64,000 nt of DNA from Fistulifera solaris (lineage: Eukaryota). Position numbers and translations under genes: made by a program. The DNA is taken from the NCBI GenBank assembly GCA_030295235.1, contig AP026173.1, positions 496,001-560,000 on the forward strand. The letters are read 5' to 3'. The notes beneath the pieces were generated by a model, which was not told the origin of the DNA, made no database searches, and saw only the letters and a list, made by a program, of their open reading frames with translations. Position 1 is the first letter of the stretch; the number at the start of each line of letters is the position of its first letter. Positions 1 to 64,000 of this stretch are shown one piece after another.

Positions 1-2144
1 CGCAGCATATATGCCGGCCAGTATTCCGGAACATTGTTTTCGCCGTCTCCTTCGTGTATTCCAGCCACCGCTAACGCTGGGCACGGCAGCGTATCAAGCA
101 CAGTCCCCAAGCTTGTGTAACCTTGATCGTACAACGAGCAATATGGCAGGTGAAAGAACCGTAGGAAGTGCCAAATGTGTCCGTAGGACCAGTCTAAAAT
201 TGGATTGACGCGCATGAATGGAGGCATGTAGGAACTGCTCGGAGCGAAAATTCCCTGATCCCCAGCGTTCGGATCTGTCGTTCGAGTACCGAGCACAAAA
301 GCCATGGGTGATGTTTGTGATGAGGAAACGTCCAAGCAATTGTTTGATACGAGCACATCCAATCCTTCCGCAAATTTAACTCCCCGTTGAAACGCAATCA
401 TTTCAAGCTCATAATCCTCTACTGACTGCCGTACAAAGTCCAGAATTTCTGGAAACTCGTCGGGATTATCAAAATAGATAACGCGAGGCCGATAGCGTAG
501 AACGTGTGGATTCTCAACATAGTAATGAGCCAGGGCGGCTCGTAATAAATGTAAGATCGCCACCGCATCTTTGCCGCCATTAAAGGAGCAAATCACAGAA
601 GCCGCTCCGTACAAGCGCAGTGCTTGATGAAGCACTTTTAACGATGAATCAAAGTAGTCTTTGATATAGCTGTCATTGCATTGAGTAAGCTTTTGATAGA
701 GCGTGTGCGCATCGAGGATCTGAGCTTCCGTCCAGAGTCCTCGGTGTTGCAAAGCAGCCGTAGGATTTTCTCGATCCAACGTTCGCCAAGAAGGTATCGT
801 TTCCTGACAGCGAATAGTCGCCATAGTAGCAATATTTCCGACGTTTATAGCGTTTCTGAAACGATGGGGCGCGAGGAAAGCGTTCGATTGGAGGAGTAGA
901 GATAATAAAAAAACGACCGAAAGCGCGTATCTTGTTGTAAGCATATTCGAGGACTTTCGCATCTAATTCCTCGTTCCTTGCTCCGCAAACAATCTCTGTT
1001 ATTGCCGTTGCTATCTCGTGATGAATTCAAATCGGCAATTCTTCTTTTGTCAACCAATGGCAATAGCAATAACGATCCGAGTCTCGCAAAGGTATATAAA
1101 GACAAAAGAATTTTTTGCCAGCTGCGTTACCGTCACAACTTTATTCACTCTAAGGTTTAGGGTTAATAATACTAGGGACTCAAAAAGTCGCGATGATGGT
1201 TGGCGCGATATGCTTATAACGATGCAGCGCAACTAATCGTAAGTTTCATTTCCAGTCCGTCTTTATGAAATCGATAAGCTACATCAATCTACTTATGAAG
1301 CGCAGCTTTAACTTTCGCTTCCTTCTGCATGGCAGTAACTGCTGCAAGCCAGTGCGGGGAATTGACACAAACAAACCGACTTTGATCTTCAACTGTTAAC
1401 GCACTGAATCGACCACCGGCCGTATTCTGATATCAACACATCAGTGATGTAACGATGTCCAAGATCGCCTTCGTTTGTGCACCAAAAGTCTCACTGTCAC
1501 CTTTTCTCTCAGTCATACATTCGATGACAGCCTCGCTATGATGTCCGGTGGCGCTGTAACGAAATCATTTTTCTCTTCGCTTTGAAAGTGAACATTCTTG
1601 TTGTGATCTCATATATGGTGGACTCCTTCACAATAATCGTTCACCGCGGACATTTTAAAGCAGGGCGGACACGCCGATTTCATCCAATTGTGAAACCGAA
1701 GGGTTGCTTCTTTGTACATGTTGTAGTAATCCGCCACTTTCGATTGTGGCAGAGTTATTAGATTTCACGTTCTTGCCGTGATATGTGCCCGGAGTGAACT
1801 GCTTCAGAGACGGCGGCTGCCCGCTCTGAAGCACAGCCGGCGAAGCTGACTTTATGCCGGCCTTGCCCCTTTTCTTGTTGATAAGGATTTTACTTGTGCG
1901 GATTCGCAGGATCCAGTTTTTTTATTTCAAACAAAGTTGATGTTGTTGTGGGTGGCGGTGTTTTTGTTTCGTTATTTCTTGCGCGCGTCGTTCACAATCT
2001 CAGAAACGAGACAATAACGAACTGGTATTACTGTGTCGTAATGCTCTTCAGTAACGACGGCTGCGCTGATTGGCTGCTAGTAGATGCCAATGGCGGCTTG
2101 CGGTCTTCTTTTTGTTGTTGTGTGCTTTCTTGTTGTTCGGCATG
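1..2144 (-). pseudogene. Degraded DUF6604-like gene running off the left edge
   Basis: Manual minus-strand translation of 1740-1440 gives KVADYYNMYKEATLRFHNWMKSAC...HHI*...APPDIIARLSSNV*LREK and, after a frameshift, GDLGHRYITDVL. This resembles the DUF6604 N-terminus (Y..YK..T..F..W; H..I.VL). In-frame TGA at 1611-1609 and 1515-1513; the rest is broken into short ORFs. The family call is by eye and the start is approximate. Confidence 0.5.
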
Positions 2145-2406
2145 ATTTACTCCCAATTGCAATGATAGAAGAAGTTTCATCTCGACGGCACATATAACTT
2201 TTCTCGGAAAAATCCGCGACGGATCTTTTTTCGTCCGTGCGTTGTTCGCGGTTCACGCTTCACGGCATTGAAATAACGTACACAATACGGACGACGGATG
2301 CTCTCTTCAACAAACATTCTCGTTATATTTGTATAAAAACCGTCACCATAGCATTCATTATTTAATCAATCCTTTGTGCATGCAATTTGAACCCAATAAA
2401 CAAAAC

Positions 2407-2751
2407 ATGACAAAATTTACATCGCTCTTCTTACTGGTTCTAGCGGTGAGCACATGCACTGCCTTCATGATACCAACGCGCTGCAATACTTTCCCAACAA
2501 GTCGTCTGTCGGCCGAAAACCAGGATGAGAAACTGAAACAATTGGGATTTTCCGACAATGAAATACAACGCAAGGAAAGCGATTTTCAACCACCTACTGT
2601 TCGTGTTGACTTGATTGAAGATGTAGACCCGATTACCTTAACGGCGATCGGTTTTGCGCTAATTGCGGCTAATTTTCTAATTTTTGCGAATCTGGGGGAT
2701 GGGGGTATTGCCGGACTCGTTGCCACTGTTATCAACATGTCAAGGCAATAA
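2407..2751 (+). CDS. Small predicted plastid-targeted membrane protein
   Basis: Signal peptide ending in an ASAF-like site (VSTCTA-FM), transit-like segment, and C-terminal hydrophobic hairpin (ITLTAIGFALIAANFLIFANLGDGGIAGLVA). Confidence 0.7.
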   Translation: MTKFTSLFLLVLAVSTCTAFMIPTRCNTFPTSRLSAENQDEKLKQLGFSDNEIQRKESDFQPPTVRVDLIEDVDPITLTAIGFALIAANFLIFANLGDGGIAGLVATVINMSRQ

Positions 2752-2909
2752 AAAAGCGCATACTGCTTAACAGAATAGTAAGAATACCGATTTGGGGTAT
2801 GGGTATAGCTGGACTCGTCGCAACCGTAAATTTAAGCTGAATAAAACAAAAGCAGAAGGATCGCGAATACGGCTTAACGAAATACTAATATACAGCAGTT
2901 GTAATCTAC

Positions 2910-4716
2910 TCATCTACTTTTTCGGAGACGATTTCTCCAAACGGCAGGAAATAACTCGTCCGGAACCGCGAGTTCGTGCCGAAACGACCAATATTGAGCA
3001 TGATCACGTGTATACGGCACATCGCGAAACACAAACGCATCGCGTGGAAGATCCCATAACACTTCCTTCACTCGCAGAAAACAAATCTCGGTGCTCTTCT
3101 TGTCTATCCATGTCACAATTTCGGCCACGTAGCGCAGATCGTTCGTTCGCAGTCGAATCCGACAGAAATGATGTTCTTTCTCGGAAGGTCGTAGTCCTCT
3201 CATTTGTCGATACTCTTCTCGGCACATCAATTCAACATTTGGAGGATGTTTCGTCCTTCGACTGCTATTTTCTTCGGCAACAGTGGGTAAAATGCTGTCG
3301 AAATCCGCGTTGAGCTCGACTTCAGTGGCACCCGGATCGTCCTGTGGTTTCCACTGGGCGACATGTTGCTTCCATGCGGCCACCCACGCGGGTCCGTAAT
3401 CGAGAAAAATCTCTTCCCCTTCGGCAATATCTCGCATTGCAATGTATTCCCATGTCAAACCCGCCGTGTATCGATAGGCCCATTCTTCGATGGGCTGCTC
3501 CAGCCATTCCGGACGCAAGGTTAACTTGTGACTCCAAGCAATGCGCACATTCGGTTTTGCGGCGTGATTGATCGCACTGGTCGCCACCCCGTACGGACAC
3601 AACAACAAGGTACTGTCGGAATGACCGAAACAATAATTGAGTAGCAGTTGTTGATGTACAATCGGTCCACCAGGGACCGATCGAATGTCGTGCATTTTCA
3701 TGATCGATCGATCGGGAATGTGCAAGAGAGGAACCGCCGCGACGACATGTCCCTCTGGAATGGCTTGTGTTGCAAAAGCTCCCCGTCCCGCTTGTTTCAC
3801 GGTACTGGGACGAATGTGAAGATTACCGACACACGTCCCTGCTCGCGCAACCAGGACACAGAACGAATGCTGCGTGCTTGATCGACCGTGACGGTTCCGT
3901 TGGTAGCTACATTTCGAATCGTTTCTATAAAATCCGTAGAATCCGACAAGTCCGGCAACGCTCGGAGGGTCCGACTGGGCCACGTATTCGATACGTTGGT
4001 GCGTATGAAATGATACAAATCGGAGAAGACGGCTGCCGGTAGAATGGATCGCGAATCAGGAAGAAACTCGTCTACCAAGTCCTCTAGCAATTCATCTGCA
4101 AAGTCAAACGACTCTGGAAAGGGCACCATCCCTATTGACGCGATACGCGTATCTTGTAAAAAGTAATCACGTCCGTAATCCACAAACAATTCTTGACCGG
4201 CTGGAACATCATTAGTCGCGTAACCATACCGATCATGATATGGAGTAAAGGCTCCGACACCCGGATCATGACGCCGCGACAAGCCTGCCGTATCAAAACG
4301 ATTGAGACTTTCGTCCACTTGAATGGAAGAAAACAAACAATTCGGTAAAGCACCAATACCAAACGATGCTCCAAATACTTCATGACCTTCTTCTTGCATC
4401 CGCAAAAGGAATGATCCGCCCACGTATATTCATCCCACACAAACAAATGATCGTGATCGAAGGAATCGACGTCATTATGCCAGTGCATATCCAATAAGGG
4501 AACCGTCAAATCACCGGGTGTGATGGTTTCATGAGTTACAAACGATTTTCCCGCAAAGAGACCCAAGCCGGCACCCGGAATCGTCGAGGGAGCAATCCAC
4601 AAGGAACATTCTGGAACATCGGGAGGATGGGCGTGTGTCGTTGTTGTGTGTAGGAGTAGCAAGGCTATGACAAAAAGTCGTCGGCGATGATTCAAAACAT
4701 GAGACATCGTGCTCAC
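2910..4716 (-). CDS. Signal-peptide-bearing protein with two SET methyltransferase-like domains (frameshifted in this assembly)
   Basis: Three overlapping ORFs (4132-4716, 3797-4423, 2910-3983). Signal peptide; CSLWIAPSTIPGAGLGLFAG...GQELFVDYG (SET 1); IRPSTVKQAGRGAFA...AINH...GEEIFLDYG (SET 2). Confidence 0.8.
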
Positions 4717-5151
4717 ACTATTCTTCGTCTATTCTTCTTTGGTCAAACTAAGAAGTTGTTCTAGGCTCCAAAGTAAATAAAGACACCAGGTAATAATAGT
4801 GCCATAAGCAAGGGCAATGCCTTTGAATAAGGGAAAAAATGTGTATGTGCATGCTGCAAATGATAAAAAAAAAGCCGGTGCACGACGCGTTTATTGAAAG
4901 AGGAAATCATGCAAAAGGCGCGCGTGCTGGATACTGCATGCAGCTATACATAGAACGTAAATCTGTCGTAGCAATAATGGCTCAAAAAACGAGTCTCTAC
5001 AGTTTAGCTGATACAAAGCCATCAACCGAGCGTATCCTTTTCCTTCCGCGTGATAACGCATACACACCTGGCGAGAGCGTTGCAATCATTCCTTCGGTAG
5101 ATGATAAAAACAACATTGTAGATTGACATTCTACTACACGCAAACAAACAC

Positions 5152-5634
5152 ATGGACCCACCCGCACCTTTCCATCCGACGGCGACGCGTCGTTCGCGCG
5201 TGCAAGTCGGCGTCGGTGTCGTCGTCGTGCGTCCCGAAGACGGACGCGTGTATGCGGGGATTCGACGCAACAGTCACGGTGCCGGCTTGTTGGCCTTGCC
5301 GGGAGGGCACTTGGAATTGTACGAAGAGTGGGAGGAATGTGCCCGTCGTGAAGTCAAGGAAGAAATGAATCTGTCACTCGATAACGTGCAGTTTCTGCAT
5401 GTCACCAACGATCCCATGCCCGATGAAAACAAACATTATATAACCATCTTTATGATGGGGACTGCCACAGGAGAGCCTATCAATGCGGAACCACACAAAT
5501 GCGAAGGATGGTATGCGTTCGATTGGATTGATTTGATGCAACGAAATGACGATCTGTTTGGGCCGCTGCGAAATCTAATACGGGGCAATCCTTCCTCCTT
5601 GCAGCAATTTATACAACAAGTGCTTCAAAGATAG
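5152..5634 (+). CDS. Nudix hydrolase (NUDT15 / plant NUDT1-like)
   Basis: Nudix box GGHLELYEEWEECARREVKEEMNL; VGVGV, HYITIFM and EPHKCEGW motifs. Confidence 0.9.
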   Translation: MDPPAPFHPTATRRSRVQVGVGVVVVRPEDGRVYAGIRRNSHGAGLLALPGGHLELYEEWEECARREVKEEMNLSLDNVQFLHVTNDPMPDENKHYITIFMMGTATGEPINAEPHKCEGWYAFDWIDLMQRNDDLFGPLRNLIRGNPSSLQQFIQQVLQR

Positions 5635-5741
5635 ACAGAAAATACTTGGGGTGAAAAGAGATATCGACAGACTTTATTTTTTGCTTGCAGCTTTTTCCAG
5701 CAATCCGTTCGGGACGAATGATGTAGCCATTCTTTGATATG

Positions 5742-6683
5742 TTAGAGATGATGTTGAAGACCCAGCGAATAATACATCCCGATCGCCACAAGTACCGCAA
5801 CTCCACACATAAAGCCATTGTTAGTAGCAAAAAGTGGTTTTGTCTGTTGTTTACAAGTATCATCCGTCGATCGTGGACTCGCAACGAGAGCCGGTGGTGC
5901 ATCCCAAAAGTCACAGTTGTCCTTTTCTCGCAGCGCACAAGGTTTGCAGACAGTCTTTACTAGTACCTGTTTTGACACGTCGTGATCGTCGCCTCGACTC
6001 GTCACGGCTAATTTAGATGGTTCATCTTCGTGCGTAACAGAAGTACTAGTAGAACTACTCTTCTCTTCGATCTCACCTTCCGTGTCAAAACCGTCTGCTG
6101 AAATACAATCGAGAAAAGCACCGGGTCCGACGTAGGCCGCAACCTTTTTGGCGGTAGGAGTACATCGAGCATCGATCTGTTCTGCCACAATACTGTTCGT
6201 CGTCAAACACTTTTCGTGATTATAGGTCGCGTCCCTTAACATCGATTCGACGGATGTTAGTGGTAAAGCACCCGTTTGTACATACTCCTGCAAATTTGTT
6301 TCAATCTGATGGGCAGCATCACGGACCGGAATCTCCAACTCGGGTAATTCGACGCACGTGGAAGATTTTACCGTTGCCTCTGGACTTATGGAATGACGTG
6401 GATGCATCGCTTGACGCGATTCTCTGCGCCATTTCGTAATGGAAAGATAAATCGCATCGAGTGGCGATATTTCCCGATTCGCTGATACCTTCGTCGTTGT
6501 TGTAGTCGTCCTTGGACGCTTGTTCACAGGATCGTTTTGCAGTGCTACCTTGGCGACCTGTTCATTGAAATGACGATTGAGCTGTGTCGTCAAACCTCGT
6601 TGTCGAAGCGCTTCAAGCTCAGATTGTCGCTCTGTCGGTGTGAATGTTCGGGTGGAGGCAGGAGGTGATTCCTTTCGGTTCAT
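5742..6683 (-). CDS. Hypothetical protein with C-terminal transmembrane anchor
   Basis: 313-aa ATG ORF ending in the hydrophobic segment FMCGVAVLVAIGMYYSL; no recognised domain. Confidence 0.6.
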   Translation of the reverse strand: MNRKESPPASTRTFTPTERQSELEALRQRGLTTQLNRHFNEQVAKVALQNDPVNKRPRTTTTTTKVSANREISPLDAIYLSITKWRRESRQAMHPRHSISPEATVKSSTCVELPELEIPVRDAAHQIETNLQEYVQTGALPLTSVESMLRDATYNHEKCLTTNSIVAEQIDARCTPTAKKVAAYVGPGAFLDCISADGFDTEGEIEEKSSSTSTSVTHEDEPSKLAVTSRGDDHDVSKQVLVKTVCKPCALREKDNCDFWDAPPALVASPRSTDDTCKQQTKPLFATNNGFMCGVAVLVAIGMYYSLGLQHHL

Positions 6684-7120
6684 GCTTGTAGTTTATGAAT
6701 GATGCAATGAATGCTTCTTATTATGAAAAGATGGATGTAATAACTCCCGCACCTCTGCTCCGATTTTGTGGAGGAGAGATCGAACATCGAACGACGTCAA
6801 AAAATATTTTGATGGGGTGAAAATGACGCGTGAAAGTGAAAGATTGATATTTGAAAAAAAGACGGCTCGATTGACATTCATGCGTGTACATTTAACTCTA
6901 TACTATTGTTTCCGTTGAAAAGCTACCGTTTACGTTTCTGCGCCGGCCGCGTCATACTATGGAACTATGAACTCACAACTCACAACACTCACTCCAATAA
7001 GTGAGTCACGAATGACAGCAATAATTGTTGAAGATCGATTTATTTATCATTCTCCCTCTTTCCTTTCAAATATCCTTCTCTACACTTCTTATTCAGTACA
7101 ACACACATCTTTACATCACC

Positions 7121-8218
7121 ATGGAAATGTCAAATCGAGCTTCCCGCGTGCATCCAAAGGATCTTTCCGCCATCGAAGCCGGCGAGGAGCAGGAGCCACT
7201 GATCGAAAAATCATCATCACCGGAGCCTGCCAAGAAAGCACCCATCGTATCGCGACAGGGTCTTTTCGTGTTAATGCTTCTGGCGGTACAAAACTGTTTC
7301 AAGAATTTACTCATGCGATATGTGATGAAAGATCAACCACAATTTTTGACATCCGCGGCCGTCTTGGGATCGGAATCACTCAAACTCACGTTGAGTGTTC
7401 TTTACATTCTGTTGATTCAGAAAAAATCATTCGGATCCATTTTACAATATCTCAAAGAAGACAGACGCAACACACTGTTACTAGCCGTACCCGCGTCGGC
7501 GTATAACTTTCAAATGAGTATGGAATACGTCGCCCTGGCCAACATCAATGCAGCACTCTTTAGTGTTCTCGTGCAATCGAAACTACTCTTTACGGCCACA
7601 TTCGCGGCTTTGTTTTTGCGGCAAAAACTCAAATACATACAAATTGTCTCTTTGACGCAACTGACGACAGGTGTGATGCTGTGTAATTTGGCCAAAATGG
7701 CAACATCGTCCTCGTCCGAGACGTTGGATCCAGGCATGTGGGTAGGAATTACCGCGACACTGGCGATTGCCTTGTCGTCGGGCTTTGCCAGTGTCTATAC
7801 CGAAAAGGTTATCAAAGCACAAAAAGGCCGAACCGTCCAAGATCAAGATTACGGTTTGGCCTACACGCAAGTGCAACTCGCCCTCATGAGCATCGTCACG
7901 ATTGGGGCGTACGCGGCCTTTCGCGATTGGGACGCCATTGTGACGAATGGACTGTTTCACAACTTTTCGACGGGTGCTTTCTTGTCCGTGGCGAGTAGCG
8001 CTTTGGGTGGATTGATTGTGGCGGGCGTATTGAAGTATGCGGATTCGGTTTTAAAAGGATACGCGACCGCGCTTTCGGTGATTTTAACGGGGATTCTTTC
8101 CCGTATCATGTTTGGGACGGAGTTGAATGCCATCTACTTCATGGGAATCAGCAATGTTGTGATTGCTGTCATTTTGTACAACGGCGGTGAAGAATTGAAT
8201 CGCTACGTGTGTTCTTGA
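7121..8218 (+). CDS. Nucleotide-sugar transporter (SLC35A, UDP-Gal/CMP-Sia type)
   Basis: Multi-pass membrane protein with AVPASAY, QSKLLFTA, SGFASVYTEK and GGLIVAGVLKYADSVLKGYATA motifs. Confidence 0.92.
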   Translation: MEMSNRASRVHPKDLSAIEAGEEQEPLIEKSSSPEPAKKAPIVSRQGLFVLMLLAVQNCFKNLLMRYVMKDQPQFLTSAAVLGSESLKLTLSVLYILLIQKKSFGSILQYLKEDRRNTLLLAVPASAYNFQMSMEYVALANINAALFSVLVQSKLLFTATFAALFLRQKLKYIQIVSLTQLTTGVMLCNLAKMATSSSSETLDPGMWVGITATLAIALSSGFASVYTEKVIKAQKGRTVQDQDYGLAYTQVQLALMSIVTIGAYAAFRDWDAIVTNGLFHNFSTGAFLSVASSALGGLIVAGVLKYADSVLKGYATALSVILTGILSRIMFGTELNAIYFMGISNVVIAVILYNGGEELNRYVCS

Positions 8219-8772
8219 ACAGAATGAATCAAGCACCATCATCCAAGCCATGGCGTCTTGGCCACTTTTGGCACGTTTCTAGCGCAGCAACGATCTATTT
8301 CTAGAGTTTCTGGAGGGTCTCACGGAAAGCTAGAAGCCAAAGGAGAACTATAACGATGGGTAGACGCATAGTAGGGACTAATGAATAAGGAAGCTTTGAG
8401 CTCTGCCCCATTTATGCCAAGAATGAACCATAGCATTTTGATGTCGCAGTGGCCATCTTCAGAATTTTCGAATTCGTCAGTCGTGCGTCTCACATCGCCC
8501 AAATTCCTATGCGTAAACCTACTCTCTTGTCGACAGTCACTTGGTCCTGCTTGCGCAATAATTCAACTCCGAGCCGTTTTCCGTTCCTTTAGGTTTTCAT
8601 GAGAAACGGGTGTCAAACCCGCATCACAGAAGCTTCACTGCCGTGTCACCAAACGAACATTTTCTGTCAAACCTGTCGGTCGTTTCCCATCTGTCGATTA
8701 TCATATCGTTGATATCTTGTTCGAGTCACTTCTTTCCATTCTTTCATCCGTCCTTCCTTGCTATCTGCTAGA

Positions 8773-10058
8773 ATGCCTCCGAATCAACGCGACTTTCACG
8801 TGTTATCCAGTCATATCGAAGATGAAGATTCGTCGACCCGTCGCTACCGTTGCGCAGTCCTGGGTTGCGGCATGATGGGACAAGAACATGTATCGTACAT
8901 GGCGGGTTATGCGGACCGCGTGAGCATTGACTTTCTCTGTGATCCTCACACCGATTCACTGGATAAGTGCGTCAAAGTTCTTCGTGAATTCTCTTCTACA
9001 GTCAAGACCCCGATGTTGCTCCAAGACGAAGAAGAGCTCTGGCAGTTTGCTCATTCCATCGACTTGTTGGTGATTGCCACACCCAACTACCATCACGCTG
9101 GTCAACTGCTGCGCTGGGCGAATAACGATATGACCATTTTGGTGGAGAAGCCCGCGGCTATCTCGACTGCTCAGATCGAGGCCTTGAATGTTCACATGAA
9201 TGCCCGCGTTTGGGTGGCCATGGAATATCGATTCATGCCGGCCATTCGCCAACTTTTAGAGCTACGAGATATGGTCGGCGACATTCAGATGGTGACGATA
9301 CGCGAGAATCGCTTTCCTTTCTTACACAAGATCGGAGCTTGGAATCGCGATCCCCAAAAGACCGGAGACACGCTCGTGGAGAAATGGTAAGTAACTCTCT
9401 GTCAGAAAAGACCCGTGGATGTCTTTGTCAAGCAAATGCCTTACACACACTGGCACAATTCATATTTCGTAGCTGCCACTTCTTTGACTTGATGCGTCTC
9501 ATCACGGGACAAGAAGTTGATCTCGACAAAATACGTACCATGGCGCAACGTGGTATCAACTACGAACACGAAACTCTGACGACCGATCCAATCATCGATG
9601 CAGCTTATGTGATGATGAAGTTTCGAAAAGGATCGGAACAGCGCGTGGCCGCCATGGGATGCTTGGAGTTGTGCATGTACGCCGACGGTAGTCGCCACCA
9701 GGAAGAGATTGTCGTGACGGGTACGAAAGGACGATTGGAGGCGTATTTGCCAGAGAACAAGGTGTACGCGTTCGTTCGACCGAATCAGGATCAATGGAAA
9801 GACCGAAGCGTCCCACCACCGAGAAATGTCGTTCAACCAACTATTTTTGATTGCAACAAAATGATGGACGACCAAATCATTCCATCGCATGGTGGCTATC
9901 ATTATGGAAGCACGGCTGTCGAGTGGTACCGTCTACTCAATGCTATGGACTCTTACAAAGTGACAGGCGAGTGGGAGCCGGCCGTCTCATTGACAGATGG
10001 TATCAGAGCCGTGGAGATTGGCTTGACTGCAACCGCAGAGATCGTCAACGATCTCTGA
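8773..10058 (+). CDS. Gfo/Idh/MocA oxidoreductase (inositol 2-dehydrogenase-like); intron 9387-9472
   Basis: GCGMMG Rossmann motif, IATPN, VEKP. Splicing GTAAGT(9387)...TAG(9472) restores LVEKCCHFFDLM. Confidence 0.9.
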
Positions 10059-10145
10059 AGAAATGAAAACCTTTTCAATAAACCATCCTAAAGACAATAA
10101 AGTCTTAATGCATATCAACAATTTTATTACATACATTTAAAGATC

Positions 10146-11517
10146 CTATGTTCGTACACTGGCGTAGTATTGGCCTAAAGGAGTCAGAGTTCCATCCAAA
10201 TTGAACAAGGCAGAGCTTGTCCCTTCTGGTCGATCGATTTCAAACGAGAACCATGCATATCCCATCACCCATGGCTGCTCCTCCAACCATGGAATTGCCT
10301 CTTTGCAAAGTTCAGAACCGTTTCCGCGGAGTGTCGGTTGTTTTGAACCGTAGTAGCGGACCAGTCAGCAGGAGCGAATTCGGTGATTAGAATGGGCTTT
10401 CCGTACTTCTCGTAGACTGCTTGCATTTTCGTCTTGAAACTATTCACGTTGGGTCCCCCGTACCAGTGAACGCCAATCCAGTCGACACGATAACACAATT
10501 CGACAACCCGACTCATAAATTCTTCCATCCATGCACCCAGGGGATCCACACAAGAAGGACTGACTAGGCTGAGACCCGTCTCTTCAAGTTGAGGCCAAAA
10601 ATCAATGGCTTGATCGACCGACATGTTCGCTTGATTCTGTTTATCTGGCTCATTGAAACCCAATAAGCGTTTTGCTCGCCTGCTTTGTATCTGTGGCAGA
10701 ACGTGATCTTGAATGAATTCAGGAACAAACCAAGGACCCCAAATCATGGGAGTGAACTCCATGTCCATCGGCTGAGCGTCGATCCGATATGCACCCCAGT
10801 TGTAATTCCAGTAACCGTTCAGCGCTTCTACTTTGGGAAGATTTTCAATCCATGACCCTTTTGTCCTTCCGGTCGCAATGTAAACGCTACTCCTTTTTTA
10901 CCCGGAAGGGGTGCTGGGGTTGGATGCTTAGCACAGCCGGTGGGGTCCAGAATCGGTGCGTACAGAGTGGGACTGAACAGTTGCATAGATCTTGAAGGTG
11001 CAGCGCTGGGTGCCGTAATGCGTAGATTGCTAGTACTCGCCGATGGGGAAATCGTAGGAGATGAAGTCAATTCGACCAAAGTCAGAGTAGGAGCAACATT
11101 GGATCCGCTCTCGTTTCGATTCAGTCCATACTTGAGGGCAAGCGCACAAAAAGTAAAGGAAAATACGATGACGAGAGAAAAGAGGAGAAACAAACTGGTT
11201 CTCCTTGGGTTAGAAAACAGTTCTTCTTTGAGCTCACGCCACAAAGTTGACTTTCTTTCGTCACTTCCACTTGACTCGATAGGGGTATCACCTTTCTCAC
11301 ATTCGCTATGCTGGAATGTAACAGTTTCTTCATCTTTTCTTGAGAGACTCATCTTTGCCAAATTAGGATTTACGCTTCCATACGTGCCCTGGTCCAAGAT
11401 CTCTGAAATGCAGCGCAGGTACCGCTCACGGTTTGGTGCTGGCATTGTCGATTGACCTTGGCGGTTCTCACCCTGATCACATTTGGTATCATTTCGTTTC
11501 ATCGTTCTGTCTTGCAT
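10146..11517 (-). CDS. Type II membrane GH128-like endo-beta-1,3-glucanase (frameshifted)
   Basis: Transmembrane segment and S/T/P stalk, then KKG, YWNYNW, FTPMIWG, LGFNEPD, LVSPS, GVHWY and ITEFA. Both catalytic Glu are present. Two frameshifts (about 10850 and 10300); stop TAG at 10148-10146. Confidence 0.82.
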
Positions 11518-12060
11518 ACGAAAGATCGAAACGTGTGATGCGTTGTGTTGTATCTTGGATCCGATAGCAACGACGTCTCTTTTCTCTGCATCTATTCTCT
11601 TTGAACATAATGAGATATTTGAAAAGTGCACCACTTTCGTTCTCGTCCGCTTTTATTGTGAGCTCACAAAATAGTCGCCCCTTGGGTTGTTCCATCACAG
11701 TTTGTGTACTGTTGGCATGGCAAAAAACGTCGGAGGGGCAATAGTCTGCGAGCCCGCGAATTTGGGGCTCTTGCGGGTCTGCTCCACAAGGCTACTTTCA
11801 TTTATATAATTATTTTTCGCGGCACTGATTACTTAGATGAGGGAATGACCCAAATTTATCGTGCCGAAGGCTATTTTAGGCCGTTCTGGCCGAAATGCCA
11901 CCACGTCTGTCCTGTGCGCGTTACTTATTGCCGATTGCAAAGAACACGAAAGCATCCGAATGAATGAATGAAAAAAATCGAGCGCTATAAACACATTCGC
12001 ACCCTTTTTGACTTCCGTGCATAACCATTGCATTCAAACAAGTCACCTTTTGACAACATT

Positions 12061-13744
12061 ATGCAAAGCCCCAAGAGCAAGAAGTCACCACAATCCAATA
12101 CAGCCTTGGTGATTCACTTGGCTCGTGCTCTGGGTCTCCTGTTTCTCCTTTCGGCTATCTTGAATCTTTTTTATCATTCGCATCTGCCGACTCCGTCGAA
12201 GAACTGGGAAGAACAACCTGTATCACCGCCGAAGCACAACAAGAAGAAGAGAATAAAAGAGCAAAGTAATCTCAAGTCGAAAAGATACACTCTCCTTTTA
12301 ACCCTCTCGACATTCCCGCTGATATCGAAAAACATTCCGTTCCTGATCTTCCATCCGATCCGGACGACGAAGACGAAAAACCAGCCAAGCAACACAACAA
12401 TCATGGAGCAGTCATCAAAGATACCCTTCCGGAAAAAGTACAACCGACAGCTGCACCCACAGCCTTACCACCTCCCGCAAAACATGGGACTGTCCTCCCT
12501 CCGAAACGTAGTTCCATTTTACAAAAGAACATTCCACAATTATGGACGCTGGTCGCGGAGCAAGTCGTGAAAACGGACAAGGATGGCAAGCCGTTGCATC
12601 ACAACATACATAATGTTACCGCAAGTGATCTACAAGGCATCGGGCAGGACGTCGCAAATATAACCATGGAAGAAGCTCGAAAAGGTCGAGAACCACTACT
12701 GGAGCTGCTGACAGAGGCTGGAGTCACTAGCATGGACGCGGTCAGTGTAGCCAAGCTCCCTACGTGGCAACAAGTTACAGATTTATATGGTGACGGGCCC
12801 GTGATTTATGGCTTGGAGACTTGTCAGCAATTTCGAGACAAGGTGCCACCCGAAGACGCTTCCATTGGAACCGCCGGATTGTTTAACACAGGGACCAATC
12901 CCTTTGCCATGTATCTGAGTGCGAATTGTGAAATGCCCCAAAACACCAATGACAAAGCCAAAGGCATGCGATGGCAGGTACCGTGGGGGAAGCACATGTT
13001 GGCAACTTACAAATGGAGGAACACGGCCAAGCACGATTATCACGTCAACAAGACGAATGTTTTGCCCACCGTTCTGATACGAGACCCCTATTCGTGGATG
13101 CAAAGCATGTGTCGACATCCGTACGGAGCACGATTTGTACACGATCATATACACTGTCCGGGACTAGTGCCATCGGAGCACGACCGAGAAAGGCACCCGA
13201 AGGAGCTGAAAGACAAAGAGACGATTCCCGTAGTGGTGACATATCCGGGTCGACGTGCGCATTTTGATTCACTGGCTCACTTTTGGGCACAATGGTATCG
13301 AGAGTATTTAGAGGCGGACTACCCGCGATTGATTATACGGTACGTTGCGATGTATGATGTATGATTTGCAAAGACGAAGTCTGAGGCTGTTACCTTTGTC
13401 ACCATCATCTTGAGAAGGATGACTCACAGGCGTTGCATCGATTTTCTCATAACAGGTTCGAGGACATGATTTTTCACCCCCGAAAAGTCTTGAGTTTAGT
13501 ATGTGAATGCGCGGGCGCGAAACCGAAACAGGAAGCCTTCTCGTATGTCGTAGGCGAAGGAAAGTGGGGTAACAAAGTACACGAAGGCTCATCGAATATG
13601 ATATCTGCCATGATCCGATACGGCTCGAATAGCTCACGACTGACACAAATGTCGGAAGCCGATCTCGAGCTGGCATACCGAGCCTTGGATCCGGAACTGA
13701 TGGATTTGTTTCAATATCCTCGAGTTCCTCCGGTCGGATCGTAA
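12061..13744 (+). CDS. Type II membrane sulfotransferase-like protein (paralog A); intron 13340-13455
   Basis: N-terminal TM and stem; AGLFNTGTN (5'-PSB-like), WQVPWGKH, IRDPYSWMQS (3'-PB-like). Splicing restores IIRFEDM. Frameshift(s) in the stem region. Confidence 0.75.
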
Positions 13745-13820
13745 ACGGGCTCTACGATATTCAATACTGTATAACTATTCTATCAATTAATAAGTCATCT
13801 TCAACGACTGTAAGATTTTG

Positions 13821-14180
13821 TTAACCGGTTGCATTTAAATCCGGTAAAATATGCTGGCCACTTTCGTCTAATTTCATTTCCTGAACCCACACAACATCTT
13901 TCTGAGGATCTAAGGAGCTATAAATGTGCGGAAATAAATTACCATTCCGACTACTTTCCCATTTCAAATTCGGGATTGTCGTTTCGATAGCTACGAGAAG
14001 CAGATCGGGTTGTTTCGCAAAATAAAGAGCCGCCGTGGAAGCCACCTGCTCGGCCGTCGAACAGTGCAGAAAGCCGTCCTGCAAGTCAATCGGAGACCCT
14101 CGAAAGACGTGATCTTGTACGGCCAAGGACCATTCGTCGCGCGTGACAATCTTGAAAATATAAGGGCAAGTGGAACTCAT
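13821..14180 (-). CDS. DUF952 domain protein
   Basis: IFKIV...GSPIDLQDGFLHCST..QV..TA..YF...LKWE...LFPHIY signature. Confidence 0.9.
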   Translation of the reverse strand: MSSTCPYIFKIVTRDEWSLAVQDHVFRGSPIDLQDGFLHCSTAEQVASTAALYFAKQPDLLLVAIETTIPNLKWESSRNGNLFPHIYSSLDPQKDVVWVQEMKLDESGQHILPDLNATG

Positions 14181-14701
14181 TTTGTGTATAAGGAGAAAAG
14201 CTTACAATGAAAATGACAGCAGCAATACCAGCACAATACGTTTCGAATGAACAATAAAGCTCATTCTCATTTTCTTGCATTTTCCATCTTGTTTTCATCG
14301 CACCGCGTCGCATTGAGTCGTGAGTCGTGAGGAGTGAGTCAGTCTTCCTGTCAATGTCTCAGCTTTAAATATAAAAATAGCGAGACCATTGTTGGATACA
14401 TCAAAGAACAGAATAGAAGCCGAACGGACATCGTTGAGATGACCGTTAGGCTCTGGGTCTCTGGTCTCTGGGTCTCCATCACACTCTTCCCTAAAGTACG
14501 AAAGTGAAAGTAGAGTACTAGGTACACTCTGTATCGCGACCGTCCATCGTTCCCTCGTCGTCGTTTCGATGCGCTATCCGATCCAAGACGACGAGTGTCA
14601 CGCATCCTTCAATGCACATAAAGCAGGAACAAACTATTGCTTTCCTTCTCAACAATACGTTTTGTCAAGTGTTTCGTTTACGCGAGTGAATTAGATTGAA
14701 C

Positions 14702-16259
14702 ATGTCGACACCGGTCACGCGCTCACCGCCCTCGGCACGAGAATCGAAACACAAACGGGTCCCCACCGATGAATTGCAAGAGAAGATGAAAAAATGATAC
14801 AACTGCAGTATCAGCAACAAAGACAGCAACAACAAGCACCCTCGGCGGCGCGGCCGCCCCGATTTTCGCCTCCCACAAAGAGCAAACCCTCCGTCGAAGA
14901 TGGAGTAGTACTCAAGGACACCACCGCCGATCCTCTGCTGCGATTTCCGGACGTGGTGGATCCGGATGTGGGACACGGGACACTCTTTTTCCGGCCGAAC
15001 ACAATTTGCAGCGATTACGGTCGTTATCGTCGGATGCTGGATCGTCCTCCCAAGCACCGAGTAAGGAATCCTTGTCGTCCGAGGCACGTCCTCCGCCGAT
15101 ACCAAATTACGGGGCACTCGATTCGGGCTCGTCGTTTCCGTCCTCGGGTGACGACGACGAAACGAATCCATTGAACGACCATGGATATTCTGTAGATCCG
15201 TATGCAGAGAATAGTCGATTTCTTATGCAGCCGTCGGTGGCGGAACATCCCAACAGCACGGGATATTGGATCGTCTACCCCATCGTGTCGTGTTGCGAAG
15301 ACATCTGGACCTCGGAAGCCCTGCATCGGTCGCTTTGTTTTGGGGCCATTGACGGTATGTTGACAGGTAGTGGCATTGTTGCCACATTTTGTGGGATGGG
15401 GCTCATCGACTGGAGGGCAGTGACTGTGAACACGGACACGGCCTGTATACTACGAACGGTGGTAGTGGTTTTTTGTGCCGCGACTTGTTTTGCGGACTCG
15501 ATATGTATGGCATTAGGACACATATGGACAACCCACGTCTTGGCGAGCACGCAAGCTCGAGAACGCTCGGAAATGCGCACCATGATGTATTACGCACAAG
15601 CGGATGTTAAAGGGCAACTGGTCGATATGCTCCTCTCGAAAGGCGTGCTCAAAATTGATGCGATGAGTTTAGCCAATACACTGGAAGGGTACCCGGATCT
15701 CTTTTTAGCCGCGGTGATGGGGGAAGCACTCACGAGTGCTAATGTCGAGATCTCATCTTCGAACGACTCCGAATACGACGCGTTGATGGGTCGTCAAGTA
15801 TCGCGTCAGCAGCGGACTTCCCCACACGGTCGACAGCGCGAGTTTCCCATGGATCCGGATACGGCGACCGTGACACAAGCGAATCGTGAAGCGCGCAAAG
15901 AGTCCTTCTTTATGATGGTGGGGTTTTCATCCTTCGCCGTCTTGCCCAGTTTGCTCCTACAATGGGTTCCCACGCTTTTGAACAGCAATTTGGATCACAA
16001 AAGCACCTCCGTTCATCCGGAGACCATGATCGTATCCATCATGGCAATCACCATGTGGCTGCTAGGAATCTGGAAAAGCCGCTTTCTCGACAGTAATTGG
16101 TTCATGTTTGGAGTCGAAGCCGTCTTGGTTTTAGTTGTCTGTATTGCTGCTGCTTATTTGGTTGGGTATGGTGTACGCCATGCTTTTCTTCCGGAGGTGA
16201 GGATAGAAATTTTCCAAAAATCAAGCTTATATTACAGCACAGAATCTGGCGCAAATTAG
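14702..16259 (+). CDS. VIT1/CCC1-like membrane protein with long disordered N-terminus (5' frameshifts)
   Basis: CFGAIDGMLT and FADSICMALG motifs, an E/R-rich loop and C-terminal TMs. ATG at 14702 joins via frameshifts (A-run near 14790; second shift near 15000). Confidence 0.7.
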
Positions 16260-16385
16260 TAAGCGAAACATTCAAATGTTCTAGGTCAAGAATAGCTATA
16301 TAATTTTGGGACTAACTTTCAAAACCAGTATTATGTAACATGTATGAATCTCTATGTATATACGTTTTTTTCGTTCCGCCCGTGC

Positions 16386-17606
16386 TTAGCACATTAGCCG
16401 ATGCAAGTCATCGTTGCCATTGTATAAAATAACAGCGACAAGGACATTGATTATTCCCATGAAGTAAATACTATTGAGAGCGGTGCCGAACATAAAGTAA
16501 GACAAAATACCGGTGAGTGTGGCCGCGAGAGCTGTTGCGTAGCCTTTCAAAACCGAGTCGGCGTATTTGAGAACACTAGCCACAATGAGACCTCCCACAG
16601 CGTTGTTCACCACCGATAAGGCCGCCCACGACGTAAAGTTGTGAAACAGTCCGTAGGTTTGAATGACATCCCAATCTTGAATAAAAGCATAGGTTCCCAT
16701 TGTAAGAATACTCATGAGGGCCAGTTGAACTTGTGTGTAAGCCAGTCCATACTCCTGCTCCGAAATGTTTTTGTTTTTATTCCCTTTGATGACTCTTTCT
16801 GTGTAAACACTAGCAATACCCGAAGAGAAGGATATACCGAGCGCTGCTGATATTCCCAGCGTCACGGAACTCGTCGAACCATTCGAATCATCCGTAGGAT
16901 CCTTTTGATCGGCCATGTTACACAACATGACGCCGCACGTAAGGAGTATAAGCGAAAGCAATTGAATGTACTTGAGCTTCTTTCGTAAAAAGATGACGGC
17001 GCAGACAGCGGTGAATAAAAGTCGCGACTGGCAGATGACACTGTAGAGCGCCGCATCAATATTCGCTAAAGCCACGTAGGCCATGCTCATTTGAAAATTG
17101 TACGCGCAGGCCGGAACCACCAGTAGCATAGTATTCCTTTTGTCTTCCTTCAAAAACTTGGCAATGGAACCAATCGACTTTTTCTGAATGAACAAAATGT
17201 AGGAGCAACTGCAAACAAGTTTGATCAGTTCCGACACCAAAACAGCTGCCGAGGCCAAGAAATTTGGCTGATCTTTCATTACAAACCGAATCAGAAGCAT
17301 GGAGAAACAATTATGCAGAGTCAGTAACAACAAAGCGAGCAGCCCCAGACGCGTGACGACCGGAGTCGTCGATGATGACTCGTTGGATTCGCTCTTATCA
17401 CTGTTGTAATCATCCACTGCCGTCAAGAGGCTCTTTTCTAAATCATCATCATCTGATGAACAATCCGAATCTAGAATGTAAGTATCTTTTTGCGGCTTCA
17501 TCATGGAAGCTCTATTGACGCGTTCCATGGCGACGGGTCTTCGCTGGACGGAAGGAGTGAAATTGTGGAAAGCGAGCGACTCGAGCTTCCACCGTAAGGG
17601 CCGCAT
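16386..17606 (-). CDS. Nucleotide-sugar transporter (SLC35A type), paralog of 7121-8218
   Basis: Shares near-identical blocks with the first copy (LKEDKRN, YNFQMSM, YGLAYTQVQLALMSI, LKYADSVLKGYATAL). The real start may be the ATG at 17528. Confidence 0.92.
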   Translation of the reverse strand: MRPLRWKLESLAFHNFTPSVQRRPVAMERVNRASMMKPQKDTYILDSDCSSDDDDLEKSLLTAVDDYNSDKSESNESSSTTPVVTRLGLLALLLLTLHNCFSMLLIRFVMKDQPNFLASAAVLVSELIKLVCSCSYILFIQKKSIGSIAKFLKEDKRNTMLLVVPACAYNFQMSMAYVALANIDAALYSVICQSRLLFTAVCAVIFLRKKLKYIQLLSLILLTCGVMLCNMADQKDPTDDSNGSTSSVTLGISAALGISFSSGIASVYTERVIKGNKNKNISEQEYGLAYTQVQLALMSILTMGTYAFIQDWDVIQTYGLFHNFTSWAALSVVNNAVGGLIVASVLKYADSVLKGYATALAATLTGILSYFMFGTALNSIYFMGIINVLVAVILYNGNDDLHRLMC

Positions 17607-18687
17607 CGTTCCTTAAGCCGTCTTCTAGTTCTTCATTCAAGTAGAGTTCTCTAGATTCTTATAAATCTATTCGTAAAGACGTGACCTTCGATGGCGGGTA
17701 ATAATGAAGTGCATCATGAAGACGAAATACCAGATAATACTTCGGAGTAGGGTAAAATATTTTCTGCCATTCGACCACTGTTGGTTGTTTGAGCATAAAT
17801 AAACTGTCACTATCATTTATGAAGTACAATCTAGCTTTCAGTCGAACGCAAGCCACGCCATTAGGGACTTGTTGCCTTTCGTGTTGTGTAGCGTGTAGAG
17901 TACGATCGGACTAAAATAAGGATAAGTAATAAGCATTTAAGGCAAACTTTGTACATTCCGATGAATATTGACCCTCCGAACGGACGCGCGCCGGCCGGAA
18001 GAACTAACGTGATCCTCGGAAAGCACCAACATCACGATTTCTTTCGTGCTTTCGTAACTTGAAAACAAATTCTCTTGACAAATCCGATCGTCATGAAAAT
18101 ACTCTCTTCCAGAAATATATGTTAAGGCGACTTCACCACGACAGCGATTGTAAATCCGCGAAAGCTTGTTCCGCCGTTATGCAGGTTACAGGGTGCCATA
18201 GATCACGACTTCAGTGAATGCTTAGAGTCGAATCTTAAGCAAATGATAGGGCATCGCCGTTCACAATGATATTTATTTAGAGTTGCCTCGTTTGAATTCC
18301 AGCGAGTATTCCTGTGATTCAATCGGACATTCAGTCCCGGAACTTGCTGGGGACGCATTTCATTTTAAACAAACCTTTTCAAGTAAACGCTGCATTTTAC
18401 GTGCTGAGATGAGTCATCAAATAATGGTGATAATCTAAGCATAGAGTTTCGTCGAGGTCGCAGTTGGGAGTTTTAGAATAACGATGCTTCGTTAGAGTTC
18501 ATGCGAGACGATGGAAAGTGTTCTTCCTATAACCTTAATAGTATTACTGCGTGTGAGGATGCGTGCGATGACGACGATGCAACAAAATAGAAAAAAAAGA
18601 TGCTTGTTTGTATTGTGTGCTTCATTTTTTGAACCTATCAAGTATCTATTAAGCTGTGCATATGTCACAGGGATCGACAAATCGGAA

Positions 18688-19810
18688 ATGGCCGACAACT
18701 CACCACAAGAAACGGAGGACTGGACCCTCCAACTTAACGCGAACAAGTCGTTAGGAGATGACGCCTTCCGCCGAGGCCACTACGACGAAGCCATTCAGCA
18801 TTATACCACTGCGTTGTCGCTCGATCCTACGCATGCTGCTTTACTCAGCAATCGCTCGGCAGCTTATTTGAAAGCAGGGCACAAATCAAAAGCATTGCAT
18901 GATGCCCAACAAATTGATGTCACGGTCCTGGGGATCAAGGCGTACAGCCGACTGGGTGCGGCACTGCAATCGCTCGGTCGATACGAGCCGGCCCTAAAAG
19001 AATGGCAGCGTGTATTGGAAAAGGATCCGCAAAATGTGGCTGCTGTACAAGGAAAAGAAGTCTGTGAGCGGGAATTGGAGAAGCTCAAGGAAGAGGAGAA
19101 AAGCAAGAACGTTGAGAAAGAATGTAGCGATGACGATTTGGACGATTTCTTCAATGATGTTCAAGAGGCAGCAGAGCAAGCTGTGAAGCAGCAATTCGTG
19201 CCAGAAACATTAACGGATGCAATACGGAATCACAAAAGGATTTGGGCACAGCAAAGAACAAACGGAACGATTGCTCGGTCCCAATTATCAATGGCGTAAT
19301 CTCAACCCATTCTTTGTGTTAGATCTGGCTCATGATTCAAACGAAGAGGAAATTTCGCGACGGTTCAAAGCGCTTTCGCTGTTGCTGCATCCCGATAAAC
19401 AGCACGGCGTTTCCGACGGCGAGAGAGAACGAATTCAACAAGCGTACGACGAGGTACTCCAGGCAAAGACCAAGCTTCAAGATGAAAATAAACGAAAACA
19501 CGTACGGAATTTGATTGATGAAGGCAATCGACAGGGAAAACTCGATTGGGAAGCGAGCGGGAAACAGGGTTCGCTGGAGGAAGCCAAGAGCAAAGCAGTG
19601 CAAAAGATTTTTGCCACGGCAGAGTACAACCGGCGGCAAGCCGAACAGCGTATGCGAAATCATGAAAAGAGAGAAAGGGAGCAGGAGGAAGAGGCATTAC
19701 AAAAAGAAAAGAAGGAGCGGGAATTCAATGCAAAGTGGAGTGAAACAAATCGTCAGGAAAATCGCGTTGGCAATTGGAGAGACTTTGCAAATAAGAAACG
19801 AAAAACGTGA
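18688..19810 (+). CDS. TPR-repeat + DNAJC8/Spf31-like J-domain protein (frameshift near 19235)
   Basis: Three TPRs (KSLGDDAF...A..HYT.AL; LLSNRSAAY; AYSRLGAAL), then ERLL..NY.WRNLNPFFVL...LSLLLHPDK and C-terminal RQENRVGNWRDF. Confidence 0.82.
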
Positions 19811-19964
19811 GCTAACCGGAGACAGCACTATCGTCTCCCGCCGATCGACATGAGATAAGCTAGACGCTCATTCAAATAGAACTTAGAAACTCATATGTAA
19901 TAGGAATATCAGCAGTTTGATTCAAGACTCAGTTTCTAGTAAGCGATACGTCAAATGTACATTT

Positions 19965-20696
19965 TTAAACAAGTCTCTCGAAATGCACACCGTCGAGAAT
20001 ACCTCCACGAAGAGTTCGCATGACCAGCCGCTCAAACTGAGTCTTATCCTTTCGGAAAAGCTCCGCGGCTTCGTGGTTGAGTGGATCATCCGGATTGGGT
20101 TCGTAAAACAAATAAATGAGCCCGTAAATGACCGAGTTAATATCAAGTACCGGCTTCCAATCCTCTCGCAGAATGTTCAAACACACTTTGCCTTGCAGAT
20201 CAATGTTGGGATGGTATATCTTGGTGTTGCATTCCACTCGTGGTGGTGAATGAGGGTAATGAGGGGGGATTGTAAAGGTAAAGTGATAAGTCGCACCTTT
20301 CCACAAACCAGTATCGGGTGTGACCGAGACATCAAACAAGGTCAAATCATTGGGGTTGGGAAATTTGATTGTAGCAACGTCGCCGCCGTCGAGTTCCGCA
20401 ATGTCTGAATAAAATTGAGGCGCTTCTGTAAGACTCGGTGTAGCGGCAAAATCGCAGTCGTATACACAGCGCAATAACTTACCAGTCTGTATACGAATCT
20501 CTCCCGGAGTACGTTTCTTTCCCGTCTTTCCCGTCTCTCCGTTCTTGACCATTTTCTTTCCACCAATGCCCAACAAAGAGACTTTTTTGCGGCTGGTCAG
20601 CCGGTGCTTCCGCTGTCGTGGGTTGCTCCGCTTGTTGCTTCGCTTCTTCCGCCGCTTTCTTGGCCTCGGCTTCGCGTTTCTTTTCAATGCTAACAT
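19965..20696 (-). CDS. UBC12: NEDD8-conjugating enzyme Ubc12; in-frame intron 20405-20482
   Basis: RIQTDIAELD after splicing; IYHPNIDLQGKVCLNILREDWKPVL; FYEPNPDDPLN. Compensating frameshifts in the A-rich N-terminus. Confidence 0.92.
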   Translation of the reverse strand: MLALKRNAKPRPRKRRKKRSNKRSNPRQRKHRLTSRKKVSLLGIGGKKMVKNGETGKTGKKRTPGEIRIQTGKLLRCVYDCDFAATPSLTEAPQFYSDIAELDGGDVATIKFPNPNDLTLFDVSVTPDTGLWKGATYHFTFTIPPHYPHSPPRVECNTKIYHPNIDLQGKVCLNILREDWKPVLDINSVIYGLIYLFYEPNPDDPLNHEAAELFRKDKTQFERLVMRTLRGGILDGVHFERLV

Positions 20697-21155
20697 CTTT
20701 GCGCGAAGACTTTATTTCGAAAGAACTGTAATAAAGCAGAGGAGGTGCAATGCGTTTTTGGTGATCGTATAGAGTGCCCTTGTATTCTATTTTTTTTACT
20801 TGAGGCGACATGCGATGTCGTGTCGCGTTCGGTGCGCGGGGGGAAAATTGAGGTGCGAATGCACGAAACTCAAGTACGGGAAATAGAAGTATAATGTTTT
20901 CAGTACAATTCAGTTCGCGATCCGACATATCATCCTTCTCACCATTAATCCTTAGCTTTGCCCTACTAGCCATAAAAAGAGCTATTAGCCTTTGAAGTTA
21001 CCAGGCATTCCAATCTATAGAGTGTCTAAGTTAAAAAATGAAATTCTAAATCTCACGAGCACACTACTACACATGCTGGTTTTCTACCAGTACAAAAAAA
21101 CTGCCGTAGAAGGCTCAGCCAGCCAAACCTTATCGAGCATTTTCGCCACTGCTTA

Positions 21156-23287
21156 TCAAGTACAGCTTTCACCTCCATCACTATCAACTTGCTCCAAAAG
21201 GGCATCGTTGTCATTGTGAGGTAGTAGAGTCGGATACGCGGGTGCCGTTAGTGGGTCGATACCGTGCAAGCGCATCCCGACCAACATTTGTTCGGGCAGC
21301 TCATCCTCCTTGTTGCCTTGCACCACAAATCCAAGATTTAACGTCAAAATCTGCGTATAACTTCTTGCCACGGATAGAATTCCCCGCGCGGCACTACTGG
21401 CAGCAATATCTAGATCTGCCTCCAGGTACAAACTTCGTTCGGAGCTAGCCGCGCCGTAGTGATACTTCACCGGCAACTTATTACCAATAATGGCAGGCTT
21501 TCCGCCAACAACCTGTTTCACGACCCATGGTCCGTCAATGACAACGGGTAGAATTTTTAAGGATTCATTCTTGTGCTTCTCGTCGCTCATCAAAAAGCGA
21601 CCTACGGCACGTTCGGGAGGCGACATGGAATCCAAGGTATCACTGAGTTGCTTTTTCTCCTCTTCAGATATCGACTCAAAGCCAGCACGAATAAAAGGAA
21701 GAAACCGATCGGGTATCTCAAAATAAAAGAGCAAGACTCCCCAAGGCAGGCGGAAGTTAATGACGAATGTCGGAATATCTCGCAACTTGCCTCCGAAAAT
21801 TCGAGGATTGAGAGCGACGTGCTCTGGACAAGTATCAGTCAGCAAGAGTTCAAGACCTCTAGAAGGGAACAGATATTCTGCAGATCCGATCTTCTTCTTG
21901 TCGCTTAGATACTTTGGACCGCGGACTTCAAAGTCACTAGGATCTGGATCTGACCATTTGTTGATGTAAGATCCCACGGGCGGAGATCCAGCTGGTAATT
22001 TGGACATGGGAGTCGTCTTCAAAGTAGATTCGGTCTCGCTCACCGAAAGATCGGCCGCCACAGAAGTCAATTTCTGCTGCGTCATTGCCCGAGAGAGTAA
22101 GGCTCGCCCCGATTTATCTTGCTGAATGGTCTCATTCTGTTTGACAACAGCAATCATGCTAGGCGGCCGATCAAACCCACCTACCAAGGGACGCGGGGTA
22201 TGCAATCCCATGCAAAAAGCCGCAAAAACAATTAATAGCGCAATATCAGCATCCAAGTGGACTTGAATTTGCGCCGCTTTCATCAAAATGCGAATCGCCA
22301 CCATGGCGATTGCCGCAAAAATCATGGGATTGTTATCAATCATCTTCCCCAACTCCGTAGTGTCAGCACGCACGACTGGTCCTGGTTGCGCATACGACGG
22401 AACGAGTTCCGCGGGATGGCGATCGTCATCCAACAACAGACGAGCTTGTTCACCTGCTATAGTAGCCAACTCCACTTCATCCGACTCTCGCTGCAACTGG
22501 GAACGTCTTCTTTTATAAGACATGGGAACGACCACCGACCCGCACATCGATGAAAGCTCCCCCGCCGCTGATGCTTCGTCTCGTTTCGGAAAATTCGAAG
22601 CAACTTTCTTGACGCCATCACCCAACCACGCGAGTGGCGCCAAAATGGTGTCCGGTACCTGCTGGATGACTTTGTGACTGGCCGATCGAATCGACAAAAC
22701 ATGACGCTGATGACGGAGTTCTTCCGGAATTGCGGCACCTTCTTTGAGCAATGCTTCGGCATCTACTTCACAGCAGTGGTCGGTGAGAAAGAATGTCCGT
22801 ATGATAGTAGCGACCTTGGCAACTATTTCGTACTTTTCCACATCTTCTTGCAGAGGAAAGCTTCGTACTGTTGCATCCAGCACGGAATCAATAATCCGCT
22901 GACGTTCCTTGGCTAGTAATTTGACGTACATGAAATTGACTTTCCCCAAGTACTGGGTCCGCTGCGACTCAATCAACTGCGATACTAAACGGGCATACTT
23001 GATTGCCTTATCGCAGGGATCGGGAACATCCTTCTCCATGTGACTATTTTGGACGACTTGCCCGAGTTGGTGCCCCAAACTACGAAACGCGCTGTAGGTT
23101 TTGCTCAAGGCAAAGCTCGCAAATAGTTCCGGTTCTTTCGGATAAACGAGTACAATAAAATCACTTTCCACCGCTAAGCCACCATGAATGCGATAATGAT
23201 CACAGGCGACGACTTGCGCTTTGACTTGCGACTTCTCCAGCGCAATCTGCAAGGGATTGGTGTGTCTTTGCCAGCAGGCGCTACCAT
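21156..23287 (-). CDS. EDR2 C-terminal (DUF1336) domain protein with central TM segments
   Basis: WSDPDPSDFEVRGPKYLSDKKK, FVINFRLPWG, LKILPVVIDGPWVVK, YLEADLDI and ELPEQML motifs. Probable ATG at 23287 joined by a frameshift. Confidence 0.85.
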
Positions 23288-23749
23288 TTTAAATGATGCA
23301 ATTTTTTATAACAGACGTATTTGCGTATCAAGTAGATTTGCATATAGACACTACTTTGACAGAGAATGCGAATGAATCAAGTGCGCGCACCGCGAATCGC
23401 GCCTTTATAATCGACTTCCGAATTTCAGATCGACCTCGCCATTGTTTATTATTATTGTCGCGCCAGAAAGATCGAAATATTTCTCATTTCTCCTCTACGT
23501 AGTACACGTACTGTAAAAACATGTTGTGAGCAAAGTAGGAAGTGTCGCAGCGATAGCGATGACGGTTTGCCGTCTGTCTTCCTCGCCATTACTTGTACTG
23601 GTAGCAAAAACCAGCGCGCACATCCAGCACCATCGCATCTTTATTACCCGCAAAACATCGATACAAACATCCGCCAAATACGCAACGCTTGAAAAAGATA
23701 CTAGACTTGATTATTATCCTTCCTCACTACACAACAACAACCAAGAAAC

Positions 23750-24184
23750 ATGAGTGATGACGAAGATCCCATCGGTTCAGGAGGAGGTTTTGACAATGAA
23801 GGAGGAGTATTCGAAGACGATCAGCCCGAAGCAGCCGAAGACGACGAACTGCAGTCGGATGACGAAGGTTTGGATGTGACGGGAGAGCACACGAGTATTG
23901 TGGGTGTTGGGGAAGGATCCGAAGGAGGAGGTCGGAGTGTAGCGGCGGCGGAGCGGATCACGACGCGCTATTTAACCAAATACGAGAAAGCACGTGTCCT
24001 CGGAACCCGTGCCTTGCAAATCAGCATGAATGCGCCCGTCATGGTCGATTTGGATGGAGAAACGGATCCGTTGAAAATTGCCGAGAAAGAACTCCGTGAG
24101 CGAAAAATACCCATCATTATCCGAAGATACATGCCAGACGGCAGTCACGAAGACTGGGCGGTCGATGAGCTAATAGTCGATTGA
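23750..24184 (+). CDS. RPB6: RNA polymerases I/II/III shared subunit RPABC2
   Basis: Acidic N-terminus; [29 protein letters not shown]...[14 protein letters not shown]. Confidence 0.97.
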
Positions 24185-24692
24185 AAGACTTTTGTTAAAA
24201 CGGACATGTTACTTTGCGTATAGCCTAATTGCTCCGTTTTGAAAGCAATAGCCTAGCTGGTAAAGGGTAGTGTTTGGACAGCGTCACTCAAAATTGTCGA
24301 CAGAAAATACCAAAGGATGACAGTATTAGACTGTAGGCGCATGGAAGAGTAAAAGTATTTTTGCAAAGGCTTTCCCGCTTGAATTGCTTAAATCGGATTG
24401 TTGTGAGGCTAAACAAGACAATGCCGTCTTTTCACAGTTAACACAGGCGATCCCCCAAGTGTCCGACCGAGGTCAACTCCCTGCGCTTTCTGACGAACAC
24501 ATCAGAAAGGGCGATACGTTATAAGCTCCATCTAGCTAGGTGTGTAATCTGACTTGTTCGTTTCGATGCAAGCAAGCTCTACTTGACGTAATATTATGAA
24601 TGAAAAGAAAAAACAAGGACGACGCATGCCCGCCTAGTTTTCGCTGTGATGGAATCTGGAATCCGAAGAACGAGAAATGTTAGTCAGCGATA

Positions 24693-25028
24693 GACCTCTG
24701 TCCGTTGTCCGTTCCCAGTTCACTCCAACAGGGAGGGAGTGAACAGGGATTTTGATCGAACAAGGAGTGAACTGGGAGCGTTCCCTGTTCGAATTAATGA
24801 GTCCCGTGTACGAAATATTGTAGTCAGTCCCTAATCCTTAACGCTTTCGATTAGAGATTTACTGTTGATTTACCGCGCAAACAAAGGAATTAAGGGCCTC
24901 TGAGTGCCGGTCAGACGGTCAGCCACTCATTCCCTGTTAAACAGGGAATTTGGAAAATGAACTGGGAAGGGAATTTAACAGGGATCCCAGTTGGGAATTC
25001 CCTGTTAAACGGAGAACGGACAGAGGTC
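24693..25028. mobile_element. MITE-like non-autonomous DNA transposon (336 bp)
   Basis: Terminal inverted repeats GACCTCTGTCCGTT(G/C)TCCGTT (21 nt, 1 mismatch); flanks AGCGATA / AGCGATG; multiple subterminal AACAGGG/AACTGGG/CCCTGTT motifs at both ends; no coding capacity. Confidence 0.85.
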
Positions 25029-25215
25029 AGCGATGCATGCGTTCATCGAAGTTCGCCGCCTTTTTTTCCAGACCCGTAACCCTCGTCGTCTTGCCTCGTC
25101 GCAAGGAGGTCCATCATTCGTGTTTCCCGTCCTCGCGTTTCATAATTTATTTTGGGCTCCACCGCCTTTTTGTGATACGCAATGCCAATGAACAATAGAA
25201 TAGATTACCAGCTCC

Positions 25216-26361
25216 ATGGATCAACGACAATCACATAAAAGTAATATACCACACGAAACCTTTCAACCCGAACTTGTATGGGCGGCTACCAAACCTACCA
25301 ATGCGGTCGTTTTAAAGAGCGATCCTCACGAAACGCCACCGCCCGTGTATTTGCTCCGACAAGAACAATCACGCGAAGCGTACGCTTTAATACCCGACAA
25401 GGAACCGATTCAAAATCATCGTCATTGGGGTGATATTGTCTTTGCGGTCGTGTACGAATGCGTCGGTGAACCAGGTTCCCGAGTCTTCCAAGCACCGTCC
25501 GAAGCAAGCGCACGGTTTGTTGCGATTAAACGACTGCGCTTGGCCGCGGTCAATGAATATTTACAAAAAGGCGGATCGGAGAATCCGTATCGCGATATTT
25601 GTCGAATGCGAGAAATGGGTGACAACATTCATGTTTTGCAATGCATCGATGCGTTAAGGGATGACGAATTTCTCTACATTGTCACGCCGAAAGCTTGTGA
25701 GCTGGGGACTTTGCAAGATGCGGCCTTTGGTGGGTCGGAACCGATGGATCGGAATCGAGCGAAAATGCTGTTTCGGAAAATTCTGCAAATACTTTCGTAT
25801 TTGGATTCCTTTGACATTTCGCACCGCGATTTTACGCCCGATAACTTCATTTTTCTCACGCCCGACAATTTGGTGGTCTTTGATTTGGCCATGAGTCACA
25901 GAATACCGCGGAATGAACAGGGTGAGCGCATTCTGGCGACGCCACCCGACACAGTATTTGGATCTTTTGGTTACATCGCACCCGAAATCGCCATGAGTCG
26001 TATGTTCGATGGCCTCGCCGCGGATCTGTGGTCCGCGTCGGTCATCCTCTACAACCTTTTAACGAGTCGACCACTGTATCGATTTCCTCATCCCAGTGAT
26101 ATTTTCTTCCGATACAACATTTTAGCACAAGCGGCATTTTCTCCCGCACTCAATGAACGCGCTATTGAAGTCTTGCAGGGTGTTTCGGAAGACGATGAAT
26201 TCTTTTGCATGTTGATGAAAAATGTCATGGCCAATCTCAACTATATTGGTCCAGCGTCCGCCGAACTGTTAAAGCATTCGTTCGAAATTGATCCCCAATT
26301 TCGATGGACGCTTCGACAAGTCATGCAATCGCAATATGTACAACAAATGGATGCCCTGTAG
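25216..26361 (+). CDS. Ser/Thr protein kinase (divergent)
   Basis: FVAIK, HRDFTPDN, VFDLAM (DFG-equivalent), YIAPE and DLWSA. Confidence 0.88.
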   Translation: MDQRQSHKSNIPHETFQPELVWAATKPTNAVVLKSDPHETPPPVYLLRQEQSREAYALIPDKEPIQNHRHWGDIVFAVVYECVGEPGSRVFQAPSEASARFVAIKRLRLAAVNEYLQKGGSENPYRDICRMREMGDNIHVLQCIDALRDDEFLYIVTPKACELGTLQDAAFGGSEPMDRNRAKMLFRKILQILSYLDSFDISHRDFTPDNFIFLTPDNLVVFDLAMSHRIPRNEQGERILATPPDTVFGSFGYIAPEIAMSRMFDGLAADLWSASVILYNLLTSRPLYRFPHPSDIFFRYNILAQAAFSPALNERAIEVLQGVSEDDEFFCMLMKNVMANLNYIGPASAELLKHSFEIDPQFRWTLRQVMQSQYVQQMDAL

Positions 26362-26480
26362 TGAATCCGTGATTCACAAGAAATCCTTTCACGCTCGGAA
26401 ATTTTCGCTCATTATAAATTCAGATCGTTCATACAATTCAAAATCAACGACAAATTTAGTCCTTTTCTATGAATAACTAT

Positions 26481-26926
26481 TTAATTTTCCCAGCCTTTTC
26501 CCCAAGGTCTTTGCCACCACCATTTCGATTCCTTGTCAATATGCTTGCCTCTGTGTCAACATAAAAAAAAAGAAATGTGAGTTTCGTCTATCACAGCTAT
26601 TCTGCAACGCGCCCACAAGGTACGTACGCCACAAATCCTTCTTTCTCTTTCCGCAAATCATATTCCCGGGCTCCCTGCACTTGCTTGTCGGGACTGAATC
26701 CCAAATCATCCAAATTTTCACGGGCCATGAGTTGATGATCCATCCGACATTGCAAATAATCGCGACTCAAATCCCGGCATTTGTGATGAACATCCTTTTC
26801 TTTTTTCAAACAAAGTAAATAATCTTCCATTTTCGATTGGCAGGATGCTTCATGATCGAGAGGAAAGATGCCCCGTTGGGGAGGCCGTACGACCTGTTTG
26901 CCAGATCCCATGCTGATGGAGGACAT
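26481..26926 (-). CDS. COX19: Cytochrome c oxidase assembly protein Cox19; intron 26551-26627
   Basis: PPQRGIFPLDHEASC; twin CX9C; YLQCRMDHQLM. Splicing GTACGT...CACAG gives the tail GFVAGKHIDKESKWWW...*. Confidence 0.92.
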
Positions 26927-27329
26927 TTTTGATGGCTGCTTTATTTGACGTGTCTCTTCTAGTATATTGTTTTTCTTGTTTCTGGCGAGTCAAATCGAAG
27001 GCAACGAAGGAGTGTTATGTTGTTTTGTCTTTATCACCATTGTCAACAAACAACAAAACATCATCAATTATACTCATCCATCGTCGTCATGTCACGTTTT
27101 TCCTCCGCTGGCGGGCGCGAACAAACAAGAAGCGGTACTGAGCACGTTTTATGATACCGAAACTATTCTCCCTCCATGGCGCGGCGCGCGCCATCCGCGT
27201 CAGGACGCGCTGCGTGTTGATTGCACCCCCAAAGAAATTTGCGACCATGACAAAGATTTAAAAAATGACACAAAGCAATTCTCTTCGTCGTCTTCAGCAG
27301 TGACAGAAAGCCAGCAAGTAAGCATTATC

Positions 27330-28589
27330 ATGGAAACTACCAACGAATCATCCACCATTAATTGGATGACTTGTACACCAGAAGAACTCCAATCGTGGCT
27401 CTTGCAGTATCGATTTCCCAACGAACCATCGGCCGCCCTGGCTTTCTTACAGCAAACGATGGCCTTATTGAAACACCACAGCTCGCAGCCGGTCACTCCC
27501 GAATCCACACCCGATCTAGGAGTCGCTTTGTTGAAGAATAGTGATAATCAGTTGGAAGTGTCGTTAACCACACCCCGCGTCAAGGCGGCTTGGGTCTGTT
27601 ACGAACACGGGATGCGGTTCACCGATAAGAAAGGAGAATCCATGGTCGTCCGTCACATCAAGCACATGGTCGTTTTTCCCAAACCGGAAGATTGCAATAA
27701 GAACAAGAATGTAACGGATATGGTCTTATTGATTCCAAATGACCCAGTCACTTATAAAAGCAAACCACAAACGCAAATTTGTTTTCCGTTGCCGGCCGTG
27801 ACGCCCGATTGCGACAATGACGAAGATAGCGACGGATTGGATCCTACGGATCAATGGATTGCGGTATTGTGTCGCTCTTGCCATTATGGTGTTGCCAAGG
27901 TGGCTCGTGTTCTCAATCCAGCCATCGAAACGACGACGGCCTTTTGGAGATACCAGTTTCAGTCGCACCAAGATGAGGCGACGAGTACGACGACCGGGGG
28001 TATGCCGTTTGTGAAATGTTATTACGGCGTCCAGGATGGGGCCTTGTATCCCTTGCTGGAAGGACTCTTGTTTTTCAAGCCGCCTCTTTTCATTCCTCGG
28101 TCGGAAATGGAATCGATTGGTTGTGGACGGGATGGCGGTCGTTATGTGGATTTGCAAGTGACCGTGGCGGGCCAGCAGGTCGATTTTACGAATATTCAAC
28201 GAGCCGAAATCAATGAATTGCGGGATTATATTCATCAGAAATTAATTCCGGCCATGCAAAAGGATGTCAGCGAGTCGCCGATGAAACCAACCGTGAGTGC
28301 CGAAAGTGTGTCGGTAGAAGAAGACGAGGGTGCATCCGAGAATCGACCACGCAAACGACGCAAAGCCAGTCTCGAAGCGGAAGCAGTCAATCGACAAGCG
28401 GTGGGAGCACAATTGGATGAAGACGACGACGATGATGACGAAGGCGATATGGACTACGATGCTGGAGTGAATGATGCGGCGGATGAGGAGAACGGCGACG
28501 AGGACGATGATGATTCGGAGGAGGAAGAGGACTTTGAAGACCATGAAGCAGAAACCGAAACCGAAAGTGAAGACATTGAAGAGGACTAG
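27330..28589 (+). CDS. Rtt106/SSRP1-like double-PH histone chaperone with acidic tail
   Basis: VKCYYGVQDGALYPL..GLLFFKPPLFIP..E...I...VDFTNI..AE; NLS-like RPRKRRK; D/E-rich C-terminus. Start codon uncertain. Confidence 0.78.
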   Translation: METTNESSTINWMTCTPEELQSWLLQYRFPNEPSAALAFLQQTMALLKHHSSQPVTPESTPDLGVALLKNSDNQLEVSLTTPRVKAAWVCYEHGMRFTDKKGESMVVRHIKHMVVFPKPEDCNKNKNVTDMVLLIPNDPVTYKSKPQTQICFPLPAVTPDCDNDEDSDGLDPTDQWIAVLCRSCHYGVAKVARVLNPAIETTTAFWRYQFQSHQDEATSTTTGGMPFVKCYYGVQDGALYPLLEGLLFFKPPLFIPRSEMESIGCGRDGGRYVDLQVTVAGQQVDFTNIQRAEINELRDYIHQKLIPAMQKDVSESPMKPTVSAESVSVEEDEGASENRPRKRRKASLEAEAVNRQAVGAQLDEDDDDDDEGDMDYDAGVNDAADEENGDEDDDDSEEEEDFEDHEAETETESEDIEED

Positions 28590-28625
28590 GCATGTTATAT
28601 ACTCCGTAAAAACTTTTATTAAATA

Positions 28626-29354
28626 TTAGGCACCCGTCAAGATTAATGCCAGAATAGGAAGAAAGACAGCACCCACTCCGACGAAATATGCTACTGGAAA
28701 GACATCACGCGCTAGTTGTTGCACCGCCAACACACCTAGGTATAGGGCTCCCACATAAATTGGAAAGATTTGCAGAAACCCTTTGAGCTCATTCATGTGA
28801 AAGGGATCCAGTTTCATGCGTAGAAATTCAAAGCCCAGCTGCTCTTCCTCATTCCATTGACCAGCCTGTACTCCGGCGTTCCGTGACTGCAGGATCGCTT
28901 CCACCAATCGTTCCTTTTCCGACTCGGTCAAAAGCGTCAACCCCGGATTGTAGATGGAGGTATCCTCGTCGGCAATATATCCTCGATCGAGCTGCACTCC
29001 TTTGTAGTTGATGGATCCACCGACTCCTTTGCCTTCGGTAATAATTTCGTTAATATTTTCAAAGGCTTTAAACGTCGCTTCCGAGTTCCCCAAGGATGAT
29101 TTGAGTTGTTCAATGGCATCTTTGACGGTTTCACTCGCGTAATCGGAGGCCTCGTAGGCCACAGCCGGGTTGCTTCCGATCAGCAGAGCAGCCGTAGCCA
29201 GAACAGCAGAGTTTGTACGCCAAACGTCCACTTGGTGATCTCTCGAAGCTTTTAGGGAGGAAATGACTCGTCGGCTTGCTCGTGTTTGAAAGGCGCATGC
29301 ACATTGTAAAGTACCTCCGATGAAGAAAATGGTGAATTGCGAGGAGAATTTCAT
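28626..29354 (-). CDS. Predicted plastid/thylakoid membrane protein
   Basis: Signal peptide with ACA-F cleavage, transit peptide, lumen-type signal ending AVA, and two C-terminal TMs. Confidence 0.75.
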   Translation of the reverse strand: MKFSSQFTIFFIGGTLQCACAFQTRASRRVISSLKASRDHQVDVWRTNSAVLATAALLIGSNPAVAYEASDYASETVKDAIEQLKSSLGNSEATFKAFENINEIITEGKGVGGSINYKGVQLDRGYIADEDTSIYNPGLTLLTESEKERLVEAILQSRNAGVQAGQWNEEEQLGFEFLRMKLDPFHMNELKGFLQIFPIYVGALYLGVLAVQQLARDVFPVAYFVGVGAVFLPILALILTGA

Positions 29355-29985
29355 GACGGCAGCAAGAAAGAAAGAGCGAGCAATTAGGTGAAGCGTCTAC
29401 CTAGAATGAAGGCTACTAGATGAATTGATGAACGAACCGGATGATGCTATATCGTAACTATCGGATGAATGCGACAACAACCATCATCGTCGAAGTGCGA
29501 TAATTATTGTTGTTGAAGCTGACGGATAGGAGATAAAACACCATTAAGGTTAAGCATTTACTTCAAAACAATTCACGACTCACACTCGCGATCCAGTCAT
29601 GATAAATTTTTACCAACGTTTCGCCATCTAGCCTACGTTCATTCTGCCAGATGAAAAGCTATACCTGTCGCTAATGAAATGAAAGTATTATCAGTTCATT
29701 TCCATGCACGCCTCGATGTTTGATGTTGGATTTCCTTGCGGATCGTTGACGTTCCTGTTGACTATAGTATCAAAGTGTATATTACTTTTTCCATGACTGC
29801 ATTCCAGTCATGAACCATTGACGGTTATGATAGCCCCGTACAGTAAGTCTCATTTTTGTAGCCGGAAACTAGTCGGAAAACAACATCTCTATAGTATAGA
29901 ACAAGTTACAGCGCCGGAGGGCGACCCAAATTTTGAAATTTCTTCCATTTTATCGTCACGATAAGGATCGATAACAATAAACATC

Positions 29986-31339
29986 ATGATGTTGAAAATG
30001 CGACAAATCATCTTCTTCATGACAAAAATGAAACAATATCGGGTCGGCTTCACATTCAGGATAAGGCTTGCGTCTTACATTACTGGCTTTCTCTTCGTGT
30101 GGACGAATGCCGTTTGGCACTCTCTGCAAATGATCGACGAGTACGGCATGCACTCCAGTGCAACGTTTTCTCGAAGCAATCAAATAAGCTGGGACAACTA
30201 TAAAAACAATACTGCAGTCGCCGATCTGATTCATTTGGATTCAATCGTGTACAATGTCATCCGTCAAGACCAGAGAGCTTCTACAAAAACGAGTGAGCAC
30301 GACAATCCACAAAGAGTTTCCGAACCTAAAACAGAAGACTCGCGTTCCAAGCAAGATTCAATACCCCAATGGATGGAAGATTACTTTGAGTGGCATTCCG
30401 AGACACTTTCCACGTTGAATGAGTCCAATTATCAGGACCAAAAGTACTTGCTGTTGCGGTGTCTCAACATCGACAACAAATGTGGAGGTGCATCGGATCG
30501 TCTGCAAACCATTCCTGCCATGATACTGGCAGCGTACCGAATGCAACGTCTGCTCTTTATCAAATGGGAGAGACCATACCCACTGGAAGAATATCTCGTG
30601 CCGAGTGATTTAAATTGGACTTTGCCAACTTGGCTGGATCAAACATTTACGTACCAGCATAGGCTAGAAATTGTAACGGAAGTGCACTTACGACACGCGG
30701 AACAAAGCAGTAAACAGTTGATACAAGCGCGCTTTCAAGCAGCTGATTATGGGGCTACTTATTACAACACTTACCGACCGGATGGGCCCCTTTTCGACGA
30801 AGTTTTTCATGATTGCTGGGAACGTTTATTTGAGCCGTCTCCTGCGGTGGCCTCCCTCGTCGTTGAATCGATGTCCAAATTAGGATTAACTCCGGGGAAA
30901 TATTCTGCGGTGCACATACGATCCAAGTAATTGACAGAAAAAGTCGAAAGCCATTCTCTCATCCAAAATGCCGTCAATTGCGGATCTCAACTAAGTCACG
31001 GCAAACCAATCTACATTGCAGCAGATGATAATCGTGCCATCGACTATGCCATGGCGTACGGCTCGTCGAAAGGGGGAGTTGTAGTCGGACGGACAGATGA
31101 GTATCCTAAACTGCACCTCGACCGAGGAGTTGACTTTCTAGCCAACAGTCCGACCGAGCCCAACTCGTTCCCACCGTCGGCGTATTACCAAGCCTTTGTC
31201 GACTTTTTACATACTCTCGTTTAGCAGCTGTTTATCATTGCACAAAGGCGGATTTGGTCGATGGGCGCAGTTAATGATGAAAAACTCCTCGTGTGTCACA
31301 AACCACGGACAGATTGCTTGTCAGTGGGCCGAAACCTGA
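29986..31339 (+). CDS. Type II membrane fucosyltransferase-like glycosyltransferase, interrupted by in-frame TAA (30928-30930) and a 3' frameshift
   Basis: TM, then CGGASDRL, YSAVHIR, IYIAADD, HLDR, AYY..FVD and GGFGRWA motifs typical of GT-B fucosyltransferase-like proteins. The frame continues directly after the TAA. Confidence 0.7.
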
Positions 31340-31393
31340 GTTCGATTGAACAACAAAAGGCCGGCCCTATTAGCATTTGTCACTTAGTCATTA

Positions 31394-32912
31394 TCATGAC
31401 CAGGAATGAGACGGAAGTTTACTGACATAATGCCTGATTTGAACCAACATCGCTGCTACTGCGTCTGGATACCGCAGTGCATTATTCTGCAATCCGTAAG
31501 AGAATAATTGAGCCAATTCTGATATTGACTTTTGTTTCGCCAAAATTACTTCGGGGTAATTGATGATTAAATCCTCCAAGCCAGCAAGCATGCAATCCAT
31601 CTCGCACGTACCGTTGACGGTGACAACAAGGTCATGATAATCAATCCCCATCTCGGGCTCGTCTAGAAAAATTCCCTTGGCAAACGGATAGCTGAGTCGA
31701 ATGGACGTTTCGTGCTTTTTGAAGAATGATGGATACCCTTCTTCTTTGGAGGAAGCGTACTCGATCACGACTGGAATGCAGCCACTCATGAGCACATCAA
31801 AGAAACGTTTTTGTGCCGGGGTATTCCCCCTTAGACACGGACAGAATATACTTTCTCGATATTTTTCCAATATAGCAGTCTCATTGTCCATCATTCTGTT
31901 GTTTAAGTGTCCAACGTAGACGGGAAGACCTCCTATAGTGGCATTGTTGGCTTGCATTTTATTCAAAGCATTGAGAAAGTCATATCGCAATCGAAACGAC
32001 CTTTCCCCAATATTCCCGCTCATGAATGCTGTTACAGCATAACGACGGTCTTGCAAGCCAGGCGTCAAACGCAAATGGTCCGGTTGATAATCAGCATTCG
32101 TATTGACATAGGGCTGCAGGATGTGACCACAATTTTTCTCCCATGGGGCAGATACCGTGTGCCATTTCTAGAGAAAGCAAAAGAGGCATCTGCATCATGA
32201 ACGGATGATTGAACTCTCGTTGTACTGAGGACAAGAAGACGTGCCGCTCCAGATTGTCGTCGGTTAAAAAGGGGAGATTGGCCAACACACTTTGTTGAAT
32301 GTCAACTTCCTTCACGGCCCAACACTTGGCTTTTTTCCGACACGCAAGCACAATGTGCTGTCGACGGGTACGGTACAATGAAAACATCGGCTTCTTGAGC
32401 ATCAAAGGTACGAGTTGATCCGCGATATTCGGTGAATATCTTTGATAAGACAACGTCACCGTTGCGATTGAAGCGTCGGCTCGAGTACGAACTGGAGGAA
32501 CTTTGCGTCTGTGAACATATCGACGCCCCCAATCGCAATTGCTGGTTCGATTTCCAGGATCCGAAGGAGCATTTTGTACATGATGGAACCAGTCTGGAAC
32601 GTTGTAGCGTTGTTCGATGCACGTCGAGAAATATTGCCACGTCCAATTCGAAGGAAGGCTGTCGTATACATAAAATCTAAACTCCTTTGGAAACTCTTGC
32701 AGATACGACTCGACGCGCTCCTCGGGCAGGAGAAGACGCACGACAGCTTCCATCGCTTTCGTTAACGACTTGTCATCACTATTTGTTTTTCGCTTCGATG
32801 TGGTCGTCGTCGTTGCGTTTTCTCTAGCGTCAAACGATCGTTCGTCTTGGAATAAAAGGAGGAGCACACTCAACAAAATTAAGGCAACAGCGCCTTTCGT
32901 TATTCGCTTCAT
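31394..32912 (-). CDS. Exostosin-like glycosyltransferase (GT47) (frameshifted)
   Basis: Type II TM; FYVYD, EADVFIVPY, SIFCPCLRGNTPAQKRFFDVLMSGCIPV across three overlapping ORFs. Confidence 0.85.
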
Positions 32913-33201
32913 AAGTAAAAGCTTTGTTGCTTACGTAGACTCATGGCTTAATCGATGGATGTTTATGCTTATATAAAAGGAAGAATAAAACGATGGAAGC
33001 GAGTGTCATGTTATTGCAAGAAAAGTCATTTTTCGAGAAAGTCACAACTAATTTGTCGCAGCGCGGAAGGCTAAAACTAGATCACCATAGATCGCAACTA
33101 GTAGGGGGGAGAGTTAGTATTACATAAATAACCGGGATAATTTGCAATGCAAATGTTCAGCATTTGAGTTATACATCGCAATAGAGCTTCAGGCGTCAGT
33201 C

Positions 33202-34674
33202 CTAGGCAGAATCATCATCGGTGATGGCACCGGCGTGCAAGGCACTTCCTGCCGACAGCAGCATGGAAACCACTTCCGAAGATTTTGCCTTGCCCTTACC
33301 ATCGTCTAAAGCAGCAAAGAGTGCGTTCGCATCCCCATCCGTCATGCAACCAACTTTGCCCGAGCCAATGAGATCCTCGAATTGCACTTTGGTCATGAAC
33401 TCTCCGTACTTTTCGAGTTCCGTAATGATTTCGACTCGTGAAAGTTGATTGGTTGATTTGGTCAGAGCGATGTGTTGAGCAATACGATTCGACACGGCGA
33501 GTCGATGGTTCCTTTGTGCTTGCTGCAAGGCATAAACATGATACGCCACGAATGCTAATAGCAGGAGTGTTGCACCGGCCGCAAACAGACCCAGCGCGAG
33601 ACCTAGATTCTCATCATCGTCGCCATAATTGACGTTAATCGACTCTTCGGTTTGCTCGTCGTCATTCATAATGAAAGTAGGAGCAGAGTCAACAATGGTG
33701 TCGCATTTCTCGCAGACACGGCAGCGGTGCACTATTTTGCGACCCATGAGATTTTGCGGTGGGCGACTCGTGAATCCATCGCGCGAGGCAATCGTGGCAT
33801 GTTGACACGTTTCCGTGTCGACATAACACAACGTCAACTTGTAAAGACGATCCATTTGATTTTGTGAGATCAAGGTCGGCGTATCAAGCACATTCCAGTT
33901 GACGATTTCTGTGCAAGGCGGAGTGGTCAAGCCTCCCTTGTAGGTGTAGACACCGAATTTGGGAGTAGTTGGTAGATCGTATACATCCAAGATTTCTTCG
34001 GGATCGGCGAAAGGAAGTTCCTCGACAAGACCGGTACCGATAGCAGGACAAGTGACACGTTGCTGAATGACTTCAAATCCATTTTCCAACTGACGGCGAT
34101 TCGCGTCAGCACACTCGGCTTCGGCGAGGTTCGCTACCTTCTCCCATCCACGTAGCAAGTTTTCAAATCCCGCATGGTCTTCGGCTTCTCGACTGGATGA
34201 TAGCATCATGCCAAAGACAGCAAGCGACTCGCCGGTCTCTTCTTGGTGAACGACGTGCAACTCCGCTTCGTAAAAGTGACCGTCGATGGTATGCTCGGAC
34301 GAAGTGTGCACATGAAAGTGAAGTGCATCAAAGGTGTTCGACGTATGTGGTATCGTCATACTCCCTAGTGAGCAGCCCTCTCCCTTGGATACTTTGACAC
34401 CGTGACTGCCAATACTGAAGATCAGATCATCCCACGAACAATCACCTGGTTGAAACGAATAGGCGCTCATATCGGTTTCGCACTCGTGTTGATCAAAGAT
34501 CGCCACCGGCGATTGGCCGTAGCCACTGGTCATGAGTGTTCCACCGCATTGATTGTCCTCGATGTGAAGATTGGCCCAATGACTTGGTCCGACGCCTCCT
34601 TCTTCAAAATAAGTGAATTCGGCTCCCATCGCGACGGCGGAGGTTAACAAGGCAAGTTTTACGAGAAGTTTCAT
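33202..34674 (-). CDS. Alpha-carbonic anhydrase with signal peptide, TM helix and cytoplasmic tail
   Basis: GPSHW, QSPV, HFHVH..SEH, ELHVVH, YKGGLTTPPCTE.V.W and SRPPQ motifs; TM LALGLFAAGATLLLLAFVAY. Confidence 0.93.
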   Translation of the reverse strand: MKLLVKLALLTSAVAMGAEFTYFEEGGVGPSHWANLHIEDNQCGGTLMTSGYGQSPVAIFDQHECETDMSAYSFQPGDCSWDDLIFSIGSHGVKVSKGEGCSLGSMTIPHTSNTFDALHFHVHTSSEHTIDGHFYEAELHVVHQEETGESLAVFGMMLSSSREAEDHAGFENLLRGWEKVANLAEAECADANRRQLENGFEVIQQRVTCPAIGTGLVEELPFADPEEILDVYDLPTTPKFGVYTYKGGLTTPPCTEIVNWNVLDTPTLISQNQMDRLYKLTLCYVDTETCQHATIASRDGFTSRPPQNLMGRKIVHRCRVCEKCDTIVDSAPTFIMNDDEQTEESINVNYGDDDENLGLALGLFAAGATLLLLAFVAYHVYALQQAQRNHRLAVSNRIAQHIALTKSTNQLSRVEIITELEKYGEFMTKVQFEDLIGSGKVGCMTDGDANALFAALDDGKGKAKSSEVVSMLLSAGSALHAGAITDDDSA

Positions 34675-35518
34675 TTTCTTTCAATCGATTTGGATATGCA
34701 GAATAAGAAGACGCGGGCTTATAGTCTTCAAAGATGACTGATTTCATCAGAAGATTGTAAATTGTGACGAGAAAAGAAGATGAAAAGCATCCATTTAGCG
34801 TGTCAAGAGTCTTTTCCGACACCTAAGACATTGCGTTCACATTCTTTCACTATCGTACGGTCCTATTCGGTAGGGCCGTTCTTTCGAGACAGAGAATATT
34901 GAACAACAAAGTATGTTTCGTATTAAAAACGGGACGTGCGAACTGCAAGGTCGTAAAAGTCTACCAATGAACGAAAACGGAAACGCCCAAGCGAACGCTG
35001 TTGTTCTTTTGTTGCGTCTAAATCTTTCGCTGCTATAAGATCTGTGGACGACGTACAGACTGTAGTGTATTACTCCGTCGTACCGGTACTGGCTACTAGC
35101 TAACCGCTTAACCTGCTTGGAGCTACGTAGTAGGCCTTGGCTTTGGCCTAAGTCTTATCCATGATAAATAATTATTATACGTAGTATGATTTTTTTGTTG
35201 CGTCTCATCCAATATCATTCATTTATGTTATCATCATCAGACGATGAATACACAGCATACAACTCAGCGATGCTGAATGGGGGAGTCCAGTAACAACATC
35301 CGTTTTCAAATAGTAGAAAAATCAAGTAAGTCTTATAGAGTCAGAACTAGTCTCTTTAGTTGCGTCATGATACAGCTAGATGAAACAAACGTGAATCGTT
35401 TCTTAGTTAATCAAGAGGCTATATAATGATTCACGATTACACGACTCTATTTTATCGTTCAGTAATCACAAACCCCGCTGAGAAGTTCAATCAGCGCAAC
35501 GATCAGCAATCAAATAGT

Positions 35519-36765
35519 TTAAGCCCAAGATGATCCATACAACTTTGTCTCGGTGTGACCATGGAGTTCCTTCTTTGGTGGGACCTTTCCGTCGTAAGTG
35601 TATTCACCACCTTCACGATCTCTAAAGTTCACCGGGTCCGCTTTGATATCCGAGACACCCACCATGGCCGGTCCGAGTCCGGTCGAAACTTCCATCAATA
35701 CCTTGGGGTCTTTGAAGTGAGTGACGGCCTGTACAATTGCCCGAGCACGAGCTTCCGGATTGCTGCTCTTGAAGATACCCGACCCGACAAAGACTCCGTC
35801 CATTCCCAGTTGCATCATCAACGCGGCATCGGCGGGGTGGCAACACCGCCCGCGGCAAAGTTCACAACAGGAAGCTTGCCAGTCTCCGCGACTTCTTTCA
35901 CCAATTCGTAAGGAGCACGCAACTCCTTGGCGGCAACGAAAAGTTCGTCCTTAGACATGGACTGCAGACGACGAATGTCGGCCTGCACAGTCCGAGCGTG
36001 ACGGACAGCTTCCACGATGTTTCCGGTTCCGGCTTCACCCTTGGTTCGGAGCATAGAACAACCCTCGGCAATACGGCGCAGAGCTTCACCAATGTTGCGA
36101 CAACCACATACAAAGGGGACGTTGAATTGCGTTTTATCAATGTGATGGATGTCATCTGCCATAGTGAGTACTTCACTTTCATCGATGTAATCAATTTCGC
36201 AAGCTTCCAAAATCTGAGCCTCCACAAAGTGTCCGATACGAGCCTTTGCCATCACTGGGATCGTGACGGCGTTTTTGATTTCCTTTATGAGGACCGGGTC
36301 CGACATACGAGCAACACCTCCATCCCGACGAATGTCGGCCGGGATACGCTCCAGCGCCATGACGGCGACCGCTCCAGCCGCTTCCGCAATCTTTGCTTGC
36401 TCGACATTCATCACGTCCATCTAAAAAATACAGGAACGAAAACATATTAGCCGGGTTCGTCTCTCCAACAAATGTGAAAAAAGATCGCCAAAGAAGCAGA
36501 TTCAAATCTATTTCTCTGTTTCAATTTTGTGAACGTTCCCCGCGCACTACAACCTTACTTTGCAGGTTAACGACACAAAAACTGCGCGGAGAGCCATCCA
36601 ACGTCGAAAACAAACACACCGTTCTCCGAGCAACCCATCACAAAGAAGAAAGTCGCCACTTACAATCACTCCTCCCTTGAGCATCTGCGCCAATCCTTGC
36701 TTCACGCGAAGGGTGCCGACTTGTGCGCCGTTGCCGTTGCTACCGTTTCCGTTAGATCCCGTCAT
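35519..36765 (-). CDS. PDX1: Pyridoxal 5'-phosphate synthase subunit; intron 36421-36663; frameshift near 35835
   Basis: [70 protein letters not shown]. Confidence 0.96.
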
Positions 36766-37089
36766 GTTAATTAATATAATAGTTCAACTTCGATGGCTGT
36801 AGCCGCAAAAGAAAATGAGCAAGATTGTGTGTTGTCGAAAAAAAGGTGTGGGATTGATGTTCGCGGTGGTTGATGAATGGACGTGCGATGAGAACGACGA
36901 ACGTACACACGAACGTGCGCTGACGAGGTTTTCCTTTCCGTGCCCATTCCTTGTCGCTGCGTCATCGACTCGTGACTCAATGATGGTCTCTCGTCTCTCG
37001 GGCCTTAGTCACTGTTAGCTATTAGCTATAGAGAGACCAAGTGCCAAACCGTGTCAAAAGTTGAAAATAATACTGTAAGAATTAGCTTT

Positions 37090-37868
37090 TTAAAGTGCCC
37101 GATGGCCTATAATTTCACAAAACTCTACATCTTCAGGGTGACTTTGAAGAATCAAGCGGAGGATATTGTTACCATGCATAGCCGGGTCGTTCGTCGAGAC
37201 GCGCGAGACGAATGTCGTCTCTAGAATTACTGAATTGTCGCTTTGCTCGGACGGCATCCAGGTGCAAAATTCTCCCCATTTCATTCTCATCTCTTTGGGA
37301 AGTGCTGTCTGTTTAACTTTCTCCCACAATCTTCGTGAATCTTGAGATTCCGCCTGATCATCATTATTATTTCGAAATGTAATTTGAATGGTATACAGAA
37401 CCGGCGCGGTTTCTCTCCGCGCAGCGCGCTCACTGGCTTCTTTTTTCAATAGAGAAAGAGACGACTCACCCGAGTGCCGACGTTTCCGATCATTGATTGT
37501 ATGATTTGTCCCCGAACCACCAATCATCACCAAAGGTTCCGCGTTTTTCAGACGCATCAAGGCATTGATATGAACGAACCATCGATAGGCGTGAGGATAC
37601 CGATCGGAAGATGGAACGTCGACTTGCTGTTCGTGCCATTGGGTCCATACATCGGAATCGGCAGATGAAAACGTAGTGTCTTGGATGTACGATCGACCCG
37701 CCAAAAACGCATTGAGATAGGATAAATCGTATTTGTTACGAAAATCGAGCTAGATATTCGTTGTATGAAAAGGGAGCAAGATGATTATAGAATCAGAAAA
37801 AGACGTTTGCTTTCGAACGAGGATTCGAATGAAAGTTGCCCATCACTTACTTGTCGGAGACTGGCCAT
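37090..37868 (-). CDS. Divergent eEF1B-alpha/beta-like protein; intron 37750-37850
   Basis: Exon 1 MASLRQ spliced to LDFRNKYDLSYLNAFLAGRSYI...SSAD...YPHAYRWFVHI (eEF1B GST-C-like N-domain). The C-terminal region loosely echoes the EF1B exchange domain (LWEKVK, MKWG, VSTND, EDVEFCEI). Confidence 0.6.
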
Positions 37869-38246
37869 AGTCGCGAAACGCTTGACTATTTCCACAGCTG
37901 CTATTTGAGGGATTACAGCGTCGCTATATTAGACAAGAAACTAGTCGTTTTATAAGGCTGAGCGTCGTCAACGCGCTCTTTTCGCATTGCGTTCATTTTT
38001 TTCGGTTTGTTTTTATCGCACACAACATCGCCTATCCTAGAGCACGGTTTTTATTTATCACAAAATGTGTCACACAAGTTATCATAAGGGTTATCAAAGT
38101 AATGGTCGTGACGGGTTTACCGTTTAGATGATTCTTCATTGTGACGTTGCAGCTTCAACCCGAACCCTAAAGTGTTAGTTTTGAAGCAAATATCGACAAC
38201 GACAAAAATGGCATCAAAACAGCAAAGTAAAGCTTCGTGTAATAAT

Positions 38247-38592
38247 TGTTGGAATCCACTTCCAGCTCGGAGCAACCCGCAGTATTAAACTTGTAGATCA
38301 ATTAAGCTCCGAGCTTGTTATAGTGAATAGGTAGATCAATAGTCTCTTTCTTGTCCTTTCTTAGTCTTAGTTGTTACTGTCTACCATTGGATTCATCCGA
38401 ATCAATGAGCTCATTGATTCGGACGAGCCTTTGGTCACTCCTCTTCCTGCCACTCGATCAGCCCACCTTACCGCTTTACTTGACTCGCCGATATCGCAGA
38501 CTGTACGAGGACTTAGATGCTCAACGCCCTCGGCTAGTTTCGCCAGACCGGGAGTCGTTCGAGTCACGACCGATACTGGATTTTCTCCAACA
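38247..38592 (-). repeat. 3' LTR (346 bp)
   Basis: TGTTGGA...TCCAACA termini. Differs from the other LTR by one substitution, one 3-nt indel and one 1-nt indel. Confidence 0.97.
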
Positions 38593-41500
38593 CGCCCTCT
38601 CGACTTCGGTGGGCGGAACCTCGCCGGAGGGTGTCCACATGTTTGTAACCTAAAATGACATCTCTGAATTTTCGAAACAGACTTCCGTTCAGTGGTTTAG
38701 TAAAGAAATCCGCCAACATCATCAACGATAGGGCAGTGTTTGATATCAATGCCCAAATCTCGAGTCCTATCCTTAATCCAGAAATATCGAATGTCAATGT
38801 GGCGCGATTTCTGTCCCGCCGACATTCTACCATTTGTCTCCATCCTAATTGCGCTTTCATTATCTTGTTCAAAAACAATTTCCTCCATCTTGTGTCCTTG
38901 AGCTTCCATAAACATCTTGGTCCACATTGTGTGTGGTAGGTAATCGCTGGCTCCAACTAACTCAGCCTCCGTCGAACTTTTCAGATATTCAACTTTTGTT
39001 TCGACGACTTGCACATCAGACCTCCATTGCCCAACGAAGTGACTCCTCCCGTATGACTTTTCATGTCAGGATGTACAGCGAAAGCGGCATCAACCCACGA
39101 GTGAAATCTGTTCAAACTGTCAGCTCCAAGTGTATACGTCAAATCAATGCTTCCTTTGATGTACTCCAACACTCGCTTGAGTTTCGCTTGATCCTGCTTC
39201 GTACTTTTTGTCACTCTGGTACATAGGAATGATACCGGCAATAAAATATCCATTCGTCCACGTGTCGCCACATATAGCAATTTCGCCACGACACTACGAA
39301 AAACTTCCGACTCATCTCCAAGCAAGGGTTCCGATTCCTCGTCAATATCAAAAAGATTCGATCTCGCTGGCGTAGTAGCCTCTCGGGTAATATTCAGTCC
39401 CGACTCCTCAATACTCTCTTGTAGATAATCTTTCATCTGGATCTCCACGGTTTGGTTCGAATTCAACGAAATATCCATCCCGAGGAACTTGTGCTTTTTT
39501 CCGCGCGTAATCGACATCTTTCCGAACTTTGCTTCGATATCCTTGATCACTTGTGTTACAACTTTGGGGTCTACGTGGGAAACTTTCATATCATCCACGT
39601 ACCACGCGATGGTGCATTGCTTTCCATTTATTTTCTTGTTCGCGATACAACTGTCATACGGATTCAATTCAAAACCCATTTCGACCAGTGACCCAGCGAA
39701 CATCTCATACCACAAAAGCGCACTGCAAACGCATCCGTACAGAGCTTTCAGCAGTTGTACGCATAACACTCGCTTGCCTCCTTCGATGGCAACAAATTCT
39801 TCGTATTTTGGGTTCATCTTACACATGATATTGACGGACTCTCCGGTGAACTTCAGTAGCGTAAAATCCGCCATATTAGCCTTCAAATATGCTCCGACGA
39901 CATCCGCGAATAGCCACGTCTCTTCCTTCATGCGCATCGACGATTAAAGATAACAAAAGGGCATCGGTCGGAAACGGTCGGAGAAGCTGTTTGCGATTTG
40001 TCGGTAAAGGTCTTTTTGCACGCTTCCATCGGCCACCGTCCGTCCTTTGATCCGTCCATCTCGTTTCTTCGTGACTAAATTGATTGCGCGAGCTCGTTTT
40101 TGTTCCGGCCGTCAAATCTTTTGCGTGCATCGCCATGAACACTCCCAAATCTTCCAATTGCGCAAATTCATTCATTAAAGCTTGAACTGCGTCTTCTCCG
40201 TAAAGTTTGATTGCTGCTTTAGCGGTCAATTGCGCGAAGACTCGCTCAAAAATAATGTTTCGGAGTTCTTCGACGTTTTCTCTTTCCTTTCGGGCTCACC
40301 ATCATTTTTGCTTTTCTCGTCGGGCGACATGCATGGCCGCCTGAAATAAAACCGTTTGAAACAATACGGTCGGTGTCTCGTAAGCTTTATTGATGTGAGG
40401 CTCATCCATGGCCTCGATCAATCTTGCAGGAGGCCTAATAGAGGCCCGGTTTCTCAAATGGTACGTCGCTCCTTGCTCGTTGTCAATTGCCGTCACTCTA
40501 GGGTCAGCGTCCTCATTTGTATCATCTTCCTCCTTGCGCTTCATCAAATATCTCATCATCTTCCGCTCCTTGCTCTTCCTCAAGTGCAGGTTCATTAATA
40601 TCGCCCGCTCCTTGCTCTTCCTCGAGGATTGGCGCTTGTTGTTCGTTGTCATCGTTGTCAAAGTTGTCGCCGCCCTCGTGGTCGTTATCGCCGTCGTCGG
40701 CATTTTCGATGCCGTTTTCATCGTCATCATTTGGGAAAATTTCATTGTCGTTTTCATTATCGGGGAAATCATGGTATGGGATGTGGGGGTCGAGGGTTGT
40801 GGGGGTCTTCTTCCGTGGGTTCGGTGTCGCCGATTTCGAGGCTGGGGTCTTCCGCTCCTTGATCTGTCTCCAGATCGGAGACGAGATCACCAAAGTCAGC
40901 ATCGGGGTCGACGGTACCGCCCCATTCAACAATCAACCCGGTTTTTTGAATAAGTGGCTGCTTGTCTTGCGTCGCAAGCAGTTCAACTTGATTGACGACT
41001 GCTTCTGTGATGCGACAGACAGTCCACTGGTGTCGAACAATCAACTCTCCAGAGGACAATGACATAAAGTAATACGCGCCTCCGGCGTTTCCAGTAAGAT
41101 TGAGTGCTATGGCGCCGTGTGTCCGAGAGCGTGGTGTATTGGAGGGTTTCGGTGCGTCGTATACTTGGGCATAGGTTCCGAACTCGAGTTTCATCTTGTT
41201 GTAGTCAGGTGGTGGGCTTCCAGTCATAATAGTTTCCGGCGAGATATCTTTAGAAACGCCGTGATTTCCATGGGAAAATGTTCAAACAATTCACAACGTG
41301 CATCATCAGGTGTCGGATGAAGATAATGGGAAGTTTCTTGTAAGGAAGCCCATGGATGGTGGTTCGGGCTCGCTCCTTAATTGTTCTGTTGGATCGTTCA
41401 ATTTCGGGAACATGCGTGTTGGGTGCAACAATATCGAGTACAACTGGTCCCAAGTCGTCCCGTAAGCATGCAAACTCGTTATCACCATGGATTGCAGTGA

Positions 41501-43572
41501 CTGGGAGACCACGGCTGCGGTAGATATCCAGCAGTCGACGGATTTCCTTCAGCATCACTGGTTTTGATCGATCAGGGACCGGCGCAATGGTGCGCCAGCC
41601 AATATTGCGGGAGATTGTCACTAGGAACGGGATTTTGTTGACAAAAACGAAATCAACCGCTAACGTCACGTGATCGTGGTGCAGCAAGATTGACCTTGGC
41701 ACAGCAAGCCGGACTTGATCTGGTACGTGTGCTGGAGGGGGTCCTGCTGTCGTGGTTCCTTTCAGTTTTGGAACATCGGGTCCATAGATGGTAACAGCTC
41801 GTCGAGCATCATCCACGGTCAAAGGGGAGTTGTGAATTCTGTTGTTCCTCAAATAATCTTCAAATGCCGCTTGGCCGGGCCGATTAAGAATCTTGTACAG
41901 TCGTTGAGCCTCATCTGCAAGCTCCACTTGTCTTCTGGTAAACAGTTTCTTTGCCTCTTCTACGGTAAGTACAAAGGAATAGGCGCTAACAGACTGATTA
42001 TTGTTAGGTTTAAAAACGCATTACAAACCACAGTCATGTTCTTCAAATCTCATCTGGGAACCGTCAAGTCGGTGCACAATAAGTGCTGGTTCCACAGATG
42101 TGTCCATTGTGATTCGGCAAACCTTTCTCACATCTTTCACTGACAGGATATTAGCGATTGAATCTTGATTGTACCACACAGGTCCTAGATTCGGAAAATC
42201 ACCTATCAAATGCGAGTCTTGGTGTCCGCCGTTCGTGATAGCCCGCATCACGTCACCACTGTCGCGAATGTTGCTCAAATAGTCCTTGGTATTGAAAACT
42301 GACACGGACGACTGTGTATCTAGAAGGATCCACGACTTGTCTATGTGTCCAGCCGCCTGCTGTGTCATCACGAAGCCCATCGAGAGCAAAGTAGTTTCTT
42401 TCTTGTTAGGCTCATTGCAATTTCCTGAATAGTGCCCATAGTTGTTGCAATTGTAGCAAAGAATGTCTTGATATGTTCTTCCATCATTTCCTGCGATTAC
42501 ACACACGTCGCCTTGAACGAAAGTGTGGTTAGTAGCTGGAGTAGAAGCCTTAGCCTGTTCAGTCTTGTTTCCTCCTTGATTTTGAGTCCCGCGCGGGTGC
42601 TGATGTGACTCGTTTCGCGGAATCTCGCATAAATTCACAAGCGCAAAAGCGGACGCCAGGTCTTGCGGGTAGTTATCGTTTCCTTTCGCGAAATCATTCT
42701 TCAATTCGCCCTAAAAGTCGCCCGTATCGCGTCCGATCTAGACCCTTCAGATACGCCCGTCGCAAGAGCGCATTCCTGCGGACGTTTTTCGTGCCTCCCT
42801 CGTCTCCCGACGGATGATGGGACGTTCTTCCAATCTCCCATCACGCTCCCTCCGCAGTGTTTCACGACCTCGGCCAGCGCTTTCAATCTTTTCATGTACT
42901 CTTCGGGTGTTTCTCTTGTTCCTTGTTCGCGAAGTGTAAAAAGCAACTTTTGCTTCATGTTCCGACATCATGGGGTACGTGCGGTCATCGAAATTCATGA
43001 TGATGGCCTTGATTTGCGTAAGTAGCCATACGCAGTCGTGTTCGTCGTGTTTCTCTTCAAATTCGGCCAGCGTCTTGATTTTGCTTTGCAGTGCCGCGCT
43101 TGTTTGACCCCATATGATAGCATGGAGCGCAACATTGTTTGTTTCCAGTTTCATTTCTCTTTTTGCTAGCACTCTGTCAGTTTTGCTGTTCGAACCGCTT
43201 TCTTGTCTTCCGAGGCCTTTTCCGGTAGCGGCGCTGGGGTATTTCACTTCGGGCTTCTTCATTGGGTCTTGAAAGACGGACGCCAATTCCATGTAAGAGT
43301 CCTTCACTGTTCCTGTTTGTGCAACCTCCTTTAGCTTGTCTTTTGTCTTGGTGAACTGAGTCGGGTCATTAGCTTCCTCCGGTAGCTCAAAAACGTGACC
43401 GTCCATTTCTTTAAATGACCCGCGGAACTTTTTCATCACCCCTTGGTTGTTTCCGCGCCCTGCTGCACCATTCCCTCTACCGCCTCTACTTCCGCGGTTC
43501 TTATTGCCTCCCCCTTCCAGCCGGTGCCGGTGCTGGAGACGGACTTGCTCCTTCAGGCATTGGAGAGGACAT
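38564..43572 (-). CDS. Gag-Pol polyprotein, fragmented by frameshifts and one in-frame TAA
   Basis: RGG-rich Gag start; zinc knuckle CYNCNNYGHYSGNC; protease ILLDTQSS; integrase LAVD / GDNEF / PEIERSNR; acidic linker; RT ADVVGAYL, WYVDD; RNase H WVDAAF, STEAE, EQDN, HIDIRYF, LADFFTK. The last codons run into the 3' LTR. Confidence 0.93.
38593..38607 (-). other. Polypurine tract
   Basis: Minus strand reads GAAGTCGAGAGGGCG immediately before the 3' LTR. Confidence 0.65.
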
Positions 43573-43597
43573 TGTCTATCAACCGATCAAGAGTCTT

Positions 43598-43611
43598 TTG
43601 ATTCGGATGAA
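43598..43611 (-). other. Atypical primer-binding-site position, self-complementary to the LTR
   Basis: Minus strand TTCATCCGAATCAA abuts the 5' LTR, has no TGG start, and is the exact complement of LTR segment 43767-43754. Confidence 0.75.
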
Positions 43612-43953
43612 TGTTGGAATCCACTTCCAGCTCGGAGCAACCCGCAGTATTAAACTTGTAGATCAATTAAGCTCCGAGCTTGTTATAGTGAATAGGTAGA
43701 TCAATAGTCTCTTTCTTGTCCTTTCTTAGTCTTAGTTGTTACTGTCTACTGGATTCATCCGAATCAATGAGCTCATTGATTCGGACGAGCCTTGGTCACT
43801 CCTCTTCCTGCCACTCGATCAGCCCACCTTACCGCTTTACTTGACTCGCCGATATCGCAGACTGTACGAGGACTTAGATGCTCAACGCCCTCGGCTAGTT
43901 TCGCCAGACCGGGAGTCGTTCGAGTCACGACCGATACTTGATTTTCTCCAACA
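43612..43953 (-). repeat. 5' LTR (342 bp)
   Basis: Direct repeat of 38247-38592 lying upstream of the gag ATG (43572). Confidence 0.97.
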
Positions 43954-43976
43954 ATAATGACATGTTCCTATAGTGT

Positions 43977-45267
43977 ATGAATCAACGGATGACATCTATG
44001 CTGAGAAATATCGTCAATGATGCAAAGAGCGGTAGCGAGGCGGCTCGCAAGATTGCCCGGACGACTACATCGCGAGCCATTCAGGCCATCACTCTTTTTC
44101 TTGTCGTAGTCGGAACAATTACTCTAGCCGGCGACTTCTATTTCCTTACCAACCTCCGAAAATCTCGCAAAAATCATCGTTCGCAAAAATTAGTCTCTAC
44201 TGCAAGAACACACAGCAGTGCAACTCTTCACGATCGAAGTGTGGTGGCCAATCTGTTACGAGACGCCGGTGCCACGGTGAAGGATGAATCCAAATTACCG
44301 ACACTGGGGCAAATCGCCGACTTGTATGGACCAAGACCCGTGATATTAGGCCTCGAGCATTGTGAGCGGTTTCGCACTTCGGTTCCGGCTTCCGGTAAGT
44401 AAGCTAGGCGACCATCGAAACCGCGTACAACACTCATAGGCGTCTCTCCCTCTCTCAAGAACGCATGCTGGGTGCCGCCGGAATGTTTTCGACGGGGACG
44501 AACCTAGTGACGCACCTATTGAAGAAGAACTGTTATATTCCCGAGCGCGCCGAAAAGTATGGTCTCGAGACGGCGACGAAAGAACAATTAGGCATGCGAT
44601 GGCAGGTACCTTGGGGAAAACACACACCGGCGGACTACAAAATTAAGCATGCCACCGAGAAGGCACAACAGATCAATAAAGACTTAATTTTGCCATGCGT
44701 GACAATCAGATCGCCGTGGCGATGGATGCAGAGCATGTGCAAGAATCCCTACACAGCTCGTTGGCCGCATGCAAACATCTGTCCTCATTTGGTCGTCAAC
44801 GCATCGGAATCCAGTCAGCAATGGAATCCAGTATCGGTCAAATACGGAGCAGGAACGGAAAATTACACATCGCTGGTTCATCTGTGGATCGAATGGTATG
44901 GCCAGTATGCACGATTAGTGCTGAATGACGATTTTGTAGAAAACCAGTCATATCCGGTCCTGATCATACGCATGGAAGATCTCATCTTTTATACACAAGA
45001 AACAGTGACGCAGATCTGCCAATGTGCAGGAGGAGTCATCTATGCTGACAAACCGTTTGAATATGTAGTTGAATCGGCCAAAAAGATTCACCAGGGCACG
45101 ACACCAGTATTGGATTAACGGAAGCGTGGATTAAATACAGTAAACCGCTTCAACCGCATGCCGGTTTTGTGCCGGAAGACTATCTTGCGGGCATTGACGC
45201 TTTAAATCATGATGATCTGTTCAAGTTAGTGGAACTCTTACATTATCATCATCCTCCATCCGATTAG
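43977..45267 (+). CDS. Type II membrane sulfotransferase-like protein (paralog B); intron 44395-44459; frameshift near 45080
   Basis: TM; AGMFSTGTN, WQVPWGKH, IRSPWRWMQS and IIRMEDL, collinear with 12061-13744. Confidence 0.78.
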
Positions 45268-45652
45268 AAAAGAAACTTCGGCCACATAACTGTTACGTAC
45301 GGCAGATAAGTGATGAACGCATCAATTTAGTCCATCGAGACTACCAGTGTGTTGAAAGTGGTCTGGTTTCTGAGTCAATTTCTCAGTGAAACGCATTTCA
45401 TCTTTCTGCTCGATCGCGCATTCTTCATTTAAGTGGTGCATCATCATGCGATCGAAAGAGCCATGCAACTATTGCTATGTCAACTTAGAGTTTGTCGATG
45501 GTATTGCACCCTGTGTTTTAGCTAATGCCCTATGACTTATTAGTCTAGCCACTTTAGTGTTAGCGTGCGACTCGTTAGCAAGATTAACTGTCGCATAGGT
45601 TTTGTCGCTGCAGCTCAATAATCGCCGTTAGCCGCGTACCGGTACAGTAACA

Positions 45653-46764
45653 TCATAGCTCCACCTCTACGTTGTCGAGAATGGATAAGTCTTGCTGCCT
45701 ATAATCTATTGGTAGCGGCGGGAAGAGTTTATCGCTCTTGTTTTTGATAATGCTTGCTTGCATTAACGAGTTCAACGACATCATATCTGTTTCCGTTGTC
45801 GAGCTTTTCGAGGCTTGTAATTGCTGCAACGAGCTGGGACTAGGCACGCCCATCTCTTCGCAAAGACGCCGATTCATCTCCTTGAGTTCCAAGAGATTTA
45901 CTTGCGACGAGACTGCCAGAGACTTACTCCTGCTGGAGTCGTTCTGTAAAAGGAAGGGAATATCTTCGCATCGGCGGCGTTTTCCGTCCTGCACGGACGC
46001 CCAGCTTGATCTACGCCTATTATTTCTACCTCCATTGATTTTTTGGGCTTCGATCTCGTCATGAACCGCCAATCTTTGTGCTCGTTGCATCGACCACTTT
46101 GAAACGTGTTCTATCACGTTGACGAATGGCATCGGCTAAACTAGGGTCGCCCTCCTCCCCATTATCCTCGCCGCCAGACAGAACTTCTCTGCGGATTTTC
46201 TGCAGTATAGCTCGTCGTTGTTCGGAAAGAACTGCATTTACATAAATAGCTCTGTGGACACACAACTCAGATTGTAACAAAGGGGAATGGAAGGGTTCCA
46301 GCCCTCGCAAGCAGTAAAAATCTTCTAAAACCTCGTCCAAGTCTCCTTGAAGAGAACGAAACATCCGAATAGTAGCCATTCGATCGCTTTTGAAATCTTC
46401 ATAGTCTTCTTCCTGAAATTGAATGAAAAGGATAGGGTAGAATGATCAGAAAACGAAATGGCCGAAGCGATTCTCAGTGCTTACGAAACGCTGAAAATGA
46501 CCCAGTCCCAGTGTAACATACCGTATACCATATCTGAGATCGCCTTCTTGCCTCCTCTATCGAATCAAGGCTCTCTTCTTCACTCAGATGCCCTGAAAGA
46601 GTTCGGAATTCATAACAGGCCTCATTGAGAGCGAACTGCACGCGCTTGTTTCCATTTCGGTGACCAATGACTTCATAAGGGCTCCTCCCAGTGTGCCGCA
46701 TTTCGCAATTACGAAAGGTTGTCGATTCATCTGATTTTAATTCAGCTGATACTTCCACATTCAT
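45653..46764 (-). CDS. Hypothetical protein of a common diatom family; intron 46413-46521; frameshift near 46140
   Basis: KRVQF...IWYT|EEDYEDFK...CLRGLE...VNAVLSEQ...S..RA motif series, spread over three ORF pieces. Confidence 0.65.
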
Positions 46765-48465
46765 TGTGGCTTACTGCTGCCTCGAAGCCAATGATGGCTT
46801 GCGATTTATGTGCAATGCCTTGCTTCCGATTGTGATCCCAACAATGAAGTGAAGGAGCTTCATTATTATCTTCCCGTTCGAGGGTCGAAGTCTCCTAAGG
46901 AAAGCAAAATGCCAGGTACAAAGTACACTGTAACCTCAAAGACGTTCCGCTAATGTCTTGCGCTGTAAATAAGAAATAAGATATAGTTCTACAGTGGTTG
47001 GAGAAGTACGAAAGAAAACAGAGGAATTCTTATTTATTCAAAATTGACAAAGTTTGAAGTTTAAAGTAGAATTCGTGACTGTTAAAGTGCTCTCATATTT
47101 GATTTTACGTAATCTTTGGTACATATCAGAGTAGAGTAGACTCTCCACAATGTTTTTACAGTACAGACCTTAGTCCAATGAGAAAGAAGTCCTAAGCCCC
47201 AAATACGAACTTAGTGTCTACGTGGTACTCATGTTCCGCGATTCTTCATGCCTATAGTCTTGCTCTTACTTTTTACGCCATACAACTTTGTCTTAATATA
47301 AAGGTAGATTGTAGCTTAGCTTCTGTTTTCAAATTTCGACCTTCCTACAATAACACTCAAAAATTAGGACCAAAGTCATGGGGCAATAGTCTTACTTCCG
47401 TTTTACAAGTAGAAGAGGGCTTTGGGCCTTTATTGGTCTTGGAATTTGAGAACCGTGACATGGACCGTGACCGTGAACCGTGAGAACAACAAAGACGATA
47501 CCAGGTAAAAGGCCAGCACGTCATCCGGCCGAGTGAAGAGAGTGACGAGACAAACTCGTCTGTCCTTCAGTCGATCACTGACAACTGACAACGAGACGCA
47601 AACGAATAACGCAAAAATTATTGAAATAGATCAAAAACAACACCACTGTTTGTATCCTTTTGCCATTACGAAGTAAATCTTCTCTTCATAACACGCAATA
47701 TGGTTCTCAGTGCACAAGCGCAGCGCAACTGGTAAGACCTACCAAGCAGTGGGCTTCGGGCGTTAATATCCTCACATTCACTGTTCGTTCATCATCCATC
47801 ACCATGTTTCCTTTACTACCAAAAGGCGGATAGCGGCCATTGTTGGATCTATAGCTGTAGCTGCACAAGGAATACTGTGGACGGACTATGATTTGCCGAC
47901 TCCGACACCCAATGAACGCCATGTCTTCTCTGGGATTCAAGACTATTATAAGAGTGGTGCTTGGAAATCTCGGTGGTTAGGAGTCAACCCGCCGACAGGT
48001 CACGACACGGGACGCAATGAATAAGATCAAGCGTCTTGAGCCGTTTCGTTCGGTCGGAACTGAACAAATTTGTCTTTTGGTCCCTGCTACTTAGGGGAAC
48101 GGCTCCACTCAAACTCAAAGATCCTTGCGTTTGTCAAATAGTCAGAATGCAATGGTTGAAATAGCTTTTGGTGGACTTCACAGAGCATTTAACGGAGTTT
48201 TAACTATAGTTGGAGCGATGTGCTTGGTAGTCTATCAAAAGGATTGCTTTCGCATTAGCATCACGTGACACACGTATGGAGGACGGACGCTGTCGTACCG
48301 GTGCTATGTTCTTCGCTTCTGCATGATACCATCGCGACCATCGGATTTTTCGAATTTTGACGTCAAATGCAAAAGATTGCCGAGTCGTCTAATCTAACTT
48401 CTCTTTAACTTCTAGCTCCTTGTTTCGGCATTAACGTGGTTATCAATCATCAGGTTTCATTCAAA

Positions 48466-50301
48466 ATGCTTTCGGGGTTCTGTATAATCTTCGGCGCATT
48501 GCTGTATGCTGAACGATGCTGCGCGTTTCTGCGAAATCCATCACGCACGTCCCGTGCGACGACTCCATTGCATTCTTTGACGGACAAAGTTTCCCATCCC
48601 ATCCCGGCCTTTCTCACGCAGTCCTTCAATACAGAGTGCGACAACACCAATCGCCCACCGTCGCTCAATATATTGTTGCGCAGCATACAGCAATTGACTT
48701 ATTCAGGAAGTGACATTCGCGGTTATTTCGTCGATCACAGTCGCTTTGGTAGTTTGGCCAGCGTCGCGCACGAAATAGGCAAGGTTCAGCTTCATTATCC
48801 AGCACTCACGCCTCTGGCGGCGTACTGTCTGGGTCATGCACTGGCGGATCAACTGTTGTTGGAGCATTCGGAGGATGAGATCATCCAGGTTGCCATTGGT
48901 CAAGATCCTCGCCTGCATGGCAAGCGTCTGGTTGATTCCTTTGCTCGCGGTGCCGAAGCGGCCGATCCCAAAGTGCATGTCGTATACACGGGAATTTCTA
49001 CCACACCCGCGTGTGCGGCGTTTGTTTCTTTGCACCATTGCCACGCGGGTGTCATGGTGACGGCGAGTCACTTGCCTTTCTATCGGAATGGATTCAAAAT
49101 CTTTTATCGATCGGGTGGAATGACGTTGCCGGTATTGCAAGATTTGGGGGCACGTGCCGGTACGATATTGAATCAATGGTTCTCGGCTGGCATTTTGCCA
49201 CCGGCATCGGGAGGAGTGGAAGTTCGTTGTTCCGCGCATGTGTCGTACATGCCGGCCTACGCGGAGTCACTGAAACGAGCCGTCATTCAAAATGTCGGAC
49301 GTGAGAACAAGCCTTTGGAAGGGCTAAAAATTGTTTTCAATCCAGGAAACGGAGCCGGTGGGTTTTTCTATGATGTGCTGAAGGACTTGGGGGCGGATGT
49401 TTTGGGGAGCATTCATTTGGAGCCGGACGGAAACTTTCCCAATGGTGTCCCCAACCCGGAATATGAGCCCATGCTCTCTAGTACAATCCGGGCTTGTGAA
49501 GCAAGCGGGGCTGATCTTGGAATCATGCTCGATACAGATGCTGATCGATGCGGCTTTGTGACGCGTGGGAAAGATGGAATTTACGAGCCATTGAACAGAA
49601 ACCGGCTGATTGCGCTGTTGGGAGTAATGTTTGCAGAATCATCGCCCGGTTGTGCCTTTGTAACGGACTCTGTTACGTCCGAAGGATTATCCACTTTCTT
49701 GAAGGGCTTGGGCTTGACACATGTTCGCTATGTTAAAGGCTACATGAACGTTATTTCCAAGGCGAAAGAATTAACCGAATCCGGTGAACTCAATGCAGAA
49801 GTCGCAATAGAAACGTCTGGGCACTGTGCCATGAAGGAAAACTCGTACTTGGACGACGGCACGTATACTGCTGTTAAAGTTGTTAGTTTACTCGCAAAAC
49901 AAAGAGCAACTCAACAATGCCCCAGCCTACTTGATTTGATATCTTCCATGCCTGAAATGGACGAAATTTCAGAACTTCGTATGCCTGTTTTCGACAAGTC
50001 GATCGAAACTATGCGAGAGGTGTTCGATTTGTGTGCACTGACAATGGAGGATCAATCGTCCATGCCGAGCAACACCTGGGAAACAGATACAGAGAATCTG
50101 GAGGGAATTCGTATTCGAACCGGTAACAATCAATTTTTGATGCTCCGAAAGAGCCTCCATGACCCTATTATTAGTTTACAAATAGAAGCACGAAGTGTGG
50201 AGGAAGCGCGTGCGACTATTGTTAAGCCTCTGTTGCAGATTTTCAAGGACGAAGAGCAGATTGTTAACAATCTGGATCTTTCCGTGCTCGAGCAGTATTA
50301 A
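48466..50301 (+). CDS. Phosphoglucomutase/phosphomannomutase family protein, predicted plastid-targeted
   Basis: Signal peptide with CCA-F site; GSDIRG, TASH (catalytic Ser), DTDADR metal loop, IETSGH. Confidence 0.92.
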   Translation: MLSGFCIIFGALLYAERCCAFLRNPSRTSRATTPLHSLTDKVSHPIPAFLTQSFNTECDNTNRPPSLNILLRSIQQLTYSGSDIRGYFVDHSRFGSLASVAHEIGKVQLHYPALTPLAAYCLGHALADQLLLEHSEDEIIQVAIGQDPRLHGKRLVDSFARGAEAADPKVHVVYTGISTTPACAAFVSLHHCHAGVMVTASHLPFYRNGFKIFYRSGGMTLPVLQDLGARAGTILNQWFSAGILPPASGGVEVRCSAHVSYMPAYAESLKRAVIQNVGRENKPLEGLKIVFNPGNGAGGFFYDVLKDLGADVLGSIHLEPDGNFPNGVPNPEYEPMLSSTIRACEASGADLGIMLDTDADRCGFVTRGKDGIYEPLNRNRLIALLGVMFAESSPGCAFVTDSVTSEGLSTFLKGLGLTHVRYVKGYMNVISKAKELTESGELNAEVAIETSGHCAMKENSYLDDGTYTAVKVVSLLAKQRATQQCPSLLDLISSMPEMDEISELRMPVFDKSIETMREVFDLCALTMEDQSSMPSNTWETDTENLEGIRIRTGNNQFLMLRKSLHDPIISLQIEARSVEEARATIVKPLLQIFKDEEQIVNNLDLSVLEQY

Positions 50302-50370
50302 GTGAATTATGTAGCAAAGGTTTATGGTTACTCAGTAGCATCCAGTAGCCACGTTTGATCAATTTACCCT

Positions 50371-52210
50371 TCAAAAGAAACGTCTAAGGGCAGCCGGTGC
50401 ACTCTCTTTCGGTTTGTGTGCAACGTTGCCTTCTCTATCATTGGCGTTTTCTAATTTTTCCTTCTCCCGAAGTTCACGTAGTTTAATAGTATTTTGATCC
50501 AAGATATTTCTGTGTTTTCGGCGAAGCTGTGTTTGAATTTTGCTTCTCCCTCGCTTCTTTGTTTTTGCTTCTTCTGAGGAACAGCCTTCGCATTCGCAGC
50601 TTCTTGCAAGTCGTGGAGACGCTCCAGTCGTTTGTGCGGGTCAGATTCTTCAATACCACCAACTTGATCGGGGTCAAGCGCAATCATTTCCGGTCGCAGC
50701 TTGTCGAGAAGTGCCCTTACTTCTTCTTCTTGTCGCTGTTTGGCATCCTGCATCGGGTTTGTATTGTATTCAGCTGTATCTACTGATGGCTCACCGGAAC
50801 CAGGAATCACAATATTGCTAATACCGTCGGCTTGTCCAATACCACAAACGTCTTCGAACGGTCGGAATCTGAGTGTTTCAACAGGCCTTTTTCCTCCCAT
50901 CAAATGATGCATATAGGGATCTTTCACTTTCTCTCTCAATGCCTCTCGGCCCCAAAAAGTAGCATGACAACCGTGCCCGATACCGAGAATGCCTCGCTGA
51001 CTAATGTCCAGCGACGTCGGAATACCTCCTACGGTAAAGTAGGAATGAAGCTCTTTGTACATCCGCAGGTCCCACACTCGGACTTGTTTGTCCGCACCAC
51101 CGGTGACCATCGTCCTTCCCGTTCGGTCCACCGCCAAACTATGAATGGCAGCGCCTTTGTGACAAAGGATCTTGGCAAGGAACTGCGAACTCGCTGGACT
51201 CCATAGGGTAACTGTGCCGTTGGAATGGCCAGCGTGCAAGACAGCGTTCGCTGGATTTTGCCTCAATACAGAACAAGCCCCGAGTCTGGTTCTATGCTGC
51301 GACACCAGCTGTCCTGTGCTCGTATCTTGATACTTCAGCCAGCCGGCTCGTCCAATAGTAGCCAAAAGCCAGTGATACGGCAAAAATTGCAAAGCCATCG
51401 GATCGTTGTGATCGGACAATCGGTGAACCTCAGCACCCGTGTGGTCGTAAATGAATACATGATTCTTTTGGGCAGCCGCAAAAGAGTAAAGTTCTGCAAG
51501 AAGCACGCATCTCTGACTCTTTCATGTACGGTGAATTCAGTAACCAGCGACTTGCTTTGACAGTCCATCATCGCCAGGTGTCCGACCGATTTCCCATAAA
51601 GAATGGAATACCGCCCGGAACGATCGTATTCTAAACCGTAGGGAGCGGATTGACTTAGCGAAAGGTCATAAATATTACTCGCCGCATGCGGGTCAACATG
51701 CTGTAATTGTCGTTTTAACGCGACTTGGCTGAGCCCTGAAGTTCGTTCCATTTCATTTTCGGCTTCCAACAAACCAGCCTGCTCGGTTTGCAAAATTTCC
51801 GCCGCATCGACGGCAGCCACGGCAGCCTGCAAGCGTTTGGTTTCGTGTCTCACGAGTGCGGTAGCGACTCGCTTCCGTCCTCTGTTTTGCAAAGCCAGTT
51901 TTTGTTTCTCATTCAATTTCGCCAGGTTGGGATTTTCGTCGTCCTTGCGAAGAGTCTCGCGTCGTTCTTGCGCTGTCTCCTTGGCCACTCCCCACAACTG
52001 CCTCTGGATGGCGTCCTCATTCTTTTCCTGACTTTTCGCCAGAAGCTGTTTCTGCTGAAGTAACGCCTCTTTGTTCGATAAACCTCTCGAAATTTTCATG
52101 CTCCCATCTGGATCAAATTCTTTCTCTCTCGATTTAGGCGCCGGCTCTCCTTTTGATGAATCATCCTTCTTCGAAAAGCCATCCGAGTGCTTTGATGTTC
52201 GTTTCGTCAT
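50371..52210 (-). CDS. UTP7: SSU processome WD40 protein Utp7/WDR46 (frameshifted)
   Basis: AEILQTEQAGLLEAE, FLPYHWLLA, GHSNGTVTLWSP, FRPFEDVCGIG, IPGSGEP, EVRALLDKLRPEMIALDP; ends APAALRRFF* at 50371. Confidence 0.92.
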
Positions 52211-52569
52211 TTTGTTGTAGCTATCGGGAAGAGACTGACAGTTGTGTATTGTTCATTCAGAGGAAAGCTATCCTATTATTGCAATACTTGATTTGGCAGA
52301 AAACATAAAATGGGTGGATTTGAACTTGCCCCGCACTTCTCTCGCGTTCGCGAATGAGGATTTGCGGTGGCCGAAGGACAGACGACACCTCAACTCACAC
52401 AAGACTGAATTTCAGTCGCGGTCCCTATTTTCTCCTTGCTGCGAACTTTAGACGACGAACTAGGTGCCAATAATGCTGAGTACTACTCTACTAGTCTGGA
52501 TGCCTGCAGCAATTGGTTTTCGTAAAACTTGCTTGTTTGCGGTTATTAATTGTTTGCCGTTTGTATTCC

Positions 52570-53704
52570 ATTGTCATTAATTAATCTAGGGCGACTCCAC
52601 GCGCCGTAGATCACTGAGAGACCCTGAATAATTGGCGAATTGTCAGGGGCTCCCGCTTTGCGATAAATTTCCAATGATGTTCGATAGAATATTTCGGCCT
52701 GCAAAGATCATCCTCCGCATCGAAAGCGTTGGCCAAGTTATGAGCGTCTCGGGCGACACAACAATGCTCTGTTCCGAATAGTTCTCTATGGATCCAAAAT
52801 ACTTTCGCAAAGCAGTTTCGAGCCTGCCGTGCGTTGCCCGAGCACAAGAACACCTCTCCTAAATGTTTCAATGTATCGATAGTGTCCACATGGGTGGGTC
52901 CGAGTTCGCCTTCGCGAATCAGAAAAGCTTCGAATAAATGGGAAATACTTTCGTTCCATCGCGCCGAGTTGCTGCAGGCCTGACCCAATAGATCCAGGCA
53001 TCGAGCACGGGCGATTGCTTTTGTAATACGCCAAATGTTTCTGCGGCCCTTTCGAGAATAGGAATGGCCTCATCATGCTGGTCTCGTTGAACTGCCGCGT
53101 TTCCTGTGTGAAGCATGGATACGGCTCGTCGGAATGCTTCCCTATGTTCTCTACGGTAATCGAGCATCGCTTGGCGCTCGAGTTGTTGCTGCAAGTCGAC
53201 AATGCAGCTTGGCTCAGGCAGTGTGTCGGGTGAAATTCGTTTGTAGGATACATTGCAAGGAGCGATGGTAGATTCATTGTCCTCTTCTTGAATTCCTGGC
53301 CTCTTTGTTCTCGATTTCGCTGATGGGCATCTCTCTGCTAGATCAATGATGCGAATACGCGAATTGGGTACCACTTTTCGATCTAACACGTCGAGTGCAT
53401 GGGGGTTTGACGTATTGGTTGCGGAAGATAATAAAGACGATGGCGTTACTGTTGAGCTAGCCGTAAGCTCATCCTCGAGATGTCGTTTAAACATTTGTGT
53501 TTTGGATGCGTTCATGTTTTTCACGTGGTATGGATACCTTGATTCGACCGCTTTCCTCGGATTGTAGCGAATTGTTCCGGTCATGTCAACAAATCGGAAG
53601 TTTTTCAACAGACTGTTAACGGCAAAGGAGGGCTTTATTTTGGGTTCTTTAACTTCCGCTCGTATATCCTGGCTCGCCGATGTCAATCGTGGTGACTTAA
53701 GCAA
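52570..53704 (-). CDS. Kinesin-light-chain-type TPR protein (copy 1, frameshifted)
   Basis: FEAFLIREGELGPTHVDTIDTLKHLG...LFGTEH..VA..AHNLAN. Both ends are approximate. Confidence 0.65.
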
Positions 53705-54134
53705 AAATAATGATTTACAATAATCACGTTCGTGGGTCTGCTAAAAAGCAAAGATGTATGCTTGATTTGCCGAACGGTTGAGTTGAAAAATTTTGTAAAG
53801 AAAAAGTCACTCATTCGTTGGCCGTTCCGCGTTCTTGTCCGTGTTCCGTGCGAAGGCAAATCTTTTTGATGTTTGATGGGCCGGATCGCGGATCTATCGC
53901 TAGCTGTTGCATCATAATGGCCATTAAGTATTCAAATCTATTATGATGGGTCATTGTTCCATGGAAGGTGTGATCTCCTAAGTAAGTGTAACGAGCCTCT
54001 AATCATTTTAATTTTGTACCTTTGATAATGTACTTTCAGTCTTTAAGTACTCTTAATTTTAACTGCTTCAACGGATGTGATTTCCTGAGTCAATAATTTC
54101 TAATATTTCGGCCTTCTGGCTTTGCATTCGCTTC

Positions 54135-54177
54135 GCTTGGCTTTGGCTTGGCTTGGCTTGGCTTTGGTTTGGCTTGG
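54135..54177. repeat. Imperfect (GCTTG)n pentanucleotide repeat
   Basis: gcttggctttggcttggcttggcttggctttggtttggcttgg. Confidence 0.8.
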
Positions 54178-54406
54178 TATTTTCGCTTAGCGTCTGCATG
54201 CCGTCCGATTAGCTAGGCAGTGCTTCGTATAGTGCCTTTCTTTGGCTACCGGTACCAGATTACAAAAGAAGTAATCATAATTCGTCATCCTCCAAAATCA
54301 AAACGTGACCTTCAAATTGTAATCGGCAGTCAGCTATACATGTCTCTATTCAAAGTCTAGTTTAAGCGTTTATTCTTGTTACAAATCACTATTCAAAAAA
54401 GTAAAA

Positions 54407-55931
54407 CTACACTTCTGCTCGAGCACCCCTTTTCATTTCCTTCAAGTTTTCAATGTCCTGTACAAGTCGAATGATGGAAGGGTGATTCTTGTGCAAAGGT
54501 AACTTGTGGTAGATAACCCAAGCTGTAAGGTAAAACTTCTTGGCCTCGTTGTAGTTACCAAGAGTGACAAGGACATTGGCGAGGTCATGAGACGCGAGAG
54601 CGACACCGGGATGAGTTGCACCAAAAATCAGTTTGCGCGACCAAAATACTTCTCGAAAGCACTTGAGTGCGCCTCTGATGTCACCCGAGTGAAGGAGACA
54701 TGATCCCAAATGATTTAGCGAGTCAATTGTATCCACGTGTTGTTTACCCAGCTCCCGCTGCCTTCTCAAGAATGATTCCTGAAAGCAGCAAATCGCTTTC
54801 TTCCAGTCACTTTTCTTTTTGAAAGCGATTCCCAACAGATTTGCAGCAAGGGCTATTGCGACATCTTTTCTTTTTCAGCTCTCTTACGTCTTTCACAGAA
54901 AGTGCAAGTACCCCAACGGCTGCATCTAGTCGTCCTCGTTTCAATTGAAGAGATCCCCATTTTACAAGTATGCGAGCTCGCCGTACAGATGGCCGTGATC
55001 TGCTTAAAACCATTTCAAAAACCTCCTCGTCTCCGTTGGTGGGGTCCACCGGTTGTGCTGTTTCATGATCTAATGGGTACATCAAAATTGCATCATCAAC
55101 AATACGCTGAAACTCATTTTCGATTGGATTTGTTGACGAAGATCCAGCGAAACTCGGTTCGATAGCTTCGAGTGAATCGAGTGGCGACTCAGAAGATGAG
55201 AAATCCGACAAATCAGCAAAGATTTCAGGAGAAGAGACGATCGATTGTTGTTGATCGCGTGATTCTGTCGACGCATTTTGATGTGTCTCTATTTGTTGTG
55301 CGTCCTCACATGATAGGTCAATCCGTAAAGGTTCAGGCTCTGGCAGTAAACTCGATGTTGAGGCGTCTCCATCGTTCAGGTCGCCGTGCGTGATAGTCTC
55401 CGCACCCTGCTCCCACAACTGTTCCGGCGATGCATCCTGATCAACTACACCGTGTTCCCGAGGTATTTGCAAGCTGGTTGTCAAGTCCACTACTGTTTCG
55501 CAAGCGTTTCTGTGAACTTTTTCCCGGTCGAGAAGTTCTGATGTGCGCTCTAGCAGTAATTCAACTCTTTGTTCGATCGAGGCACGACAGCATTCATCCG
55601 ACTCTGTTGTATCGGGGCTGCAGAACTCGTCGACACTCTCGGGCAAACAGCTCTCACTACTCGCTGTGGACCGTAGTTCTTCTTCCGTTGTATTCGTTTC
55701 ATCGTCCCTTCCATCAGCATCATCAACATTCATTCCATAGAGCTCTTTTGGAAGGAACGAAATTGTATTTTTCGAGTGATTGCTGCTCAGGGAAAGTGCT
55801 GGAATCTCCCCACAACTGGCTGTTTTTCCGCTGTTTCGGCGAATGAAACTCAATTCCACGGTTTCCAGTTCGTCGACCCACAGAACATGGCCGGCTTGTC
55901 CGACAGGACTGTTTGGTAGAGGAATGTTCAT
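54407..55931 (-). CDS. Kinesin-light-chain-type TPR protein (copy 2, frameshift near 54850)
   Basis: Long acidic N-terminus; RQRELGKQHVDTIDSLNHLG...IFGATHPGVALASHDLAN. Confidence 0.72.
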
Positions 55932-56184
55932 AATCTTGTCTTTTATTTAAACAGTAATTATGCCATTGATGATTCGTGAAACCTAAAAAGAAAATGTTAG
56001 ATTGTTTCGCAGAAGCGCACGGCTGCATTTTCTGGCGATCAATTTTTTCAAAGCGACGACAACGCGGGAAACCGCGAAACGCGTTCGCGCTCTGTCCAAA
56101 CCAGTGTCTCTCCAACAAAAACAAGTAGTATACTGCACATTGTACAGATGTTTTATACTCCGTACCATAACAAATTCGATTATT

Positions 56185-58196
56185 ATGGACAATGCATGTG
56201 AGATGTGAGCACGTGCTCCTGTCTGTTTCAATACCGGTTGTACTCGGAGTATAACATGTGAGAGACCGAACATTTAGAACAAAGCGCGGCGGAGATGTGG
56301 AGGATACAAAAGGCCTTGAAAAGAAAAGCAGAAACGACACACGAGCAACTTCATCATGGCGACATTTCATTATAATATATATTTTTTCCATCGAAAGAGC
56401 ACATCGTAATTCAAAATGCCCAACACGTCGCATCTTCTGCTGCTTTTGGATACATTCATTAGTCAAGATGCGACCGAGATCGAATCGGTAATGAGACTCG
56501 TGATAAATGAAATCCGAGCGGTTGGCATCCAGCTTAACGTGAGTGAGGTTGCTGACCCACTGCACTGCACAGATCATCTCTGCCGGGTCATACATGCTCT
56601 TATGACTGCGAAACCCGGTATTGTGAGAATCGCGAGCGCGAATGACGGGTCTTTGCCTTTGCACTTTGCGGCTTCGTTAGGGAAACCGGAAGTAGCTCAG
56701 CTTTTGCTCTCACAGGTGAGTTTCTTAAACATTGGAAGTTTTCTGTTTCATCTTCTCAACTTCATTTCCCGCCTCTAGTATCCGGAAGCAGCTTATATTC
56801 CAAACAAAAAGGGAAGATCGCCCTGCACTACGCGGCACGGGAAGGACGGCTGGAAATGGTCCGCTTCTTTCTGCATCATGTCCCTCGTACCGCCAGCATC
56901 TGCACCGACAAACAAAAACTTGCCATCCATTTCGCGGCAGGCGATGGGCACACTGAAATTGTCCGTCATTTGCTGGAAGTCTTTCCACAAGGCGCTAATT
57001 TACCGTCCGCGAAAGGCAAGTTGGCGATTCATTTTGCCGCTCGGTGGGACCATTTGGAAATTGCACAAGGTCTTCAATTCGTTTACCCAGATGGAGTGCG
57101 ACAAGTCGACTGGGAAGGAAATTTGCCACTGCATGATGCAGCACGAGAAGGGCAAGTCCGAATGGCGAGGTATTTGATAGATATGTATCCATCTGCGTTG
57201 TGCACGGCGAATATTCGAGACGAAATCCCGTTGTTTCCCGCTGTCCGCGCCGGGAATATCGATTTGATAGTGTTGATGATCCAAGCATGGCCTGGAGCTT
57301 GTAGACATGTTTTACGACAGTTATCGGCCGATGATAGAGTGGAAGACTGGGATATCATAGAGCTCCTGCTTCGTGGCGCTGTTCTGAACTTCCATGACTG
57401 CTCTATATTCACAGGACTTGAACCGCCTCCTGTCATTCTTCCTTACGATATGGAGCTCATTACTAGTGTTGGTTCGGAAAAGCCGAAGAAAAAGAGGAAA
57501 TTAGCACCTGTTTATGAAGCAAGTGCAATGTATACAAATCAGTTTACGCCTGAATTTGTGTCAAATGCAGCATCTATCGAAATTACAAAAGAGCATACAC
57601 GATGCAAGTCTCCCATCTTAGAGGAGATAGAGGTCAACCGAAAAAAGAGAATGACGCCATTTGAAGTAGGAATGAAGACAACAAATAAGCCTACACATGC
57701 TTTTGATCTTGACGATCTAAAGTTGACTGCGTCAGGTTCTGTGTTTCTACCCTTGCATGCAGCTCTGTCTGCCGGATCGTCCTTTCATGTTCTGCAGCGG
57801 GTGTTTGAGAAGTACCGGGATACAAGAAACGCGGTCGACAACATAGGTCGGACGACTTTGCATTGTGCGATGCAAATGGCTCACGACGACAAGACCATTC
57901 GTTTCATCATGGATAATATCTTGAGCCCTGAATCTGCCAGCACACGAGATTTGTACCATCGACTTCCACTTCATCTGGCTATCGCTTCCAAGGCCGACTC
58001 ACGAATCGTGGAAGCACTGCTGCAAGCTTATCCTCCGGCCGGTGTCGAAGTTTGTCGCAGCAGAAATGAGTGGTACGACATGCTTCCTATCCAAATGGCT
58101 GTGGAATGCGAATGCGATCTGAATGTTGTGTATCGTCTGCTTCGTACGGATCCGAGTTGCTTGGAAAAGGTGATACGCAAAGTTGATAACTGTTGA
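56185..58196 (+). CDS. Ankyrin-repeat protein; intron 56716-56778 and probable intron 56205-56278
   Basis: Repeated LPLHFAA / LAIHFAA / LPLHDAA / LPLHLAI motifs. The 5' structure is uncertain and contains frameshifts. Confidence 0.85.
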
Positions 58197-58341
58197 AGTA
58201 GTAGAATAGAATCATAAATAGAGTTTTGTATAGCAGTATGTCTCTACGCGTCAGAAAGAGAGAATGCAGTGCTTCTGAAGCAACATGAAGGCCCATGTGC
58301 CTCTCATAATTGTTTCTCACCCGCGAGCAATGATTATTCTT

Positions 58342-59100
58342 TTATTGTCGCGTCACTTCTCCTTTGGATCGGTACACTTCGGCGACTTCCGGATCGACTT
58401 GTTTCAAAATAAACTCCATGGCTTCATCAAAGTTGGGAATGTTGCGCATTTCAAACTTGGCCCCGTCCCGCAAAAGGCCACCAAATCCCCATCCCCAAAC
58501 AATCGCTTGGCGGTGCGGATTTCCACAATGTCCGGATAAACAATTTCGGCCATTTCCTTGCCACCAATCCCGGAGGTGACACGAATCCGACGCGTCGTAA
58601 TTTTGTAGCGGACCCAGGCTTGACGCGCCCAAGCGGCCGCCGCCGGAATGATCCCGACCACGGTCAAGATGGATACCGTGGGGGCAATCGTTTCGGTAAT
58701 GGCCGGTGGTCCTTCGTAGAATGTTTCTTCGGGAGCCAAGGCGGCCTTGGGTTTGACTTGCTTCGCGGATTCGGAAGAACCTTTTCGTTTTCCGCGTTTG
58801 ACCTGCGAGTGAGAGCGAGAAATGTGAGGAGACGGTTGCAAGAACGAAGGAATACCATCAGCGTGGTTGACGTACTTTGGCAGCACCTCGGCCCAGCAAT
58901 TCGGCCTTGTCGAGCAAATCGTCATCTTCTTCCTCGGCGGGTACGGAAGGCATAAAGACTGCTTCCTGGTTTTCTTCGGCCCAGATACGACTTGTAGATG
59001 GACTTGTCGAACATCGGGTCAACGAGGCAGGTTGTACAGAAAAGGCACTGACGCAGGGCGTCGCAACCAGAAGAGCTGTTGTGAAAGTGGAGAATTTCAT
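58342..59100 (-). CDS. Plastid-targeted bacterial-PH (bPH_2/DUF304-like) membrane protein; intron 58803-58875; 3' frameshift
   Basis: Signal peptide with VSA-F site; FYEGPP...WVRYKITTRRIRVTSG...IVYPDI...R.FG.GD...FEMRNIPNF, resembling cyanobacterial PH-domain proteins. Confidence 0.78.
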
Positions 59101-59587
59101 AGTGTATTATTTTATCTCAAGATGTTGATTGTGATTTAGCTTAATTTTGAATTGTGAGGGCGAGGACTTTATCGTCTAAGGCTGATGATGCGTCTTTGAG
59201 CGTTTTGTTCTGACTTGTTTTTCCTATCATCAGCGTTTGAAACGATGGAGATGACCGACATGTCGTTTCGCAAAAATGCGAGCAAAAAATAATAGCGTCC
59301 GTATGTATGCTATGCGAACCACGTCATCGTCTGTCTGGCCGTCGGATTCAGCGTTTGGACCATCTTCCGTGTCGTACCGGTGCGTTTCAAGAACATCCTC
59401 ACGGTTCGGCGCGAACCTCGGGGAATTTCGTTTTGCTCTCGATACTTCGCCGAAGTTCATGTTTAATTGAAACAATACACATTTCCTCTTTTCATTCAAA
59501 AAAGCATCAAAGATCAAAAGGAGCCGGAGAAGATCGTTCGTCGTGATAATCATTCAACTTTGCTGCTGACCAACAAACGATTCTACT

Positions 59588-59989
59588 ATGACAGCGCCGA
59601 CCTATTATGTCAGCATCACCGGATTGCAACTGAAATCCATCTTTTATGCTCCTCTCTTCTGGTATCATGCGATTCCATCCATGATCCAAGCCCGATCCTC
59701 GCCCGGCAACATCCGTGCCGAAGCCTTTGCTCACAACGGCATTCAGCACACTATCTCGGTGTGGACCGACCGGGAGAGTATGTTACAATACATGCGAAAA
59801 GGAGCCCATTTACAGGCGATGAAAGTCTTTGATACCGTCAGTGGTTATGGCAAAATATATGGCTACGAAACCGATTGTGTCCCCGTTGATCAAGAAGAAA
59901 TTTTAGAAATTTGGGAGAAGTATGGAAGGTTGGTGGGGAAAAGTAGACCAAGTGATAAAGAGGGAAATGCCGAGCAAGCCGTTCCTTGA
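59588..59989 (+). CDS. DUF3291-like / dimeric alpha-beta barrel protein
   Basis: YVSITGL...FWYHA..S..QA..SPGN...HTISVW.DRESM..Y...GAHL.AM. Confidence 0.7.
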   Translation: MTAPTYYVSITGLQLKSIFYAPLFWYHAIPSMIQARSSPGNIRAEAFAHNGIQHTISVWTDRESMLQYMRKGAHLQAMKVFDTVSGYGKIYGYETDCVPVDQEEILEIWEKYGRLVGKSRPSDKEGNAEQAVP

Positions 59990-60078
59990 GAACTGATCCA
60001 AATGGAGAGTTTTCGTGATTGTTTTTGACGCGATTGTGCGCAATATAATGTTTAATTAGTGTAAAAACTGTAAAGCAA

Positions 60079-61862
60079 TCAGCGACTATTCCTTCGGGCG
60101 AGTCGCTGATTTCTTGTAGCAGCCGAAGAATAATTCAAAATTTCATCTTGTTCGGATAGCATTGACTGCTTTTCGTTGTCGAAATTGTGATGCCCCAGAC
60201 TGATCAAAGAAATCGCGTCTTCCGAGCTGGAAGACTTGCTCGCCGTCGGATGGGCCCAGGATGGTGCCGTTCCGTTCAAACAAAATAATAAATAAAAAGA
60301 ACGACTACACCGAGATACAAGCCGAGCAGTAACAAACCAAACACTTCCAACTGCGCTATCAAATACCAATTGACCGCCATGCCAAGGCATGGTATCAATG
60401 GCACCCAGGGTGTTTGAAAGTAATGACTGTCGGGAAAGGGTGCGCTACTCGAGACATTGCCACTTTGGGTACATTGCAATAGAGTGCCACCAAATTGCGG
60501 TGACGCCGGGCATTGGATTGTCATGTACACGAGCGTCAGAGCTGCCGACAAGGCTGTGAACACGGCCAAGGCCAATTGCACGATCCCCCATGACGATTCG
60601 TGTGAGATCAGAATGGCAGTCAAAAAACACAAAACGTTGTATCCCATTAGACATCGTTCCAGTAAACCTGGATCATTCGGGGTGATTCGCGTCGTAGTAC
60701 GACTAAACTGGAATCCGTGAGCGAAAACGCTACCAAAATCCCGGCCGAAATCAGATCATTCAAATAGGTAAAGGGCACAAAGGCCGCCAACAAGGTCATG
60801 GCAGTTCCTTGAATTAAAGTTCCCATCACCAGATTCCCGTGAACATCCGTTTGGGCAAAAACGGCGGGCAATAACCCATCTTGTGCCATACCGTAGGTCA
60901 AACGTGGCTGTGCCAATAAAGAAATCAGGACGACGACCGGTAGAGTCACAATTTCTCCCCACGCCGCAATTTCGGCCGCCCATTCGACATGACGCGATCG
61001 AAAGGCACTGGGGAAACCCGAGGTCGGAGAAATGTCTTGCGGATTCTCCACCATACCGGTGAGAGCGATGGATGCCGTCACATAGGTGATGGTGACCAAC
61101 CCCAGTGTTCCTAGCACGGCACGTGGCATATCACGGACAGGATGTTTGGCTTCTCCCGCCACACAACAAACTTCGTCGTAACCCAAATATCCAAAGAAGC
61201 TACTAGTAGCTCCACGCAGTATACCAGCGGTAGGTATGGATGACTTGTGGCTGTTGTTGTAAGTACGTGTCGGACTCAACCAAAATCCTCCCGCAATCAT
61301 AAAGAAAACGAGCAACATTTTCATCATCGTTACAAAATTGGTTGCCGTTTTCGATTCTTTCACTCCTTTACCAACAGCAAAGTCGATAGAGCGGAAATCA
61401 ACAGTGCCGGAACATTCACCCAGCTCGATTCATTCGGAGCATTCTCCCCGCAATCACCAAAAGGACTTTATCACCCCATGACCGCGCCACGGCCGCACCC
61501 GCGATACCATATTCGAGGGTGAGACAGGAGGCGGCTAAAATGGCGGCCCATTGCCCAAAGCACACGTACGCATACGCATACGAAGAGCCCGCGGCCGGAA
61601 TCCGGCCACTGAGTTCGGCAAAACAAACGCCACTGCACGTGGCCGCGACACCCGATACCGCAAAACTACACCACGTCCACGTCCCCGCATATTGAGCGGC
61701 AATTTGACCCGTCAACACAAAAATGCCACTGCCGACGGTCCCTCCGACACCAATGCCCAATAAATCCCACAGTGACAAGTGCCGATGGAGTTGTTGTTGC
61801 TCGTACTGATAGACGGCGTGCAATGGTTTGCGAATCCACGGTGAATTGGGTGTTGTTGCCAT
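60079..61862 (-). CDS. Cationic amino acid transporter (APC superfamily) (frameshifted)
   Basis: GVGGTVGSGIFVLTG, FAELSGRIPAAGSSY.Y, FFGYLGYD, QPRL..GMA.DGLLP, F.TPWVPLIP. Confidence 0.9.
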
Positions 61863-62172
61863 TTCAAAGAGAAGAATTAACGCGTATAGTTGTGTTCATT
61901 CTAATTACAAAAGCATATCATTGACAGAATTGAAAGTGTTTGGATCATTCCTGCGCCGCGCCTCTCATCCGCCGCACGACAAAACGCAGGTCTGTCCGTG
62001 CAACAGTGTCGGTTTACTATGAGGTCAAATGTAGACGACTTTTTTCGCGACTGAACGAGACTTTAGTCCCGGAAAAGATCGACATCTTTCGGGAGTTTCA
62101 TTCGAATGTGAAGTACGTAAGGCAATTCCATACAACTCTCATGTTGTTATTATAATCATTCTATTATTATAT

Positions 62173-63727
62173 TCATCGGTTCGAAGCGGCTCGGGTGCGC
62201 CATTGACGGGCAAACTTTTGCACTTTTTCGGCTTGCGCATAGTCGACAAAAAATCAAGGAGCGTTTCTCGGAACTCCACGCGTGGGCTCCTTTGGATTGG
62301 GCAAATTGCACCACGGCCGAAAATTCACCTTCCATAAGACATTGGTGCTGATAGACTTCGGTCAGTCGGACACGGGATCGTTCCCGATCCCACAACCAGA
62401 TTTGGTCCACGACGTTGGCCGGGATGGGACTGCTGAAGGCGCTTCCCACATTGACCACATTACTGGCGGATCGCAAATTGGGATGGGAGTGCTTTTCCAA
62501 GAATCGCAAGATTTGCCGGGCCTGTATCCCTAAATTGAAAGCCGATGTGACGGAATCGCGGGTCATGTGCAGTATCACAATATTCGGTAAGCGGCGGATG
62601 GTGCCCACGTCACAAAACAGACCCAACATGGCCAAATGCAACGGACTGGTCGTGTAGGCGCAGACTTGAAAATTGGTTTGTACAATAATGGCTAAATGAG
62701 AACTTTCCTTGGGACGCGGATCGGCTAAAGCAGCATCCAGTGCCTTGGTCGAGAGAGAAAAGAGCGACGACGATGCATTATCAGTGTCGTCGTTGCCGAC
62801 AATCTGCAGGGCAATACGAGTCGGATAGAAGACCGTCGCCTTGCCAATTTTGCGCGTATACAATAGTCCAAACAATGCCAGGTGCTTGACCATGGTACGA
62901 GAATCTTTGTTCAATGCGCTGGCCAAGTAAGGTTCGCCGACACGGGCAAACGATAAGCAGATCAGCAATAAGAGAGCTTCGCAGACCAGATTTTGGCCGT
63001 TTTCTTGCTTTTGTAAGGATTTTAAGTACTGCACAAGAAAGTGCCACACCTGTTGATGATTGTCTTGCAGCATGAAATCGTAACCCGTCTGCGTGATGAC
63101 GAGAGGGGCATCGTCCTCGGGTCCATTAAAATCGGGGTCGGGTTGCATCAAACCCGTCTGCAACAAGAAATGGACGACCGCAGCGGGAGGTTCTTCTCGT
63201 CCCGTACTTCCTACCAAAAAATGCAACACATCATCCCAGACATGTTGCATGTAACGTTCTAAATCTTCCATCGTCACGGATTTGTTGGGTTCCGCCGCTT
63301 CTTCCTCGAGCGCTTTCAATTGAATGGCTTGCAACGAATTCCACGGAGCCGCACTTAAACAGCGCATCGATTCTTGTAAACCTTTCTGAAATTCTGGTGT
63401 CATTCGCATCATTTTTCCTTCCAGATCTGAGGAAAATAGTTGCTCTGAGAGTATCCCCCATTCGTACAATTCGAGAAAGAGAGCATCCTGCTGTTTGGGT
63501 TTCAAGGCCGTCCATACTTGGACTCCGACCGCCGGAAATTCTCCCGCACAACACGCCAGTCTCACGACTACTTGTTGTGTCACCGAATTGAGTTGTTGCA
63601 AGACGGCACGACACACAAATCGACCCCGCTTTTCTTCTTCGTACAATCCGGTCAACACGTGTTTGGGGAGAACGTGACGTAGAAAATCCATTACTCCCAC
63701 CGTCGCGCGGCGTCCGTCTTTGGGCAT
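62173..63727 (-). CDS. TFB2: TFIIH core subunit p52/Tfb2 (frameshift near 62250)
   Basis: ITQTGYDFML, FYPTR.A, IIVQTNFQVCAYTTS.LH, GIQARQILRFL..H, IPANVVDQIWLW..ER.R. Confidence 0.93.
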
Positions 63728-64000
63728 TATTGCTTTGATTTGATGTAGTAACAATAAAAGCAATAGATAGATAAACTGATACGAAGTAGGAGTAATCAAT
63801 ACATGCCTGCGTTTTCGAAAAGAATGAAAAGGCAAAAATTGGAAGCTCGCTATCGCATGTCGCATCGCGTGTCGTCTCCTCGTGACACTGACGCATGGCG
63901 GACGATGTACTGAAACAACTAGTAACAAAAATGACTCTATGGAACGATGTACAAAAGGCACTTCCGGTTTCTATTGTGACTTTTGGCTACCGCATGTCTT

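Follow-up and report, generated by a model that had tools for sequence, protein, structure and literature searches.

The complete Ty1/copia LTR retrotransposon described here, found in a 64,000-nt stretch of Fistulifera solaris DNA (the window), belongs to a large family of diatom elements that probably start their minus-strand DNA with the 5' end of their own RNA, in the manner of Tf1. The initial annotation had read this copia element as self-primed, and comparison with its relatives, at the level of sequence, supports that reading: the same design recurs in 48 of the 80 loci analysed, which are the best 80 of at least 539. The argument is built on the complementarity between the primer binding site (PBS) and a segment of the LTR, on the fixed position of this complementarity at the LTR end, on its conservation while the sequence itself changes, and on the TCA context of the LTR segment.

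The element occupies positions 38247-43953 of the window, and all of its parts given below lie on the minus strand. It is flanked by the target-site duplication ATTAT, at 43954-43958 on the 5' side and 38242-38246 on the 3' side, as read from the sequence and the alignment of the LTR regions. The 5' LTR (342 nt, 43612-43953), delimited by aligning both LTR regions and by a repeat search, and the 3' LTR (346 nt, 38247-38592), delimited by the same alignment, both read TGTTGG...CCAACA at their ends and are the same except for one substitution and two indels, of 1 nt and 3 nt. The TG..CA termini of the two LTRs, together with the 5-bp target-site duplication, are a Ty1/copia trait. The gag-protease-integrase-RT-RNase H coding region spans 38697-43572, with the gag ATG 25 nt after the end of the PBS, and a purine-rich stretch immediately before the 3' LTR (38593-38607) is the putative polypurine tract.

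The sequence TTCATCCGAATCAA (43611-43598) follows immediately after the 5' LTR. It does not begin with TGG, in agreement with what had been noted at the outset, and its exact reverse complement is the LTR segment 43767-43754, 14 nt in length. The last base of the LTR, A43612, pairs in addition with T43753, and the match therefore covers 15 nt (43612-43598 against 43767-43753); it ends sharply at both sides and has no extension. The predicted PBS is accordingly made of the terminal LTR base A and the next 14 nt (43598-43612), and the predicted self-primer, which would be the start of R and the first 15 nt of the element RNA, is the segment 43753-43767. A search of the window with the 14-mer, allowing up to two mismatches, returned six matches where 1.11 were expected, and none of 100 shuffles reached six. 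The six are the PBS, one arm in each LTR, one diverged sense copy in each LTR, and an unrelated site at 8774. The 15-nt PBS complement inside the element's own LTR, including the terminal LTR base, had been the central observation of the initial annotation, and it was re-derived here as an exact match. The 3' LTR also carries both the primer segment (38405-38391) and the diverged, PBS-like copy (38427-38414). Between primer and PBS, in R-U5, there is a stem-loop with exact arms of 10 nt (43629-43680).

The coding region places the element in its class. Its RT piece matches Pfam RVT_2, the copia-type RT, with an E-value of 6.2e-14 and 52.6 bits against a cut-off of 31.6, and the ORF with the YVDD RT (39943-38981) is preceded by an integrase-like ORF with D,D,E (42020-41250), the gene order of Ty1/copia. 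Pfam gave no name to the integrase piece. The gag-protease part has a CCHC knuckle, which reached 18.6 bits for zf-CCHC, under the cut-off of 20.8. The best protein matches are polyproteins of 1600-1720 aa; measured against the best of them, the window copy shows at least four frame changes, spread over at least five frames, and an in-frame stop at 42021-42023. As assembled, the copy is non-autonomous and cannot encode its own proteins, despite its near-identical LTRs; the combination of broken frames with such LTRs reflects either a young non-autonomous copy or indel errors in the assembly. The named matches to the RT piece are to two diatoms, Fistulifera solaris (97% and 82% identity) and Fragilaria crotonensis, and hundreds of metagenome proteins match it as well; a diatom host is consistent with the CoDi copia lineages of Maumus et al. 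(2009). In the closest named polyprotein model (Fistulifera solaris, P0001), residues 1-153 are without counterpart in the window element, and these extra ~150 N-terminal residues probably mean that the gene model has been joined to a host gene next to it. The element itself is intergenic. An ORF for SOR/SNZ (PdxS, vitamin B6 synthesis; 36420-35821, minus strand; Pfam E 2e-100) lies about 1.8 kb from its 3' end, and the Pfam search matched nothing else in the flanks.

The relatives were collected by scanning metagenomes with an alignment of 42 full-length polyproteins, which confirmed at least 539 of them; neither the single RT piece nor the alignment of 42 proteins found any in the viral contig collection. 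The best 80 loci and the window element were then scanned for inverted repeats with exact arms of 12 nt or more, 60-300 nt apart. In 49 of the 81 sequences the scan found 55 repeats in all; 20 locally shuffled sets gave 1-12 each (mean 4.6). Forty-five of the 55 repeats, from 44 loci and the window, show one shared anatomy: the upstream arm stands directly between CA (in most cases TCA) on its 5' side and CC on its 3' side; the downstream arm has the LTR-terminal A as its first base, after CAAC or TAAC; and the two arms are spaced 107-171 nt from start to start. Wherever both LTRs are present on a contig, the downstream arm begins at the last LTR base, as in L064, with LTRs at 5595-5899 and 10346-10660 and a downstream arm whose first base is 5899. 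Three more loci (L035, L051 and L078) have lost the 5' LTR at the contig start, and their PBS matches the arm of the 3' LTR exactly over 15 nt; in L034 the match between PBS and arm has one or two mismatches. Among the 48 loci with this design, 47 are exact at 13-17 nt, mostly at 15. The other ten repeats sit elsewhere and are unrelated to PBS pairing. One 12-nt inverted repeat inside gag, with arms 128 nt apart and likewise unrelated to the PBS, is the same in L050 (3548-3687) and L071 (444-583), and next to the copia relative in L054 (2269-2601) lies a large, nested palindrome whose exact arms measure 40 and 61 nt.

The loci in which no match was found deserve a closer account. Among the 80 loci, none was seen that holds both parts without a match. 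Of the 32 remaining loci, 21 are without the gag N-terminus by tblastn. L056, L069 and L071 begin inside gag, and so, it appears, does L009, whose upstream sequence shows no LTR end; L045 has a partial gag match only, from query residue 216. In L016 the gag motif is found at position 113, with an open frame already from position 2, and L001 has only 44 nt before the gag start. L006, L010 and L025 do show an LTR end and a PBS-like sequence, with less than 110 nt of LTR and the arm off the contig, and L050 has no LTR end upstream. L001 is among the closest relatives as listed by best-segment identity (61%; L004 has 62%). It opens with a run of 15 A at the expected place of the PBS, and its 3' LTR (5095-5404) keeps the TCA-arm-CC context with a different arm sequence. 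Many relatives carry an extra small ORF between PBS and gag (at about 96-390 in L006 and about 143-480 in L010), with a coiled-coil-like N-terminus followed by a GD(K/R)VRI...G-V stretch; the PBS-to-gag distances of 500-660 nt in relatives are due to this ORF, which the window element is without.

The arms differ from element to element. Among 48 elements (47 loci and the window, with L034 left out), there are 42 distinct arm sequences. The check suggested in the initial annotation, whether PBS and LTR segment change together in relatives and are still complementary, gives a clearly positive answer. The arms are 15 nt long in 37 elements, 14 nt in five and 16 nt in four, with one arm of 13 and one of 17 nt; their mean G+C is 18%, and the downstream arm begins with A in 42 of the 48. 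Element pairs with R-U5 interiors 71-93% identical show 1-8 primer differences, each of them compensated in the PBS.

The same is seen in the covariation analysis, which used 34 of the 45 sequences. L014, a duplicate of L013 in sequence, was left out, and so were the ten for which MAFFT found no placement (L026, L033, L037, L048, L059, L062, L067, L068, L073 and L076). RNAalifold predicted a 15-pair long-range helix from this alignment and nothing else. Twelve of the 15 helix pairs are changed on both sides in some sequences; 124 cells are of this kind, where shuffles have 28.5. The covariation score came to 0.688, which none of 500 shuffles reached; it was 0.150 when shuffled, and sliding the partners by 1-3 columns lowered it to at most 0.171. 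It is worth bearing in mind that the alignment rows were picked for an exact repeat and are 98.2% paired by construction; the independent, unbiased evidence is therefore the count of loci. G-U pairs make up one of 508 cells. Selection on RNA folding would tolerate G-U; that such pairs are almost missing speaks more for copying from a template than for this kind of selection alone. In the relatives of shared anatomy, no second PBS-like sequence that is conserved was found after the downstream arm. The R-U5 interior was also searched for a Tf1-like U5 stem-loop, and RNAalifold on three sub-alignments gave no pairs there, only sequence motifs. Common to many relatives are CCCATCGTAAGAA..AGTTTAATTGACT just after the primer (alignment columns about 16-45) and GATTAAAGGTC some 45 nt before the LTR end (alignment columns about 117-127); both are weakly present in the window copy.

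The context of the upstream arm suggests where the RNA begins. The arm is preceded by CA in 43 of the 48 elements. In 37 of the 48 it forms part of the motif TCAHW, the H being its own first base; the background rate of this motif is 0.0076 per nt. The window element has its initiator-like TCA, identified as a motif match, at 43768-43770, immediately 5' of the primer segment. Kadono et al. (2015; PMC4686930) proposed TCAH(+1)W as an initiator-like motif of Phaeodactylum, with +1 right after TCA. This diatom motif puts the predicted +1 at the first base of the arm, 43767. The oomycete initiator YCAYTYY, at which the start is usually the adenine according to Roy et al. (2013; PMC3599244), would put it at 43768, one base before the arm; base 43768 is not matched in the PBS. 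With +1 at 43767 or 43768, the complementarity would end at the predicted RNA start, and this is what defines self-priming of the Tf1 type. The start range of 43772-43767 predicted earlier agrees with the position of the TCA before the arm. No transcript-derived contigs were recognised among the relatives; L001 alone has a homopolymer end, which is uninformative.

Taken together, these features suggest a priming cycle with the following proposed steps. Transcription would start within the LTR, at 43767 or 43768 in the initiator-like TCA|T. Nucleotides 1-15 of the RNA would fold back over ~140 nt of R-U5 and pair with 43612-43598, and cleavage would follow nt 15, at the junction of the conserved AAU with CC. 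The 15-mer would then be extended from its 3' end through U5 and R to give ~140 nt of DNA on a 15-nt RNA primer, and this DNA would be transferred to the 3' R. Finally, plus-strand strong-stop DNA would copy the primer, and the PBS would be rewritten from the element's own 5' end. The arms would stay perfectly complementary because the PBS of each new copy would be rewritten from the primer in this way; under the standard model of plus-strand strong-stop synthesis, such re-synthesis in each cycle would be expected to leave strict Watson-Crick pairing. The pairing of the last U of the primer with the final A of the LTR is conserved, and the A of the terminal CA would thus be templated by the primer. 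In Tf1 the self primer is reportedly not removed, to go by the title of a 2006 paper of Atwood-Moore et al., which fits a primer-templated A.

The primer segment has a second partner on the other side. The sequence 43789-43754 is a near-perfect palindrome centred on GAGCTC, in which the primer segment is the 3' arm. The 5' arm opposite is a PBS-like copy at the 3' end of U3 (43776-43789), the same as the PBS at 12 of 14 positions, and in the window element the arms pair through one G-U. When the arm and the 35 nt upstream of it were folded for 47 elements and compared with controls in which the upstream part was shuffled, the U3 hairpin was more stable than 95% of controls in 32 of the 47, most clearly in L049, L052 and L043. 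The initial annotation was right about the LTR segment as the complement of the PBS, and the fold adds the role it had left out, that of the 3' arm of a hairpin in U3. Because the hairpin needs U3, it is limited to the 3' end of the RNA or to read-through RNA; in any transcript begun upstream of 43789, this local fold would win over the long-range pairing. Selection is the more likely cause of the hairpin than copying, as we infer from its tolerance of G-U and mismatches, unlike the pairing of primer and PBS.

The hairpin raises the question of how a self-priming element avoids interference from a second copy of its primer. One answer could be that it masks the 3' primer copy, so that only the capped 5' end primes; it could also mark the 3' LTR for formation of the RNA 3' end. 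As DNA, the palindrome across U3 and R may act as a divergent initiator, from which an antisense RNA with a primer-like beginning would arise. The opposite strand of 43754-43789 reads GCTCA and then a primer-like sequence, and an antisense start there would give an RNA that begins with a near-copy of the primer. A broader proposal, namely that self-priming is ancestral and general in the abundant marine and freshwater diatom copia clade and comes with a covarying U3 PBS-like hairpin across the start, is tentative, and we would sooner doubt it than adopt it.

Other explanations of the long-range pairing have to be weighed against priming by the RNA 5' end. It could be a structural RNA element, serving circularisation, packaging, dimerisation or translation control, while another RNA primes elsewhere. 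Long-range 5' structures are common in retroelements, retroviruses have U5-leader pairings, and the region folds well, with a z-score of -4.5 for 43800-43560. We nevertheless consider such a purely structural role unlikely. A primer has to end at the last LTR base if it is to define U5, and this is exactly where the downstream arm lies in all elements; no other conserved PBS-like sequence follows it. The single G-U among 508 cells and the sharp, fixed ends of the arms also fit copying of a primer better. A role for the host is less probable still. Most Ty1/copia elements are primed by a tRNA or a half-tRNA, as stated in PMC6317226, and the PBS might bind a host tRNA, a tRNA half or another small host RNA, with the LTR copy being incidental. 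An exact 15-nt complement in the element's own LTR is unexpected under tRNA priming, however, and the relatives have 42 different A/T-rich site sequences, each complementary to the LTR of its own element. Since the arms are A/T-rich (18% G+C) and differ between elements, one tRNA common to all of them could not do the work. The site also has no TGG; Rfam found nothing significant over 38100-44100, its best matches being two hairpin-like ones in each LTR, with E-values of 0.6-0.7 and scores far under the gathering cut-offs; and no tRNA was found in the 64,000-nt window. Such a host primer is therefore highly improbable.

That the repeat arose by chance, or from the assembly or low complexity, is barely conceivable. 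The arms of the relatives are A/T-rich, at the 18% G+C just mentioned, and many of the metagenome contigs are circularly permuted assemblies with terminal overlaps of 127 nt, both of which speak for this reading. Against this, shuffles that keep the local composition gave 1-12 repeats per set where 55 were observed, the repeats occur at one fixed place relative to the LTR end and the TCA, and the window copy is embedded in a long piece of genomic sequence and bordered by target-site duplications. Chance or artefact as the source of the PBS-LTR repeat is excluded by the window shuffles, the locus scan and the covariation. Priming by the element's own RNA 5' end is the reading that we carry into the comparison with other retroelements.

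If it is correct, self-priming, which had been predicted for the plant lineage TAR, would extend to the copia clade that dominates the matches from diatom-rich metagenomes, with at least 539 relatives. To our knowledge, self-primed reverse transcription is proven only for Tf1. Annotation pipelines that demand a tRNA-type PBS would be expected to discard such elements and to under-count diatom copia; the LTRdigest filter described for Cyclotella cryptica (PMC7466962) is one example. The individual 15-nt Watson-Crick pair of primer and PBS in each element would provide a natural read-out of primer length and of the RNA 5' end, and it would also offer a simple handle to mark or disable single families in diatom strains. 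In the open-access literature searched we found no report of self-priming copia elements in diatoms. None of the papers listed there on LTRs of diatom copia elements describes a type of PBS, and the main text of the CoDi paper of Maumus et al. (2009) mentions no primer binding site, tRNA or priming.

There are several known systems with which the diatom element can be compared. Drosophila copia, Ty5, Osser and Bianca, which use half-tRNA priming, have a PBS without TGG, as the diatom element does. The PBS of a half-tRNA element is conserved within its lineage because it matches one tRNA, as described in PMC6317226, whereas the diatom PBS varies with each element and matches that element's own LTR. 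The fungal GalEa elements come closer in one respect. They are copia elements that have, instead of a PBS, a Conserved Hairpin Site (Donnart et al., 2017; PMC5445492), made up of a local 9-bp palindrome and a nearby hairpin, and the authors found no LTR complement. The diatom element resembles GalEa in being a copia element without a tRNA-type PBS and in having, where a PBS would lie, a conserved structure of which the A that ends the LTR is a part. It differs in that its site is not palindromic and has an exact complement in the LTR, and it is not an element of the GalEa design.

A much nearer likeness is found among plant Ty1/copia elements. For the lineage TAR, self-priming was predicted by Neumann et al. 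(2019; PMC6317226), who cite Capy (2005) for Houba and Osr-1 and who looked for a 5'-LTR segment of at least 10 bp complementary to the region 0-5 bp after the LTR. The diatom element, like TAR as described there, is a copia element with a complement in its 5' LTR, and its 15 bp exceed the 10 bp that Neumann et al. required. The evidence is computational in both; the host of TAR is a green plant and the present host is a diatom. The proposal of self-priming in Ty1/copia made in the initial annotation is strengthened by our results, and it is less novel than it had seemed there, the same having already been predicted for TAR in PMC6317226.

The comparison with Tf1 of Schizosaccharomyces pombe is the most instructive one. 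Neither element has a PBS of the tRNA type, and in both the primer, which is predicted in the diatom element, lies ~100-150 nt upstream in the same RNA. The segment complementary to the PBS by which the self-primed class is recognised is present here as an exact 15-nt match in the window, and the design recurs in 48 of the 80 relatives. For Tf1, cleavage by RNase H and the requirement for a U5 stem-loop are established, and its primer is 11 nt long, as against the 15 nt predicted for the diatom element. The pairing in the diatom element includes the last LTR base, which sets it apart from Tf1, and the U3 PBS-like copy that forms a hairpin with the primer is a part of the diatom element not described for Tf1-type elements. 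Tf1 and the sushi group, for which the self-priming principle is cited in PMC5445492 and PMC6317226, are Ty3/gypsy elements, whereas the diatom element is Ty1/copia by its RVT_2 RT and by its integrase before the RT. The marks of the Tf1/sushi group are RT-RNase H before integrase together with a chromodomain, and the diatom element has the opposite order. The diatom element is therefore proposed to work like Tf1 while standing outside the Tf1/sushi group, and the sequence comparison supports placing the diatom copia elements among the self-primed LTR retrotransposons, as members from a new host group that would follow a principle known from Tf1 and predicted for TAR.
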